IMG/VR virus record: IMGVR_UViG_3300005544_000020 | Location: 160,001 to 224,000 of that record | Direction: 5' to 3' (one strand) | Length of the DNA: 64,000 nt | DNA from: a virus | Lineage: Duplodnaviria > Caudoviricetes | Shown: in pieces, positions 1 to 64,000 of the stretch | How positions within the stretch are numbered: the stretch's first letter is position 1 | How the letters are laid out: each line of letters opens with the position of its first letter | Program-made: the position numbers and the translations under genes | Notes under the pieces: generated by a model | The model's database searches: none | Seen by the model: only the letters and a program-made list of their open reading frames with translations | Told to the model about the DNA's origin: nothing

Positions 1-50
1 TTCGGACAATGGACGGCCGGAATGTCCGCGTAGAATGGATCCATTTCCAT
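1..50 (-). CDS. hypothetical protein, 5' part only (runs off window)
   Basis: ATG at 50 with GGAGG SD at 63-67; open to window edge (MEMDPFYADIPAVHCP...). Confidence 0.4.
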   Translation of the reverse strand, partial: MEMDPFYADIPAVHCP

Positions 51-178
51 GGCAGTTCAAGCCTCCTAGAGGCTTATTGTGGGAAGCTACTGCGTCAAGA
101 AGGGTCTCGCTTGAAGAACTCGTCACAGGCATATGGTTACCGGTTTAAGGGTCATTGTCAAGCGAATTCCACTGCGCT

Positions 179-631
179 TTATTTTATTGCTCCTGCCAGA
201 ATCCTCTTCACCTTAGCCACGTCCGGCTTATGGCTGCCGCGAGGGCCGGCGACGTTCAGCACCTTGATGTTCTGGAGCAGTTCCTTCATAACACGGATGC
301 CGGCTTCTTCATCTTCAAGCAGGCTCACGACGGCGAATGGTTTCTTGGCTTGGCGACACAGATTCACCGTGAGCAGACAGCCTGGCTCATTGTTGAGGAG
401 ACCGTTTGTGAAGACCACCGTTGCGTCGGCTAAAGCGATATTGGCTTCTGTCCTTGGCGGGTACATGTTGGAAGGATGCTCGGTCATTTTGTATTTGGCC
501 GGGATTGGACCAGCTTCCGATTTGCGGCCTCGAGGTACATAGCCTCCGTGCGGAATATTGTTCTCGATCGCAAAGTCAAGTCCGGCCTGGTCGACGCCAG
601 TCTGGCCGCCGGAGATGATCTTCTCGATCAT
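179..631 (-). CDS. circularly permuted YpsA SLOG family protein ('putative molybdenum carrier')
   Basis: KIISGGQTGVDQAGLD...GGYVPRGR...RTEANIALADAT...LNVAGPR motifs. Confidence 0.8.
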   Translation of the reverse strand: MIEKIISGGQTGVDQAGLDFAIENNIPHGGYVPRGRKSEAGPIPAKYKMTEHPSNMYPPRTEANIALADATVVFTNGLLNNEPGCLLTVNLCRQAKKPFAVVSLLEDEEAGIRVMKELLQNIKVLNVAGPRGSHKPDVAKVKRILAGAIK

Positions 632-2082
632 GAAAGCGCTTTCCGCGCTTCGGCCAGGAGCTCGTTGCGAAGAATGATCGTGTCCCCGCTCCAGACCGAT
701 GCTTGGGTAGCATTCTCCGCGGCAATCCAGCGCATATCCAAATCGGTGAGGCTTGGAGTCAGTTCCGCGGCCCGCTGATAGCCTCCCCGGATGAACGTTT
801 CGCTTTCCTGCGCGATGACTCCAGGCGGTTCATCACCAGGAGCACCGATGCGGCGCCAGACGACCGGACGGCCCGGAATGCTGATCTTCCCGTTCTTGGC
901 CTCGTTTCCGAACTTCATGACCGCCTTCGGGCCCGTCTGGGAGAGCTTGTAGACTGCCGCGACCCGGTCTCGATGCAGATTGCCGAAGCCGGGCTTGGCT
1001 ACCAGGGCGCCGCCATATCCGTAGACCTGCTGGCTCGCTAGAATCCCAAGCTGTTTACGAAGAGTCTCGAACCGGATCGTCTGCTCGAGATCGAGCGCAT
1101 CTTCCAGGATATGGACGGGCTCAAGTCCTGCTTCCTTGGCCTTCGAGACTGCATAGAGATACTGGGCTTCCTTGTTTCCAGAGTCATAACGAATCGAATC
1201 GCCACGGCGCGGACTCTCCGCCATCACCTTGAATGCAGCCGGCAGTCCGGACAGGAATGTGTCGTAGGTATCGAGAAGATAGCTAGAACGATAGGGGCGG
1301 CGATCACGCATCGCTCTGAAGGCCGCTTCATCGCTCCCGTAGCGCATGACGTGCTCATGGCCCATCGTCCCGACGGGCTTCATCCTCAGTTCCCGAGCGC
1401 CGTCCACATGGGACGTCCGCTTGATCCCTGCTTCCTTGCAGGATTCAAGCGCCATCCTATGCATGACCCGGCAGCTCGCCGACCGAAGGCCGACCTCGAA
1501 GATACGCTCTGGATCCTCGACGGCCTGAACGAGCGCCTTGGCCGTCTGGAATACCGATCTCCGGTACTCGTCAGGTCTTGCGTCCATGGGAGGAGCCTTG
1601 ATCTTCAAGGTATCGAGCAGTTCTCGTAGCATGAGAAGTTCTTCGGCACAGTTCCGGATTGCCATCTGCTTTCGGAACTCGTCCAGATTGGAGACCGCAA
1701 GGGTCGCTGCCTGGATCAGCCAGTTTAGCTGAAGCAGCTTAGGTTCAAGCCAGGACACCAGAGTTGAAGGCCCGGTGATGGAGAAGACCGGTTCTCCCGG
1801 ATAGAAAATGGAGAACTGCGGAAGAGCATTGATCTTGAGATCGCGATGGTTCCCCAAGGCCGTCTGGGCTCCGATCCCCAGGTTGTATTCGTTCGTCTCG
1901 AGGTAGGCCAGGTCCGAAGGGTTGACGAACGGAAGATTCTTCTTGATGAAAGCTTCCACGTCGATCGGCAGGACCGCCGGGCCTCCTTTTCGATGGGAGT
2001 AATAGAACGTCTCCTCGCGCAGCGGCCAGCCGGCCTCTGCCATCGAGAACTTATACCCGTCGGTCTCGAGCACGCTGCTCAT
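628..2082 (-). CDS. pncB: nicotinate phosphoribosyltransferase family protein
   Basis: TDGYKFSM, FEVGLRS, GTMGHEH, LLDTYD, IRYDSG, VYKL motifs of NAPRTase/NAMPT fold. Confidence 0.75.
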   Translation of the reverse strand: MSSVLETDGYKFSMAEAGWPLREETFYYSHRKGGPAVLPIDVEAFIKKNLPFVNPSDLAYLETNEYNLGIGAQTALGNHRDLKINALPQFSIFYPGEPVFSITGPSTLVSWLEPKLLQLNWLIQAATLAVSNLDEFRKQMAIRNCAEELLMLRELLDTLKIKAPPMDARPDEYRRSVFQTAKALVQAVEDPERIFEVGLRSASCRVMHRMALESCKEAGIKRTSHVDGARELRMKPVGTMGHEHVMRYGSDEAAFRAMRDRRPYRSSYLLDTYDTFLSGLPAAFKVMAESPRRGDSIRYDSGNKEAQYLYAVSKAKEAGLEPVHILEDALDLEQTIRFETLRKQLGILASQQVYGYGGALVAKPGFGNLHRDRVAAVYKLSQTGPKAVMKFGNEAKNGKISIPGRPVVWRRIGAPGDEPPGVIAQESETFIRGGYQRAAELTPSLTDLDMRWIAAENATQASVWSGDTIILRNELLAEARKALS

Positions 2083-2271
2083 TTAAGCCTTCTTCTTGCA
2101 AATGCAGTGAGGACTACATCTCAGAACCGTCTCGATCGACGCACTCGGCTGCTGACAGGATGGAACCGCGCGCCTGGCTCTGCAGCCTTTTACGTGGCAT
2201 TTTTCGTAAGACCGAGACCTGGGAGAATCGGCTACTTCCAGCCAGCGATGCCGATGGACTTTTTTGATCAT
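2083..2271 (-). CDS. small Cys/His-rich hypothetical protein
   Basis: Fills operon, SD upstream, stop abuts next start. Confidence 0.5.
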   Translation of the reverse strand: MIKKVHRHRWLEVADSPRSRSYEKCHVKGCRARRAVPSCQQPSASIETVLRCSPHCICKKKA

Positions 2272-2399
2272 GATCTCCGCTTGCCTCCAAAGATCAGGAT
2301 CAGAAGTGAAAGCCCTAGATGAAGGGCTCCGAAAATGGCAAGAGCTCCCACAATAACTAGGCCCCAGAAAGCAGGTTCATCAACGTTCGGGATCGTCAT
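2268..2399 (-). CDS. 43-aa membrane protein (not in ORF track)
   Basis: MTIPNVDEPAFWGLVIVGALAIFGALHLGLSLLILIFGGKRRS; ATGA overlap with next gene. Confidence 0.5.
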   Translation of the reverse strand: MTIPNVDEPAFWGLVIVGALAIFGALHLGLSLLILIFGGKRRS

Positions 2400-2401
2400 C
2401 T

Positions 2402-2632
2402 TCAGACTTCCTTCATGACGTAGATCCGAAGCGAGGGCTTATCCTCTCCCTTGGCCTTGTGGAAGAGCTTTCCAAACCAGCCGGTCTCGGAAACGACGAT
2501 CGCATAGGTCGCCGCGATCTCCGCGGCTGGCTTCTTGAGCAGGCCTTCCTTCTCCAGGGTAAGAAGAAGCTGGTCCTTGACGGCATTGCTGTTGGCCGTC
2601 AGATCGGCGGCATCCATCGGATAGGTCTTCAT
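2402..2632 (-). CDS. hypothetical protein
   Basis: ATGA overlap with methylase stop. Confidence 0.6.
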   Translation of the reverse strand: MKTYPMDAADLTANSNAVKDQLLLTLEKEGLLKKPAAEIAATYAIVVSETGWFGKLFHKAKGEDKPSLRIYVMKEV

Positions 2633-3477
2633 GAAATTGGCGCAAGCGCCCTCTCCAGTATGCCGGCATCCTTCTCCACGCAGATGGCATTGCGGCCGTT
2701 CCTGATCGCAGCCTTGCCTGTCGAGCAGGATCCCGCGAAGATATCTAATATGAGCTCGCCGGCATTGGTAGCAAAGCGGATCAGCTTTTCCAGTAAGCCT
2801 AGCGGCTTTTCATTCGGATGGACCCGGTGACAGTGATGGGCCTGGCGCTCCACAATAAGATCGGGTATCGACAGATCGCAGGGTTTCCTTCTTGCTCCTT
2901 TTGACATGAAGAGGATTGCTTCATAACGAGCCCGACCGTTGTACCCCATGCCCAGCATCACCCGGTCCCAGATGAAGCGTTTGTTGAATCTGAAACCGCA
3001 ATCCTCAAGCGTCTTGATGAATTTTTCGATATGACCGCGCGTAATCGCCGTCTCTGCGGGGACGAAGAAGAACGCATGAGCCCCATCCTTCAAGATCCGG
3101 TAAAGCTCCAGGCCTAGTTCGCGGTCGATCTCCTTCTTTTCATAGGCCCAGCGCATCCGTGGCCGAGTCGTCGTGTGAAGTTCGACGTGCTCCCTCAACC
3201 ATGGGTAAGGTGGATCCGTGACGAGGGCGTCAATGGACCGGGTCTCAAGGTCCTTCACTGCTTCCAGGGCGTCTTTGGCCACAACCACACAGGTTGCATC
3301 CCCCTGCTTGGCCACATAGATGCCATGGCCAATCCGCGTGAACTCCTTTCCGAGATTCTCGTAGATCCTAGCTCGGATAGAGTGCTGCTTGGCCTGGGGC
3401 ATATGGGCGTAGAGGTCCTGCAGATGGACTTCTTCTCGCCCCTTGAAGAACTCGCGGATCGCCTCGATCAGCGTCAT
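2629..3477 (-). CDS. DNA N4-cytosine/N6-adenine methyltransferase with N-terminal HTH-like segment
   Basis: TDPPY catalytic motif, HPNEKP, LDIFAGSCSTG SAM-binding motif. Confidence 0.85.
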   Translation of the reverse strand: MTLIEAIREFFKGREEVHLQDLYAHMPQAKQHSIRARIYENLGKEFTRIGHGIYVAKQGDATCVVVAKDALEAVKDLETRSIDALVTDPPYPWLREHVELHTTTRPRMRWAYEKKEIDRELGLELYRILKDGAHAFFFVPAETAITRGHIEKFIKTLEDCGFRFNKRFIWDRVMLGMGYNGRARYEAILFMSKGARRKPCDLSIPDLIVERQAHHCHRVHPNEKPLGLLEKLIRFATNAGELILDIFAGSCSTGKAAIRNGRNAICVEKDAGILERALAPIS

Positions 3478-3743
3478 TTCTTTTCGGGTGTGGGAACTCC
3501 CGGCACCGGAAGCCATTCGAACTTGGTATGCCCGAACTCATCGACCACCTTGTAAGTGGCATGACCCGTCTTCACGGCCTCGGCCTGGATCTTTGCGTAG
3601 CCTCGGGAATGGGCGATCACGACCGCCGGGATCGAAATAAGTGCTCCGATGAGGAAAGCTACCAGCAGATACCCCATCCTCTTTTCCTGAGGAGGGATAG
3701 GCGTCGGCATGTCGGGTTCCTCAGGCGGATCGAAGTCGCTCAC
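3474..3743 (-). CDS. single-pass membrane hypothetical protein
   Basis: Hydrophobic helix YLLVAFLIGALISIPAVVI; stop/start overlaps. Confidence 0.6.
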   Translation of the reverse strand: MSDFDPPEEPDMPTPIPPQEKRMGYLLVAFLIGALISIPAVVIAHSRGYAKIQAEAVKTGHATYKVVDEFGHTKFEWLPVPGVPTPEKK

Positions 3744-4042
3744 TGTCTTCCTCCTTGAGCAGGTTTCGGTGTCTCATGGACCTGGGTATGCGCCTTGATG
3801 CTGGCCACGCCGAAGACGCAGCCTACGGCAACGTCCAGCAGTTCTTCAATGATTCTCTGGGGTTCCTTGATCTGGACCGCCTCTTCGACTTCGTTCATTT
3901 CGAGACGCAGGTCGCCCAGGATCTCCTTGGGATTGATAAAGGAATCCCGTCCCTTTTCAAGCAGCCGCCGGCGGAGATTGATCCCGAGCATGGTAAGCGC
4001 GTTCGAGATCTGCTCTTCCGTGACTTCGACGCTCTGCTTCAC
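3740..4042 (-). CDS. MazG-like nucleotide pyrophosphohydrolase
   Basis: EMNEVEEA...EELLDVAV acidic helical motif; GTGA overlap start. Confidence 0.55.
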   Translation of the reverse strand: MKQSVEVTEEQISNALTMLGINLRRRLLEKGRDSFINPKEILGDLRLEMNEVEEAVQIKEPQRIIEELLDVAVGCVFGVASIKAHTQVHETPKPAQGGRQ

Positions 4043-4290
4043 TTGGCCCTCTTGATCAGGGCATCGATGAGCATTTTCAGCTCTCCGACCTTGACGCTGG
4101 CCTCGATCAGATCCGCAAGAAGCTTCCCATCCGGCTTCGCCTTTTGAAGAGGCGGAAGCAGGATAATCTCCGCGGAGCCCTTGCACTTCTGCAAGTGCTT
4201 CGTGAACTCAATCGAGTTCTTGAACTTTGTCCGCGTGCACTTGCGACAGATGTAGCTGTTGGGCATGGGCTTCGAGGCGTGTTTGTTCAT
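4039..4290 (-). CDS. zinc-finger-like hypothetical protein
   Basis: CRKC...HLQKC. Confidence 0.55.
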   Translation of the reverse strand: MNKHASKPMPNSYICRKCTRTKFKNSIEFTKHLQKCKGSAEIILLPPLQKAKPDGKLLADLIEASVKVGELKMLIDALIKRAK

Positions 4291-4297
4291 GGAGTTA

Positions 4298-4326
4298 GTT
4301 ATACCCCGTTTACACCTGAAATTACC
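4298..4326 (-). promoter_or_regulatory. possible promoter (good -10, poor -35) with GTAAAC box; leaderless start at 4290
   Basis: TATAAC at 4303-4298, GTAAAC at 4313-4308. Confidence 0.3.
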
Positions 4327-4328
4327 AG

Positions 4329-4778
4329 CTATTTCTTCTTCTTTTTGCTCTTGTTTTTGGGCTCCGGCGCCGGAAGCGCATGCTGCGGCGTCGTGCGGCC
4401 GGTGGTGGCGAGGCCTCGGACCTGCTTATACTGCGATTCGAAATCGAGGCCCAGGACCGGCACGAAGCCACCGCTTTCCCGCTTTTTCCGGAGCTCCTCA
4501 GCCGCTCCCATCATATCGCCGCTCTTGGCCGATGCCTGCATCTCGAGGTTCTTGATGTGGTTGTCCTTCATCTCGAGCAGTCCGGCTGCAGCCTTAAGAG
4601 GATCGTCCAGGCCGCCCTTCCCCAGAGCGAGAGCGGTCTTCAGCTTCCCGCGGCAGGAATCGCAGGAGAACATCGTCTTCCCGTCTTCCTGGTAGGTCTT
4701 GCCCTTGATCTCGTGGGCCTTTTCCTTCACCTGCACGTCCTCGCAGATGTCGCACTTCATCGCGTACATGACGCCCAT
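4329..4778 (-). CDS. zinc-ribbon hypothetical protein
   Basis: CDIC...CDSC. Confidence 0.6.
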   Translation of the reverse strand: MGVMYAMKCDICEDVQVKEKAHEIKGKTYQEDGKTMFSCDSCRGKLKTALALGKGGLDDPLKAAAGLLEMKDNHIKNLEMQASAKSGDMMGAAEELRKKRESGGFVPVLGLDFESQYKQVRGLATTGRTTPQHALPAPEPKNKSKKKKK

Positions 4779-4780
4779 GC

Positions 4781-5353
4781 CTATCTCCTGCCTCTGATGT
4801 AGATCTTGTGGATGATCGGGTACGGATTAGGCGGCGGAGGAACGACGCGACCTACCTTAGAATCCTTCCCGCGCTGTTCGAACCACTGCTGAAGCTGGGT
4901 CATTCGATCAGGACATCGGCCATCTGGACCCTGAGGTCCATCAGCCCCCTTAATGCCTTCGAACCCCGGCTCACCGTTCTGCCCCTGGATCTCATGGATG
5001 CTCATCGGAAGGATCGGGGGAACAGGCGGCGGAGACGGAGGCGGCTTCTGGGGGAAGACTCCACCGCATTTCTCGTAGATCTCCTCGAATGTCAGGCCCT
5101 TGTCGTGGAGATCGCGCTGGAATTCCGCGTACGAGTAGTTAGGATTCGGCTTCCTGGGAGCGTCCGGGTCATCCAGAGCTCCTTCCAGAAATTCGACATC
5201 CGGATCCTTAGGCTTCGCCGCCTCTTTCTTGGCAAAGAATAACTTCAGGATCTTTGCCGTGGAAAAGATGACGCCCAGGAAGACCATCACGAAGACGGCC
5301 GAAGATCCATAGGCCGTCCATGCATCCTTGACGACTTGCCAGTTCCAGGCCAT
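4781..5353 (-). CDS. membrane-anchored Pro-rich protein with short collagen-like stretch
   Basis: N-terminal TM helix; GQNGEPGFEGIKGADGPQGPDG Gly-X-Y run. Confidence 0.6.
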   Translation of the reverse strand: MAWNWQVVKDAWTAYGSSAVFVMVFLGVIFSTAKILKLFFAKKEAAKPKDPDVEFLEGALDDPDAPRKPNPNYSYAEFQRDLHDKGLTFEEIYEKCGGVFPQKPPPSPPPVPPILPMSIHEIQGQNGEPGFEGIKGADGPQGPDGRCPDRMTQLQQWFEQRGKDSKVGRVVPPPPNPYPIIHKIYIRGRR

Positions 5354-5360
5354 AGAGCAC

Positions 5361-5903
5361 CTACTTTTTCGTGTTAAAAACGTCGACGTCGTCTTCCTTC
5401 CGGGTCTCGAAGGTCTTCTCGGTCTTGGTGCTCGTCACGATCTTGATCTCGACGGGAGGACGTGAACCGACGAAGAAACTCCCGGGCATCGTCGTCAGGA
5501 CGTTGTCGTGCTCCCGCTTCAGATCGATCAGCTTCTGCTGATCACGCATGAAGGCCGTCCGCTGTCCTTCGATGGAGTTGGACACCTTCTCGAAGAGCCG
5601 GATATCGAAGTTCGGGTTGGCCTCCGTGATGAACTTCATGAGCTGGCCACCTTTCCCGTACTCGCGACCCTGCATCAGGGATACGTAGATCTCCTTGAAG
5701 CTGTCCTTGTACTTGTCGGCGACCTGGGCCTGTCCCTGGATGATCTTCCAGCAAGTATCGAAGCTCGTGGTGTTGGCCTCCTGCTGGGCCTTCACCGCAT
5801 TCCGAAGACGCACCTCGGAATTCGAATAGCTCATGTACATCACGAAGACCATGACCACGATTCCGAGCAAACCACCGATTGCCGCGAGTGCCTTCATCGC
5901 CAT
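5361..5903 (-). CDS. LemA-like membrane-anchored coiled-coil protein
   Basis: N-terminal TM then YSNSEVRLRN...IEGQRTAF pattern resembling phage LemA-like proteins. Confidence 0.5.
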   Translation of the reverse strand: MAMKALAAIGGLLGIVVMVFVMYMSYSNSEVRLRNAVKAQQEANTTSFDTCWKIIQGQAQVADKYKDSFKEIYVSLMQGREYGKGGQLMKFITEANPNFDIRLFEKVSNSIEGQRTAFMRDQQKLIDLKREHDNVLTTMPGSFFVGSRPPVEIKIVTSTKTEKTFETRKEDDVDVFNTKK

Positions 5904-7063
5904 CTCCTTCCAAGTTCGAAGCTATGAGATCCTAGAAACGATCCATCATTGTCCACATTGTTGAGGACTGCCCAGGCTCCGATCCCAATGGTTACCAGAA
6001 GCGTCAGGATGAACGTCCAGATGACGGCGGTCATAGGAGGCTCGACAGTGAGGTAGCTGAAGTCTTCGAATTTCTTCCTTACCCATTTCTGTTCGATTTC
6101 AGGCTTCAGCCAATCGGCATAAGCCATAAGGTCGAGCGTTTTCATTTCCATGATCCTATTCCTGGCTTCGATCTTCATCTCCTCGATGTCGGTCCATGAA
6201 AAGACGTGGGCCCATTGAATTGCGAGATCCTTATCAACCCCGATGCAGGTGACGAATTCGTTCTTGTTACCGCGTTTCCAGAAGGCTTCCTGTTCCATCG
6301 CAGCCTGGATCGGTTGATTCTGGAACACCAGGACGAACAGCCGAATCTGCCTCGATGCTCCCATCGTTGCATTCAGGTACTGGAATTTCTTCTCGACCGG
6401 AGCCGTGGTGCCCGGACCTTCGGTGCATCGCTGCGTGTAGCCTGAGATCCCAGGATGTTGATAAAGGCCATAGTCCTTCGGGTTCACTTCCTTGAAATTG
6501 AAGACGCTGTTCGATGCCTGGATTCGATTCTCATAGGTCCGCGCGGCGGTCACGGGCTCGATCGTCGCTTCTTCACCCTTCCAGGTCGCGACGTACTTGT
6601 CGCCGTTCTTCGTGTGATATGACCGATGAAGATTTACAAAGACGCGATTGCCGAACTGTCTGGCGAGATTCTCGAAGCTCTGTTTGGAGATTGTGAAGGT
6701 TTCCTGGATGGAACTGTGAACCATCCATTCCTCAGGATGATAGTCCACGTCATAAGAATGGTAATAGCCATCGTTTGCATGCAACGTATGTCCATCCTTG
6801 TCGCGATGGCTGCAGGAGATCGGATGCCGGCAGGATACCCGTTCATTCCAATCTTCGTAGTACTCTGCAGTCGTAACGTACCCGCCCCAATATTCCGTGG
6901 CGGAAGTCTGCATGTGTTCCACGCAGCTTTTCGCGCCGCCGATCATGAGGATAGGCACAAACATCATGATGGCGGCTTCCCAGAGAGCGACCTTCCGATT
7001 CCAGATCCAGAAGAGGGCTCCGGCGCCGATGAAGGGGATCAGGGCGGCGAACCAGATGATCAC
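5894..7063 (-). CDS. multi-pass membrane protein (N- and C-terminal TM helices)
   Basis: Hydrophobic termini; adjacent to LemA-like gene. Confidence 0.65.
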   Translation of the reverse strand: MIIWFAALIPFIGAGALFWIWNRKVALWEAAIMMFVPILMIGGAKSCVEHMQTSATEYWGGYVTTAEYYEDWNERVSCRHPISCSHRDKDGHTLHANDGYYHSYDVDYHPEEWMVHSSIQETFTISKQSFENLARQFGNRVFVNLHRSYHTKNGDKYVATWKGEEATIEPVTAARTYENRIQASNSVFNFKEVNPKDYGLYQHPGISGYTQRCTEGPGTTAPVEKKFQYLNATMGASRQIRLFVLVFQNQPIQAAMEQEAFWKRGNKNEFVTCIGVDKDLAIQWAHVFSWTDIEEMKIEARNRIMEMKTLDLMAYADWLKPEIEQKWVRKKFEDFSYLTVEPPMTAVIWTFILTLLVTIGIGAWAVLNNVDNDGSFLGSHSFELGRRWR

Positions 7064-7117
7064 GCAGGTCAGACCCTGATCCGGGCCGTTTGTTTCAAGA
7101 GACTCGTCACGCCTGGA

Positions 7118-7146
7118 ATGGTAGTCGGCGTTTACCTATGAGTCAA
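7118..7146 (-). promoter_or_regulatory. sigma70-type promoter
   Basis: TTGACT-N17-TACCAT, GTAAAC in spacer. Confidence 0.55.
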
Positions 7147-7568
7147 TGAGAATCGTGTTCGCGGAAACGGGCGTTCAGTTTGGAGACAAGAGGTTTCACG
7201 TACTGAGGTTCACAGGGGATTCCAGTCTCATTGGCGCGCTTCGCTCTATAGGCCGTAAGGGGAGCCAGGCCGATCCCACTACGGTTGGGATACGATGATG
7301 CAAAGTCGCTCAAGATTTCCTTCTTGGTACTGGCTCCCTTATAGTCAAAGAACGCATCGCCGTCCTTGACCACGACGTGTTCTACCGGAAGCACCGAGGA
7401 GTAGACGGCCCAGAGCTCGGCCGGAGGACCTAAAAACCGCTTCAGTGCCTCCGCCAGGATCCAGCAGCCGCCCGCCCCCCAGTCGCCTTCCGGAAGAATG
7501 GAGAAGACTTCGTCCGTGTTGATGAATTCGCGAAGTTCGAGACCGAACTTACGGATTGCCGGATCCAT
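7143..7568 (-). CDS. hypothetical protein
   Basis: GGCWILAEAL...HVVV motif; operon context. Confidence 0.6.
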   Translation of the reverse strand: MDPAIRKFGLELREFINTDEVFSILPEGDWGAGGCWILAEALKRFLGPPAELWAVYSSVLPVEHVVVKDGDAFFDYKGASTKKEILSDFASSYPNRSGIGLAPLTAYRAKRANETGIPCEPQYVKPLVSKLNARFREHDSH

Positions 7569-7592
7569 CGGAGGAACGTCTTCTCGCCTATT

Positions 7593-7811
7593 TTAGCGGC
7601 GGCGCCCAGCCATAACCACCGGAGGCGTGTAAAAGACAGGCGTTGGATAGATCTGAACGGGATTCAGCACGCAGACTCCGGTGATGTCTCTGCTGTATCC
7701 GGCTGGGCAGGTGTCGTAGGTCGACACGAGAGAAGGCGAAATAGGAATGGCGCCGAGATTGCGGCCGCCGATGGGACCTAGTTTGCCGGACTGTACGAAT
7801 CCATTGCTCAT
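7593..7811 (-). CDS. small Pro/Cys protein
   Basis: CPAGYSRDITGVC loop; SD GGAGG. Confidence 0.55.
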   Translation of the reverse strand: MSNGFVQSGKLGPIGGRNLGAIPISPSLVSTYDTCPAGYSRDITGVCVLNPVQIYPTPVFYTPPVVMAGRRR

Positions 7812-7825
7812 AAATCCTCCGTAAT

Positions 7826-8701
7826 TTATTTCTTACCGAAGGCAAGCCAGAGGCCGGTGCCGAGAAGCGCAATACTTCCGACTCCGATGCCTACCCAAGC
7901 CAGAGGGCTCAGTCCCTTATTCGATGGAAGCTGGACCAGAGAACCCGGTGGAGGCGGCGCCGCGCTGTTCCCCGGATTTTGAGTCAATCCGAAGACCCCC
8001 CGAATTCCTGCGTAGTTTAGCTCGAGGGCCTTCAAAATATCACGGCCGAGAAGAGCGTCAAAGCCTCCAACCGGAAGCGAGACGCCGGCGATCTCGATCG
8101 GATCAACCGCCACATTGTAATCAGGCACGCCGAAGGCTGCCGAGTAGATCGGCCGCGTGCTGACGCCGCCCACTCCGCCGATCGGAACGCTGCCGACTTG
8201 TTGGAGACCGGCAGAAGTCGCCACGGCGTCGCTGACCGTCGAGATCGAGGCTCCTGTGTCGATCATGGCTTTGATCGTCTGAGGAGGTGGCACGGGATTC
8301 CCAGCATCCTGGAGTTGTTTTGCATAGGATGCTGGAACCCCGATCACAACGTTCACGATCGCTCCGTCTCTCCGGAGTTGCTCGACCAGGTCCGTAGGTG
8401 AAGGAGCTCCCTGGCCGAGTCGGCGGCGGGGATGGCCCGACCCCAGAAAGGTGACCGGCAGCCGTCGATACCCCATCATGTAATTCGGGGTCATCGTTTC
8501 GACCTTCTGGGAGGCCGTCGCCTGCTTGAGGACGAACGGCTCGGTGCCGAACATCTGCGTGCCGGTGGTGTATGCCGTGGCGTAATCCGGATAGGCTCCG
8601 ACAACCTTCTGGTTCTTCACGATGACCCATTGATCTGGATACTGCTTCGAGATCATAGGCCGATTCTGTTCGAACCAGGCGATGTCGTCGCTCATTGCCA
8701 C
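7826..8701 (-). CDS. DUF5678-like domain fused to retropepsin-like aspartic protease with C-terminal TM anchor
   Basis: AWFEQNR...YPDQWVIVKNQKVVG; MIDTGAS catalytic motif; ALLGRDIL; C-terminal hydrophobic helix + KK. Confidence 0.75.
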   Translation of the reverse strand: MAMSDDIAWFEQNRPMISKQYPDQWVIVKNQKVVGAYPDYATAYTTGTQMFGTEPFVLKQATASQKVETMTPNYMMGYRRLPVTFLGSGHPRRRLGQGAPSPTDLVEQLRRDGAIVNVVIGVPASYAKQLQDAGNPVPPPQTIKAMIDTGASISTVSDAVATSAGLQQVGSVPIGGVGGVSTRPIYSAAFGVPDYNVAVDPIEIAGVSLPVGGFDALLGRDILKALELNYAGIRGVFGLTQNPGNSAAPPPPGSLVQLPSNKGLSPLAWVGIGVGSIALLGTGLWLAFGKK

Positions 8702-8719
8702 GGTGATGACCTTCTTTTT

Positions 8720-9031
8720 TTAGAAGTACCAGCGGAGGGGCAGCGACCGGGAGACGCTGGGCGCGAGGACTCCGGTCAGGCCCGTAAGCGCCGCGAGACC
8801 GGCGCCGATGCCGCCCGCCCAAGCCGCGGCCGACTTCCAGCCCGTCTGGCGCTGCGCGGTGGCGATCGCCGCCCAGGCTGCGGCTCCCGCGATGGCAGTC
8901 CAGAAGATGCCTTCAGGGAACCCTACACCAGCATCCGGCACACTGACGACCGGAGCGGCGGGGGCGACGGCAGGAACGACGACAGCCTGGGAAAGACGCG
9001 GACGATACACCGGAGGCTGATAGGAGATCAT
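8720..9031 (-). CDS. membrane protein
   Basis: Two Ala/Gly-rich hydrophobic helices. Confidence 0.6.
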   Translation of the reverse strand: MISYQPPVYRPRLSQAVVVPAVAPAAPVVSVPDAGVGFPEGIFWTAIAGAAAWAAIATAQRQTGWKSAAAWAGGIGAGLAALTGLTGVLAPSVSRSLPLRWYF

Positions 9032-9049
9032 AAAACCCTCTTTCAAAAA

Positions 9050-16487: not shown

Positions 16488-16533
16488 TTGTCCACTATCT
16501 TTTATCAGTTAAGGATGTCAGGACAGGTCACAA

Positions 16534-16689
16534 CTATTTCGGCTTCCAGTCTTTCCCGAAGAACTTCTTTCCGGCAGCTTCGATCCGCTTTCTGGTCTTG
16601 GCGGAGAAGTCGGAGATCTCGCGCACTTGGTACGGGCCTCCCGTGATAATGACGTCGACCGATCCCAGACGGATCTTCTGCTTCTTCAT
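16534..16689 (-). CDS. small basic protein
   Basis: ATGA overlap with Mom-like stop. Confidence 0.5.
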   Translation of the reverse strand: MKKQKIRLGSVDVIITGGPYQVREISDFSAKTRKRIEAAGKKFFGKDWKPK

Positions 16690-17522
16690 GAGGCCACCTT
16701 GTCCGTGCTCTTGGGATACGCGGGGGACTTGGATTCCTCGCGAGCAGCGGCGAGAGCCGGACGCATGTGCTTGTCGAGCGCCCACGCGTACTTGTGATTC
16801 CCCCCATGCTTGAGGGGACGGGTAACGAGCGGGAGCCAGTGGGAGAGCCACACAGCCGGAACCTCGTCCAGCGGGCCCGCGCCGTAGGACTGGAGTTCCT
16901 GGACGGCGCCCTTCCAGCCCTGCTCCATCTTCCGGATCTTCTGCTCCGTGCGATGATTGAAGACGCGCCCATCCGGCAGCAGATGAAGGCGGCGTCCATC
17001 CGCGCGGCCGAGGTACGTGCCGGACAGCGCCTGATAGATCGTCCCGACGTGACCCGGAAGGACGATCTCGCCGGCGGCGGTCGCCCGGGGCATCGGATCG
17101 CTGAAGCTGACGACGCCCAGAACGCCGCGGAGTTCGCGGCCGGTGTCATCGACGATGACCTTTTTCTTGAGGGCGTCGAAGCAGCGCGCCAGGAACCACG
17201 TCTCGCCGTTCCCAGGAACCTCGTCGAGCAGGACGAAGCGGCCGAGTTCCGTGGCTTCCTTCCGATGGACCGGAAACACGTTCGTCAGGGTCCGGTCGTT
17301 CACCGGATGACTGAAGACCGCGACGCCCACCAGGATTCCATGACGGTAGAGGCCGTAGCGGAAGCGCGCGGCGGGGTAGTCGCCCGAGTAGTGGTGTTCC
17401 TGGACGAAGGCCTTGGGAATCTCGTCCGTGAGGATCTCCGCCACCTCGTACTCCGAGGGGCGGATCACTTCGCCGGACGGGCGCCAGCGGGCCCGGCCTT
17501 CCTCCCAGCGCTGGTTGAGCAT
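16686..17522 (-). CDS. Mom-like DNA adenine modification protein
   Basis: FVQEHHYSG, ELGRFVLLD..PGNGETWFL, VVSFSDP, GHVGTIYQA. Confidence 0.75.
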   Translation of the reverse strand: MLNQRWEEGRARWRPSGEVIRPSEYEVAEILTDEIPKAFVQEHHYSGDYPAARFRYGLYRHGILVGVAVFSHPVNDRTLTNVFPVHRKEATELGRFVLLDEVPGNGETWFLARCFDALKKKVIVDDTGRELRGVLGVVSFSDPMPRATAAGEIVLPGHVGTIYQALSGTYLGRADGRRLHLLPDGRVFNHRTEQKIRKMEQGWKGAVQELQSYGAGPLDEVPAVWLSHWLPLVTRPLKHGGNHKYAWALDKHMRPALAAAREESKSPAYPKSTDKVAS

Positions 17523-17525
17523 GGC

Positions 17526-17891
17526 CTACGCCCCCATCCTGCGCTCGGCCTCGTAGATCGCGTCGACCTCGCGCAGGTCGCGGCGATGCTGGTAGTAGGC
17601 CTTCAGTTCCTTCTCGAGGCCTTGGCGCTTGCACTCTGCGGCGTCGACGACCAGTTCCACGCGCTTGCCCTCGCAGCGCTCGCACGTGATGTCGTAGCGG
17701 CCCGAGAAGTAGCCTTCCTCGAAGTCCGGGTCGTCATCGAACTCTTCCTGGCCGATGCCGTTTCCGTCGATCGCGGGGTTGACGTGCTTGCCCTCGCCGT
17801 CGCAGCGGCTGCAGACCTCATACTTGGCCGGCAGCTCCACTTCGATCTCGCAGGTTTCCTCATCCAGGGTCGTGAACGTGATCGTCGCCAT
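17526..17891 (-). CDS. zinc-finger hypothetical protein
   Basis: CSRCDGEG / CERCEGKR; strong SD; first gene after promoter. Confidence 0.65.
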   Translation of the reverse strand: MATITFTTLDEETCEIEVELPAKYEVCSRCDGEGKHVNPAIDGNGIGQEEFDDDPDFEEGYFSGRYDITCERCEGKRVELVVDAAECKRQGLEKELKAYYQHRRDLREVDAIYEAERRMGA

Positions 17892-17921
17892 ACCGCCTCT
17901 CCTTCCTATCGAACTGTTGAG

Positions 17922-17950
17922 AGTATATACTCAAGCATATACTCAGTCAA
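17922..17950 (-). promoter_or_regulatory. strong sigma70 promoter with GAGTATA-N10-TATACTC palindrome
   Basis: TTGACT-N17-TATACT; A/T tract upstream. Confidence 0.8.
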
Positions 17951-17985
17951 TAGGTGAAAGCGGAATTCGAAAAAATAAATTCGGC

Positions 17986-18759
17986 CTACATTTTCCAGTC
18001 AGCGACCTGTCCGGAATCCTGCCCTGCTTCCACGGCCTCGAGGACCTCGGCGATCTTGAAGTCCTTACGAAACGAATGGCCGATCTCCTTCTCGACGGCG
18101 ACGTACTCCTTGAGCAGTTCCTTGTTCTCTTCCTGCTTTCCGGCCAGGACAAGCGCCGCCTTCGGCGCGAAGATGCAGAAGACGCAGGAGAGCCGCGGCA
18201 TCCCGAGCGAGTAGGCGACGTGCTGTGGGATCGCATTCGCCTTGATCGTCTCCCAGACCTCTTCGATCTTCATGTCCAGGATCGGAAGCCAGTCGTCAAC
18301 ATGGCGGCGGCCGTTGGTCCGCCGTTCGTTGACCTTGAAAGGGACCTTTTTCGCCCTGGCCGGCGACTCCTGGGCCCTGAGACCCATCACGTTCAGGACC
18401 TTGAGGCGGCGCTCGAGGCCGGGCGCCAATTGCGTGATCAGCTTGTCTATCGGCGCGCGTTTGAAGTCGCTCGTGCAATACCGGGCCATGGACGATGGCC
18501 ACATCTTCCGCCGGCGGACGTAGTCCAGAAGGCCTTCGCCGCGGGTCACGATGTGGAAAGGAATTCCGAGCTGCTCGGCCTGCTTCTTCACGACCGTATC
18601 CGCTCCCTTCCATTCTTCGCGGAAGGTGGCATGGCCTAGGACCAAGCGATCCTTGACGCCCTGGGCCTCCGCCATCTTGGTCACGTTCCAGGCCATCACG
18701 GAGGAGTCTTTCCCGCCGCTGGTGTTGAGCAGGACCAGGTCGTAGGCCGTGAGATCCAC
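17986..18759 (-). CDS. phosphoadenosine-phosphosulfate reductase family protein
   Basis: SGGKDS PP-loop, RYCTSDFK, GLRAQES, RLSCVFC. Confidence 0.75.
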   Translation of the reverse strand: MDLTAYDLVLLNTSGGKDSSVMAWNVTKMAEAQGVKDRLVLGHATFREEWKGADTVVKKQAEQLGIPFHIVTRGEGLLDYVRRRKMWPSSMARYCTSDFKRAPIDKLITQLAPGLERRLKVLNVMGLRAQESPARAKKVPFKVNERRTNGRRHVDDWLPILDMKIEEVWETIKANAIPQHVAYSLGMPRLSCVFCIFAPKAALVLAGKQEENKELLKEYVAVEKEIGHSFRKDFKIAEVLEAVEAGQDSGQVADWKM

Positions 18760-18966
18760 TTAGCCTACTTCTTTCATGGCGACCACATAGCGAACGTAGG
18801 AGTCCAGAGCCTCCTTGAGTTGAAGCTTGGCCTCTTCCTTCGCCTGGCTTTCCCGAGCGCAGAAATACCCTCGGTCATACTCGCACTTTTCTGCTGCGGC
18901 CTTGTACTCGGCATTCGCCGTCGCATACTTCTCGATCGCTGCCAGCAGATTCTCGAATGCACCCAT
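18760..18966 (-). CDS. hypothetical protein
   Basis: Operon packing. Confidence 0.55.
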   Translation of the reverse strand: MGAFENLLAAIEKYATANAEYKAAAEKCEYDRGYFCARESQAKEEAKLQLKEALDSYVRYVVAMKEVG

Positions 18967-18967
18967 A

Positions 18968-19261
18968 TCACCTTCCTTTCATGCGCTTTTCCAGCGCGCG
19001 TTCGCAGACTCCGTTCCCGCAGGACTCCCCGAACTGCTTCGCCGCTTTCTGGGAAAGGGCTTTCATGTTCCGATAGATCTCGCGGGTAATCACTCGGGCG
19101 TCTTCGAGACCGAGCTCCTTGTTGTAGTATCCCAGGCAGTATTGGCGACCCATGACCTCCACGAAGTATCCACTATCTCCACAATGGATGTCCATGTGCG
19201 CCGGCGACAGGTACACCCGCTTGCGGCCCTCGGGATAGAACCTATGGTCCATCTTCTTCAT
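18968..19261 (-). CDS. hypothetical protein
   Basis: Operon packing. Confidence 0.55.
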   Translation of the reverse strand: MKKMDHRFYPEGRKRVYLSPAHMDIHCGDSGYFVEVMGRQYCLGYYNKELGLEDARVITREIYRNMKALSQKAAKQFGESCGNGVCERALEKRMKGR

Positions 19262-19264
19262 GGC

Positions 19265-19999
19265 TCAGTCCCAGTACGCCATAGGATCTTCGTACGCCGG
19301 GAAGTTGGCCTCGATCCACATCTCCATCTCGAGTTGGATCATCTTCTGGACCCGATCGATGTCGAAGACGTTCTTCGGAACGAAGAACGGCTCGCGGCTG
19401 CGATAGACGATCTTCGGCTTGACGCCGCCGTGGTATTCCTCCTTCCGATCGAATTCCACGCCGTTGTCGTGAACCTCTCCCCAGAGCGGCTTCTCTCCGG
19501 GTCCCTTGAACTTATAGTCGCACTGGACCCGGACCGTATACCGACGGCTGAGCGCCCACCCGAAGGCCTCATAGTCGTAGAAAGCCCCCTTGAAGAAGAT
19601 CGTCCAGCGGGCCCGCTTCTTCTGGTCGAGGACGTAGCTGTACATCGAATGGAAAGGCGACGCGATCTTCGTCCACCCTTCGGGAAGCGTGCCCTCCTGG
19701 AGCATCTTGTCGATCGGACGGCCGAACTTGAAGCCCAGCTTGTCGAAGAACTCCTTCGGCGAGCCGAGCTTGATCGGAAGCTGCTCGTTCCGAACGAGTT
19801 CCTGCTGCTTCTGTCGTTCCTGGCGCTCGATGCCTCCGGGGGTCGCGGCCGCGATGAAGTTCTCCGTGAACTCCGGACCCTTCTGCATTGCCCTCGACAG
19901 GAGCTCAATCGGGATGTCCGAAGGTTCCACGATCCTGCAATCCTCCTCCTCGATCCAGACTCGTCCATCGAAATCCTGATAGATGCGCTTGGGTGCCAT
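19265..19999 (-). CDS. hypothetical protein
   Basis: Strong SD, biased codon usage. Confidence 0.65.
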   Translation of the reverse strand: MAPKRIYQDFDGRVWIEEEDCRIVEPSDIPIELLSRAMQKGPEFTENFIAAATPGGIERQERQKQQELVRNEQLPIKLGSPKEFFDKLGFKFGRPIDKMLQEGTLPEGWTKIASPFHSMYSYVLDQKKRARWTIFFKGAFYDYEAFGWALSRRYTVRVQCDYKFKGPGEKPLWGEVHDNGVEFDRKEEYHGGVKPKIVYRSREPFFVPKNVFDIDRVQKMIQLEMEMWIEANFPAYEDPMAYWD

Positions 20000-20039
20000 C
20001 GTCTTCTCCTTCCTTTAGAGGCTGTCCTCACACAGGCGT

Positions 20040-20291
20040 TTAGGCGCGCCCGTCCGCGCCGCAGAGCGAACAGCGATCGTCGTCATTCCAGACGTGCTGG
20101 TGCAGGCGGAGCACCCGAACCTCCTGGAGCGCCTTCTCGAGCATCTCCTCGAGGATCTTGTACGGATCGTGGGGCTCCCCCTCACTGTCCTCATAGATGC
20201 CGGTCAGATCCTGCATCTCCTTATCCCGGTTCGCCTTCTCCTTGGCGCCCTCGATCGCCATGAACAGCGTGTCCATCGTGACTGGAGTCAT
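20040..20291 (-). CDS. hypothetical protein
   Basis: SD GGAGAGGG; C-terminal HxW..CSLCG. Confidence 0.55.
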   Translation of the reverse strand: MTPVTMDTLFMAIEGAKEKANRDKEMQDLTGIYEDSEGEPHDPYKILEEMLEKALQEVRVLRLHQHVWNDDDRCSLCGADGRA

Positions 20292-20322
20292 AACCCTCTC
20301 CTATAAAGATTCCGCTTCTCGG

Positions 20323-20520
20323 TTAGCTGTTGAACTCGGAGTCCTTCATCTGGTCCTTCCAGGCATCCCAGTCGAAACCGGAATCATCGTTCTCCGCCAT
20401 GATGCGGGCGACATCGGCCCAGCTTCCGGGAGGAGGTCCCTGGATCACAGTATCCTTCTCAGGAATCTGACCGCTCCCGTCACACTCCGCGCAGGCTCCG
20501 ATGAATCCATGGTCGCACAT
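20323..20520 (-). CDS. hypothetical protein
   Basis: SD GGAGG; CAECDGSG. Confidence 0.55.
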   Translation of the reverse strand: MCDHGFIGACAECDGSGQIPEKDTVIQGPPPGSWADVARIMAENDDSGFDWDAWKDQMKDSEFNS

Positions 20521-20540
20521 GATGGCCTCCTTTATCTTTC

Positions 20541-20569
20541 TTTCCGCCCCGGGCTCACCGGGGCGGGAA
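20541..20569. repeat. GC-rich hairpin in intergenic region
   Basis: CCGCCCCGG-GCTCA-CCGGGGCGG at 20544-20566; no clean U-tract on either strand. Confidence 0.5.
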
Positions 20570-20616
20570 GGAAGTCCCGGGGCCCCATACTGGCGGCCCC
20601 AGGGGAGAGGGGTCTT

Positions 20617-21360
20617 TTAGTTCCGAGCTACCCCGCAGGCCGTGTCCATCAGGCCGTGCAGGGCCTGCGTGGCGCGCGGGCGCTCGAAGAGGTTCGACTC
20701 CTTCAGGATCTCGGTGAAGGCGTTGAAGAGACGCCAGCCGTTCCGGGCCGTCGTGAACTCGGCGTGCCGGGGCTCGCGCCACTCCTTCAGGATCTTGGGG
20801 ATGTACGTCACGGGCGCGATCCGGTTGTCGAGGGCCTGGATGACGATGTCGTGGGCCTGCGTGTCGGACATCTCGAAGCGCTTGTAGGTGTCGATCCGGT
20901 CGTCCTGCCGCTTGCGGAGGTCGCCGATCCGGCCGACGGCGGACTGGATCAGGTTGGGGAGATCGCGCTCGATGAAGACGGTGTGCTTGCGGCCGATCTT
21001 GACCTCGCCGCTGAAGGCGAGGTTGTCGCAGACGAAGACGCCCGAGCCGACCACGAGACCCGCGGGGAAGCTCTTGTCGTGCGAATTGCGGAGGCCGACG
21101 ACCAGCGAGTAGTCGACCGGGTTGTTGCCGTTCTTGAGCTGGAACATGCCGAAGTAGCGCTGGCCTTCGTGCGCGAGCGCATGGGCCTCCGTCACGACGT
21201 GGAGGCCGCTGCGGTCGAGCGATTCGATCACGCCGTTGATGAACCGCTTGTGGGGAATCGGGTGCCACGTCTCCGTCTTCCGAGGGGTCTTGACCACGTC
21301 CACCTGGGCGCGCTCGACACTCATCGCTCCCGCGTGCAACATCAAGTTCAGAGCCTTCAT
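20617..21360 (-). CDS. DUF932/DUF945-family phage/plasmid protein
   Basis: TETWHPIPH, GLRNSHDKS, VFVCDNLAF. Confidence 0.75.
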   Translation of the reverse strand: MKALNLMLHAGAMSVERAQVDVVKTPRKTETWHPIPHKRFINGVIESLDRSGLHVVTEAHALAHEGQRYFGMFQLKNGNNPVDYSLVVGLRNSHDKSFPAGLVVGSGVFVCDNLAFSGEVKIGRKHTVFIERDLPNLIQSAVGRIGDLRKRQDDRIDTYKRFEMSDTQAHDIVIQALDNRIAPVTYIPKILKEWREPRHAEFTTARNGWRLFNAFTEILKESNLFERPRATQALHGLMDTACGVARN

Positions 21361-21400
21361 CGTTGTCTCCTTCCAATCGCTCCCCTATTGGAGCTACTGG

Positions 21401-21429
21401 AGTATAGACCCGAGTATATAGCAGGTCAA
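21401..21429 (-). promoter_or_regulatory. strong sigma70 promoter, same class as 17922 and 25441
   Basis: TTGACC-N17-TATACT; upstream TATTTTTCAGAAATC. Confidence 0.75.
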
Positions 21430-21459
21430 GACCTTAATCGCGATTTCTGAAAAATACTT

Positions 21460-21678
21460 TTAGTCGGGCCCGACGCTTGAGAAGAGAGGGTCGATCCGGA
21501 TCTCGAAGCGCCGGCGCGCGACCTCGAGATCATTGAAAGGCCCAAAGATGGCATCAGTCTCCATGCAGGCGACGTAGTTCTCTTCCATCCCACCAGGGCC
21601 TTGCAGCCAACCCCAGAAAGGACCGTAGTCCGACTGCTTCAGGATCCGGACTTCGAAGCCGGTCTTGGGGTCGATCAT
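21460..21678 (-). CDS. hypothetical protein
   Basis: ATGA overlap start. Confidence 0.5.
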   Translation of the reverse strand: MIDPKTGFEVRILKQSDYGPFWGWLQGPGGMEENYVACMETDAIFGPFNDLEVARRRFEIRIDPLFSSVGPD

Positions 21679-22118
21679 GTCTTCTCCTTTTCGGCCCAAT
21701 GATCCGTCCCCGGCTTCAGATTCCGATCCGTCTTGCATTCGTTGGCGCCATGCTCTCCACAGCAGCCCCATTCGCCGCACTGATCGGGCCAGACCATCTG
21801 CTGGAGCTTGAACTCGGCGCTCTCCAAGGCCTTCCTGGCCGCGTGGTGAAGACCGGGATTCGTGTCGAGTTCATGCAGGATCAGGTAGAACAGATTCCGA
21901 GCCTCGCTCGTCGTGAGCGGGCCGTCCTTGGAGCTTTCCGGAACGTACTTCTCCATGACGTGCCCCTGCTTCAAGCACCAAAGGCATCCTTGCCTTTCAA
22001 GGCTCTCGACCTTCTCCTCGGCATGGAAGTCGTTTGAATAGACTCCCATCCTCACTCCGTCCTCGTAGATGGCGCCGCCAGGGCAGAAGACGATGTGCAG
22101 GGGCTTGAAGTCGTTCAT
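21675..22118 (-). CDS. hypothetical protein
   Basis: Operon overlap. Confidence 0.55.
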   Translation of the reverse strand: MNDFKPLHIVFCPGGAIYEDGVRMGVYSNDFHAEEKVESLERQGCLWCLKQGHVMEKYVPESSKDGPLTTSEARNLFYLILHELDTNPGLHHAARKALESAEFKLQQMVWPDQCGEWGCCGEHGANECKTDRNLKPGTDHWAEKEKT

Positions 22119-22405
22119 AGGATGTTCTCCAGGATCTCTCGGACCCCCTTCGCCTGGTCCTTCAGGATCTTGTTCTGTTCCTTGGTCGAAAGCCCGTTCC
22201 AGAATTGCGCAAATTTCGTGTGCTTGAGCAGCTTCTCCATGACCCGGTCGATGAGGCGCTTTACATTGTCTTCGATCCGGTGCCGGATCATGACCAGCTT
22301 GAGGTCGGCCCTCCCCGCGGTCTTCTTGTAAAACTGCCTGGCCGCTTTCTCGCTCGTGAAGAATTTCTTGAGCTCGTACTCGACTTCCCAGACCTGGCCC
22401 TTCAT
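22115..22405 (-). CDS. hypothetical protein
   Basis: Operon overlap. Confidence 0.55.
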   Translation of the reverse strand: MKGQVWEVEYELKKFFTSEKAARQFYKKTAGRADLKLVMIRHRIEDNVKRLIDRVMEKLLKHTKFAQFWNGLSTKEQNKILKDQAKGVREILENIL

Positions 22406-22608
22406 GCTTGCCTCACGATTTCCATGGCGACGTCGAGCGTCGACTTACGGAGCCGGTCGACGAAATCGTCGCCGACCATCCTCTTCTTCAGATCCGCGAG
22501 CTTCCTGATGATGTCCATCTTCTGCTCATGGAGCTGCTGCTGCCAGCAGGCCCGGTCATGATCGCCCTGCTCCATCCCGCAGGTTGTGCAACGAGTCGCG
22601 TTCATCAC
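22402..22608 (-). CDS. hypothetical protein
   Basis: CTTCG...HDRAC; overlap. Confidence 0.55.
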   Translation of the reverse strand: MMNATRCTTCGMEQGDHDRACWQQQLHEQKMDIIRKLADLKKRMVGDDFVDRLRKSTLDVAMEIVRQA

Positions 22609-22829
22609 AGCTTCTTCCCCGTCAACAGATAGACCATGTTGGCCTTCTTGCGGTCCGTATCGAAGCCGCCGTTCAGGATGGATCCCAACATCATCCTGTC
22701 CCGAAGAGCTTCGCCCTTCATCATGAGATCGGTGACCGTGGCCGCTTGCTGCCGGGCCTCATCGCGTTCCTGGAGCGCCTGGTAAAGTGCGTTCTCCAGG
22801 TCGGCGCAACGGTCGCATTTGTGGATCAT
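22605..22829 (-). CDS. hypothetical coiled-coil protein
   Basis: SD GAGGAG before ATG 22829. Confidence 0.5.
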   Translation of the reverse strand: MIHKCDRCADLENALYQALQERDEARQQAATVTDLMMKGEALRDRMMLGSILNGGFDTDRKKANMVYLLTGKKL

Positions 22830-22840
22830 GGCTCTTCTCC

Positions 22841-23296
22841 TCAGCGATTCGGATTCTTGGCTTCGGTCGACTTCTTGAGCGCATCCCAGCATCGAGAGAG
22901 GATCACGCCGGCCTCGGTGCCCATGAGGGCGTCCCACTTCTCTCGCTCGAAGTCGCGGACGTAGCGGAGAGCTCCGAGAGCCTGGATCGCCGCGGCCTCC
23001 ACGGAAGGAGTTGGATCATCCTTCGCGAAGACCTCTCCCACGATCTTGGGAGACGGCATCGGGACCGCCGCCGCTTTGCTGGACGGAGGATCGAACGGAT
23101 GCATCTCCATGAGATCGCTCAGGCAGCGAAGGGTATCTCCTTCTGGATGATGTCCCATCTTCAGGAAGTCTGCCTTGTTGTTCCGGACAGCCCGGAAGAG
23201 TTGCTCGAGGGTCATCACCCATCGGCAGTTCTTGCTATGGGTGGATTCGAGCCCGCAGAATGGGCACGGCTGCTGGGTCGTTGTCCAGGCCTTCAC
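22841..23296 (-). CDS. hypothetical protein
   Basis: CPFCG...HSKNC. Confidence 0.55.
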   Translation of the reverse strand: MKAWTTTQQPCPFCGLESTHSKNCRWVMTLEQLFRAVRNNKADFLKMGHHPEGDTLRCLSDLMEMHPFDPPSSKAAAVPMPSPKIVGEVFAKDDPTPSVEAAAIQALGALRYVRDFEREKWDALMGTEAGVILSRCWDALKKSTEAKNPNR

Positions 23297-23478
23297 TTGG
23301 TTGCCTCCCTATTCCAGTCCTTCTTGTATTCGCCCATCTGGTCGAAGAGTTCCTTGGCCTCTTCCTCTGAAATCTTCATAGTCATTTCGCCCGAACCCTG
23401 ACCAACCCTGATGAGGAAGATGCGCGGCTCGCCAGGCGCCTGACCGGACGTCCAGAGGAACTTGATGTCGCGTTTCAT
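23293..23478 (-). CDS. hypothetical protein
   Basis: ATG 23478 after upstream stop. Confidence 0.5.
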   Translation of the reverse strand: MKRDIKFLWTSGQAPGEPRIFLIRVGQGSGEMTMKISEEEAKELFDQMGEYKKDWNREATK

Positions 23479-23482
23479 CGCA

Positions 23483-23722
23483 TCACATCGTGTTGAACAC
23501 GATCTCCATCGCCTGTTCCTTCGTGAGCCCGATCGACTGGTTCTGCTCGTCGGCGAATTTCTTGGCGTCGTCCCAGGTCTTGAAGTCGAAGCCGCCCACG
23601 CGGATCGGCGTGTAGCCGCGGATCCCGTAGTCCGCGCGGCCGATGATGAAGCCTTCCGGCACCACGATGGCGGTGAAGGCATGCTTCCCGATCAGTTCTT
23701 TCTTCAGCAGTCCAGTCTTCAT
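23483..23722 (-). CDS. hypothetical protein
   Basis: Codon usage, packing. Confidence 0.55.
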   Translation of the reverse strand: MKTGLLKKELIGKHAFTAIVVPEGFIIGRADYGIRGYTPIRVGGFDFKTWDDAKKFADEQNQSIGLTKEQAMEIVFNTM

Positions 23723-23844
23723 CGTTTTCCTCGGCATTTCAGGCTATCTGGGCGGCGCACGACGGGTGCGCCAATGCAGATGGCCTTGTCATGCGGCACC
23801 TCGCGGTACCGGCCGGGCTGCATCCTTCCCAGCCTCGTCTACTT

Positions 23845-24102
23845 CTACCAGCCGAATTCCCGGCCGGTCCTGTTGATCATGGCCTGCACTTCAGGCGGAT
23901 TCTTGTTGTACTTGTAGCCGCAGGCCGGCCCGAGGCACATTCCCATCGTACGGCCGCCATTGTGGAGCATCCGATGGAAGCCAAGCGCACACCGGAGCGG
24001 CTGCTGCGAGCCGGACGCCCGGAGCTTGTGCCGGAAGATAGCCACCCCCACAACGGCCAGCATGATCACGATTCCAACCGTCATACCGATCATGAATTCC
24101 AT
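23845..24102 (-). CDS. membrane-anchored Cys/His protein
   Basis: N-terminal TM; CALGFH...C...C. Confidence 0.55.
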   Translation of the reverse strand: MEFMIGMTVGIVIMLAVVGVAIFRHKLRASGSQQPLRCALGFHRMLHNGGRTMGMCLGPACGYKYNKNPPEVQAMINRTGREFGW

Positions 24103-24113
24103 GGTGCTCTCCT

Positions 24114-24323
24114 TCAGTGGATCCGGACCTTGACCCGATTCCCGGTCCTGGTGTCCACCAGGATGAAGTACTTCAGATCTTCCGTGGGATGGTTCGGGAA
24201 CATCACGTAGTGATCCTTCCCGAGCTGCTGGCCCATGTGGTAGAGATCGTGGTTGAAAGGGTTGCCGGGGCCGGTGGGCGCCATCGGCTCCAGATGGCAG
24301 ATCAGGTTTTCCGTGTCGGTCAT
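24114..24323 (-). CDS. hypothetical protein
   Basis: SD GAGAGG before ATG 24323. Confidence 0.55.
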   Translation of the reverse strand: MTDTENLICHLEPMAPTGPGNPFNHDLYHMGQQLGKDHYVMFPNHPTEDLKYFILVDTRTGNRVKVRIH

Positions 24324-24336
24324 GGTTCCTCTCTTT

Positions 24337-24444
24337 CTAGTCGCAATCCGGCTCGCCCATGCACGGAGGGCACATGGGCTTGTCGGAACTCTTGGGCTTG
24401 CCGCAGTCGCAATGGAACGGGTCGCGATCATCTTCCGGGTCCAT
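24337..24444 (-). CDS. 35-aa zinc-binding peptide (not in ORF track)
   Basis: MDPEDDRDPFHCDCGKPKSSDKPMCPPCMGEPDCD; SD GGAGG. Confidence 0.45.
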   Translation of the reverse strand: MDPEDDRDPFHCDCGKPKSSDKPMCPPCMGEPDCD

Positions 24445-24538
24445 CAAATCCTCCGCCATGAAAAAGAACCGGGGGAGCTGCTCACTTAAGCGCGGCCCCG
24501 ATAGCAGCCATGCCGTACCGCGCGCCCGATTCGTTTCT

Positions 24539-24724
24539 TCAACTGCTCTGTTCGGTCTCCTTGGATTCCTTGGGTTGCGCCGCTTCCCATCCGGAGAGGA
24601 AGGCGTCCCTGATCCAGTCGCGCACGATCCCCTGGTTGAACTCCCTCGTGTTGCGCTGAACGCCGGGTAGATGCTCCTGCGCGTACTGGTTTGCCTGGGC
24701 TCTGACGTTCCGGGGGATGCTCAC
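24539..24724 (-). CDS. hypothetical protein
   Basis: GTGA overlap start. Confidence 0.5.
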   Translation of the reverse strand: MSIPRNVRAQANQYAQEHLPGVQRNTREFNQGIVRDWIRDAFLSGWEAAQPKESKETEQSS

Positions 24725-25053
24725 GCCTTCACCAATCCCCGATTGGGCTGCTCGGCCCTGGCGATCGCCCGCTGGAGGATCCCCATGGCCTTGTCGACCC
24801 AGCTCTTGCCCGGGGCGCTCTTCGTCTTGTGGGCTTCGAGCCAATCGGCCAGCCGGAAGACCGGGAACTGGCGAAGCTGCCAGTCATGCATCCCGGCCTC
24901 GAGCATGGTCTCGACGTGGGTGTGGATCCAGGGCTCCTGGATCTCCTTGCCCTTGGCCTCGAGCCAGCAGTCGAAGTGCGCCCAGTGCCGGGCCGCGTAC
25001 TTGAACATGTTCTGGCGCTTGTGGTCCTGTTTGCAGAAGCGGCACGTGTGCAT
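24721..25053 (-). CDS. hypothetical protein
   Basis: CRFC...HFDC. Confidence 0.55.
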   Translation of the reverse strand: MHTCRFCKQDHKRQNMFKYAARHWAHFDCWLEAKGKEIQEPWIHTHVETMLEAGMHDWQLRQFPVFRLADWLEAHKTKSAPGKSWVDKAMGILQRAIARAEQPNRGLVKA

Positions 25054-25054
25054 G

Positions 25055-25414
25055 TTACCCTCTCGAAATCATCTGGTCCGCGGTCGTCACCTTCTCCCAG
25101 CCGATGGGGACGCAGACGTAGGCATCGTTCCCCATCACGAGGACGTCGCCGATATGCGTCGAACGGAACCGGTTGCGGTCGGCCATCTTCACCTCGACCT
25201 CGCGATTGAGAGGCCAAGAGTGATTGATGTTCTGGGTCAGCCGGTAGGCCTCGTCCAGAGCGCGCAGATCGATGCTCTTCGTCTCGACGGAGGCGACGAG
25301 CTCGTGATTCTCGGGGAAGTTGATCGGCGTCATGCCGTCGCCGATCTCGGACAGCAGGCTCCGTTCACTCAGGGACCGCGCGTCCTTGACGTGGTACACC
25401 AGGATCTTGGTCAT
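25055..25414 (-). CDS. YodL-like domain protein
   Basis: LDEAYRLTQN...RSTHIGDVLV..AY.C...GW. Confidence 0.5.
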   Translation of the reverse strand: MTKILVYHVKDARSLSERSLLSEIGDGMTPINFPENHELVASVETKSIDLRALDEAYRLTQNINHSWPLNREVEVKMADRNRFRSTHIGDVLVMGNDAYVCVPIGWEKVTTADQMISRG

Positions 25415-25440
25415 CGCGTCTCCTTCCTTTGACTGGGTTG

Positions 25441-25470
25441 AGTATAGACTCCAGTGTATACTCATGTCAA
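25441..25470 (-). promoter_or_regulatory. strong sigma70 promoter with GAGTATA-N10-TATACTC palindrome
   Basis: TTGACA-N18-TATACT; upstream ATTTATTTTTCAGAAATC. Confidence 0.75.
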
Positions 25471-25512
25471 GCGTTGAAAACGGATTTCTGAAAAATAAAT
25501 TCCGGGTGGGAG

Positions 25513-25672
25513 CGTGAGCCTTATGCTACGGCGTGGGCTTGAGAGGAAGTACCTGAGTTACTCACGCCGGCGAAGGCGCCGGCGGTTGTGACGAGTCCTC
25601 AAGACACTCTTTCAAGAACAGTGGAAATGCAATCCATCGTTGATGACCGCACGCCGTAGCATAAGGCTCACG
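25513..25672. repeat. perfect 23-bp inverted repeat enclosing a 114-nt multi-hairpin core (candidate structured ncRNA)
   Basis: CGTGAGCCTTATGCTACGGCGTG (25513-25535) and its exact reverse complement (25650-25672). Confidence 0.75.
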
Positions 25673-25765
25673 ATGACTTCTCTTCCTGCATCGGAACAGG
25701 GCAAAACACGACTTCTTCTCAACTTCACGCGATTGAACCCAGTTTACCGGATCTAGGAAGGCTGA

Positions 25766-26209
25766 TCAAGGAGTCCTGATGGTGGGATGACCAGGATGGG
25801 TATCGGTCCAGTGCGCATGATCCTGCGTTAGTTCGGCCTTCTGATAGTCGGAGAGATTCGGGGCGCCGCATTCCACAAATCCCGACTGGACCGCCTTCCG
25901 GAAGTTTTCTCTAACCTCGCGCAACTCGGTTCTGACGCTGGTCATGGCTTCGCGAGTCGGAGTTCCTTTCAGCAGTTTGGAGATCTTCTGGACTCCCTCG
26001 CCGATCCTTTTCACTTCTTCGGGAGACGTCTTCAGATTCTTCTTGAGCGCCCCAAGACTATCTTTGATTTCGCCGAGCGCGCCGCGGCTCTTGAATAGAT
26101 CGATGTCCTCGGTGATATCCACCTCGATATGGAGCTCGTTGAGCGCCTGGCCGATCCGGCCGATGGCGATTCCCTTCCTGAGACAGCTCACCTTCATGTT
26201 CACCATCAT
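25766..26209 (-). CDS. helical hypothetical protein
   Basis: ATGA overlap with upstream gene. Confidence 0.55.
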   Translation of the reverse strand: MMVNMKVSCLRKGIAIGRIGQALNELHIEVDITEDIDLFKSRGALGEIKDSLGALKKNLKTSPEEVKRIGEGVQKISKLLKGTPTREAMTSVRTELREVRENFRKAVQSGFVECGAPNLSDYQKAELTQDHAHWTDTHPGHPTIRTP

Positions 26210-26757
26210 GCCACCAGGAAAGTAGCTCCGACGATCGCAAGAACGCCCAGGACCATGGGCAGCACGGGAGAGCTTTCTTCGGTCTTCTCTTCAACGAAGG
26301 CTGGAAGCTCCATTGGAACGTCCTTCGGCGGCCGCGGCGTCGACGCGCGCTTGATTCTCTTCATTTCCAGAAGAGCTTGGCCTTCACCTTCCTCCGGCCG
26401 ACGCTTGCCGCAGGTCTTGACCACGACCTGGGCGACGGACTTGAGCTCCGATCTGGCCGCCGCTAAGTTTTCTGCCGCCTTCTCCTTGTTGAAGCCGAAG
26501 CCGCTTTCGACTTCCTTGTATTCCTGCAGTTTCGCAAGAATGATCTTCAGTTGGGGACGGACGGTTGTCTGAAGTTTCTCGAGCTGCCGGGCGGCATCGT
26601 AAGCGGCTTCTGCGCCTGGACGCACAGCGTAGGCGGGAGACCATTTCTTTTCGTTTCCAAGGCCTCGCTCAAAGGATGCAAGGCCCGCCGCCATCCGACC
26701 TAAGAGGATGCCGCTCGCCATACAGCGGGCAGGCGTGTAGACATCCTTCTTAGCCAT
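26206..26757 (-). CDS. helical protein with C-terminal TM anchor
   Basis: VLPMVLGVLAIVGATFLVA C-terminus. Confidence 0.6.
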   Translation of the reverse strand: MAKKDVYTPARCMASGILLGRMAAGLASFERGLGNEKKWSPAYAVRPGAEAAYDAARQLEKLQTTVRPQLKIILAKLQEYKEVESGFGFNKEKAAENLAAARSELKSVAQVVVKTCGKRRPEEGEGQALLEMKRIKRASTPRPPKDVPMELPAFVEEKTEESSPVLPMVLGVLAIVGATFLVA

Positions 26758-27221
26758 CAGGCAGCCGGAACGGCCTCGTAACCAGGGACCTTGCCCTTCA
26801 CGGCCTGGATCGCCTTCACCATGGCCATGAAACGCTCAGGGTCGAACTCCATGGACTGGAGCGCAACCGCCGTCGGGAGATCGAAGAGGATCGTGCCGCG
26901 CTCCGTTAGGAAGGCCCGGTTCTCTCCGTCCTCGTAGATCATCTCGGCGCCTTGCCGGAGGCGGTCCAGGCGGATCTTCTTGGCCTCGTCCGCGATGAAC
27001 TCGATGGTGTCGGCGTCCGCCAGATGTTCAGGATGCTCGTTGTAGTAGAGCGTCCAGCAGTCCCCGCACCAATAGCGCCCCTGATAGGGGCCAGCCTGGA
27101 ATGGATCGCCGGCTGGGATGCCCGACTGAGGCACCTTCACCGGCGCCTCGCAGATGCCGCACCCGCGTTTTGCAGCGTTGATTTTGATCAGCGGAGTCTT
27201 GGGATCATCCAAAGGAAGCAT
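26757..27221 (-). CDS. zinc-binding hypothetical protein
   Basis: CGIC...WCGDC. Confidence 0.6.
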   Translation of the reverse strand: MLPLDDPKTPLIKINAAKRGCGICEAPVKVPQSGIPAGDPFQAGPYQGRYWCGDCWTLYYNEHPEHLADADTIEFIADEAKKIRLDRLRQGAEMIYEDGENRAFLTERGTILFDLPTAVALQSMEFDPERFMAMVKAIQAVKGKVPGYEAVPAA

Positions 27222-27835
27222 CAGAGGCCTTCACGCAGGAAGTACTTGGTTTCTTGCTCATGTTCGGTATCGCTCGGACAGGAACGACGCCGGCGCTGGA
27301 TCTCGATGAAGACGTCTGCGGCCGCCCGGGCATCGACGATCGCCCGATGGGAAGTTTCCGACTTGAGTCCGAAGAAGGCGATGGCTTCAGAAAGCTTGGG
27401 ATATTTAGGGGAACCGTTATAGCGTGTTTCCAGGGCTCCCTCGGCTTCCATGATCTCCATGGCCATCAGCATGATGCAATCACCCCAGCGATTGATCGGG
27501 GTGTTCCAGGGATCCTGTCTCAGGAATTGGCTGTCAAAAATGTTGTTGAAAGAGTGAAGCGTCGCTCCCCGGTGCCTCTCCACAAGCGCCTGGAAGCCCT
27601 CTGCCGCCTCCTGCGACCTCGGGGCGTCCTTGAGGTCCTCCGCGGTCAGTTTATTCACTGCCATGGCCTCTGGATGCGCTTTAGCCAGGGCCTCCCTGCC
27701 GGGATTGACGAGGGTGCCCCAACGCTCGATCTCAACGAGGTCTTGATCTAAGACGATGGCAGCTACCTCCACGATCTTGGAATTATAGGGATTGCGCCCT
27801 GTCGTTTCAACGTCTGGAATAATGAATTTTAGCAC
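27221..27835 (-). CDS. DEDDh 3'-5' exonuclease (DnaQ-like)
   Basis: PDVETTG, FNNIFD, HRAIVDA. Confidence 0.85.
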   Translation of the reverse strand: MLKFIIPDVETTGRNPYNSKIVEVAAIVLDQDLVEIERWGTLVNPGREALAKAHPEAMAVNKLTAEDLKDAPRSQEAAEGFQALVERHRGATLHSFNNIFDSQFLRQDPWNTPINRWGDCIMLMAMEIMEAEGALETRYNGSPKYPKLSEAIAFFGLKSETSHRAIVDARAAADVFIEIQRRRRSCPSDTEHEQETKYFLREGL

Positions 27836-27876
27836 GCTGGTCCCCGCTCTACCCATTGTAACCCATATATTTCGGA

Positions 27877-27904
27877 TTGACTAAGGAATCTTCGGCGTTA
27901 TACT
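27877..27904 (+). promoter_or_regulatory. plus-strand sigma70 promoter (only one found on this strand)
   Basis: TTGACT-N16-TATACT. Confidence 0.55.
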
Positions 27905-27910
27905 TATAGT

Positions 27911-28022
27911 GCGATCGGGAGGCAGAACTCGGCGCCCTTGCGGGGTACCGAATTCTGTTTCCCCCTCTCTCCAGGGCCAGGCCGTCGAGAAGTAAAACTC
28001 GGTGGCCTGGCTCCTTTTATTT
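27911..28022 (+). ncRNA. candidate small RNA with two hairpins and intrinsic terminator
   Basis: Stem 27917-27932/27948-27963 and stem 27977-27989/27998-28010, each with G-U pairs that become mismatches on the minus strand; followed by CUCCUUUUAUUU. Confidence 0.55.
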
Positions 28023-28817
28023 CTAGACCGCTAGAGCCTGCGGAAACTCCTGAACCTGTAGATCCAGAGGCCATTCCGTCGAGTCCTTCCCTGCTATGTC
28101 CTTGCAATGCATCTCACGCGCCAAGACCGTGCCTTTCTGCTTGAAGTGGAAGGAAGCACCGGTCTCGCGACACTGTTTGAGGATGTCCCGGGCCCAGCCC
28201 GCATCCATCCGGCGCGCACCATGACCGCTTTCGCCGCCGACGACGGCCCAGCGCAGTCGATCAGGAGCCAGCCAGCGGCGGAGATCCAGAGGCCCCATGA
28301 GCGGCTCAGCCGAAAGCCAGTGGCAGACGGCTGGCACCTCGAGCAGCTCCGGGATCCGCTCATCGGCCCAGACCTGATTCGCCGCCGTCACACCGAGCCA
28401 GACGTTCGGCCGCGGATTCTTGATCCATTCCGGCGGCAGCATGGTCTTGTAGTTCTTATGCCGTTTCGTGAGCAGGAGCCAGATCAGATTCTCCGTCTGC
28501 TCGATCAGAGGCCATAGCCGGGCCCGGCCTCCGTCGAGATCCCGGCGGTCTTCCAGGATGTCCGACATCGAAGCACAGAAGACGTAGGCTTTCGTGCCTG
28601 CCTTCGCCGCCGCCCGGTTCCAGCGCAGCGGATCATTCCAGTAATGATCGCCGTTCATCTTGCGGGGAGCCTTCTCACCCCACAGCTCATGCCCGAGCCG
28701 CTTGCTGAAGTCCCTCGCATAGCAATGGGAACAGGCGGGATCCTCCGGGACTTCATCGCACCCCCACCAAGGAGAGAAGGTATGATCGGTCCACGAAATC
28801 TTGCTGTCCTTACCCAT
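28023..28817 (-). CDS. phage Gp37/Gp68 (DUF5131) family protein
   Basis: SKISWTDHTFSPWWGC...CSHCYA, FCASMSD, LLLTKR, SAEPL, VVGGESG. Confidence 0.85.
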   Translation of the reverse strand: MGKDSKISWTDHTFSPWWGCDEVPEDPACSHCYARDFSKRLGHELWGEKAPRKMNGDHYWNDPLRWNRAAAKAGTKAYVFCASMSDILEDRRDLDGGRARLWPLIEQTENLIWLLLTKRHKNYKTMLPPEWIKNPRPNVWLGVTAANQVWADERIPELLEVPAVCHWLSAEPLMGPLDLRRWLAPDRLRWAVVGGESGHGARRMDAGWARDILKQCRETGASFHFKQKGTVLAREMHCKDIAGKDSTEWPLDLQVQEFPQALAV

Positions 28818-28819
28818 GG

Positions 28820-29059
28820 CTACTCTTCCTCATCGTCATCTTCGGGGAATGGATCGTCCACGATCAGCGTGCTTGAGGCCCGGTTTACCTGTAGAAGATA
28901 CCCGCCCTTCTTCAGATAGGCAACGAGCTGATCGCATTCCTCTTTGGAATGGACTTTCGCAGTCACCTGATCGAGGCACTTGTCATGTGGCGAATTCTTC
29001 CGAGCCTCGATGACGTACATCAGATGGCTCTTGGTCTCGTCGGGCTTATATTCGCTCAT
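28820..29059 (-). CDS. hypothetical protein
   Basis: ATGA overlap start. Confidence 0.5.
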   Translation of the reverse strand: MSEYKPDETKSHLMYVIEARKNSPHDKCLDQVTAKVHSKEECDQLVAYLKKGGYLLQVNRASSTLIVDDPFPEDDDEEE

Positions 29060-30867
29060 GCAAGTACCGGGCTCGCAAGGATCGTCCAGGCCGACAGCTT
29101 CACATGCTGCTTCCACTCGTTGGTACCGTACTCGATCATCTCCGAGGTATGGAGGCGGCTGAGATCGTTCAGGAACGTCCCGCTGACGGTCTTCTGCAGC
29201 TTCTCCGCGAGCTCCTCTCGACCGATCCACTTCGGGAATACCGTCCGGCAGGCCTTGAGGATCGCCTGCTGCGGCCCGGTGACGGCGCTCAGGACCTGAC
29301 TGAAGACGCCGTCCGGCGTCACCTGCCACTGAACCTTGGGAGCGTTTCTCAGCCCATCGTTCGTGAGGATGACGGCCTTCTCATTCGAGGGCGTCGTGTA
29401 GTACTCGACCAGATGCAACGTCTTCAGCCGCGAGAGGTCGTTCAGGAAGCTGCCCGTCACCTTCTTCCCCAGCCATCCGGCAAGCTGTGGCCGCGAGACA
29501 TGATCAATGTCGATCGCGTTGAACTCTCGGAGAGCCCGCAGCATTGCGATCTGAGGTCTGGAAAGAGGCTCTCCATCAGATTGAAGTTCCCCTTCCGGCT
29601 GATCATCATCAGAAGCGTCCGGCGCCGGCATCCGTGCGATCCGTCCTTCATCCGCGATCACGGGGGTGCGGCGGGCATTTTCCTGAGCTTCGACTGCATC
29701 ATTCAAATCCTTGCTCAGCTTCCCGCACCAGTTGTCGATCTCTGCCTTCATCTCGAGAAGCTTGTCGAACCTGCCGGCAGCCCGTTCGATGTTCCAGACG
29801 ACCTGGTGGACCGCCTTGATGGTCTTCGCGTCGACGGCGGGGATCTCTACGACCTTTTCTACCGCCTTCTCGACGGTCACGGTCACCGTCTTCTCGGTCA
29901 GCTTCCGCTCCGCGACGGTCAGGCGGCCCTTCAGATTCGCGATCTCCTGCCGGAGCTCCTCCTCGGTCCGAGCCTTGTTCTCGGCATGAACCGGGATATC
30001 GGCAAGTTGAGGAAGCAGGTGCTTGATGGACTCCGGCGTCGGCGGGATCATCGCCGCGGCCGGCGTCCCGGGCTCCGGATGGGTCGTCAAGACCGGTCCT
30101 ACGTGCAGCAGCTTTCGGTCGGTGGCGACAGCCTGGCCGAAGGCCCAGAAATGGCCGGGCTTCATTTGCTTGAGACCAAGTTCGAACTCCGCGCGGTCGG
30201 CCCGGCGCACGGACATGAGATCCACGGCCCGGTCGACGTCCAGGTCCTCGATCGTCCGGCCGATGAACCGGTTGAGGAGCTCGGCGCTCGCGTTCTTCGA
30301 CAGTTTCCCCAGGCGCTGAGTGGCGTAGACGGCACAGAAGCCGCGCTTCCGGCCGTCCGTAGCCAGGTCGATCATCGAGCTGTAGGCTTCGCTTTCGCCC
30401 ATGCCGCGCTCGGGGCAGAGACGATGAGCTTCGTCCACCATGACCACGACGGGGTGCCAGAGCGTCTTCGGCGCGTTCATCAGCGCATCGAGGAAGTTCT
30501 TGGCCCAGGTATGGCGATCAGGCTCCTTCAGATCGTACAGATCGAAGATGGCGGAGGCCCCATTCTCGAGGAGCGTATAGCACAGCATCTCGGCCGTCCG
30601 CGGATCGGTGGGTGTTTCGCCATTCTTGCCGGCCTGGACGTATCCGAAGCGTTCGCGGAGGGTCCCGAATTCGCCTTCGCGGTCGATGATGAAGGTCTGG
30701 ACCTTGTCGAAGAGCTGTTCCGCTAGGCGCCGGAGGGTTCGGCTCTTGCCGCCGCCGGAGGAAGCTTGAACGAGGCAGCGGGTAGTGAGGAAGGTCTTGA
30801 GGTCGATTTCGACGGGAGCGCTATCGGTCCCGTTCCCGATGATGATATTTCCAAGAGCCTTGCCCAA
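29056..30867 (-). CDS. HerA/DUF87-like P-loop ATPase with coiled coil and two C-terminal wHTH-like repeats
   Basis: ASSGGGKS, IIDREGEF, MVDEAH, GRKRG, ATQR; FLNDLSRL twice. Confidence 0.75.
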   Translation of the reverse strand: MGKALGNIIIGNGTDSAPVEIDLKTFLTTRCLVQASSGGGKSRTLRRLAEQLFDKVQTFIIDREGEFGTLRERFGYVQAGKNGETPTDPRTAEMLCYTLLENGASAIFDLYDLKEPDRHTWAKNFLDALMNAPKTLWHPVVVMVDEAHRLCPERGMGESEAYSSMIDLATDGRKRGFCAVYATQRLGKLSKNASAELLNRFIGRTIEDLDVDRAVDLMSVRRADRAEFELGLKQMKPGHFWAFGQAVATDRKLLHVGPVLTTHPEPGTPAAAMIPPTPESIKHLLPQLADIPVHAENKARTEEELRQEIANLKGRLTVAERKLTEKTVTVTVEKAVEKVVEIPAVDAKTIKAVHQVVWNIERAAGRFDKLLEMKAEIDNWCGKLSKDLNDAVEAQENARRTPVIADEGRIARMPAPDASDDDQPEGELQSDGEPLSRPQIAMLRALREFNAIDIDHVSRPQLAGWLGKKVTGSFLNDLSRLKTLHLVEYYTTPSNEKAVILTNDGLRNAPKVQWQVTPDGVFSQVLSAVTGPQQAILKACRTVFPKWIGREELAEKLQKTVSGTFLNDLSRLHTSEMIEYGTNEWKQHVKLSAWTILASPVLA

Positions 30868-30885
30868 TAATCCTCCTCAACTAAC

Positions 30886-31329
30886 TCAGCCGGTCACGAG
30901 ACTGTCCATGGACCAGAAGTTTCTCAGGCCATAGCAGGTATAGCGGGCCGTCGCACGCCGCTGCTTCCCGGAGATTTCCGCGATCTGGAATACATAGCCG
31001 AAACCATGCTTGGGGAAGTTCTCCCGATCTGGACCGTCTACTCGTACTAGACCGAGACCGCATTCCTGTGCCCAGGTTTGGGCATCCTTCCTGAGAGTAT
31101 CAAGATCAACCGGAGGGATTTCTTCAGGAACCCGATGAATGATGGTATCCACAACGGCTGCAGCGGCAGCAATCACCGGTTTCTCCTTCCTCTTCCTGGG
31201 TTTCCTGGGCTTCTTATCCGGCGCGATGCAATTTTGACAGCGAAGCTGTGAAGAATCAACAGCATCCCGAATGAGCGTCCCCTTCTCGACTTCCAGTCCG
31301 CATCCTTCGCATTTTTCGACTTCAGCCAC
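30886..31329 (-). CDS. zinc-ribbon hypothetical protein
   Basis: CEGC...CQNC. Confidence 0.55.
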   Translation of the reverse strand: MAEVEKCEGCGLEVEKGTLIRDAVDSSQLRCQNCIAPDKKPRKPRKRKEKPVIAAAAAVVDTIIHRVPEEIPPVDLDTLRKDAQTWAQECGLGLVRVDGPDRENFPKHGFGYVFQIAEISGKQRRATARYTCYGLRNFWSMDSLVTG

Positions 31330-31331
31330 GG

Positions 31332-31637
31332 CTATCCTTCGATCACATAGAGCATCGGAGGGCCTTGGAGTCCCAGCTTCAAACTGGCGGCGAGCTCCTT
31401 GAGAGCCTGCTGCTCCTGGGCATCCGGGATCTGGATGCCGGCGTATTCCTGGCCGTTTCGGATATCAACCGTTCCCAGATGTCGTCCGACGAAGGAGGTC
31501 TTGCCGTTCATCGTCATCGTGAGCGTGATGCCGGCATTCAGGGCATCCTCGCCCTTCTCCATCATCATGCTGTTCCGGATCTCGTCGGAGACCTGCCAGC
31601 CGTGAACCAGGTACAGATTCTTCGGGATCGGCATCAT
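31332..31637 (-). CDS. hypothetical protein
   Basis: Operon packing. Confidence 0.55.
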   Translation of the reverse strand: MMPIPKNLYLVHGWQVSDEIRNSMMMEKGEDALNAGITLTMTMNGKTSFVGRHLGTVDIRNGQEYAGIQIPDAQEQQALKELAASLKLGLQGPPMLYVIEG

Positions 31638-31909
31638 AGGCACACGTATTCCTGATCTGGATCTCCACCTGGCCGGCGACGGCCTGATTTAGGTTCGCGC
31701 ATCCAGCCCTTAGGCTCTTTTTCCTTCGTAGGATCCCACCGATAGAGTTCGCGCACGGCGACCTCAGGATCGTCGTATCACCAGCCTTGGTCGTAGGTCA
31801 TGAGATCGCCCGGCCCCAGGCAGAGCCGCGCCCGGCCGAACGTCAGGGGCACGACCGCGAGAGCCCGACCATCAGGCAGCATCCGTACCGCCAGGAATTC
31901 GTCGCTCAT
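31634..31909 (-). CDS. 91-aa protein with in-frame UGA at codon 44 (possible selenoprotein or readthrough)
   Basis: MSDEF...TYDQGW-UGA-YDDPEVAVRELYRWDPTKEKEPKGWMREPKSGRRRPGGDPDQEYVCL; final TGA overlaps next ATG. Confidence 0.6.
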
Positions 31910-32208
31910 AGAAGCTGTCCCTGGGCTACTTCGAAGTGCTTTGGCCTGCTCCAGCAGCCGCATTCGGAACCATGGCTCTGCAGGCAGGCCTCGAACTCCT
32001 TCTTCTGGACTGAATCCTGGGCCTTCTTCGCCACCTCGAGGTATTCGGCGCTCGGGCTCTTGTCGACTTCCTGCCCGTTCCGGTAATGGCGCCAGATGAG
32101 CCTTCGAAGATCTGCAGGTACCATCGTCCAGTGCTTGTAGCACATGAAAAGGTCCGGCCTTACCGGAATACCGCAGTATCGGGCATGACAGAAGTGTGGA
32201 GTATCCAT
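31906..32208 (-). CDS. zinc-binding hypothetical protein
   Basis: CHARYC...MCYKHW. Confidence 0.6.
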   Translation of the reverse strand: MDTPHFCHARYCGIPVRPDLFMCYKHWTMVPADLRRLIWRHYRNGQEVDKSPSAEYLEVAKKAQDSVQKKEFEACLQSHGSECGCWSRPKHFEVAQGQLL

Positions 32209-32214
32209 TATTGG

Positions 32215-32469
32215 TTAAACGAAGTCGTCCTCATCGATTGCCTCGTCCTCGGTGTCATCCGACCCCTTGTCTTCCTCTTCATGCTCTCCAAAATGTTTAT
32301 CGTAGAGTTCCGCGAGCCTCGTCTTGTCCCTGGGCTTGAGCTTGCTGCCGGCCCGCAGCGCCTTCAGCACCCTTTCCAGGAGATCCGCATTGTCGCTCGA
32401 CAAGGTCTTCTCCATCTCATCGAGTTCCTCCGCCTTCTCCAGGTCGCTTTTCCCCTTCTCTTCCGTCAT
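32215..32469 (-). CDS. acidic hypothetical protein
   Basis: SD GGAGAGG. Confidence 0.55.
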   Translation of the reverse strand: MTEEKGKSDLEKAEELDEMEKTLSSDNADLLERVLKALRAGSKLKPRDKTRLAELYDKHFGEHEEEDKGSDDTEDEAIDEDDFV

Positions 32470-32489
32470 GATCCTCTCCCCTCAACCCG

Positions 32490-32921
32490 TCACTTCCACT
32501 TCCCGAACCCCTTTTCGAGTCGAGCCCTCAGATTGCTCGGGATCCAGGCAAACATTCCCGTCTGGACGAAGCTCACACCCTCATGAGCCTGCGGGATCGG
32601 CCCGACCACCTTCTCCAGCTCCTTGATCGCGAGATCGACGCCCTTTAGGCCCGACATCACGTCGGCCATGATGTACGCCGCCTTCTGGAGATCGTTCATC
32701 CGTTTCCAGAGCGAAGGAACATGCTTGCGCAACACCGACAGGCTCTTGGAGAACCGGACCTCTCCAAATTCCTTGAGTTGGCGGACGTCCAGGCCCAGAT
32801 CGACCACGTCCTCACGCCGGAAGAACTCGTGGTCGACTGTGTACGACAGCCGATACAGCCGTTCGACTTCTTCCTTGCTCGGGTGCTTCGTCCCCGGCCA
32901 GGCTTCCTTGATCTCATTCAT
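32490..32921 (-). CDS. hypothetical protein
   Basis: ATGA overlap. Confidence 0.55.
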   Translation of the reverse strand: MNEIKEAWPGTKHPSKEEVERLYRLSYTVDHEFFRREDVVDLGLDVRQLKEFGEVRFSKSLSVLRKHVPSLWKRMNDLQKAAYIMADVMSGLKGVDLAIKELEKVVGPIPQAHEGVSFVQTGMFAWIPSNLRARLEKGFGKWK

Positions 32922-33739
32922 GATGGAAGTTTACCTAGAGAAGCGAAAGAAGTACCAACCTGTTTTAGCTGGATGGCGTCGGCCTTCAGTCTGGAGGCCT
33001 TGAATTCGATGTCGGCGGCCAGACGCTCGATCTCGCTGATATCCCTGGAATCCTTGAAGTTCGCCACCATCTTGACCGCCTCACCCATGCGCTCGCCATT
33101 CCACATGGTGATCTTGATGCCGCTCGCTTCCTCGAAGGCCTCGACCTCCCGCTTCAGGCTCTGATGTTCGCGGGTTGAGATCTCGAAGTCTTCCTTGAAA
33201 CGTCGTTCCGCTTCCTTCTCGGCCTGGGCCTTGGCCTTCTTGACGAATTCGTCCTTGTTGATCGCCTCGACGGCCCTTTGCCGTTCGCGCTCGGCCATTT
33301 CGTTCGCCCGGCGCAGCATGGCACCCATGAACGTCCGATCGGGCATCATCGCCTTCAGCTTCTTCGGACGTTTTACGACTTCCAGGTTATCCCCGGTGTG
33401 CACGTAGAGTCCCCAGCCAGCCGGCACTTCTTCCGGCTTGGCGACCGCTTCATTTCCGATCACGAGCCACCAATAGTCGCAGTACTTGGCGACATGCTCG
33501 GCCTTGGCTGGATCCTTCAACTCCTTGAGCCAGTCCTGGCGGTTCAGCTTGAACTCGAATCCTTGAATATCGAGACCGCGGCTCGGAAAGAGCCCCATCG
33601 CAATCGCATCCGCGTATCCGTTCATGGTCTTGCCCATGCCGCTCGCTACTTCGAAGAGGAGAGCATACTGCGGAAGCGGATACTGCTTGCGAAGAGCCCT
33701 GCTCAGAGTAGACCCAGACTCGTGATCGATTCGCGCCAT
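32918..33739 (-). CDS. MmcB-like PD-(D/E)XK nuclease-fold protein with coiled-coil tail
   Basis: ADAIAM...GFEFKLNRQDWLKELKDP.K...CDYWWLV. Confidence 0.6.
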   Translation of the reverse strand: MARIDHESGSTLSRALRKQYPLPQYALLFEVASGMGKTMNGYADAIAMGLFPSRGLDIQGFEFKLNRQDWLKELKDPAKAEHVAKYCDYWWLVIGNEAVAKPEEVPAGWGLYVHTGDNLEVVKRPKKLKAMMPDRTFMGAMLRRANEMAERERQRAVEAINKDEFVKKAKAQAEKEAERRFKEDFEISTREHQSLKREVEAFEEASGIKITMWNGERMGEAVKMVANFKDSRDISEIERLAADIEFKASRLKADAIQLKQVGTSFASLGKLPS

Positions 33740-33754
33740 GCCCTCTCCCTGGAC

Positions 33755-34117
33755 TTAGATGGCCGCCCCGATGACGACCGCTTCGCCCGCGCGACGCATG
33801 ATGGCGAGGGCCTCATCCCGATCCTCGGCCTTGTCGTACGAGATGCTTTCCGCCACGACCTGGTGATTCGCCGCCCGGAGCCGGAAGCCGAACTTGCCGT
33901 CCGTCGGAGTCGTCTTCTCGTAGCGCTGCTCGATGTTGGCGTTTTCCTTCACGTTCCGGATGCCCTCGTAGGCCGTCTCCTTGATCGTGGTGCCCTTGGA
34001 GATCACGATCTCCTTTCCGTCGGCGCCCACGTACTTCCAGTGGATCAGGCTGTTGGGACCGAGGTACATCTCGAACTTGGGTGCGCCCTTCTTGGCGGTA
34101 GTCTGGGGGGTCGACAT
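33755..34117 (-). CDS. YegP/DUF1508 (UPF0339) family protein, duplicated domain
   Basis: FGFRLRAANHQVVAESISY repeat pattern. Confidence 0.7.
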   Translation of the reverse strand: MSTPQTTAKKGAPKFEMYLGPNSLIHWKYVGADGKEIVISKGTTIKETAYEGIRNVKENANIEQRYEKTTPTDGKFGFRLRAANHQVVAESISYDKAEDRDEALAIMRRAGEAVVIGAAI

Positions 34118-34136
34118 GCAGCTTCTCCTTGAAAAA

Positions 34137-35258
34137 TCAGATCGTAACAGGAACCTGCTTCTTGTTGTTGGCTTTGATCTGGTAGAGCTCTGCGAGCGAA
34201 ACAGGCTCCAAGGTCTCCGACCCGGCCGGAGAAATGTCCGGAAGGCCGTTTCGAGTAAGCCAATCCTGAGCCTCTTCCGTGGTGAACTTCTGGAATTCCA
34301 GACGGGAAATGCAGCGTCCGGGCCTGATGACGGCCGGATCGATTTCCTCGATTTTCTCGTTGAAGGTCGGAAGGAAGATGTCCTCGCGGCCCTGCCCGAT
34401 CAAGCCGTCCGTGATGTTGAGCAGCTTGCCGAACTTATCCCAATGACGCTTCCGGCTTTCCACCGAAAGGAGATCCGCAGAATCCTCGATGATGAATAGA
34501 AGTCGCTTCTTCTTGCTCTGGCTGGAATCATCGTCGTCGTCGTCCGACTGAGCTCCTGGCACGGAGTTCATGTTGGGCGCGCTGGCGATCTCATAGTAAT
34601 ACGAAGGATTGGCCAGCATCTTTTCGGGATCGGTCACGATCACGAAATTGAAGCGATCACGCCAAGCCATGAGGAGAGCCCGGATGGCGAAGGTCTTCCC
34701 CGTCCCCGGCTCGCCGTGCCAGATCATGAGCCGGCCGTGGTTCCACGGCTTCTTCATGTCAATAAGGCGATCGAGCTCGCCAAGGCAGGATGACGCATAG
34801 TTCTGGCGTATCTCCGCCCAGGTCGGGCAGCGGAGGAACTGGGTGTTCCGCTCGACCCCTCCCATGCCCCCGGCATATGAGAAGTTCACCCAGACGCCGT
34901 TCTCTTCTTTGTTCTCGAACTTGAACTTCTGGAAGGGCTCGATGATCTTCTCAGCCATCACCTCGGCGCCATGATCGCCGGAGTAGACATGCACATCGAT
35001 CCGGCCGGGCATGAAAGTGGCCGACATGACCATCTTCTTGGCCTTGAAGTAGATCGTGGAATCGAGGACCACGATTGGCTTCCAGCCTTTGATCAGAGGC
35101 AGCAGCTTGTCGGCCGTGAGGTTCGGATCAATCATGAGGCTCTTCTGGGCGCTCGATTGCATGACGAAATCCGACGGGAGTGCCTTCAGAACCGCATGGC
35201 TCTTCAACATATCCGCCATGGAATGCGAATAGTTGGTAGAGACGATCGCATGATTCAT
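34137..35258 (-). CDS. AAA+ ATPase (BCS1-like)
   Basis: HGEPGTGKT, IIEDSAD, LLNITDG, DPAVIRPGR. Confidence 0.8.
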   Translation of the reverse strand: MNHAIVSTNYSHSMADMLKSHAVLKALPSDFVMQSSAQKSLMIDPNLTADKLLPLIKGWKPIVVLDSTIYFKAKKMVMSATFMPGRIDVHVYSGDHGAEVMAEKIIEPFQKFKFENKEENGVWVNFSYAGGMGGVERNTQFLRCPTWAEIRQNYASSCLGELDRLIDMKKPWNHGRLMIWHGEPGTGKTFAIRALLMAWRDRFNFVIVTDPEKMLANPSYYYEIASAPNMNSVPGAQSDDDDDDSSQSKKKRLLFIIEDSADLLSVESRKRHWDKFGKLLNITDGLIGQGREDIFLPTFNEKIEEIDPAVIRPGRCISRLEFQKFTTEEAQDWLTRNGLPDISPAGSETLEPVSLAELYQIKANNKKQVPVTI

Positions 35259-35288
35259 TTAAAGTTTCTCTTTGTACTAGTCGGGGTC

Positions 35289-35316
35289 AGTATATACGAG
35301 GTTTACGAGTTGTCAA
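35289..35316 (-). promoter_or_regulatory. sigma70-type promoter
   Basis: TTGACA-N16-TATACT, GTAAAC in spacer. Confidence 0.55.
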
Positions 35317-35510
35317 GACACTGGTTTACGCTTCATTTGCTTTCGGGCTTTCCGGGCCGTCTCGGAATCGCAGGGCTTGCAGCCTGCATTCGCATGGATC
35401 ACCCGGAAGACCGCCACGATCTGCTCGCCCTTCTTTTCGTCGGTGCTCTTTACCTTCCCTTTGAGGGCGCCGCCACACGCGCAATAGGCTTTGAATTTCA
35501 TGGAGCTCAT
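35313..35510 (-). CDS. small zinc-binding protein
   Basis: CACG...H...C. Confidence 0.5.
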   Translation of the reverse strand: MSSMKFKAYCACGGALKGKVKSTDEKKGEQIVAVFRVIHANAGCKPCDSETARKARKQMKRKPVS

Positions 35511-35516
35511 TTCTTT

Positions 35517-35732
35517 CTACTCGGTTGCGATTTTGACGTTGGCGACGAAAAGGTTACAGGTGGCGCAGGTCAGCATCATGTTGTCGCCTTCATAGGCCCG
35601 CGTCGTCTTCATCCCGGCCTCGGGGTGACACTTCTGCGCCAGATGAATATCCAGCGAAAGGTTTTCCAGCCCTTTGGCTCTCACAGCTTCACGAGCCATC
35701 GCGTCGAGATCCGCGACGATCAGCGGTTTCAT
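35517..35732 (-). CDS. small zinc-binding protein
   Basis: CHP...CATC. Confidence 0.5.
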   Translation of the reverse strand: MKPLIVADLDAMAREAVRAKGLENLSLDIHLAQKCHPEAGMKTTRAYEGDNMMLTCATCNLFVANVKIATE

Positions 35733-35733
35733 A

Positions 35734-35889
35734 TCAGTTCTCCCTACTTGCCTTTTCCTTCTGGAGGTATTCGATCAGCTTATTGTTCTCGGCAATGACC
35801 CTGTTGTTTTCCTCGATCATCATCTTATTGTGGAGAACGAGCCGCTCGTTCCTATCGATGATCATCTTGATGAGTTCGAACTTGGTCAT
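35734..35889 (-). CDS. 51-aa coiled-coil peptide (not in ORF track)
   Basis: Fills gap, SD AGGAG. Confidence 0.45.
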   Translation of the reverse strand: MTKFELIKMIIDRNERLVLHNKMMIEENNRVIAENNKLIEYLQKEKASREN

Positions 35890-35895
35890 AGACTC

Positions 35896-36207
35896 CTACT
35901 TGGGCGTCTCCGCCGGCTTCACCTGTTCATAGAACTCGAACATCCGCTTCGACTCGGCCTCGGTCAGACAGTGGCAGGAGAAGAAGATCGGGCGGCCGTT
36001 CACGCTCCGCGGCGCCGCCTTGTCGTAGTACTCGTAGATAAAGTTGATCTTGTCCTCTTCCATCTTCTTCATGGCTTCCGGCTCCATGAGTGCAATGACC
36101 AGGAACGAAGACCTCAGTTCGTACAGATCCTTGCAGTGCCGATCCGTGAAGATCCGGCCGTCCAGCAAGTCCTGGGCGACCTGTTTCAGCTCTTCGTCGG
36201 TCTTCAT
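35896..36207 (-). CDS. hypothetical protein
   Basis: TGATG overlap start at 36207. Confidence 0.55.
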   Translation of the reverse strand: MKTDEELKQVAQDLLDGRIFTDRHCKDLYELRSSFLVIALMEPEAMKKMEEDKINFIYEYYDKAAPRSVNGRPIFFSCHCLTEAESKRMFEFYEQVKPAETPK

Positions 36208-36662
36208 CAGTCGATTTCCCCTTTGAAGTCCGCGACGTCGATTGCTCCGGGCACCATCGCCATGGTGCCGCCCTTCACCACATCGACGTAGGTCTTGTTG
36301 ATTCGCGGAGACCAGGTCCGGACGAAGAGATAGCCGTCCTTCTCCTGGGCCCAGACCGGCACGTTCAGCTTGTCCCAGTCCGGCTTGGTGCCCTTTCCCC
36401 ACAGCCGGATATAGGGTTCCTTGGTGAACTTTTCCCTGGCATCGCCCACCTTGTCGAAGCCCTTCGGCAGGCCCAGGCAGAAGCTGCCAGTGCCCATCTT
36501 CATCGTGCCGGCGACGTGGCCCAGGCAGGTGAATCCGTATTCCGCATGGAGCCTGAAGGCTCCGCACTTGATGTCCATTCCGGCGACGCAGCCTGGACAC
36601 TGGAATTCCTCGATCATCTCCTTCTGTTCCTTGGTCGGGGCGGATCCTACTTGGGTTCTCAT
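36207..36662 (-). CDS. Cys-rich hypothetical protein
   Basis: FQCPGC...C. Confidence 0.6.
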   Translation of the reverse strand: MRTQVGSAPTKEQKEMIEEFQCPGCVAGMDIKCGAFRLHAEYGFTCLGHVAGTMKMGTGSFCLGLPKGFDKVGDAREKFTKEPYIRLWGKGTKPDWDKLNVPVWAQEKDGYLFVRTWSPRINKTYVDVVKGGTMAMVPGAIDVADFKGEID

Positions 36663-36678
36663 GAAGCTCTCTCCTTCT

Positions 36679-37002
36679 TTATTTCGTCTTGCCTCTCGCG
36701 ATGGGGCTGTGAATATTCACAGCGGCGCGCATCGTACGGCGCTTCCCTTCGCGTTCGAAAAGACAGCCGTAGATAATCGCTCCCGGCAAGGTCTTGGACC
36801 CGACTACGAAAGTGCCTCCCACATGGAAGTTCACGAGGAGCGGACGCCCGTCCGAAAGTCCGTCCATGAGGGTCATCCACCACTGGTGGAAGAAATCGTA
36901 TTTCGGGCTCTCGCGATGGGTCTTCAAGACTCGGCGGGGACGAATACTTCCGAGCGAATCGAGCCATACCCAAGCGTCCGAAATGGATAGGTTTTCACTC
37001 AT
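36679..37002 (-). CDS. hypothetical protein
   Basis: ATGA overlap. Confidence 0.5.
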   Translation of the reverse strand: MSENLSISDAWVWLDSLGSIRPRRVLKTHRESPKYDFFHQWWMTLMDGLSDGRPLLVNFHVGGTFVVGSKTLPGAIIYGCLFEREGKRRTMRAAVNIHSPIARGKTK

Positions 37003-37160
37003 GGCTTGCCGCCTCCAAACGTCGCGAAGTAAGGCTCTCCCGTGTCTCCAGAGTCATAACAGGGTTTGCAGACTTTTCCGTGCTGGGTGTCCACGACCAA
37101 CTCCCCCACAAGCTGTAGAGGAATGCCGCACTCGACGCACTTTTGATCTTCGATACTCAT
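36999..37160 (-). CDS. small zinc-finger protein
   Basis: CVECG...CKPC. Confidence 0.5.
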   Translation of the reverse strand: MSIEDQKCVECGIPLQLVGELVVDTQHGKVCKPCYDSGDTGEPYFATFGGGKP

Positions 37161-37444
37161 GACTTTGCCTTCGACCCGTACTTCCGCCGAAGCCACGTCG
37201 GAAGATGGCTGTAGAGCGCAGCGGCATACTCCCGCTGGCCGCGGCTCCAGCATTTGCTGTCGCCGTCATCTCCCTCGAAGGGGAACTTCAGCATCTCGAG
37301 GATATCGGCCTCCACGTCGGAGTTCCCGAAGGGCCTCTTGCAGTCCACTCCGATGGCGCCGTACTCGCAGTTGTCGCGCTGGAGATTGTCGAAAAAGGCC
37401 TTCTCCAGGATCTCCATGTGCGCCGGTTCCAAGATCAGTCCCAT
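37157..37444 (-). CDS. hypothetical protein
   Basis: DCKRPFGNSDV motif. Confidence 0.55.
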   Translation of the reverse strand: MGLILEPAHMEILEKAFFDNLQRDNCEYGAIGVDCKRPFGNSDVEADILEMLKFPFEGDDGDSKCWSRGQREYAAALYSHLPTWLRRKYGSKAKS

Positions 37445-37451
37445 AAGACCC

Positions 37452-38249
37452 TCACCTACGATCATGCTCCTGCTTGTTCATTTGCTTGTCCCACCATGGG
37501 CGTAGAACAGGTTCAGAAGCCGAAAGCACTTTCTCGATGTCTTTCGCCAGCGAATCCAGGTTGCGGGGAAGATGCCGATGGAGAACGAGAGACAGCAGGC
37601 TGTGGAGATCGTTCATGATGCTTAGCTGCTTCTCGCCCTGCTCGCGGAGCACATCTTCCACGGATTTGTAGCAGATCTTCCCCTTGTGGATAGGCACGTC
37701 GGCCTTTTCCCGGACCCGGGCGATCACCGCATTCTCGATGTTGATCGGACCGTAGGGATGCTTCGAAGCCATCCGGATCGCGCAGATCACGAGATCCGCC
37801 AGGTAGTTTGCCGTCCGCTGGGCCGGAAAAGACTCGCCGCCATGATCGGCTTCTTCAACCATCGAAACCAGCTTTCCGGTGGCCTTCATGACATGCTTGA
37901 GCGCATGGTCGAAATCCCGATAGGGCAGCTTCCCGGCTTTGAACTCCTCGCTGTAGGATTCCAAGGTCCAGGTCTGCTGAAGTTCTTCCTGCAGTTCCGA
38001 AAGAGTCACCTGATTGACGTCTCCGGGTACCGGCAGAATGACAGCATCTCCCTCGGGATGAGTTTCTCTGTTCAGCAGCCGCAGCGTTTCAGCCGCTTTC
38101 TCTTTGGATTGGAAATATTGAGGGGGGCAGTTCCAAGGCGACGGCTCCAGAGTAGGATCTTCCTTAGAAGCTGCCTGCCATTCTCCCTTGGCATTCAGCG
38201 TATAGCAGAAGCCCACCTCCGGCGGATTGATCGTGATGATGTAGCGCAT
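37452..38249 (-). CDS. protein with central MazG-like domain
   Basis: HALKHVMKATGKL...EEADH...LADLVIC. Confidence 0.5.
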   Translation of the reverse strand: MRYIITINPPEVGFCYTLNAKGEWQAASKEDPTLEPSPWNCPPQYFQSKEKAAETLRLLNRETHPEGDAVILPVPGDVNQVTLSELQEELQQTWTLESYSEEFKAGKLPYRDFDHALKHVMKATGKLVSMVEEADHGGESFPAQRTANYLADLVICAIRMASKHPYGPINIENAVIARVREKADVPIHKGKICYKSVEDVLREQGEKQLSIMNDLHSLLSLVLHRHLPRNLDSLAKDIEKVLSASEPVLRPWWDKQMNKQEHDRR

Positions 38250-38252
38250 GTA

Positions 38253-39050
38253 TTACCCCTTCAGATCTTCGGTGAAGCCGGCTGCGTCACGATGGCCGCC
38301 GCCGCCGAACTTCTTGGCGATCGTGGAGACATCGAAGCGGCCCGGTGACCGGAGACCCCAGCACCGTTTGCCGTTCCGTTCGAAGTAATAGGCCGCGAAC
38401 GGCGCCGTCGGATGATCCATGCAGAGCTTGTCGCCCGTCTCGCTCCGGAGCACGATCGTATTCACGCAGGGAACGAGATGGCCGTCGATTTCCTTCATCG
38501 AGGCCCCGGCGCAGATCTCAGCCAGCACCTGGGACTGATAGCGCAGAATCACGCCGCCGTCCAGCTTCAGCTTTTCCATCCCCATCGTCATGAGCTGCTC
38601 CCAGACCTCGAACTTCTGAGGATAGGAAGGAAGCGCGGCACCGACTTCGCGCGAGTAAGGCATGTCGAAGCGCCACAGATCGCGGTCCTCGAGGTAAAGA
38701 ATGAACTCCGGTACCTTCCCCTTATGGAAATGGACCCAGGAAAGGTACGCGCCGGAATGGTTGATGTCGAAATAGGTTCCCGGGAGATCACCGATCTCCT
38801 CCTGGTTGGTGATGTGGTGATCGAGAACAACGACGTCCTTCACCGACTCCCGGAAGGCCAGGAATTTGGCCTTGGGGAAGGCAACGTCGACCATGACGAC
38901 ATTCGCCGTCTTGGGTAGGGATGGAGGCGGATCCGAGGGCTGGAGGCCAATATATTCCGCCTTCTTGCCCAGATGCTTCCAGGCCGCGAAGGCCGCGCCG
39001 AAGCCGTCGGGGCAGCCGCCGTGGTAGAGAACGTGCGTATAACTGCGCAT
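38253..39050 (-). CDS. DHH/DHHA1 phosphoesterase
   Basis: YH..CPDGF, LDHH, EDRDLW, GGGGHRDAAG. Confidence 0.85.
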   Translation of the reverse strand: MRSYTHVLYHGGCPDGFGAAFAAWKHLGKKAEYIGLQPSDPPPSLPKTANVVMVDVAFPKAKFLAFRESVKDVVVLDHHITNQEEIGDLPGTYFDINHSGAYLSWVHFHKGKVPEFILYLEDRDLWRFDMPYSREVGAALPSYPQKFEVWEQLMTMGMEKLKLDGGVILRYQSQVLAEICAGASMKEIDGHLVPCVNTIVLRSETGDKLCMDHPTAPFAAYYFERNGKRCWGLRSPGRFDVSTIAKKFGGGGHRDAAGFTEDLKG

Positions 39051-39064
39051 ATCTCCTGCCTTTC

Positions 39065-39283
39065 CTAGACCGCGTAGCGCCAAGTCGCCAGATCAAGGCT
39101 CACGACCAGGCTGCTCAACTTCTGATCTTTCATCGTGACCGGATCTTCCAGGTGATGGACAACCTTGATTGCCGCGCTGAACATTTCGTCCGCAATCTTC
39201 TTCTTATGGACGAGCTCTTTGAAGCAGTCCGTGAGATTGTGCGGCGCCGGCAGCCCGCAACTATCGCAGATCTCCTGGTTCAT
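39065..39283 (-). CDS. hypothetical protein
   Basis: CDSCG...H...C. Confidence 0.5.
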   Translation of the reverse strand: MNQEICDSCGLPAPHNLTDCFKELVHKKKIADEMFSAAIKVVHHLEDPVTMKDQKLSSLVVSLDLATWRYAV

Positions 39284-39555
39284 TGCGGCAACTCCCCGAT
39301 CAGCTTCCGGCAGTCCGGACAGAGCGGCAGCTTGGCAATCTTCTCGACCTCGTCGAGCTGGGCGACGGTCTTTTCGCCCTCATTCAAGCCGTCCTTCAGC
39401 TCCATCCCCTTCAGCATCCAGTCGAGATCCTTGGCAGCGCTCTTTGTCTGGTCCATCAGGCGCTGATTGAAGTCCTCAAGATCGACTTCTTCGCCCATCC
39501 AATAAAGGACAGTTACATGGTCGTTGCTGTCCCAGTAGGCGCCGTGCTTCTTCAT
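39280..39555 (-). CDS. hypothetical protein
   Basis: Operon overlap. Confidence 0.5.
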   Translation of the reverse strand: MKKHGAYWDSNDHVTVLYWMGEEVDLEDFNQRLMDQTKSAAKDLDWMLKGMELKDGLNEGEKTVAQLDEVEKIAKLPLCPDCRKLIGELPQ

Positions 39556-39758
39556 GGCTTCGTCTCCATCAACGGCACGGCATACTGGACACCCATCATG
39601 TGGGTGAGATCGATGCAGCCCATTTCGCCCAAGTCGGGAATGGGCTTGGGCAGGCTGCAGATCCTAAGCAGCGTTCGACCCGTCTTCTTGCAATGGACGT
39701 AGATCACGCCGCGGTCACCGTCGATCTCGAGCTGGGCATCATGAATGGTCGTCGCCAT
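39552..39758 (-). CDS. hypothetical protein
   Basis: SD AAGGAG. Confidence 0.5.
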   Translation of the reverse strand: MATTIHDAQLEIDGDRGVIYVHCKKTGRTLLRICSLPKPIPDLGEMGCIDLTHMMGVQYAVPLMETKP

Positions 39759-39877
39759 TGCCGCTCTCCTTGATCTCCCTCTTCGACATCGTGCACATCA
39801 CGTTGGCGACGAGATAATGAGTCCGGTACTCGCCGTCCACGCAGTCGACGATCTGCTCGCACTTCGGACACTTCACC

Positions 39878-40459
39878 TTACCGGCTTCCACGCTCTCCCC
39901 CTTTTCGGTCGAAGGCCTCTTCCAGAACCGGCCGGATCTTCTCCAGTTCCTCCCGGCTCGACACCGGATAGAGATTTAGGCGCCGGGAGGTGTCTTTGTT
40001 CCATGCCTGGGTAGGCATGACCACGATCCCGCGCGGACGATGATCCATCCAACGTAGGAAATGGTTCGGGTAATCGTCGACCAGGACGCGGCCGTAGTAG
40101 AGCCCTTTGTCCTGAGTCACCGTCATCTCTACATCCGGCGGCAGATGCTCCGCGATCCAAGCCGCCTTCTCCGACCAGGCATTCTTCGACTGCTTGGACG
40201 ACTTGGTCAGGATCATGATGCGGAAGCCGATCTCCTGGAGCATCTTGACGATCTCGAATCCGAGCGGCAGCGGCTTCAGGTTGTAGTACCAGCCGGCCTG
40301 CCCGCGGATCAGCCATTCGATCTCCTGGATGACGCAGGGAGGCACCTTGACCTCTTCGCCGCGGCCGTTGAGAACTCTCGCCACATCGCGGTCCAGGGCC
40401 CCGCGGAAATCGCAGAGTGTCCCATCCATGTCCACCAGGGCTACTTTTTCATCGTCCAT
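39878..40459 (-). CDS. HAD-superfamily phosphatase (5'(3')-nucleotidase-like)
   Basis: DMDGTLCD, ILT, VLVDD. Confidence 0.75.
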   Translation of the reverse strand: MDDEKVALVDMDGTLCDFRGALDRDVARVLNGRGEEVKVPPCVIQEIEWLIRGQAGWYYNLKPLPLGFEIVKMLQEIGFRIMILTKSSKQSKNAWSEKAAWIAEHLPPDVEMTVTQDKGLYYGRVLVDDYPNHFLRWMDHRPRGIVVMPTQAWNKDTSRRLNLYPVSSREELEKIRPVLEEAFDRKGGERGSR

Positions 40460-40718
40460 AGGGTCTCAGCTTCTCCAGAACATGCGCTTTACACGGGACC
40501 GTGATTCGGATGTCCTCGTCAACAATCCGGTGGATCCCATTCTCTACCGGGACACCATCACGACAGTCTTCGCATAGCAGCTTTCCGATCTTCTCTCGTT
40601 CGTCTTGACGGGCCAGCCGCTCGACCTCCATGGCCAAGCACCGACAATACGCCTCTGCATGCGGCGGATCGCCGATATTGTTCGTGGCCCGGTTGTAGAT
40701 CGGTAGCTCGTCTTCCAT
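40449..40718 (-). CDS. hypothetical protein
   Basis: TGATG overlap start. Confidence 0.5.
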   Translation of the reverse strand: MEDELPIYNRATNNIGDPPHAEAYCRCLAMEVERLARQDEREKIGKLLCEDCRDGVPVENGIHRIVDEDIRITVPCKAHVLEKLRPYGR

Positions 40719-41701
40719 CAGTCCTTTTCCTTCCTGGTCAGATATCCCTCGCCGTGGTACTTCAAGATCACGCGGCAGATCCGCTCGTCGAACCGCTCCT
40801 GAGGTACCTTTGCGACGAAGCCTTCGCGAACGTGGTCGATCGACTCGCTGGGTCCCAGAAGGACGGACGTTCCTTCTGCCATCGCCTTCAGGCTCTCCTT
40901 CCATGGACCGCGGTATAGGACCGGGACGGTCGGGACCTCAAGCGTCCTGGCGAGCGACTCGAACGCGTCGTAATCCAGATACCGGTTCGTGGTGAGATCC
41001 ATGGCATCGAAGAGAGCCAGGCTCGAATCCCCAGGCTTATGGCCGTAACGCAGATTCTGGATCCAGCCGTAGACCTCGCCGTAGATCGCAATCCCCGGCA
41101 TCGACTGCAGGCGCCTCGCCAAATCATGCTTTTTGGCTGCGCCCCAGTAGACGGAGCCCGGGATCTCCTTCTTCACCTCGTTGTGGGACCCGACCCAGAG
41201 GCGCTCTTCCTTCCAAACATAGCGCGCGGAGGTCCCGTGGATCTTCTCCGTGAGGATGACTTCCTCGCCCTCCTTCAGCACGTCCGGCCAGCGCCGGATG
41301 CTCTCGATGTCCGTGTACTTCGGCCAGTCGAAGGGGCATTTCTCGGCCTCGCCGCCGGTCACGGCGCCGATCGGCGGCTCGTACTTCGTGATGCGGAGCT
41401 GCTCGGCGACGATCTCGCCTTCCTTCATGCCATCCACGACCTTGATGAGCAGGCCCATGCTGAAGATGCCCCGAAGGCGCTTCGCCTTGATGCGGAGATG
41501 GCCCTGGAGGAAGGCCCATCTGGGATCGTCCGCCGGCACGACACTCTCGACCGGGACGTAGACCGCGAGATCGCCTTCCTGGAGTTCGCCGACCGCCGTG
41601 ATCACCGGATAGTCGAAGACCTTAGTGATCAGAAGACGATCCGCGTTTGGATGCTTCGAGAGTGCGCCGACTTTGACGACCTGGACCTTCCACTCGCTCA
41701 T
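40718..41701 (-). CDS. RNA ligase, DRB0094 (Rnl5) family
   Basis: HPNADRL, RLRGIFSMGL, EKIHGTS (motif I), YGEVYG, REGFV, ILKY. Confidence 0.85.
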   Translation of the reverse strand: MSEWKVQVVKVGALSKHPNADRLLITKVFDYPVITAVGELQEGDLAVYVPVESVVPADDPRWAFLQGHLRIKAKRLRGIFSMGLLIKVVDGMKEGEIVAEQLRITKYEPPIGAVTGGEAEKCPFDWPKYTDIESIRRWPDVLKEGEEVILTEKIHGTSARYVWKEERLWVGSHNEVKKEIPGSVYWGAAKKHDLARRLQSMPGIAIYGEVYGWIQNLRYGHKPGDSSLALFDAMDLTTNRYLDYDAFESLARTLEVPTVPVLYRGPWKESLKAMAEGTSVLLGPSESIDHVREGFVAKVPQERFDERICRVILKYHGEGYLTRKEKD

Positions 41702-42099
41702 CAGGCTGCTCCTAGCTGCTCCCGCAGCTTTTCCTTCACCAGTTCCCCCTTCAAGATTCCCGCCGACATCGTGACCAGGAGGGGAACGCCATTCGTCACT
41801 TCAAAGACCTTCTTGTACCACGCTTCAAAGGAGACTTCCTTCTCCGCTCTGAGCCAGAAATAGAGAGCCGTGAGCAGATCCTTCATCTCCTCCTTCGGAC
41901 CCTTGAAAACCGTCCGGTCCTTGCAGTGGAGGACATGCGTCATGGTCTCGAGCCGGTCTTCCGTCAAGACTGTGACGCTGCCGCCATAGCCCATCTCGTA
42001 CTTGCAGAGGGATTCCACTGCATCACCGAGTTCCGCGTATCGGCTCGAGAGCAGGATCTCAGGACCGCCATTCTCACGATAGCTCCAGATCTCGATCAT
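41701..42099 (-). CDS. hypothetical protein
   Basis: ATGA overlap start. Confidence 0.5.
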   Translation of the reverse strand: MIEIWSYRENGGPEILLSSRYAELGDAVESLCKYEMGYGGSVTVLTEDRLETMTHVLHCKDRTVFKGPKEEMKDLLTALYFWLRAEKEVSFEAWYKKVFEVTNGVPLLVTMSAGILKGELVKEKLREQLGAA

Positions 42100-42410
42100 C
42101 GAATGTCCTCCGGAACCGGCGACATGCCCATCTGGTCCGAATAGAAATATCGGAGGTCTTTCTGGCCGCGGAAACCCCATCCAAGCTGCAGGCTTAGTTG
42201 CTGCTGCAGGCCATAGCGTTTGAAGCGGCCGCGCAGCGTCACTTGGGATGGGTTCTTTGCCACCTCATCCACGACCTTCTGGGCGAAGTTATACAGCCAG
42301 ATCTCCGACAGGGGGCCGACCTGGTCGGTCACCTTGAGCTCGATCCGATCCTTGGCGATGGTGAGCTTGTTGGTCGTCGTGCCCTTGCGGACAACGGTGA
42401 TTTCGGCCAC
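42096..42410 (-). CDS. hypothetical protein
   Basis: SD AAGGAG before GTG 42410. Confidence 0.5.
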   Translation of the reverse strand: MAEITVVRKGTTTNKLTIAKDRIELKVTDQVGPLSEIWLYNFAQKVVDEVAKNPSQVTLRGRFKRYGLQQQLSLQLGWGFRGQKDLRYFYSDQMGMSPVPEDIR

Positions 42411-42438
42411 CCGACTATCTCCTTCCCTACAGCCCGGA

Positions 42439-42467
42439 AGTATATCGGGTAAACCGGGTTTAGGCAA
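42439..42467 (-). promoter_or_regulatory. sigma70-type promoter
   Basis: TTGCCT-N17-TATACT, inverted GTAAAC in spacer. Confidence 0.55.
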
Positions 42468-43383
42468 GCGTTCTTGCGATGTAACCTTGCTGTCCGAGAC
42501 CGGGATATGGCGGGAAGACGACAGGCACCGTCATCGCAGTCGAGGCGTTCGTAAAAGACAGGGTCGTGCTGTTGGTACCGGTAAAGACTCCCGTTCCACT
42601 GTCTCCAAGCCCGTATCCGATGGAGATGTTGTTCATCAAGCGTTGCGCTCGCTCGGCCTGCTCTTCGAACTGCGTCGGCGGAAGTTTATAGCGCTCCTTG
42701 GGCGGGATCCGAACCCAGTCCTTCGCTCTTTCGAGGAGCGCACTCCTCATAAGCCAAGGTCTGAAGGCGGCCGAATCGCGGACGGCATTGCGCCGTGATT
42801 GGGCCATCATTGCTTCCGTGGGAAGCTCTGCCTTCAGTTGGAGGGTCCTCACCCAATTCTCCCGCTCGCGGAACTCGAGCGCGGAATCCTCATTCCAGTC
42901 CGACTCATTGGATTGGGTGTACCAGGGGTCGGGAGCTTTCTTCGGAGGTCCGATCTCGTTGTGATATGGATTGGGGAAAGAGGTCTGTGGGTCAACCCTT
43001 CCTCGGAAGGGATCGTTGCTGTAGTGGAACGCGTTCCCGATGGCCCGGAAATGCATCTCCGAGCCTTCGAGGAGATTCTTCATCGCGACCACATGGTCCG
43101 TCTCCGGCGCGAACGACCGATCCTGCGTGAGGATGCACCAGGACGCCCGAGGCCTTCCGTCCTCGAGCTCCAGAACCGTGGTCCAGCGACGCACCATGTA
43201 CGTCCGCTTCGTCACATTCCCGAGCGCCGGGAACATGCCTGAAAGGCAGTAGAACGAAAACCGCTTCTCGTCGGACATCGACGCAAGAAGTCCCATTGCC
43301 CGACGCTCAGGATCCGGGACCTGACCGGCCTGGAGCGCCGCCCAGTAGTCGAGCTGCTTGTCTTTGCCCCAGAGAATGCTCAT
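42460..43383 (-). CDS. hypothetical protein
   Basis: ATGA overlap start. Confidence 0.6.
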   Translation of the reverse strand: MSILWGKDKQLDYWAALQAGQVPDPERRAMGLLASMSDEKRFSFYCLSGMFPALGNVTKRTYMVRRWTTVLELEDGRPRASWCILTQDRSFAPETDHVVAMKNLLEGSEMHFRAIGNAFHYSNDPFRGRVDPQTSFPNPYHNEIGPPKKAPDPWYTQSNESDWNEDSALEFRERENWVRTLQLKAELPTEAMMAQSRRNAVRDSAAFRPWLMRSALLERAKDWVRIPPKERYKLPPTQFEEQAERAQRLMNNISIGYGLGDSGTGVFTGTNSTTLSFTNASTAMTVPVVFPPYPGLGQQGYIARTLA

Positions 43384-43562
43384 TTGAAGTTGATGTCGAT
43401 CTTTCGAGGTACTCCCATCAGGACGCCCTTGCACTTCTCGCAGTACCAGGCTTCGCCCATCCGATTGCCATTTTCATCCCGAGGGCGAGGATCGGGAGTC
43501 GCGTCTCCAGGACGCCATTCCCGCATCTCCTGAGGGAACTTGCAGCCCCAGCAGTATTGCAT
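43380..43562 (-). CDS. small zinc-ribbon protein
   Basis: CWGC...CEKC. Confidence 0.5.
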   Translation of the reverse strand: MQYCWGCKFPQEMREWRPGDATPDPRPRDENGNRMGEAWYCEKCKGVLMGVPRKIDINFK

Positions 43563-43564
43563 CT

Positions 43565-43885
43565 CTAGAATTTCCAGTTCTTGTTTCGCCAATCCTGGGC
43601 GATGGCGCCCACGATGTTTTGCAACTCCGGATGAAGAGGATTCATCCAGCGATCATCACCGACGTCGACGAGAAGCAGCTTCTCTCTAGACTTGATGAAC
43701 TTGTCGGCAAACTTGGGTTGCATCACGACGATGTAATCCGCCCACGCTGAGAAGTAGTCCAGGCTTTCCTGAGAGCATTTGGAATAGGAAACCGGAACGG
43801 CTTCCTGCCCGAAATTGTATTTGAGCGTGAAGGCCATTCCGACGCTGCGGACGTTGCCGCCTTCGCACACCGTCAGGAATTTCAT
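43565..43885 (-). CDS. low-molecular-weight protein-tyrosine-phosphatase-like protein
   Basis: N-terminal TVCEGGNVRS (CX5R) and VGDD. Confidence 0.7.
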   Translation of the reverse strand: MKFLTVCEGGNVRSVGMAFTLKYNFGQEAVPVSYSKCSQESLDYFSAWADYIVVMQPKFADKFIKSREKLLLVDVGDDRWMNPLHPELQNIVGAIAQDWRNKNWKF

Positions 43886-44247
43886 GGATGGTTTTCCACG
43901 TTTGCAATGAGCATTTCATCCACGGTCTCGAAGACCAAGTCTACGACCGCCTGGTTGGCCATCAGCTTCTTCGGGTCGTACATATGGAGACGTTCCGCAA
44001 TCCGCATCATCTGAGTGCAGTTGCCGTGCTTCTCGCTGAAGATGAGCGCGCCGGCGCAATGCCTGGAGGACATCGCCTCCACCAGTTCCCCATCCCGATC
44101 CACCGTCGTCTTGTGGCAGGCGAAGGTCTTGCCCTGGTCGGAGAGGATGTCCCGGCAGATCTGCTTTACCCGGGCCTTCTTGAGCCGGATCCCGCCCTTC
44201 TTCAGGAAGGGGCAGTTCGAGCACGGGACGTGCAGATCGTAATGCAC
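43882..44247 (-). CDS. Cys-rich conserved phage hypothetical protein
   Basis: PCSNCPF, FACHKT, HCAGAL. Confidence 0.6.
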   Translation of the reverse strand: MHYDLHVPCSNCPFLKKGGIRLKKARVKQICRDILSDQGKTFACHKTTVDRDGELVEAMSSRHCAGALIFSEKHGNCTQMMRIAERLHMYDPKKLMANQAVVDLVFETVDEMLIANVENHP

Positions 44248-44248
44248 T

Positions 44249-44530
44249 TTAAGCAGGAGGCAGATCGACGGATTTCTCGGTCAGATGCTTCCTCATCATC
44301 TTAGCCGCTTCCTTCGCGCCTTCCGGATCCGCGATCGCCGCCTCCAGATGCTGGAGGGCGACGGTGCCGATCTGCAGGTCGATCATCTTGCCAAGCTTGA
44401 CCGACCGCTCGCCCATTTTATGGGCAATCGGCGTCATGAACTGGGGAAAGAGGCCCAGCAAAGGCCGAAGGGGATCGTCCTCCTTCATGCCTTTTGCCAG
44501 GAACTTGTCGTAGGAGAAGAAAAGGTTCAT
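44249..44530 (-). CDS. hypothetical protein
   Basis: Operon packing. Confidence 0.55.
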   Translation of the reverse strand: MNLFFSYDKFLAKGMKEDDPLRPLLGLFPQFMTPIAHKMGERSVKLGKMIDLQIGTVALQHLEAAIADPEGAKEAAKMMRKHLTEKSVDLPPA

Positions 44531-44533
44531 GGT

Positions 44534-45043
44534 TTAACCGCCGCCCACTTTGGCATGCGAGTTGACAGCCTGCTTCTTGTCCTCTTCCTTGGCCTTGAAT
44601 TCGCCGATGGTGATGACCTTCCAGGTGCCGTCCTCCTGGGCCTCGGAGACGACGCGGTTCTTATTCTTGACCTCTTCCTCGACGGTCTCGAGGGCGAGAG
44701 ACTCGACCATCTGATGGCTGCCCTTGAGGACGACCTTGCCCTTCTTCTCCATCAGGATGTCCATGAGATCGCTGACGGGCTTCGTTTCCTTCTCCTTGTC
44801 CTTGTCCTTGTCCTCTTTCTCGACGCCGATCACTTCCTTCGCCTTCTCGACGAGAGCCTTCAGGGCTCCGTCTTCCTCCACCGTGTGGAGCGTCATCCCC
44901 TTCTTCTTCGCCTTCTCCACGAGCTGGGCGATCATGCCGCGTTCCTCGGGCGTCGTCTTCTTGTAGGTGATCGTGATCCGCTCTCCCGCGAACTCGGCTT
45001 CCGCGTGACCGAATACTCCGGCTTCCGTCAGCGTCAGATTCAT
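44534..45043 (-). CDS. Lys/Glu-rich hypothetical protein ending in Gly-Gly-Gly
   Basis: SD GGAGAGG; C-terminus HAKVGGG. Confidence 0.6.
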   Translation of the reverse strand: MNLTLTEAGVFGHAEAEFAGERITITYKKTTPEERGMIAQLVEKAKKKGMTLHTVEEDGALKALVEKAKEVIGVEKEDKDKDKEKETKPVSDLMDILMEKKGKVVLKGSHQMVESLALETVEEEVKNKNRVVSEAQEDGTWKVITIGEFKAKEEDKKQAVNSHAKVGGG

Positions 45044-45108
45044 AGCCCTCTCCTATGGTTGTTCGATCCAGAACGGTTCCCTTGGTTCATCACTGCTTTC
45101 CCACATAA

Positions 45109-45432
45109 TTACCCCAGGATCTCGGTATTGTCGACGCGCGGGGCGCCGGGAATCGGTTCCGCGGCCGCCACCGGGTAGACGTTGTTTTGATACATTCCCT
45201 GTCCACCGGCAATGTGGGGAACGGCAGCGAAAGCGGCGTCTCGCGCCGGCGTCTTCGTCTCATCCTTCTTGAGAAGAGGGTTCGGCGGAAACTCCGTGTC
45301 CGTCGACAGATAGTCGAGCACCGCCTTCATGCGAAGGCGGATCGCCACCCGGTCGTTGACGTTCTTCTTTTCGATGAACTGCTTCGTAAGATGCGCCATT
45401 TCATCAGGCGCGATCCCCGTGATGTCCGCCAT
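45109..45432 (-). CDS. hypothetical protein
   Basis: SD GGAG. Confidence 0.55.
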   Translation of the reverse strand: MADITGIAPDEMAHLTKQFIEKKNVNDRVAIRLRMKAVLDYLSTDTEFPPNPLLKKDETKTPARDAAFAAVPHIAGGQGMYQNNVYPVAAAEPIPGAPRVDNTEILG

Positions 45433-45434
45433 GG

Positions 45435-45779
45435 TTATCTCCTTCCCTCGAGTACCTGAGTCATCCCGTCGATCATGGCCTTGGCCTGGATCTGGCCTGC
45501 CTTCATGGCCGTCTGGTCGTTGTAGAAGCGGTCAAAGATCGCGGCAGCGATCGTGACCTGCAGATTTTTGCTTTGTTCCGTCGGATCGCTACCGTGACGA
45601 TGCGTAATGATTCGCGCAGCAGCGCCCATGCACTTTAAGAAGACCTTCTCGTAGACTTCGATGTTCAGGTCTTCCTGGGTCTTCTTGGGTGATGGAGTTA
45701 CTACCGGAGCCAGGAGAACTTCTACGCGAGCTGCGGGAAGAGCAAGTGAAGCTTCGGGGCCTGCAGGCGTCTCTGGCAT
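45435..45779 (-). CDS. hypothetical protein
   Basis: First gene after promoter. Confidence 0.55.
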   Translation of the reverse strand: MPETPAGPEASLALPAARVEVLLAPVVTPSPKKTQEDLNIEVYEKVFLKCMGAAARIITHRHGSDPTEQSKNLQVTIAAAIFDRFYNDQTAMKAGQIQAKAMIDGMTQVLEGRR

Positions 45780-45800
45780 TCTTACCTCGTTACGGGCTGA

Positions 45801-45830
45801 AGTATACCGTGGTTTACCTTACGATGTCAA
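45801..45830 (-). promoter_or_regulatory. sigma70-type promoter
   Basis: TTGACA-N18-TATACT, GTAAAC in spacer. Confidence 0.6.
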
Positions 45831-45831
45831 C

Positions 45832-46611
45832 TCAAGCAATCAACAGAGACTTTACGGCCTTCATGCAGGAATCCGTGTAGCCTGGATCCATTTCGATGAA
45901 GCCCTTCGACTCCCGATGGGCCAACGCGAACGGGCAATGTGTCGCCGCGATGACCTGGAAGCGCTTGGCGATGTTCGGAACCGCGATCGTCCAGAAGTCT
46001 TTCTGGAGCGGGATCGACATCGACTGATCCACTTCATCAAGCAGGAGCGTCGAAGGGCCGTCCAGAGTCCGCGACTTCACATACTTCACGAACTTGTCCA
46101 TCGCCCTTTGCCAAAGGTCGTTGACGCTGGAATGATTCTTCGGCTTTTTGGTGAGATCCGGAATGTTCTTCAGGACGTCTGCCAGTCGATTGAGGCGGAT
46201 GATCCGCTCCTGTCCACTCGACACCTTGGCCATCATCTCGCCAACGATCATGCCGAAGTCCATGAGTCCGTCCTGGGAATCATCGAGCGTCGCGCCGCCA
46301 GGCGATCCCGTCTTGGGCGACATCAGGAAGGAGGCTGTCCCGTCCCAGCCCACTTGGGCCTTGACCTGGGCCGGCGCATTCTTCGAGAAGGCCTCCGGAT
46401 ATTCGTGATCCGTGGAATAGAGCGGATCGACGAAAGTAGACCAGCCAGCCCTGGTACCGGAATAGGCGCCCAGGATATTGATCAACGTGGTCTTCCCGCA
46501 GCCGTTTGGCCCGAAGAGGATGTTGATGCCCTTCTGGAACTCAAAGGTCTTCCGGCCTATCCCCGGCAATTGGACTGGGAACCCATTCATGACGGTTACG
46601 CTGTGGATCAT
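45832..46611 (-). CDS. soluble ABC-type ATPase
   Basis: GPNGCGKTT, VSSGQ signature, LLLDEVD, ATH. Confidence 0.8.
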   Translation of the reverse strand: MIHSVTVMNGFPVQLPGIGRKTFEFQKGINILFGPNGCGKTTLINILGAYSGTRAGWSTFVDPLYSTDHEYPEAFSKNAPAQVKAQVGWDGTASFLMSPKTGSPGGATLDDSQDGLMDFGMIVGEMMAKVSSGQERIIRLNRLADVLKNIPDLTKKPKNHSSVNDLWQRAMDKFVKYVKSRTLDGPSTLLLDEVDQSMSIPLQKDFWTIAVPNIAKRFQVIAATHCPFALAHRESKGFIEMDPGYTDSCMKAVKSLLIA

Positions 46612-46619
46612 GAGACTTC

Positions 46620-47051
46620 CTAACAGATTCGAGCGTGAGGATTCGTTTTGAAGCTCTCCATGTTCCACGCGACGATGACGCTGTCGATCATATTGACGAC
46701 TTCATGCGCAGTCGCCGCGAGCGACTGAATGCCGCAGCCACGATCCGGTTCGTCCTCAGCGCCGATCAGGGTTACCTGGGCGGTGCCGTTGTGGACGTCT
46801 TGTGAGAAGGTGACCAGGATACGGCCGGCGATGCTTCCGGCGATTACTTTGACTCCGGCGATCTGGGCCTGATGATAACGATCCTCCGAAGCCCGGAGAT
46901 AGGCCTTCAACTCCTTCCATCTCGAAGGCCATTCTTCGCCTCTGATCCAGCCGCCTTGGGAGAAACGCGAAGCGGCATCCTTGACCGTAGACACGATCAT
47001 CGCCATGTCTATGAAGGAGAGTGTCGTGAGCTCGGTATCATAGGGATTCAT
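46620..47051 (-). CDS. hypothetical protein
   Basis: ATGA overlap start. Confidence 0.5.
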   Translation of the reverse strand: MNPYDTELTTLSFIDMAMIVSTVKDAASRFSQGGWIRGEEWPSRWKELKAYLRASEDRYHQAQIAGVKVIAGSIAGRILVTFSQDVHNGTAQVTLIGAEDEPDRGCGIQSLAATAHEVVNMIDSVIVAWNMESFKTNPHARIC

Positions 47052-47401
47052 TTCTTCTTCTTTCTCACGATCCGGCAGACGCCGCCGGAGCATTCGATCT
47101 CTGGGCCTTTCTTCGGCACAATGCTGACTGCGGCCTTCTTCTTGGCCATATCATTGATCTTCGGATCGTTGCCTGTCTTCGCGGCATCGAAGAGATCGTT
47201 GCGCTGCCGGAAGACCTGGTTCCCGAGCTTCGCGACTTCGTCGATATGCGCGAGCGTCTTCGCCGTGCCGCGGCTGAGATCCTGGGCATCACGCCTGACC
47301 CGTTCCTCCTTCAGATCCCGGAGGACATTGGTCTTGATGACCGGCTTTACGACGGGCCTTGGCTGCTTCCCCGGGACTGGCTTGCCTCTTCCTTCACCCA
47401 T
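47048..47401 (-). CDS. basic hypothetical protein
   Basis: C-terminal IECSGGVCRI. Confidence 0.55.
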   Translation of the reverse strand: MGEGRGKPVPGKQPRPVVKPVIKTNVLRDLKEERVRRDAQDLSRGTAKTLAHIDEVAKLGNQVFRQRNDLFDAAKTGNDPKINDMAKKKAAVSIVPKKGPEIECSGGVCRIVRKKKK

Positions 47402-47427
47402 TCCAGTAACTCCTTTATCAATAAAGT

Positions 47428-47925
47428 TCAGGGTATTGCTTTCAAGCAGCAGAGGACTTCTCCCCAGGAAAAGACCGGCATTACCGGCCCAACCAGAGGT
47501 CCTGCACGCCTCATTTCCTCAAGGCTCGGATTGAAAAGAATTCGGTGCGGCACGATGTCATACATGTATCCCAGAACCTCGAGCTTGTCGTCGATGAAGT
47601 GGGTCAGGCCCAGTTTTTGAGCGATCGGCGCCTTGTCCGCGCGCTGCCGGCAGAAGTGAACCTTGTCCTCGGACATCCCAGTCTGCTCGTAGAAGCCGTT
47701 GTGCTTCAGCCATTCACGGCTCTTCCGTTCGATGTTCGCGCCGCACTTCGAGATGATGTAAGTTTCATTCGGGAACAATTCCTTGTTGATCTTGGAGATT
47801 ACTTGCATGGCGCCGTCGACCGCGTGGGCATTCAGATAGTTCGCCCCGAACAAGGAGGTATCCGAATTGTCGTTCCGGGCCCGGTCGATGATGACGCCGC
47901 CGATGTCGATGCCGATCTTGTTCAC
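47428..47925 (-). CDS. HAD-superfamily hydrolase-like protein
   Basis: IGIDIGGVI, IISK, THFIDD. Confidence 0.65.
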   Translation of the reverse strand: MNKIGIDIGGVIIDRARNDNSDTSLFGANYLNAHAVDGAMQVISKINKELFPNETYIISKCGANIERKSREWLKHNGFYEQTGMSEDKVHFCRQRADKAPIAQKLGLTHFIDDKLEVLGYMYDIVPHRILFNPSLEEMRRAGPLVGPVMPVFSWGEVLCCLKAIP

Positions 47926-48167
47926 TTCACGTCCCTTTTCTTGGTAGCTTCCACCGAAATCACGAACACATCCCCCTTGTCGTTAAGCTCGAGGCCTAAC
48001 ATGTCGCCGGGATAGAGCATGTAACGGTAAGGACTGCCCTTCTTGGCAAATCGCCCGACATCCCATCTCCGATCCGGCTTCCTGCCCGTCATCTCGACGA
48101 ACGTCTCTTTCGTGACGAGAAGGCAGAAGCACTCCAGATCGCCGGACGGGATTCCTTCGAAGATCAT
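47922..48167 (-). CDS. hypothetical protein
   Basis: Operon overlap. Confidence 0.5.
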   Translation of the reverse strand: MIFEGIPSGDLECFCLLVTKETFVEMTGRKPDRRWDVGRFAKKGSPYRYMLYPGDMLGLELNDKGDVFVISVEATKKRDVK

Positions 48168-48646
48168 TCCGCAGCCTCTTCCACGATCTCTTTAGCGTCC
48201 ACGTTGACGGTCGGCTCCACGATCCCCTGGATCGAAGCATTCGGGAAATGCTTGAGCACAATCAGCGTGTTCTCCAACACCTCGGGGGTGTTCATCATCT
48301 TGCCCATCTCGGACATCTTGGTCACACAGCCCGGCCCGGTTCCCACGACGATCACGTCGAGCTCAGGATGCTGGACCTTGGTCGAGAGGCCCGTGGCATC
48401 CCACTCCGAAGCCCTCATCGCCGTCCACATGCCGAAAGGGCCCTCATCCAAGGGGCGGTCGTCTTCGATCGCCAGAATGATCCAGTGCAATCTGGCGATG
48501 CAGAATTTCTTCTGAGGCTGGCAGTCGCATTCATTGAGCGACCAGCCGGCGGGACACCGGTTCTCCGGATTCTTCCAGAGCTGGCCCAGAATTGCTGCGC
48601 CTTTTTTCAGGCGCTCAGCATGCGGAAGCTGCGGTTTTGTCGTCAT
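48164..48646 (-). CDS. hypothetical protein
   Basis: ORF, codon usage. Confidence 0.55.
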   Translation of the reverse strand: MTTKPQLPHAERLKKGAAILGQLWKNPENRCPAGWSLNECDCQPQKKFCIARLHWIILAIEDDRPLDEGPFGMWTAMRASEWDATGLSTKVQHPELDVIVVGTGPGCVTKMSEMGKMMNTPEVLENTLIVLKHFPNASIQGIVEPTVNVDAKEIVEEAAE

Positions 48647-49490
48647 TGCTTACCTTTACAAGTTCGCCCATGCACCCGGCATAGAACGGACACCATCCTG
48701 GCTTGCAGAGCCAAGTGCTTGGATTCGCGATATAGATCCCGTGATGAATCGTCTCCCAGACCTGGGCCGCCACCTTCACGAAATACTCCCGATGCTTCTG
48801 ACCCATAGTGAAGGGAATGCGCTCTACATGAGGGTCATTGTTCTCTCCTCGGACGAGGAAAATCTTCTCGCACTTGAGCTCTTGCTCGCCGACCACGGGC
48901 CATGCCCAAAGGCTGTAGGCGGCGAACTGGAGCCAGGTGCTTTTCGCCCGGTTCGAGACCTTCTTGCCCGTCGACTTCCAGTCCATCAGGACGCCCGAGG
49001 CGTCCAGCATGTCCACGTATCCGATGATCGGGCACAGACCGACCTTCGTACGGACCTCGAGATCAATCCGCTGCTCGACGACCGGAGCATTGCCGATCAT
49101 CCAGGGCCTGACCGTAGGAAGCACCTGTTCCCTGGCGATTCTGATCAAGGGCCGATAGGTCCGACGCAATTCTTCGATAGGATCGTCGGCCTCTTCCTTC
49201 CAGCCGACAAACCAGGGCTTTTCTTCCTGCTCCTTCTGCTCTTTTTCCCAAGCCGGCTCGAAGCGATCGTCCATGGTCTTCCAGTCGGGATAGACGCCTC
49301 TCTTGGCATACTCCCGGAGTGCATCTTCGATGACGTGGTGGACGACGACGCCGGCGTGAGCCTTCCAGCTCCTGGGCTCGGGAATCTTGTGGATGTATTG
49401 GAGCTCGAAGTTCTTCGGACAAAGGAGAATCTTCTCGATCTTCGAGACCGAGAGATTCTTCATGGGACTAGGAGCGGCGATATCGAACAT
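48615..49490 (-). CDS. PD-(D/E)XK exonuclease (AddB/Cas4-like)
   Basis: LSVSKI..C P, GYVD..., DWKST, QFAAY, C-terminal C..C..C Fe-S/Zn Cys. Confidence 0.8.
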   Translation of the reverse strand: MFDIAAPSPMKNLSVSKIEKILLCPKNFELQYIHKIPEPRSWKAHAGVVVHHVIEDALREYAKRGVYPDWKTMDDRFEPAWEKEQKEQEEKPWFVGWKEEADDPIEELRRTYRPLIRIAREQVLPTVRPWMIGNAPVVEQRIDLEVRTKVGLCPIIGYVDMLDASGVLMDWKSTGKKVSNRAKSTWLQFAAYSLWAWPVVGEQELKCEKIFLVRGENNDPHVERIPFTMGQKHREYFVKVAAQVWETIHHGIYIANPSTWLCKPGWCPFYAGCMGELVKVSNDDKTAASAC

Positions 49491-49769
49491 TTAGTCGATG
49501 CTTTTTTCCATCACGATCGGCAGACGGCCGCGCTTTTCCGATTCGCTTTCCGCCAGGTCAATAGCCCTGCTTTCTGTGAACTCGAACTGCCCGAGCTGCT
49601 CTTCCTTCCCATCGGGATGAATCAAGTAGATGATCCATCCCGCGCACCCTGTGTCGCAGCCGAAATACGCAGCCGCTCCCTGGATCCGCGGAGCAGGAGG
49701 TTCTCCGGATAGGAGTCTCCATTCCTGCTGGATCTTGATCCAAGATCCGTCATACAGATCCGGCTTCAC
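49491..49769 (-). CDS. hypothetical protein
   Basis: GTGA overlap start. Confidence 0.5.
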   Translation of the reverse strand: MKPDLYDGSWIKIQQEWRLLSGEPPAPRIQGAAAYFGCDTGCAGWIIYLIHPDGKEEQLGQFEFTESRAIDLAESESEKRGRLPIVMEKSID

Positions 49770-50200
49770 GGTTCGAATACCTCGATCGACATCTCCATGT
49801 CGCCCAGACTCGCCTGGATCATCGGCTTCACCTTGGCCCATTCCAGACTCCCAAGGCCGCAGCCAAGCGCCGGAAGGGCGAGCGAAAGAACCGCCCATTC
49901 GTCGAGCTTCGTCCGAAGTGCGGCCAATCCCTTCTCGATGTACTCGTACTGAGAAGGCTTCCGCCAGTCGTCCTTCGTCGGGAAGTTCACCACCCACTTC
50001 TCCTTCCCTTTCCAGATCGTGGGTGCGCCGATCGCCAGCCGCTTGTCCAAAAGATCGTTCGTATAGGCTTCAAAGAGCCCCGGAAACCTGTTCTTGAATT
50101 CCAAGGCCAAGCCCTTTCCCATCGCCCCTCTCAGATTGACCGTGTTGACGATGGTCTGGGCATTCGCCTGGAAGATATTTCCCTTCAGATATCTGATCAT
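49766..50200 (-). CDS. macrodomain (Poa1p/DarG-like ADP-ribose processing)
   Basis: GNIF..., IVNTVN..GAMGKGLALEFK, VNFPTK, ALPALGCGLG. Confidence 0.85.
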   Translation of the reverse strand: MIRYLKGNIFQANAQTIVNTVNLRGAMGKGLALEFKNRFPGLFEAYTNDLLDKRLAIGAPTIWKGKEKWVVNFPTKDDWRKPSQYEYIEKGLAALRTKLDEWAVLSLALPALGCGLGSLEWAKVKPMIQASLGDMEMSIEVFEP

Positions 50201-50220
50201 GGCGTCTGAAGATACTCGTT

Positions 50221-50427
50221 CTACTTTGCATCTGCAAGGTCAGGCTCTTTCTTCCATTCCTTGGTGCGCCACCGGATCCCCGGGATCTTTCCCGTCTTGT
50301 CCTTGATCTTGTGGTAGCAGCTCCCGCAAAGCCGGTATCCCCAATCCAGAAACCGATACTTGCGGCAGCGGCCGCAGACGATCATCCGGTCCCAGGCCAT
50401 GGCCGTCAGGAGCCGAAGAAGGCTCAT
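50221..50427 (-). CDS. small zinc-finger protein
   Basis: CGRC...CGSC. Confidence 0.5.
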   Translation of the reverse strand: MSLLRLLTAMAWDRMIVCGRCRKYRFLDWGYRLCGSCYHKIKDKTGKIPGIRWRTKEWKKEPDLADAK

Positions 50428-50777
50428 TTCGCACCGATCCTATAGGCATCCCCGGATAAGTGCCGCGCGTATTCCGCAGCCGTCTTCCACTGGCGCTTGC
50501 ACTTCCGGCATTGGACAAGATAGGGCTTCTTGCCTTCGATTTTCTCCACGAAGATGACGTCGGACGACGTCCCCCAAGTCGTCACCCGCTGCATCGAGAT
50601 CGAATCACAGTGCGGACATCTTCCTGGACCGCCGATCACGAGCTTGCTGTTCCGGCTCCGCTTCTCGAGCGGATCCAGGACCAACCGGATGTAGCAATGC
50701 CCGCATTTATCGCCGTACACGGCCTGATGACCGCATTTGCAATTCCTAGGTTTCGGAGGATCTGGGATCCTGCACAT
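50424..50777 (-). CDS. multi-zinc-finger protein
   Basis: CKCG, CGHC, CPHC, CRKC. Confidence 0.55.
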   Translation of the reverse strand: MCRIPDPPKPRNCKCGHQAVYGDKCGHCYIRLVLDPLEKRSRNSKLVIGGPGRCPHCDSISMQRVTTWGTSSDVIFVEKIEGKKPYLVQCRKCKRQWKTAAEYARHLSGDAYRIGAK

Positions 50778-50779
50778 AG

Positions 50780-51295
50780 CTAAAACAGAATATCCCCGGA
50801 AGACGCCATCAATTCGTCGTACTTGAAGTGGTTTCCGTGCTCGAGGCAATCCTTGATATTCACCATCGGGCCCGAGAAGCCCAGGTGGCTGCTCTTCCAT
50901 TTCAAGATCACGTACTGAGGCACGTTCTCTCGAAGGCTGACGAAATCGACGCCGAACGGGGTGATCGACCACATGCCGCTGGTCTTCTTGAAGCGGTCGT
51001 TGTTCGGCGCTTCTTCGACAAGGCCCCAGGAGGACAGGACGCCGAATTCGCCGCGGGCCTTTTCCTTGTCGAACTGTTTCACATGGAAGAATTTCTGCTG
51101 ATTCATGGATGCGCTGGTCAGGCGATAGAGTCGAACGAGACTGCGCGCCATCGACCGGGACAGTCGACGATGGTAGACCTTCAGAAAACGTCCGCAGGTC
51201 GGGCAATCCTGGCCTTCATCGCGGATCGGATCCTGCCACCAGGGATAATCCCGAAAGACCCCGGTCGGGACGCCCATCGACGCTGTGAGGTCCAT
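50780..51295 (-). CDS. zinc-ribbon plus winged-helix-like protein
   Basis: CPTCG; LSSWGLVE...GMWSITPFG. Confidence 0.55.
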   Translation of the reverse strand: MDLTASMGVPTGVFRDYPWWQDPIRDEGQDCPTCGRFLKVYHRRLSRSMARSLVRLYRLTSASMNQQKFFHVKQFDKEKARGEFGVLSSWGLVEEAPNNDRFKKTSGMWSITPFGVDFVSLRENVPQYVILKWKSSHLGFSGPMVNIKDCLEHGNHFKYDELMASSGDILF

Positions 51296-51504
51296 CAGCG
51301 CCTCATCTTCCTGTAAATCAGAGCCTCGGCAACGATAGCGCCCGTCGCGAAGACTAGGCCATAAAACACCACGAGGTCGATCGCGAAGTGTCTCCAGTTC
51401 TGCTCTCGTGCCTTCGCGAAGATCTCGAATACCGTAGTAACTTGCAGCACGATTAGCAGGATTGCTCCCATGACCACCATCGGACGATTCGGCTTGATCA
51501 CCAC
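51295..51504 (-). CDS. two-TM membrane protein
   Basis: Two hydrophobic helices. Confidence 0.55.
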   Translation of the reverse strand: MVIKPNRPMVVMGAILLIVLQVTTVFEIFAKAREQNWRHFAIDLVVFYGLVFATGAIVAEALIYRKMRR

Positions 51505-52073
51505 ACCACCAGCTTTCCATCGTCGCGCAGCGTGAACGTCGTTTCCTTCACGTCGAAGTGGACCATGATGTCGTAGATCTCGTCGAACTTCAGATCCGAG
51601 GTATATTCCGGCCTGACGGATCTATAAGCAATCCCGTCCTCCCGAAAGACCAGGTTGTTCGGCCCGACCACGATCCGACGGAGATTCTCCAAGTTCTTGT
51701 ACATGGCCCGCTGGCTGATCTCCGGTTCCTTGTCGTTCCATTCGAAGAAGACGTGCTCCGGATCCATCTTGACCGCGACCGCCGAATAGCGCCGGCGAAG
51801 GACATTCCCGCACACGATGTACACGCACTTGTCCTGGAACTCATCCCAGACCTTCTGGGCGGCTTCCCGGGTTCCGTGATGGATGAAGGGAAGGCTGATC
51901 GCCTGCGTGGAACCTTCCCTCGTGTCAGCCCTCATGCCCCACGTCTTCCCTGCGCTTTGAAATCCCGCGATCGCCTTCATGATCTCCGCCTGGTTGAAGC
52001 AGACGACATACGGCAGCACGTAGTCCTTGCCGAAGGTCTCTTCAATCCACTTCAAGCGGGCGACTTTCTTCAA
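51498..52073 (-). CDS. hypothetical protein
   Basis: TTGA overlap start, SD AGGGGAG. Confidence 0.55.
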   Translation of the reverse strand: MKKVARLKWIEETFGKDYVLPYVVCFNQAEIMKAIAGFQSAGKTWGMRADTREGSTQAISLPFIHHGTREAAQKVWDEFQDKCVYIVCGNVLRRRYSAVAVKMDPEHVFFEWNDKEPEISQRAMYKNLENLRRIVVGPNNLVFREDGIAYRSVRPEYTSDLKFDEIYDIMVHFDVKETTFTLRDDGKLVVW

Positions 52074-52345
52074 GCGGCTCCCTCTACGGGGCTCACCTCG
52101 ATGATGTCGTTCTCGGTGATGCAGTCGGTTTTGAAATAAACCTCGAGCGCGGCGACCGCTGGTTCTTCTCCCTTCACGCCCGTAGCCTTTGCTACGTCGC
52201 ACTCGCGATTGAACCATTCGATGGCATTCCGGAGTTTCCGGACCGCCTCTTTCGCACTCTTCGCCCGCATCGTGGCGCAGAAGCCGATAGGGCCGTTCTG
52301 CGAGTCGCCCAGGCTGAACAGATACTCCTTCTCCATCGACATCAA
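52070..52345 (-). CDS. hypothetical protein
   Basis: Operon overlap. Confidence 0.5.
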   Translation of the reverse strand: MMSMEKEYLFSLGDSQNGPIGFCATMRAKSAKEAVRKLRNAIEWFNRECDVAKATGVKGEEPAVAALEVYFKTDCITENDIIEVSPVEGAA

Positions 52346-52761
52346 CTAAATTCTCCAACGATCAGATCCCAGGTCCCCTCGCCGTGACCGATGCAGCGGC
52401 GGTTGTCGACACTCGCGCGCACGAGCCCATTGGGGCCCTTTTCCGAATAATTCTTCTCGTGGAAGTCATCCCACGAAGCGTACATGGAAGGAACCTTGTT
52501 CCAGTCTCTTCCGATGCCCTGGCGGTCACGGATGACTTCCAGCATCATCTGTGAGGAGATCTCTCGACCGTATTCGTCTTCGACATGATTCTTCTTGTCG
52601 TGGAAGAGTGGGATCCAGTCGGCAAGATCTTTGATGCCGTCCTCGGGATAGACGTGGAGCGCGAAGGCCCAGCCCGCGCTCGACTTTCCGATGTGCTTCT
52701 TCTCGTCACTGCGGCCACAGTGAGAGCAGCGGTTCGGACAGAGGTAGTAGTTCGTTCCCAT
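52342..52761 (-). CDS. conserved phage hypothetical protein
   Basis: MGTNYY...CSHCG...HIGKSSAGWAF. Confidence 0.6.
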   Translation of the reverse strand: MGTNYYLCPNRCSHCGRSDEKKHIGKSSAGWAFALHVYPEDGIKDLADWIPLFHDKKNHVEDEYGREISSQMMLEVIRDRQGIGRDWNKVPSMYASWDDFHEKNYSEKGPNGLVRASVDNRRCIGHGEGTWDLIVGEFS

Positions 52762-52764
52762 GGC

Positions 52765-52995
52765 TTATAGTTTCAGACGTTTAAATACGAAAATCACTCC
52801 CGGCTCATAGATGCTGCAGGCCACTTGGCCTGCCGCCGGCGAGAGCTGGACGAGTTCCCAGCCCTCTTCGCCGCGGGCGTTGAGAAACGCCTGGACATGA
52901 TCGATAGGACTCATCGCATTCGTTTTGACGATCCCGATGCCTTGGCCTTGATAGTACCTCGACACGCCTTCGACCAAGTACTCCCACTTAGGCAT
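52765..52995 (-). CDS. DUF4177-like protein
   Basis: KWEY...FLNARGEEGWELV. Confidence 0.6.
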   Translation of the reverse strand: MPKWEYLVEGVSRYYQGQGIGIVKTNAMSPIDHVQAFLNARGEEGWELVQLSPAAGQVACSIYEPGVIFVFKRLKL

Positions 52996-53573
52996 CAGAT
53001 TCCCCTCTCAGCCAGTCGGCCTTCGATCTGGCCGAGGCGATTCTGAAGATCCTGCTGAGTCTTCTGGGTATGGTCCGCGAAGGGACGAATGCCCATGGTC
53101 GATTCAAACATCGTCTGCATGCTGCTCGCCATCCACTGCACCATTGCCTCGTGGACCGTCTTGGGGAAGGTCTCCTTGATGATCGCGATGACCTCATCCT
53201 TCATGGCTTGGATCTTCGGATCGCTCTCAATGGTCTTCTTGACTTCGGCCTTGTAGGTCTCCATCACCCCTTCGGTGATCGTCTTGATCATGATCTCCTT
53301 AGTGGACTTGAAGTCGCGCATCTTGTCGCGGAAATCGTACCCGCCACGGATCTGCTGTTCCGTCTCCTTCTCCCGGTAGGACGGAGTGGTGGCCTGGATA
53401 TGAGCGATCACTTCGCGCTCCTTCGTCAGGCGCTCGAAGTCATAGGGCTCCTTGAGCCATTTCTCCATGGTCTGCCGAGCGACATCCACCTTCTGCTCGG
53501 GCGTCAGGTTGTTGAGGATCTCGACCACGGACTTCGAGAGTTCACCGGGATTCACGTCCAGTTCGATCTTCAT
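52995..53573 (-). CDS. helical hypothetical protein
   Basis: TGATG overlap. Confidence 0.6.
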   Translation of the reverse strand: MKIELDVNPGELSKSVVEILNNLTPEQKVDVARQTMEKWLKEPYDFERLTKEREVIAHIQATTPSYREKETEQQIRGGYDFRDKMRDFKSTKEIMIKTITEGVMETYKAEVKKTIESDPKIQAMKDEVIAIIKETFPKTVHEAMVQWMASSMQTMFESTMGIRPFADHTQKTQQDLQNRLGQIEGRLAERGI

Positions 53574-53583
53574 AAGTCCCCTT

Positions 53584-54324
53584 TTACTTGCTGCTGATGG
53601 TAAAGGCCGGTTCTGAGGGCATCTTGCTCTTGTCTTCCGGTTCCGTCGTATATTCCATGACCGTGAAGCCGCAAATGATCTGGAAGGGAGGATGCTTGAG
53701 ATCCGCCGGGGCCTGGATCTCCATCCTCACGATCATCTTGTTCTGAACGAAGATGCCCAAGCGCTTCGCCGGATCCGCAGTCATCTCCTTCTGATTCAGC
53801 GCGACCGCCAGGCAGATGTGCTTATGGCCCATGGGATTGATGACCGGAGACCAGCCACGAACGCCGCCTCCGTCCTTGGCGATCAGATAATCGTCAATCG
53901 GCGATTTGTTGATGACGGGAGAGTCGTCGAACTTGCACTGGATCGTGCAACGTCGGAGCTGCTCGAAGACTTCATCGGTGGTATTCGCGTGGACCCTGAT
54001 CCACGGCCGAACGACCATGAAGGCGTTGTTCTGACCGCAGGATGCGCGCAGGAAGAACGTTTCGACGCCTTCCGCCAAGCTATTTTCAGGAACGTCGTAC
54101 GAAGATTTCCAATCCGGTTTGAGGAATCGCCTGACGCCGTATGCGACATCCTTGACCTGATCGATCAGCCCGGCATAGTCCGGGAAATCGAACTCGTCGG
54201 GATGCGACAGGTTCGTGCGAAGGCGGTCGAGAAGCCAGCGGACTTCCTCTCTCGAGATGTCCTTGCCCTGCTCCACGACATGAGCCAGGAACGCCAGCTT
54301 CTTCCGATCTTCGTCTGTCAGCAT
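53584..54324 (-). CDS. hypothetical protein
   Basis: Long ORF, codon usage. Confidence 0.6.
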   Translation of the reverse strand: MLTDEDRKKLAFLAHVVEQGKDISREEVRWLLDRLRTNLSHPDEFDFPDYAGLIDQVKDVAYGVRRFLKPDWKSSYDVPENSLAEGVETFFLRASCGQNNAFMVVRPWIRVHANTTDEVFEQLRRCTIQCKFDDSPVINKSPIDDYLIAKDGGGVRGWSPVINPMGHKHICLAVALNQKEMTADPAKRLGIFVQNKMIVRMEIQAPADLKHPPFQIICGFTVMEYTTEPEDKSKMPSEPAFTISSK

Positions 54325-54325
54325 G

Positions 54326-54739
54326 CTACCGCCGCGGTAAATATCCTAGTGCAGCTCCGAGAATAATGCCGAGAGAAATCAGAGATGCTACGAGCACGTA
54401 GAAAACCATGCTTGTCAGCCGGAAGGCGTATTTTGTGGGCGGCTCTTCCGGCTTGGCATTCTTGATCGCCTGAAGGCCATAGACCGAACAGGCCGGGCAA
54501 GCCACCGCGAGACTGATTTCCCTGTCGGAACTAAGACAGTATCGAACGCGTTCCGAAGGAAAATACTCCGGCTTGGGCATCATTCCGGTCTCGGGATTCT
54601 GGTCCGCGGGCACGATCGTCAGCACGCTCCAGCCCTTGGGAAGCCCCCTCTGCGAGTCTTCTGCAATCAAGACCTCGTTGTGCTTGCAGAAATCGCAGAC
54701 GTAGGTCGTCCGGACTTCCCTGCTCTGCTTAACACCCAA
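54326..54739 (-). CDS. zinc-binding protein with C-terminal TM
   Basis: CDFC...CPAC; SD GGAGG before TTG. Confidence 0.5.
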   Translation of the reverse strand: MGVKQSREVRTTYVCDFCKHNEVLIAEDSQRGLPKGWSVLTIVPADQNPETGMMPKPEYFPSERVRYCLSSDREISLAVACPACSVYGLQAIKNAKPEEPPTKYAFRLTSMVFYVLVASLISLGIILGAALGYLPRR

Positions 54740-55859
54740 GGACGACCTCCTTCTCGACGGCGATTTCGCCCAAGCCGTCCGAGGCCGGTTCGACGCTGAA
54801 GGTTGCGAAGTCGGCCGCGTAGCGGCTCTTCTTGAGTTCCGCGAGTGCCTGGACGAAGACCGCCCGGATCTCGGCATCCGCCGGCGCGCAGGCGCGCATC
54901 CGGAGCATGCGCTTCCACTGGCCTACCGAAGCGCTGAAGACCAGCTCCGTCAGGAGCGCATTCCCGAGATAGCCTCTGGCGGCGCCGCGGGCCTGCTTCC
55001 GCGCCGTGAACTTGTCCACGCCCTTTTCGATAAGCCAGGGCTGGAGAGTTTCGACCACCTCAGCATAGACCTTCCGGGCCAGATTTTTTACCGACCACAG
55101 GCGATCGATCCAGTTTGCCGCATCGCGAACGGAGAGGGTCTTCGCCAGATGCTGGTCGTATTCCTGGACGAGCGGATGGTCGATCCACTCGGATTCATTC
55201 TCCTGGACGAAGCGGGTGCTACGCTGGCTGATCCCGGTGCGATCGCCGTGCCGGACGAGCTCATGGCTGAAGCCGCGGCTGCCGACCATGAACATCGAGA
55301 CCCACTTCTCCTCGTCGGTCTCGGGCTCCACGGTCGCGCTCACGGACTTGTAGAACCGGATGTTTTGATCGCTGCGACCGCGAGGAGGAACCATCATGGG
55401 ATAGGCTTGCTCGGCATGGAACGAGAGCAGATCCCCAACGCAGAAGGTGGTAACTTCTCCGACCTTGTCGTCGACTCTGATTTCGTCGCTCCAGGTGTTC
55501 CAGTCGAGGATATTCCGGGGATTGAAGGTCACCCGGAAGCCGTCTTCGAAGCGGTTCTCCACCCAGAGGCCGGGACGATTAAGGAAGACCAGAGGTTCGA
55601 TCGGCTGCTTGACTTCGACGGTCATGTGCGCGTGCTCATAGACCGAGAGATGACCGACTTCCTTGATATGCTTGTGGTAGTCCGCCGACGAGCGGCCCGT
55701 GCCGACGCTGTCGTAGCAGACCCGGCCCGCGAGTTCGCTGAGTTGTTCTCGGACCAAGCCCTGGAGTTGATCCGCCCGAGGTGTTCCCATCTCGGATGGG
55801 ATGACGATGTTGGTGCTGCCATCCCAGACGAGTTTCGAAGTGACTCCGTACTTACCCAT
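54729..55859 (-). CDS. thyX: flavin-dependent thymidylate synthase (duplicated Thy1-type domains)
   Basis: GHLSVYEHA; SHELVRH...SQRSTRFV; ARGYL; AEIR. Confidence 0.8.
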   Translation of the reverse strand: MGKYGVTSKLVWDGSTNIVIPSEMGTPRADQLQGLVREQLSELAGRVCYDSVGTGRSSADYHKHIKEVGHLSVYEHAHMTVEVKQPIEPLVFLNRPGLWVENRFEDGFRVTFNPRNILDWNTWSDEIRVDDKVGEVTTFCVGDLLSFHAEQAYPMMVPPRGRSDQNIRFYKSVSATVEPETDEEKWVSMFMVGSRGFSHELVRHGDRTGISQRSTRFVQENESEWIDHPLVQEYDQHLAKTLSVRDAANWIDRLWSVKNLARKVYAEVVETLQPWLIEKGVDKFTARKQARGAARGYLGNALLTELVFSASVGQWKRMLRMRACAPADAEIRAVFVQALAELKKSRYAADFATFSVEPASDGLGEIAVEKEVVLGC

Positions 55860-55898
55860 GCTCTCCTTCCTTACGTTACGGGACCCTCTTACTCGGAC

Positions 55899-57014
55899 TT
55901 AGAACATCTCCTCGCCGGTTTCGCCCTCAGGGGCCGACTCGGCCGGGGCTGCCTGGACTTCCGGCCCCTTCCAGAGGATGCTCTTGTCCGACAGTTTCAC
56001 GATGTCGTTTCCCACGATCTCAGCCGTCTTCTTCGCGACGGCGTTGATCGCGTTGCCGACCTTCTTGATGTCGTCGTCCGACAGATCCCCGGGCGAGGGC
56101 TTCCCGGTGATGACCGCGAGCTTCTGCCGCGCGATCGCGCCGTCCTGGGTGTTGAAGACCATCTTGCAGACGGCATCCAGCTTCTGGACCATCACTTCCT
56201 TGCTCATCTTCGGCTTGGAGTCGGCGGGCGGGGCCGGAGGAGCCGCAGCCTTTTTCGGCTCTTCGGTCTTCTTGGGCTCCTCGACCTTCTTGGCCTCTTC
56301 CGGCTTCTTGACTTCTTCGGTTTTCTTGGGCTCCTCGGGCTTCTTCGCTTCCTCCTTCGGAGGCGTCGAAGGCGTTCCCCCCGAAGCGCCGGCAGGCGGC
56401 GTGACCGGCTTCGCAGTGTCCTTGGGCGGAGCCGTGTTTCCTTTCGGCGGAGCGGTGTTTCCCTTCGGCGGCGGCGGGGTGGTCACCTGACCGGTCGCCT
56501 TCGCGATCATGTTGGTGACCGCATCCTTGGGCATCAGCTTCAGCTTGCCGTTGCGCTCGGCCTTGGTGATGGCTTTCGTCGTGAACTCGGGATCCTCCAC
56601 CATGTCGAAGTCGGTGCCGGAATCATCCTTGTACCGCTTGGTCTTCCGGCTCATGCGCTTGTGGCCGAAGGTCGAGTCGAGCGCGATCTCCTGACCCGTC
56701 GCCGGATTCACGAAGAAGCGCTGGACCTTGACCCAGACGTTGATGCATTCCGGATCGAGCGGGCAGATCTCGATCTTCGGTTCGCCTTGGACGCGGTAGA
56801 CTTCGCCCTGTTTGGCGAACTCCCGGGCCGCCCAAAGGGCGCCTGCCGAGCTCAGGCCGTGCTTGCCGTTCACCTTGTAGGTGAACCCCGCAGTCACACG
56901 CTTCGCCATGGCCTCGATGATCTTCTTGTCGTCCGCCAGGTCGAATCTCTCGAGGAGTCCGCCGTTCGACGGGGCATCAGGCACGCTCAGCTCCTTGCTC
57001 GGATTTTCCGACAT
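55899..57014 (-). CDS. hypothetical protein with Pro/Lys/Glu-rich repeat linker, possibly a recombination/annealing protein
   Basis: Two globular-looking ends joined by PPKGNTA x2 and KKxEE repeats; located beside RusA-like and SSB genes. Confidence 0.55.
   Translation of the reverse strand: MSENPSKELSVPDAPSNGGLLERFDLADDKKIIEAMAKRVTAGFTYKVNGKHGLSSAGALWAAREFAKQGEVYRVQGEPKIEICPLDPECINVWVKVQRFFVNPATGQEIALDSTFGHKRMSRKTKRYKDDSGTDFDMVEDPEFTTKAITKAERNGKLKLMPKDAVTNMIAKATGQVTTPPPPKGNTAPPKGNTAPPKDTAKPVTPPAGASGGTPSTPPKEEAKKPEEPKKTEEVKKPEEAKKVEEPKKTEEPKKAAAPPAPPADSKPKMSKEVMVQKLDAVCKMVFNTQDGAIARQKLAVITGKPSPGDLSDDDIKKVGNAINAVAKKTAEIVGNDIVKLSDKSILWKGPEVQAAPAESAPEGETGEEMF
56425..56466. repeat. 21-bp tandem repeat (2 copies) in coding linker
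   Basis: ggcggagccgtgtttcctttc / ggcggagcggtgtttcccttc. Confidence 0.7.
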
Positions 57015-57048
57015 GTTCGTTTCCTCGTTTACCTTTTCGAGCTTCCGA

Positions 57049-57078
57049 AGAATACCCGTTTACCTATCATTACGTCAA
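57049..57078 (-). promoter_or_regulatory. sigma70-type promoter
   Basis: TTGACG-N18-TATTCT, GTAAAC in spacer. Confidence 0.5.
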
Positions 57079-57485
57079 GTTACTTTGCTTCCCCTCACGC
57101 CAGAGCCAGTCTTTTTCTTCGCGTTGATTTCGATGATGACCTTCACTTCTTCGCGACCCGTGTTGCACTGCACTCCGGATTCTTTCCCGGGAGCTACGTA
57201 GCGGTCGTCTTCATACCAGATTCCGTCTTCGATCGCACCGTATACGTTCTTCCAGTCGATGCGGGGTTCGTCCTTCCAGAAAACCTCGACGGATAGCTTC
57301 GGATTCATTTCCTTAAGGGCAGTGCCCATGTTCGGAGCTCCGGCTTCCATCGAGAGCAAGAGGACGTTCTTCTTGAACTGCCCGTAGGCCTTCGACCGGG
57401 CCCGCTCGTTGGGATGGAACATCGTTTTCCATGTGGTCTGTTTGTACCCCATGAGCGGGCCCGGGACGACGAACTCGATCTTCAT
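57075..57485 (-). CDS. RusA-like Holliday junction resolvase
   Basis: IEFVVPGP...PRIDWKNVYGAIEDGI..EDDRYV. Confidence 0.65.
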   Translation of the reverse strand: MKIEFVVPGPLMGYKQTTWKTMFHPNERARSKAYGQFKKNVLLLSMEAGAPNMGTALKEMNPKLSVEVFWKDEPRIDWKNVYGAIEDGIWYEDDRYVAPGKESGVQCNTGREEVKVIIEINAKKKTGSGVRGSKVT

Positions 57486-57486
57486 G

Positions 57487-57882
57487 CTAGAACGGAGCGT
57501 CCGGATCTCCGATGCCGGCACTCGCGGATTCGCCGGCGCCGCCGTCGCTTTCGGGCTTCGCGCCGAGGAACTGAATGTTGTCGGCGACGACCTTGACCTT
57601 GCTCCGTTTCTGTCCTTCCTGGCTCTCCCAGCGATCCTGCTGGAGCCGGCCGCAGACGAGGACCTGGCGGCCCTTCTTGCAATACTGCATCACGAGCTCG
57701 CCCGTCTTGTTCCACGCTTCGCAGTCGAAGAATGACACCTCTTCCTTCGCCTGGCCGTCCGAGCCCTTCGACTTCCGGTTCACCGCGATCGAGAAACCCA
57801 CGATCGTGTGGCTCCCGGCCGCCCGGCTCTCGGGATCCTTCGTCAGGTTCCCGATCAACCGCACTTCATTCAGAGTCGCCAT
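57487..57882 (-). CDS. ssb: single-stranded DNA-binding protein
   Basis: NEVRLIGNLTKDPE, KKGRQVLVCGRL, acidic DAPF tail. Confidence 0.92.
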   Translation of the reverse strand: MATLNEVRLIGNLTKDPESRAAGSHTIVGFSIAVNRKSKGSDGQAKEEVSFFDCEAWNKTGELVMQYCKKGRQVLVCGRLQQDRWESQEGQKRSKVKVVADNIQFLGAKPESDGGAGESASAGIGDPDAPF

Positions 57883-57899
57883 GCTGATCCTCCTTCCTT

Positions 57900-59558
57900 T
57901 CACTCGTTGGTTCGTACAAGAACTGTATTATCCGTCTCAGGATATCGGTACTCTCGAGTCCAGTCGCCTATGAGTCGTTCACGCACGATCATCAGCTCAT
58001 GCTGCATCCTGGTGGCGCCGACGAAGGCAACACGATGCTCATCATCGCCCGCTTTAGCGAGAGCCTTTGGAAAGGTTTCTGCCCAAAGCCAGACGCGCTT
58101 TGCCTGCCGACCTTTTGAAGCGTGAATCGTTCCGATCCGGGTCTTCGGGAGTTTCTCAAAATCGTATCGGGCCTGGTTCAACTTGTCGTAGTAGTCTCCA
58201 AAATTCAGGTCCACATCCCGACGATTCTTTTCCCGAATGGCTTTCATGAACCCTTCGGTAAAAAATGAGGACAGATCCCCGAAAGAAACTGTCTCATTTC
58301 CTTTTAAGGCCTCTGCCTTCTTTTTTACCCCGTGGAATACCAGCCTTCGTTTATCCACGGTCAAACTCGGAACTTTCTTCAGGAGATATTGAAGGCCGGT
58401 GGCCGTGATGGATTTGCCTTCTGAAAGATCTCGGAAGGCAAGATAAGCATTCAGTTCCGAGGCATTCTTGAAAGGATTCGACCCTCTTCTCTCGTTGTAA
58501 AACGGCACTCCTTCGTCCACGAGGCGATCCGCAATCTCGGAGCATCCCGCCACATGACGATGAAGAAGAAGATCTCCGTCCATCACTTCCGCAGGATCGA
58601 AGGAGAGTTTATTTCTGATGGGATTCTCGCGCCCTGCCAGGCCGATCACGTTTTTCGGCTGCCTTTCCTTGATCCGATCCGTGATCAACCCTGCATAGCG
58701 AACTCCATTGGGGCCGAAGCGATGCGTCTGCTCCAGAATTTTCACCTGAGTATCTGGATAGTTCCGATACTTGAGAAACTCGTGGGCGTTCGCTCCTTGA
58801 AAACTGAAAATCGCCTGATCATCATCCCCGCTGAAAAGGATGGTCTCGCAGCGGCCGAACCACAGTTTTTCAATAACTGCAAACTGAAGCGGACTCATGT
58901 CCTGGATTTCATCGATCACCGCCCTCTTCCATTTCGGCAGGACGATGAATCGCCTTCTCAGGACTTCCGCCAACATATCCGTAAAATCGAACTTCTGATC
59001 TTCTGCCTTGCCCTTTTCGTAAAGTGCCACGAAATGGGCATAGACTCCGGCAGAAAACCCAGGCCATTGATAATCCGTCGTCCCGGGATGAGGCTGTTTC
59101 TTGACGTAGTCCAGTTCTTCCACCGACCTTGAAAGAAGCCGCGACAGATCATACAGACTCTTGATCCTGGACCCTTCGGTTTGCGCATCGGGCTTCTCGA
59201 GCGTGGCCATGATGTGAGTCACGGCTTCACTAAAATCCTCAAGATCTCCGCCCTCTTCCTCATCCGCTACTTGGAACCCAACTTTCTTCGCCCATTCCTT
59301 CATCCACTTCGGATCGACGACGCTATCGCGGGTCAGTTCGAGGACGCGGAAACAAAGCGAATGGAGCGTCCTGAACCACCGATTATCCTGCTCGGTGAGG
59401 CCGAATCGTTTTGCCCCATCCTTGACTGCTGTTTTCATGAAACTTACGTAGGCAATCTCATCTAGAGAAATTCCTTCGTTCCTCCAAGCTTCCATCTGCC
59501 GGAGGTCGTACTCCGTCTTGCCGGTGCCTGGAGGACCAAAGACTAGAATGAGACCCAT
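57900..59558 (-). CDS. UvrD/Rep-like SF1 helicase
   Basis: GPPGTGKT, IDEIQD, SGDDDQAIFSFQG, TIHASKG, AFVGATR. Confidence 0.85.
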   Translation of the reverse strand: MGLILVFGPPGTGKTEYDLRQMEAWRNEGISLDEIAYVSFMKTAVKDGAKRFGLTEQDNRWFRTLHSLCFRVLELTRDSVVDPKWMKEWAKKVGFQVADEEEGGDLEDFSEAVTHIMATLEKPDAQTEGSRIKSLYDLSRLLSRSVEELDYVKKQPHPGTTDYQWPGFSAGVYAHFVALYEKGKAEDQKFDFTDMLAEVLRRRFIVLPKWKRAVIDEIQDMSPLQFAVIEKLWFGRCETILFSGDDDQAIFSFQGANAHEFLKYRNYPDTQVKILEQTHRFGPNGVRYAGLITDRIKERQPKNVIGLAGRENPIRNKLSFDPAEVMDGDLLLHRHVAGCSEIADRLVDEGVPFYNERRGSNPFKNASELNAYLAFRDLSEGKSITATGLQYLLKKVPSLTVDKRRLVFHGVKKKAEALKGNETVSFGDLSSFFTEGFMKAIREKNRRDVDLNFGDYYDKLNQARYDFEKLPKTRIGTIHASKGRQAKRVWLWAETFPKALAKAGDDEHRVAFVGATRMQHELMIVRERLIGDWTREYRYPETDNTVLVRTNE

Positions 59559-59562
59559 ATCT

Positions 59563-59787
59563 TTAGTTCGCCACCTTTCCAGCCTTCTTCGCCTGGTCGC
59601 TGTTGACCAGGACATCCAGACTCACCCGTACTTCCTTGAACTGATGTCCGAGAAGAATATCATCCACGCCGTGCCGCTCCAGGATGTAGCGGTCCAGGCC
59701 GTTTCCCTCGGCAGGCTCGAACCAGACGACGGCCGTGGGCCACTGGCCCTGGGCGGTCCGGCTGAGAAAAGCATCCACCTTCCTCAT
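59563..59787 (-). CDS. hypothetical protein
   Basis: ATGA overlap start. Confidence 0.5.
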   Translation of the reverse strand: MRKVDAFLSRTAQGQWPTAVVWFEPAEGNGLDRYILERHGVDDILLGHQFKEVRVSLDVLVNSDQAKKAGKVAN

Positions 59788-60455
59788 GCGACCGTCACCT
59801 CGCGATGGGCTTCCTTCGAGATGACGCGGAGCTTCGCGTTCATCTTGTGGAAGTACCGCCACCGCTCCTCGAGCCCCTTGTCTTCGAGCTGCCGGCCACA
59901 TGTCAGGTCGTTTCCTTCCGTTACTGGAGGGTTCGCTTCGTGGATCCACTCCTCGTCGTTGAAGCGGTCCGCGAGCGCCAGGAAAGTATCGGGTTCAGTA
60001 TGGTCAATATAGGACACACTACGAGTCATCATTACTTTCCTCACCGGACAAAGAATCTCCTCGGCTGCGCCGAAGGCCTTCTCGCGCTCCGCGACGAGAT
60101 GATCCATCACCGTCGAGCGAAGCGCATCAAGATACTCCTCCCAGTGCGTCGGCGTGCTCACGCATTTCTGGTAGCTGAAGTCCGTTTGCGTTCCGTCCTT
60201 CCTGAAAAGATAGAAGCAGCGGTTCTTGCCTCCATAATTCGTGTTCGTGAGGACCTTGAAATATTTGATTCCCGTTCCGATCTTATCGGCCGCTTCCTTG
60301 TGCCGGCGGATGAGCTGGCAGAGGAAGGAATGATGAGGCTCCTCGATCACGACGCCCTGCGGGATATCCGCGAGCAGTTTCTGGATGTGGGCCTTGAACT
60401 CCGCGCTGGTCGCGAAGAATTGCCCGTTGATCGAGACTGCTTTCCCCCTGCCCAT
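59784..60455 (-). CDS. DCL/DUF3223-family protein
   Basis: KIGTGIKYF...RCFYLFRKDGTQTDFSYQKC. Confidence 0.65.
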   Translation of the reverse strand: MGRGKAVSINGQFFATSAEFKAHIQKLLADIPQGVVIEEPHHSFLCQLIRRHKEAADKIGTGIKYFKVLTNTNYGGKNRCFYLFRKDGTQTDFSYQKCVSTPTHWEEYLDALRSTVMDHLVAEREKAFGAAEEILCPVRKVMMTRSVSYIDHTEPDTFLALADRFNDEEWIHEANPPVTEGNDLTCGRQLEDKGLEERWRYFHKMNAKLRVISKEAHREVTVA

Positions 60456-62104
60456 CAGTCTCCATCCTCGATCGGAAAAGGGAACCTCTCCATCCTCCAG
60501 CTCGTGACGGGAGAGGACACGATGTAGAGCGGACCTTTCGACCTGGTCGCGCCGACGTAGGCTACGCGAAGTTCGGCGGGATCCTTCATGCATCTAGGAA
60601 GGACCTCATCCCAGAGAAAGACCGAGTCTGCATCGCGGCCCTTCGATCCATGAATCGTCGTGATCGTAATCTGCGGTTCGAGGTCGCCGCCCAGTTCCCA
60701 ACCAGACTCCTCGAGGGCTTGGTAGTATGACGCGAACCGGACATCGGTGACGCTCCAGTCTCCAGCTCGTAGGGCATCCCAGAAGAATTCGGTGAAATGC
60801 TGGGATAGTTCCAACGGCGTGATGGTCTGATCGGGTTCCATATCCTCAAGCTTGGTCATCGAGCCGTGCTTCAGGAACTTGACCCGTTCGCCGTTGATCT
60901 CTTTCGACGACCGAATCACCTTCGTCATGGATTTGATGTCGCCGCCGTCCAGGATCTCCCCGCGGACAGCTTTCGAAATCGCCTTGAAGCCGGCGATCTC
61001 GATGCCTTTGCCGAGAGGATTCGCGCCGCGTTCTGCCCAGAAGGGAATGCCGTTCATGATGCAGTGCGCGGAGAGGGCGTTGCAGCCTTCTCGATGCCGA
61101 TGGAGCCAGAACTTGCTGCCGTAGGCCTCGGTCGCCTCCTCCACGTCCCAGATCCTTTTGATCGTGTTGTTGATGGCCTTTGCCGGAACGATGTGTTTGG
61201 GTTCGCTGTCCGGAAGACCCTGCACGATCCGCTGGCCCAGGTCGATGATCTTCTGACCGAATCGATGGGTGGTCGGAAGATGGATCCGGCGGCTTCGATT
61301 CCGATACGACAGGAATGATGCGGCCGAGGATCCCTGGAAGGACATGATCGCCTGAAAGTCGTCTCCCGCGTAGTAGGCGACGCGGGCCCGATCGGACAGT
61401 TTGTCGACCACGAGCCACTGGAGCGGGGAGAGGTCCTGGGCCTCATCGATGAAGACCACCTTCCAGTCCGGAAGGTCGATCGGCCGGAGGAGGACCTGTT
61501 CGAGCATATCCACGAAGTCGAGAAGCTCGCCGCCCTTCCAGGCTTCGTAGCTTTCGACCACGTCGGCGTACCGGCTCCAGTCCATGTGGCCGAAGTACTG
61601 GAGGGCGGAGGGGGAAGGCTCCTTCCGGGCCCGGTCGAGATCGGCCACGCTTTCGGCCGTCAGGCGCGCGTGCTGATACATCCCGAGCAGCTTCGAAATC
61701 GCGCTCCCGGACTCCTCGCTCGAGCTCCGGACCCGTTCGATGGCCAGGATGATCTTGGCGATGTCCGCGGCCTCGTCCTCCTCCATCGCCAGTTCGTCGT
61801 TGATCTCGACGCCCATCCGTCCGCCGAACTCCCGGAGCTTGGCGCCGCTGACCACCTGACCCCGTCCGACCCGGAGGAGCTTGAAGCAGACCGAGTGGAG
61901 CGTCCGGAACCAGAGATGCCGGCGCTCATCCCCCGTCACCCCGGCCCGGACGGCGGCGTCGTTGGCGGCTTCCCGGGCAAACGTCGAGTAAAGGACCTGC
62001 TCCTTGGAACAGTAGCCGCTCTTGATGTACGTCGCGGCCATGTCCGTGCAGAACCTGGTCTTCCCGCACCCCGCCGAGGCCCAGACCGTGAAGATGTCTA
62101 CCAC
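60455..62104 (-). CDS. second UvrD/Rep-like SF1 helicase
   Basis: ASAGCGKT, IDEAQD, AGDDFQAI, TIHGSKG, AYVGATR. Confidence 0.85.
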   Translation of the reverse strand: MVDIFTVWASAGCGKTRFCTDMAATYIKSGYCSKEQVLYSTFAREAANDAAVRAGVTGDERRHLWFRTLHSVCFKLLRVGRGQVVSGAKLREFGGRMGVEINDELAMEEDEAADIAKIILAIERVRSSSEESGSAISKLLGMYQHARLTAESVADLDRARKEPSPSALQYFGHMDWSRYADVVESYEAWKGGELLDFVDMLEQVLLRPIDLPDWKVVFIDEAQDLSPLQWLVVDKLSDRARVAYYAGDDFQAIMSFQGSSAASFLSYRNRSRRIHLPTTHRFGQKIIDLGQRIVQGLPDSEPKHIVPAKAINNTIKRIWDVEEATEAYGSKFWLHRHREGCNALSAHCIMNGIPFWAERGANPLGKGIEIAGFKAISKAVRGEILDGGDIKSMTKVIRSSKEINGERVKFLKHGSMTKLEDMEPDQTITPLELSQHFTEFFWDALRAGDWSVTDVRFASYYQALEESGWELGGDLEPQITITTIHGSKGRDADSVFLWDEVLPRCMKDPAELRVAYVGATRSKGPLYIVSSPVTSWRMERFPFPIEDGD

Positions 62105-62123
62105 TTCATCGTCCCGTATACAC

Positions 62124-62453
62124 GTTACTCTTCCGTTTAAATTCAGTAACCAACCTAACGTCCAAAGCGATTAGAGGGTTAAAAAGGCGTTAGGTGGTGT
62201 TAGAGTTTGGGTCGTTTTCAGCGATCCAACCTCACAAGAACCTGTATATTTGATCATATTTTGAAGAATGTTAGAATGTTAGGCTGTTAGGTGGGTGGTG
62301 AACCATTACAGTAATCATTTTCCTATAAACTGTGTATAGGGGAGCGAAAATCACCGCCACAATCGACAGCCTGGACGAGAAGACCGGGAGTTCGGACGTC
62401 CCGTCGGTCGCCATCCGTGTTAGATTGTGTGTTAGGTTTCTCATAGACCTAAC
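62124..62453. other. non-coding, relatively AT-rich region with GTTAG repeats; candidate replication origin
   Basis: GTTAG at 62189, 62199, 62270, 62278, 62286, 62419, 62431; CTAAC at 62155, 62449. Confidence 0.45.
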
Positions 62454-64000
62454 TGCCAAAATCCTCTGTTTCTGCGGTTCCTGGGCCCATTTCGAACAGC
62501 ATGTCGCTTCCGGTGTGATCCTCCGGCTTGCTCGGCTCTACAGAGACGATGGAAGCAGGGGTAGGTCCGGAAACGGGCCCTTCAGGAAGGGCCTTAGGAG
62601 GCCCGCCAGCGGGTTCTACGGGCGCTGGATGACCGTTACCACCTCCGTGACCGTTTCCGTTCGTTAAATCCTTGCTCCAGACGTGATCCGTCCGTTTCCC
62701 TAGGCGTTTGGTGCCGCTAACCCACCCGGAACTCTTCAGGTAATGGATGACGTCCTGCTTTTTGGCATCACTCCACCGGTCCTTGAGGATCCTCATGACG
62801 ATCGGCGTCTTGAAGACCACTTGGCCATCCTTGGTCCGGACCGCGCTGTGGTTGATCGAGATATCCGCGCTCTTGGAGTCGACGGCCGTCTCCTCGAGGA
62901 GGTTGATGATGATATCCATCTGGCCTTCGAAGGTACCCTCGGACGATTCAACCTCGACATCCTCGCGCTCGGCGGCCTGGTACATCTTGGCCCAGGTCGA
63001 GTCCTTCTGGAAGGGCAAATGACGGTCAAATTTAGCGAAAAAGGCCTTCGAGAAGTACTCGAACTTCCAGACCTGATCGAGCGAACACTTCAGGGTGTAT
63101 TCGATGCCTTCCAGGATGATCGTCACCTCGTAGGTCGGCGGCTCCTGGTGGTACCGGCGAGATTTCTTGACCCGGAAATGCTCGTCCTCGAAGTTACGAT
63201 CGACCTTAGCCGCGGCCGCGCGGGCGATCGAGGCAGGCTGCCACTTCGGCTGGGACCGGATGGCCGTCTGGCATTCCCGGATGACGCTTCCCAGATATTC
63301 TTCGGTCTTGTCCTCTTTTTCGTGGGCCTTTTTGGAGATCTTGTTGTTCCGATCCTTGAAGATCGCCGAGACGGCGTGCTCCGTGATGCCGGCCTGCAGG
63401 AGCAGGGTCGTGACCCAGCAGTCGGCTTCCGTTCGGGTCAATTTTCCTTCGGCTTTGAGCTGGCGGAATTTGCCCGGAGTCTCGATGCTCTTGACCATCT
63501 CGACATAGGCGTCATGGCCTTCCAGGATGATCTTCTTCCCGTAATCTGAAATTTGTAATTTGGAGATATCTGGGGCAGCCTCCTCCGGGCCAGCCGGAGA
63601 GGCAAGTTCCCTCTTCTCCGCGGGCACCCGGGCGAGGATCTTGGCGAAGGCCTCGAGGAAGAACGCGGCGTCTTGCTGCGCAGGGTACGCCAAGGCCTTA
63701 GACATCTCATCGAAATGGCGTCGTCCAGTTATCGGCTTGCCCTGCAAGTAGTTACGATAGGTACTTTCGACGTCCTTGAGACGATTTGCCGTCTCTCCGC
63801 CGACGGAATTCGAGGCGGCTTCGATGATCGCCTTGGCTTTGGCTTCGAGAACGCCGGCCCAGGCGAACATGCCCGAAATGTGAAGGGCAGATTCGTGCTT
63901 AAATCCGTGCCGCCAGATATTCGTAAGAGCCATCGCGAGCTCGGCGACGGAATCTTCCGAAAGATCAATCCAGGGAGCCCTTCTCCCCGGAGCGGGGCCG
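62449..64000 (-). CDS. large replication protein, C-terminal part (primase PriCT-like helical domain); 5' end outside window
   Basis: Frame open to window edge; HESALHISGMFAWAG...NRLKDVESTY resembles primase C-terminal domain. Confidence 0.5.
   Translation of the reverse strand, partial: GPAPGRRAPWIDLSEDSVAELAMALTNIWRHGFKHESALHISGMFAWAGVLEAKAKAIIEAASNSVGGETANRLKDVESTYRNYLQGKPITGRRHFDEMSKALAYPAQQDAAFFLEAFAKILARVPAEKRELASPAGPEEAAPDISKLQISDYGKKIILEGHDAYVEMVKSIETPGKFRQLKAEGKLTRTEADCWVTTLLLQAGITEHAVSAIFKDRNNKISKKAHEKEDKTEEYLGSVIRECQTAIRSQPKWQPASIARAAAAKVDRNFEDEHFRVKKSRRYHQEPPTYEVTIILEGIEYTLKCSLDQVWKFEYFSKAFFAKFDRHLPFQKDSTWAKMYQAAEREDVEVESSEGTFEGQMDIIINLLEETAVDSKSADISINHSAVRTKDGQVVFKTPIVMRILKDRWSDAKKQDVIHYLKSSGWVSGTKRLGKRTDHVWSKDLTNGNGHGGGNGHPAPVEPAGGPPKALPEGPVSGPTPASIVSVEPSKPEDHTGSDMLFEMGPGTAETEDFGS

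What the first reader, a model, noticed from the sequence alone, without database searches (positions are those of the whole stretch)
31634..31909. In-frame UGA in a W-x-Y motif with a SECIS-like hairpin: possible phage selenoprotein
Stopping at UGA 31780-31778 would leave about 140 nt unexplained. Reading through gives a 91-aa ORF with coding-like composition whose final TGA overlaps the next ATG, as is usual in this genome. From memory, a family of small phage proteins has W-C-Y...W....EP.GW.R.P..GRRR at this position, which would put UGA at a Cys site (unverified). Downstream RNA can fold GAG-G-UCGC-[CGUGC]-GCGA-A-CUC with the loop starting 21 nt after UGA and G second in the loop, matching the bacterial SECIS pattern. 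No Sec machinery is in the window, so it would rely on the host.
Basis: partly seen in the sequence, partly recalled or inferred. Interest (0 to 1): 0.75.

Follow-up and report, generated by a model that had tools for sequence, protein, structure and literature searches.

The report
Phage gene encoding selenocysteine via SECIS
A small gene of a 236-kb uncultured phage has an internal UGA "stop" that more than 120 related phage sequences keep at the same spot, where other relatives have cysteine. It is always followed by a co-evolving RNA hairpin like the bacterial selenocysteine signal, so it most likely encodes a selenoprotein, which I found described for no phage.

Summary
A minus-strand ORF (31909-31634, 91 codons) is coupled by ATGA overlaps to both neighbours and has one in-frame TGA at codon 44 (31780-31778).

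It is not an error or a recent nonsense mutation. The same TGA, in a W-x-Y context, occurs in 52 IMG/VR viral contigs, 3 MAG contigs and at least 120 metagenome contigs, giving 124 distinct sequences. The frame continues with protein-coding conservation.

- **Cys in relatives:** in 160 aligned relatives the residue at this column is Cys in 91.
- **Hairpin only with UGA:** UGA forms have GU at nt 25-26 after the UGA (116/124) in a 5-8 bp hairpin. The loop is GGUC, as in E. coli fdhF, or CGUGC in the window. Cys forms rarely do (4/46).
- **Covariation:** the stem covaries in UGA forms and not in Cys forms.
- **TGA is still a stop:** it ends most of these same genes and 7 of 11 local genes.
- **Hosts:** two MAGs carrying UGA forms encode SelA, SelB and tRNA-Sec.

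Best reading: host SelB-dependent selenocysteine insertion (about 0.8). The protein's function is unknown. It has a new fold and the Sec is usually its only Cys-type residue. I found no paper on phage selenoproteins. This scan noted the same family once before on other DNA, and other phage Sec candidates.

The parts
31634..31909 (-). Whole recoded gene: 91 codons plus the final TGA. It is a small phage protein of unknown function (PHROG 24748, no Pfam family).
   Evidence: Predicted as one compact domain (4 strands plus a helix plus a C-terminal segment), pLDDT 94.6. Homologs are single polypeptides.
31907..31909 (-). ATG start, overlapping the TGA stop (31906-31908) of the upstream gene (ATGA coupling).
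   Evidence: Read; ORF table.
31781..31906 (-). Codons 2-43: the N-terminal half (strands 1-4), ending in W43.
31778..31780 (-). In-frame UGA, codon 44, the proposed selenocysteine codon. It aligns with Cys in most relatives.
31745..31765 (-). SECIS-like hairpin, nt 16-36 counted from the U of UGA. It has a 4-bp upper stem (UCGC/GCGA), a G.A mismatch and a 3-bp lower stem (GAG/CUC).
   Evidence: Covariation within its loop class is shown.
31753..31757 (-). Apical loop CGUGC. G25-U26 (31756-31755) is the dinucleotide conserved in 116 of 124 UGA forms.
31637..31777 (-). Codons 45-91: the C-terminal half, carrying the family's invariant residues (P66, W69, R79, G82, D83, E87). It can only be made if the UGA is decoded.
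   Evidence: invariant columns. (column entropy 0.66/0.48/1.59 bits at codon positions 1/2/3 in 57 UGA forms).
31634..31636 (-). The true terminator, TGA, overlapping ATG 31635-31637 of the next gene.
   Evidence: The terminator sits at the conserved position in 54 of 57 UGA forms, and it is TGA in 33 of 57.

Best explanation
The gene encodes a 91-residue phage selenoprotein. When a host ribosome reaches UGA at codon 44, the first 12-15 nt downstream lie inside the ribosome. The hairpin that starts at nt 16 stands just outside it. Its apical loop, with G25-U26, is bound by the host's SelB carrying Sec-tRNA(Sec), which delivers selenocysteine so that translation continues to the real TGA terminator. 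The phage supplies only the UGA and the SECIS; tRNA-Sec, SelA, SelB and SelD come from the host. Output of the full-length protein therefore depends on a Sec-competent host and on selenium supply, and failed decoding gives a 43-residue fragment.

Shown here: the UGA is conserved, Cys aligns with it in relatives, the downstream frame is under coding constraint, the hairpin covaries and is found only with UGA, TGA is otherwise a stop, and Sec machinery is present in two MAGs that carry UGA forms.

Inferred: SelB binding and the identity of the inserted residue.

The protein's job is unknown. Residue 44 sits at the end of strand 4, next to near-invariant W43 and Y45, and is usually the only Cys-type residue. 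I guess (low confidence) that it is a lone nucleophile or ligand residue, not half of a redox pair.
For: 1. The UGA is conserved at the same codon, with the ORF intact on both sides, in 52 viral contigs, 3 MAG contigs and at least 120 metagenome contigs. All are in frame. The UGA forms make a deep clade, 56 of 58 rows, with branches of about 0.5 changes per site.
2. The aligned residue is Cys in 91 of 160 relatives. The closest relative, at 84% identity, has UGU there.
3. Nucleotides 22-30 after the UGA read GCG GUC GCN or GCC GUG CGC, including the synonymous positions. GU at nt 25-26 occurs in 53/57 viral and 63/67 metagenome UGA forms, against 4/46 Cys forms.
4. Covariation: 76.6% of cells are paired against 62.8% in shuffles (0/500), and the covariation score is 0.421 against 0.203 (0/500). 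The window's loop class gives 75% against 60.6% (0/500). The Cys control is no better than shuffles.
5. The published bSECIS model (PMC13188914) is met by 55 of 57 UGA forms, 44 of them with a 20-nt spacing. The window passes at -11.4 kcal/mol.
6. The main loop, GGUC, is identical to the E. coli fdhF loop, which I read directly. It also matches the GGUCU loop of the FdnG-like Sec gene in the MAG that holds L063.
7. TGA is a normal stop. It ends 33 of 57 and 46 of 67 of these same genes at the conserved C-terminus and 7 of 11 local genes.
8. Coding constraint continues after the UGA.
9. MAGs G002 and G003 have SelA, SelB and tRNA-Sec. Phages of Caulobacter vibrioides, a control genome without SelA or SelB, carry the Cys form.
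Against: - No selenium or protein data exist.
- The host of this phage is unknown, so I cannot show it has Sec machinery.
- One of the three MAGs holding a UGA form (G001) has no SelA, SelB or tRNA-Sec. It is a 3.2-Mb bin, and the same phage-like contig also sits in G003.
- The window's own hairpin is among the weaker ones: 4 bp, a mismatch, then 3 bp. A competing fold is the MFE of the 63-nt stretch.
- The generic bSECIS model is permissive in GC-rich DNA: 31 of 46 Cys forms and 44% of codon-shuffled sequences also pass it.
- There is no conserved bulged U like U17 of E. coli fdhF.
- Residue 44 is not invariant in the family (Asp/Glu in 40 of 160, Trp in 4), so another residue could be tolerated.
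Confidence: 0.8

Rival explanations
1. The UGA is read through without selenocysteine. A near-cognate tRNA (for example tRNA-Trp, giving W-W-Y) decodes it, with the hairpin acting as a general pause or read-through stimulator. The site would then set the ratio of a short product to a full-length product.
For: Trp occurs at this column in 4 of 160 relatives, and the column tolerates many residues. Host Sec machinery could not be shown for this phage. One MAG with a UGA form lacks it.
Against: Cys, not Trp, is the dominant aligned residue (91/160). The conserved loop dinucleotide, its spacing and the GGUC loop are those of SelB-type SECIS elements. That is more specific than a pause site would need. 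The base after the UGA is always U, which from my own knowledge is not a leaky context in E. coli. The phage regions fetched hold no opal-suppressor tRNA.
Confidence: 0.1
2. The UGA is a real stop, and the two halves are separate products: a 43-residue peptide, plus a C-terminal peptide restarted downstream (the window has a GTG at 31756).
For: A 40-codon GTG-started ORF exists in the window. Gene callers annotated only the first half in three relatives.
Against: Most UGA forms have GUC, not a start codon, at that position, so no restart codon is conserved. Cys-form relatives are single polypeptides. The model is one compact domain at pLDDT 94.6, with the C-terminal segment as part of it. The hairpin would be unexplained.
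Confidence: 0.05
3. This is a pseudogene or an assembly or sequencing error in this phage.
For: A single in-frame stop is the usual sign of either.
Against: The same TGA occurs in 124 distinct sequences from many samples. Synonymous changes outnumber non-synonymous ones on both sides in nearly all comparisons among the closest relatives, and the invariant residues downstream are intact.
Confidence: 0.01
4. The phage uses a reassigned code in which TGA is a sense codon (as in table 4).
For: Recoded phages exist, and this genome carries a suppressor-type tRNA, but its anticodon is CUA, which reads UAG and not UGA.
Against: TGA terminates 7 of 11 local genes, including the Pfam-supported 603-aa HerA-like gene. 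It also terminates this gene family at the conserved C-terminus. There is no tRNA with a UCA anticodon.
Confidence: 0.01

Closest known systems
Bacterial selenoprotein genes with an in-ORF SECIS bound by SelB (prototype: E. coli fdhF, Sec140)
   Same: An in-frame UGA is followed at once by a hairpin whose small apical loop carries G-U. The main class of the phage family has the very loop of fdhF (GGUC; fdhF read), and Cys homologs exist. The published consensus model is met (model from PMC13188914).
   Different: The gene is carried by a phage that has none of the Sec machinery. The loop lies 2 nt further from the UGA (nt 24-27 against 22-25). There is no conserved bulged U (U17 in fdhF, PMC8659212). 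The window itself has a CGUGC pentaloop. The protein is not a known oxidoreductase and usually has no partner Cys.
Poxvirus glutathione peroxidase selenoproteins (molluscum contagiosum, fowlpox; reviewed in PMC8310308)
   Same: These are virus-encoded selenoproteins that rely wholly on host Sec machinery.
   Different: They are captured host genes of known function with eukaryotic SECIS elements. Here the family is phage-specific, of unknown function, and has a bacterial-type SECIS inside the ORF.
Stop-codon-recoded phages (codes 4 and 15) and phage suppressor tRNAs
   Same: A stop codon inside a phage gene is decoded as sense.
   Different: Those cases are genome-wide or tRNA-driven. Here a single codon is redefined by a local RNA signal while TGA stays the commonest terminator.
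Cys-form members of the same family in cultured jumbo phages (Caulobacter phage BL47 gp271c and its relatives; Sinorhizobium phage Phosso)
   Same: They share the fold-defining motifs: W/Y-C-Y/F, EP.GW.RHP, GRRR and GD..KE.
   Different: They have Cys, encoded by UGY, and no SECIS-type hairpin is required. C. vibrioides lacks SelA and SelB according to the control lines.

Membership tests
Bacterial-type selenoprotein gene (UGA-Sec with in-ORF SECIS) | In-frame UGA conserved among orthologs, with the ORF intact on both sides | tested here: met
   There are 124 distinct sequences, all in frame. Coding constraint continues after the UGA.
Bacterial-type selenoprotein gene (UGA-Sec with in-ORF SECIS) | Cys at the aligned position in homologs (a Sec/Cys pair) | tested here: met
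   Cys is found in 91 of 160 aligned relatives. There are 47 viral contigs with UGY in the same motif.
Bacterial-type selenoprotein gene (UGA-Sec with in-ORF SECIS) | bSECIS consensus: 3-9 nt loop, 4-16 bp stem, G in the first two loop positions, 16-37 nt spacing, MFE <= -7.5 kcal/mol (PMC13188914) | tested here: met
   The window has loop CGUGC, a 4-bp upper stem, 20-nt spacing and -11.4 kcal/mol. 55 of 57 UGA forms pass, 44 of them at 20-nt spacing. The model alone is permissive: Cys forms pass 31/46 and shuffled sequences 44%.
Bacterial-type selenoprotein gene (UGA-Sec with in-ORF SECIS) | The hairpin is supported by compensatory changes and is tied to the UGA | tested here: met
   See (0/500 shuffles reach the observed values, and all slid registers score lower). 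The Cys-form control shows none. The Cys revertant L004 keeps only the upper 4 bp.
Bacterial-type selenoprotein gene (UGA-Sec with in-ORF SECIS) | The decoding organism has SelA, SelB, SelD and tRNA-Sec | tested here: inconclusive
   The host of this phage is unknown, and the phage itself has none of these. Of three MAGs holding UGA forms, two have SelA, SelB wing 3 and tRNA-Sec, and one has none. SelD was not searched.
Bacterial-type selenoprotein gene (UGA-Sec with in-ORF SECIS) | Selenium is incorporated at the UGA position | not testable with these tools
   This needs 75Se labelling or mass spectrometry.
E. coli fdhF-type SECIS specifically | GGUC apical loop with G23/U24, plus a bulged U17 in the upper stem | tested here: not met
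   The GGUC loop is shared by the main class, but the window has CGUGC. The stems are mostly perfect with no conserved bulged U, and the loop sits 2 nt further from the UGA.
Genome-wide TGA reassignment (table 4-like recoded phage) | TGA is not used as a terminator, there are many in-frame TGAs, and a tRNA(UCA) is present | tested here: not met
   TGA ends 7 of 11 local genes and most genes of this family. There is no tRNA(UCA).
Thioredoxin-like or CxxU redox selenoproteins | A resolving Cys is paired with Sec, and the fold is thioredoxin-like | tested here: not met
   76 of 119 UGA-form cores have no other Cys. The model is a 4-strand sheet plus one helix. It has no significant PDB match; that absence alone does not exclude a fold.
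PHROG 24748 (unknown function) | Profile match | tested here: met
   E = 5.6e-5 over residues 4-83. There is no Pfam family.

The most novel reading that the evidence does not exclude
A large and old clade of phage genes from environmental metagenomes (at least 124 distinct sequences) encodes true selenoproteins, carrying SECIS hairpins that copy the hosts' own (GGUC loop). This would be the first selenoprotein family described in bacteriophages. It would mean that phages make some proteins conditional on the host's selenocysteine machinery and selenium supply. That acts as a built-in marker, and possibly a gate, of host range and host physiology.
Probability: 0.75. Interest if true: 0.85.

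Novelty: new variant of a known kind. Interest (0 to 1): 0.8.

Why it matters
Selenocysteine insertion is known in cells and, among viruses, in two poxvirus genes captured from the host. The 2021 review of viral recoding (PMC8310308) lists only those. A 2026 review of prokaryotic selenoproteomes (PMC13188914) does not mention phages at all, and seven full-text searches found no phage selenoprotein.

- **Annotation:** if this reading is right, gene callers are cutting a whole phage protein family in half; three relatives were called as 55-78 residue stubs.
- **Selenoproteomes:** counts from environmental metagenomes would be missing a viral share.
- **Host inference:** the presence of a UGA/SECIS gene could be used to infer that a phage's host decodes Sec.
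- **Sec outside enzymes:** it is also a clean natural case of Sec in a small non-enzyme-like protein with no partner Cys, which bears on why Sec is chosen over Cys.
- **Experimental handle:** Cys-form relatives exist in cultured Caulobacter and Sinorhizobium jumbo phages.

Tried and rejected
- **Rfam:** a scan of 31500-32000 at E<=10 gave only two chance matches.
- **First viral scans:** A degenerate DNA pattern worked instead.
- **Fold searches:** Foldseek against the PDB gave a best E of 0.69 (AcrF1). VIA-align wide gave a best Z of 5.4, below its stated noise level of 7-8, with WGR domains at about Z 4. AlphaFold DB clusters returned only uncharacterised relatives. None of this gives a function.
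- **ESM Atlas:** the search with the natural Cys homolog P0003 returned only unnamed viral clusters.
- **Neighbour analysis:** across 103 loci, no gene is consistently next to the family, so there is no guilt-by-association.
- **Redox pair idea:** I considered a Cys30-Sec44 redox pair because the window and its close relatives have Cys30. I rejected it because many Cys44 forms have Ile or Val at position 30 and most UGA forms have no other Cys.
- **Second Sec gene:** a crude genome-wide scan of the 236-kb phage for other TGA-plus-hairpin sites gave 36 candidates. These were mostly ATGA gene junctions or antisense frames. The one I checked (window 42796, + strand) lies opposite a 324-aa minus-strand ORF and matches no PHROG. 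The scan also missed the real site because of its stem mismatch, so it excludes nothing.
- **Flanks of the related loci:** they show no second gene with the GGUC signature above chance.
- **Not run:** Complex prediction, because I claim no binding.

Full report
**What is in the window.**
All genes around 27-37 kb lie on the minus strand and are tightly packed. The ORF in question starts at ATG 31909-31907, which overlaps the TGA stop of the upstream 100-aa gene. It ends at TGA 31636-31634, which overlaps the ATG of the next gene. Its only interruption is TGA 31780-31778, at codon 44 between Trp43 and Tyr45. The window is part of a 236,090-bp IMG/VR virus record with GC 57.7% and an estimated completeness of 90%. 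TGA is an ordinary terminator here. It ends 7 of the 11 genes of this gene string, among them the 603-aa HerA-like ATPase supported by Pfam.

**The family.**
The read-through protein has no Pfam family and a weak match to PHROG 24748, which has unknown function. An exhaustive profile-free search found 920 cluster representatives at E<=1e-3. In an alignment of 160 relatives:
- the column under the UGA is Cys in 91, Asp in 28, Glu in 12 and Trp in 4;
- Trp43 is present in 133 and Tyr45 in 136;
- the invariant residues all lie after the UGA: P66, W69, R79, G82, D83 and E87.

Three relatives in the first search were called as proteins ending exactly at the Trp. Their DNA reads TGG TGA TAY, and the frame continues through the conserved C-terminal half.

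**How widespread the UGA is.**
I searched with a degenerate DNA pattern: TGG TGA TAY, then the in-frame C-terminal motifs.
- It found 52 IMG/VR contigs.
- It found 3 MAG contigs.
- The same pattern with TGY (Cys) found 47 viral contigs.

All the UGA matches are in frame. After removing duplicates there are 57 + 67 = 124 distinct UGA forms. On a protein tree the UGA forms make up one deep clade (56 of 58 rows, end branches of about 0.5 changes per site). That clade holds two reversions to Cys, and there is one separate UGA form elsewhere, so at least 4 changes are needed in all. The window's nearest relatives are two UGA forms and one Cys form at 84% identity.

Downstream of the UGA, the 57 viral UGA forms show clear coding periodicity: column entropy is 0.66, 0.48 and 1.59 bits at codon positions 1, 2 and 3. 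Among the close relatives, synonymous differences outnumber non-synonymous ones in the C-terminal half. The genes end at the conserved place, 4 codons after E87, in 54 of 57 and 66 of 67, and that terminator is itself TGA in 33 of 57 and 46 of 67. One TGA is therefore read through and another one terminates in the same mRNA. This rules out error, decay and a reassigned code.

**The RNA signal.**
Laid out codon by codon, the UGA forms share nucleotides, not just amino acids, at nt 22-30 after the U of UGA. They read GCG GUC GCN (the main class), GCC GUG CGC (the window's class) or GCA GUU GCN.
- **Loop dinucleotide:** GU occupies nt 25-26 in 53 of 57 and 63 of 67 UGA forms, but in only 4 of 46 Cys forms.
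- **Fold:** almost every UGA form folds into a 5-8 bp hairpin with those bases in a GGUC tetraloop or a CGUGC pentaloop. The mean MFE is lower than in Cys forms at equal GC content (-14.8 against -12.3 kcal/mol, p = 0.002).
- **Stems differ freely:** for example CUGAC/GUCAG in L056 and GCGGC/GCCGC in L015. The amino acids change to keep the pairing.
- **Covariation, all UGA forms:** 76.6% of cells are paired against 62.8% in shuffles, and the covariation score is 0.421 against 0.203 (0/500 shuffles reach either). All slid registers score lower.
- **Covariation, the window's pentaloop class (15 sequences):** 75% against 60.6%, and 0.375 against 0.182, both 0/500.
- **Control:** the same structure on the Cys forms is no better than shuffles.
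- **Decay after reversion:** the Cys revertant L004 keeps only the upper four pairs.

**Comparison with known SECIS elements.**
The consensus bacterial model is quoted in PMC13188914: a 3-9 nt loop, a 4-16 bp stem, G in the first two loop positions, 16-37 nt spacing and MFE <= -7.5 kcal/mol. The window meets it (CGUGC, 4 bp, 20 nt, -11.4 kcal/mol), as do 55 of 57 UGA forms, 44 of them at exactly 20 nt. The model is loose in GC-rich DNA: 31 of 46 Cys forms and 44% of codon-shuffled sequences also pass, but at scattered positions. I therefore rest the case on the fixed position, the fixed loop and the covariation.

I read E. coli K-12 fdhF directly. Its loop is GGUC at nt 22-25, with G23 and U24 as the SelB contacts (PMC8659212). 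The phage main class has GGUC at nt 24-27. The MAG that holds UGA form L063 has its own FdnG-like gene with an in-frame TGA (motif ARI-U-HSSTV) followed by a 7-bp stem and a GGUCU loop. The phage hairpin starts at nt 16, just beyond the stretch a ribosome paused at the UGA would cover. That last point is inference from the E. coli model, in which the minimal element spans nt 15-31.

**Machinery.**
The phage has three ARAGORN tRNA calls, none for UGA, and no SelB wing domain. No UGA-reading tRNA lies in the fetched parts of 55 UGA-form loci.

Of the three MAGs with UGA forms:
- the Thermomicrobiales bin and the Gemmatimonadetes bin each have SelA (E about 1e-130), SelB wing 3 and a tRNA-Sec above Rfam's cut-off;
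- the 3.2-Mb proteobacterial bin has none;
- the proteobacterial and Gemmatimonadetes bins hold the same phage-like contig of about 83 kb, so that contig's bin assignment is uncertain.

The cultured phages that matched in the GenBank phage collection have Cys forms. These are the Caulobacter jumbo phages (BL47 gp271c, W-C-Y), whose host C. vibrioides does not ring for SelA or SelB in the control lines, and Sinorhizobium phage Phosso (Y-C-F).

**The protein.**
AlphaFold2 with 38 relatives gives a confident single domain (pLDDT 94.6): four strands, a helix at residues 48-57 and a C-terminal segment. Residue 44 lies within the last strand, next to its end. The SECIS thus overlaps the codons of the helix.

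No solved structure matches above noise, and AlphaFold DB returns only uncharacterised relatives. Neighbours in this phage are a phrog_18063 Cys/His-rich protein, a HerA-like ATPase, DUF5131, DUF1508, a DNA-repair-like protein and an AAA ATPase. No neighbour is conserved across the family. Most UGA forms have no other Cys (76 of 119), so this is not a CxxU-type redox centre. The function stays open. My low-confidence guess is a lone nucleophile or ligand residue in a small binding protein.

**Verdict.**
The best explanation is host SelB-dependent selenocysteine insertion (0.8). The rivals are:
- non-Sec read-through (0.1);
- two separate products (0.05);
- pseudogene or error (0.01);
- a reassigned code (0.01).

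**Novelty.**
I found no paper describing a phage selenoprotein.

This scan's earlier notes include the same stretch read in another window (e1-5362015). They also include an unchecked first-reader note on the same family in another genome (e1-5353710), and several other candidate phage selenoproteins in other families. The theme is therefore recurring inside this scan, although it is absent from the literature I could search.

Noticed in passing
window 13483-13556 (-), 9649-9727 (-), 9821-9898 (-): ARAGORN calls a tRNA with anticodon CUA (an amber suppressor type, labelled tRNA-Pyl) and two 'tRNA-Ala(cgc)' genes. These are the only tRNA calls in the 236-kb genome. Earlier notes of this scan already treat them. 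They read UAG, not UGA, so they do not bear on this finding.
   Followed up: no
L142:1386-1520 and L218:553-687: One 132.7-kb metagenome contig (WNGI01000009.1) carries two separate UGA-form copies of the family, so some phages keep paralogous candidate selenoprotein genes.
   Followed up: no
L137:1612-1680: The Thermomicrobiales MAG that holds UGA form L063 has an FdnG-like gene with an in-frame TGA (ARI-U-HSSTV) followed by a 7-bp stem with a GGUCU loop. This is the same loop type as in the phage family.
   Followed up: partly
L062:7364-7492 and L064:6024-6152: The same phage-like contig of about 83 kb, with an identical UGA-form protein, is binned into two different MAGs of one study: a proteobacterium without Sec machinery and a Gemmatimonadetes bin with it. 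Its host assignment by binning is therefore ambiguous.
   Followed up: partly
window 31906-32208 (-): The upstream, translationally coupled 100-aa gene matches phrog_18063 (E = 1.4e-25). It has a Cys/His-rich N-terminus (C-H...C...C..H) that looks like a small zinc-binding module. It also precedes the family member in the close relatives L001 and L004.
   Followed up: partly
window 31748-31777 (-): In the window, a competing hairpin (UACG-A-CGAUC [CUGA] GGUCG-C-CGUG) using nt 4-33 after the UGA is the MFE of the 63-nt stretch. A similar fold is the MFE in L002, but it is not seen in most relatives. It could not form while a ribosome sits on the UGA.
   Followed up: partly
L045:5329-5463 (-): One UGA form sits inside the Cys clade on the tree and lacks the GU loop (it reads GCU CUU GCG at nt 22-30). 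It is either an independent and differently signalled UGA or a genuine nonsense mutation.
   Followed up: partly
L259:1372-1677 and L260:412-696: Cultured jumbo phages carry annotated Cys-form members of the family: Caulobacter phage BL47 gp271c and its Bertelyvirus relatives, and Sinorhizobium phage Phosso. These give laboratory systems in which to find the family's function.
   Followed up: partly
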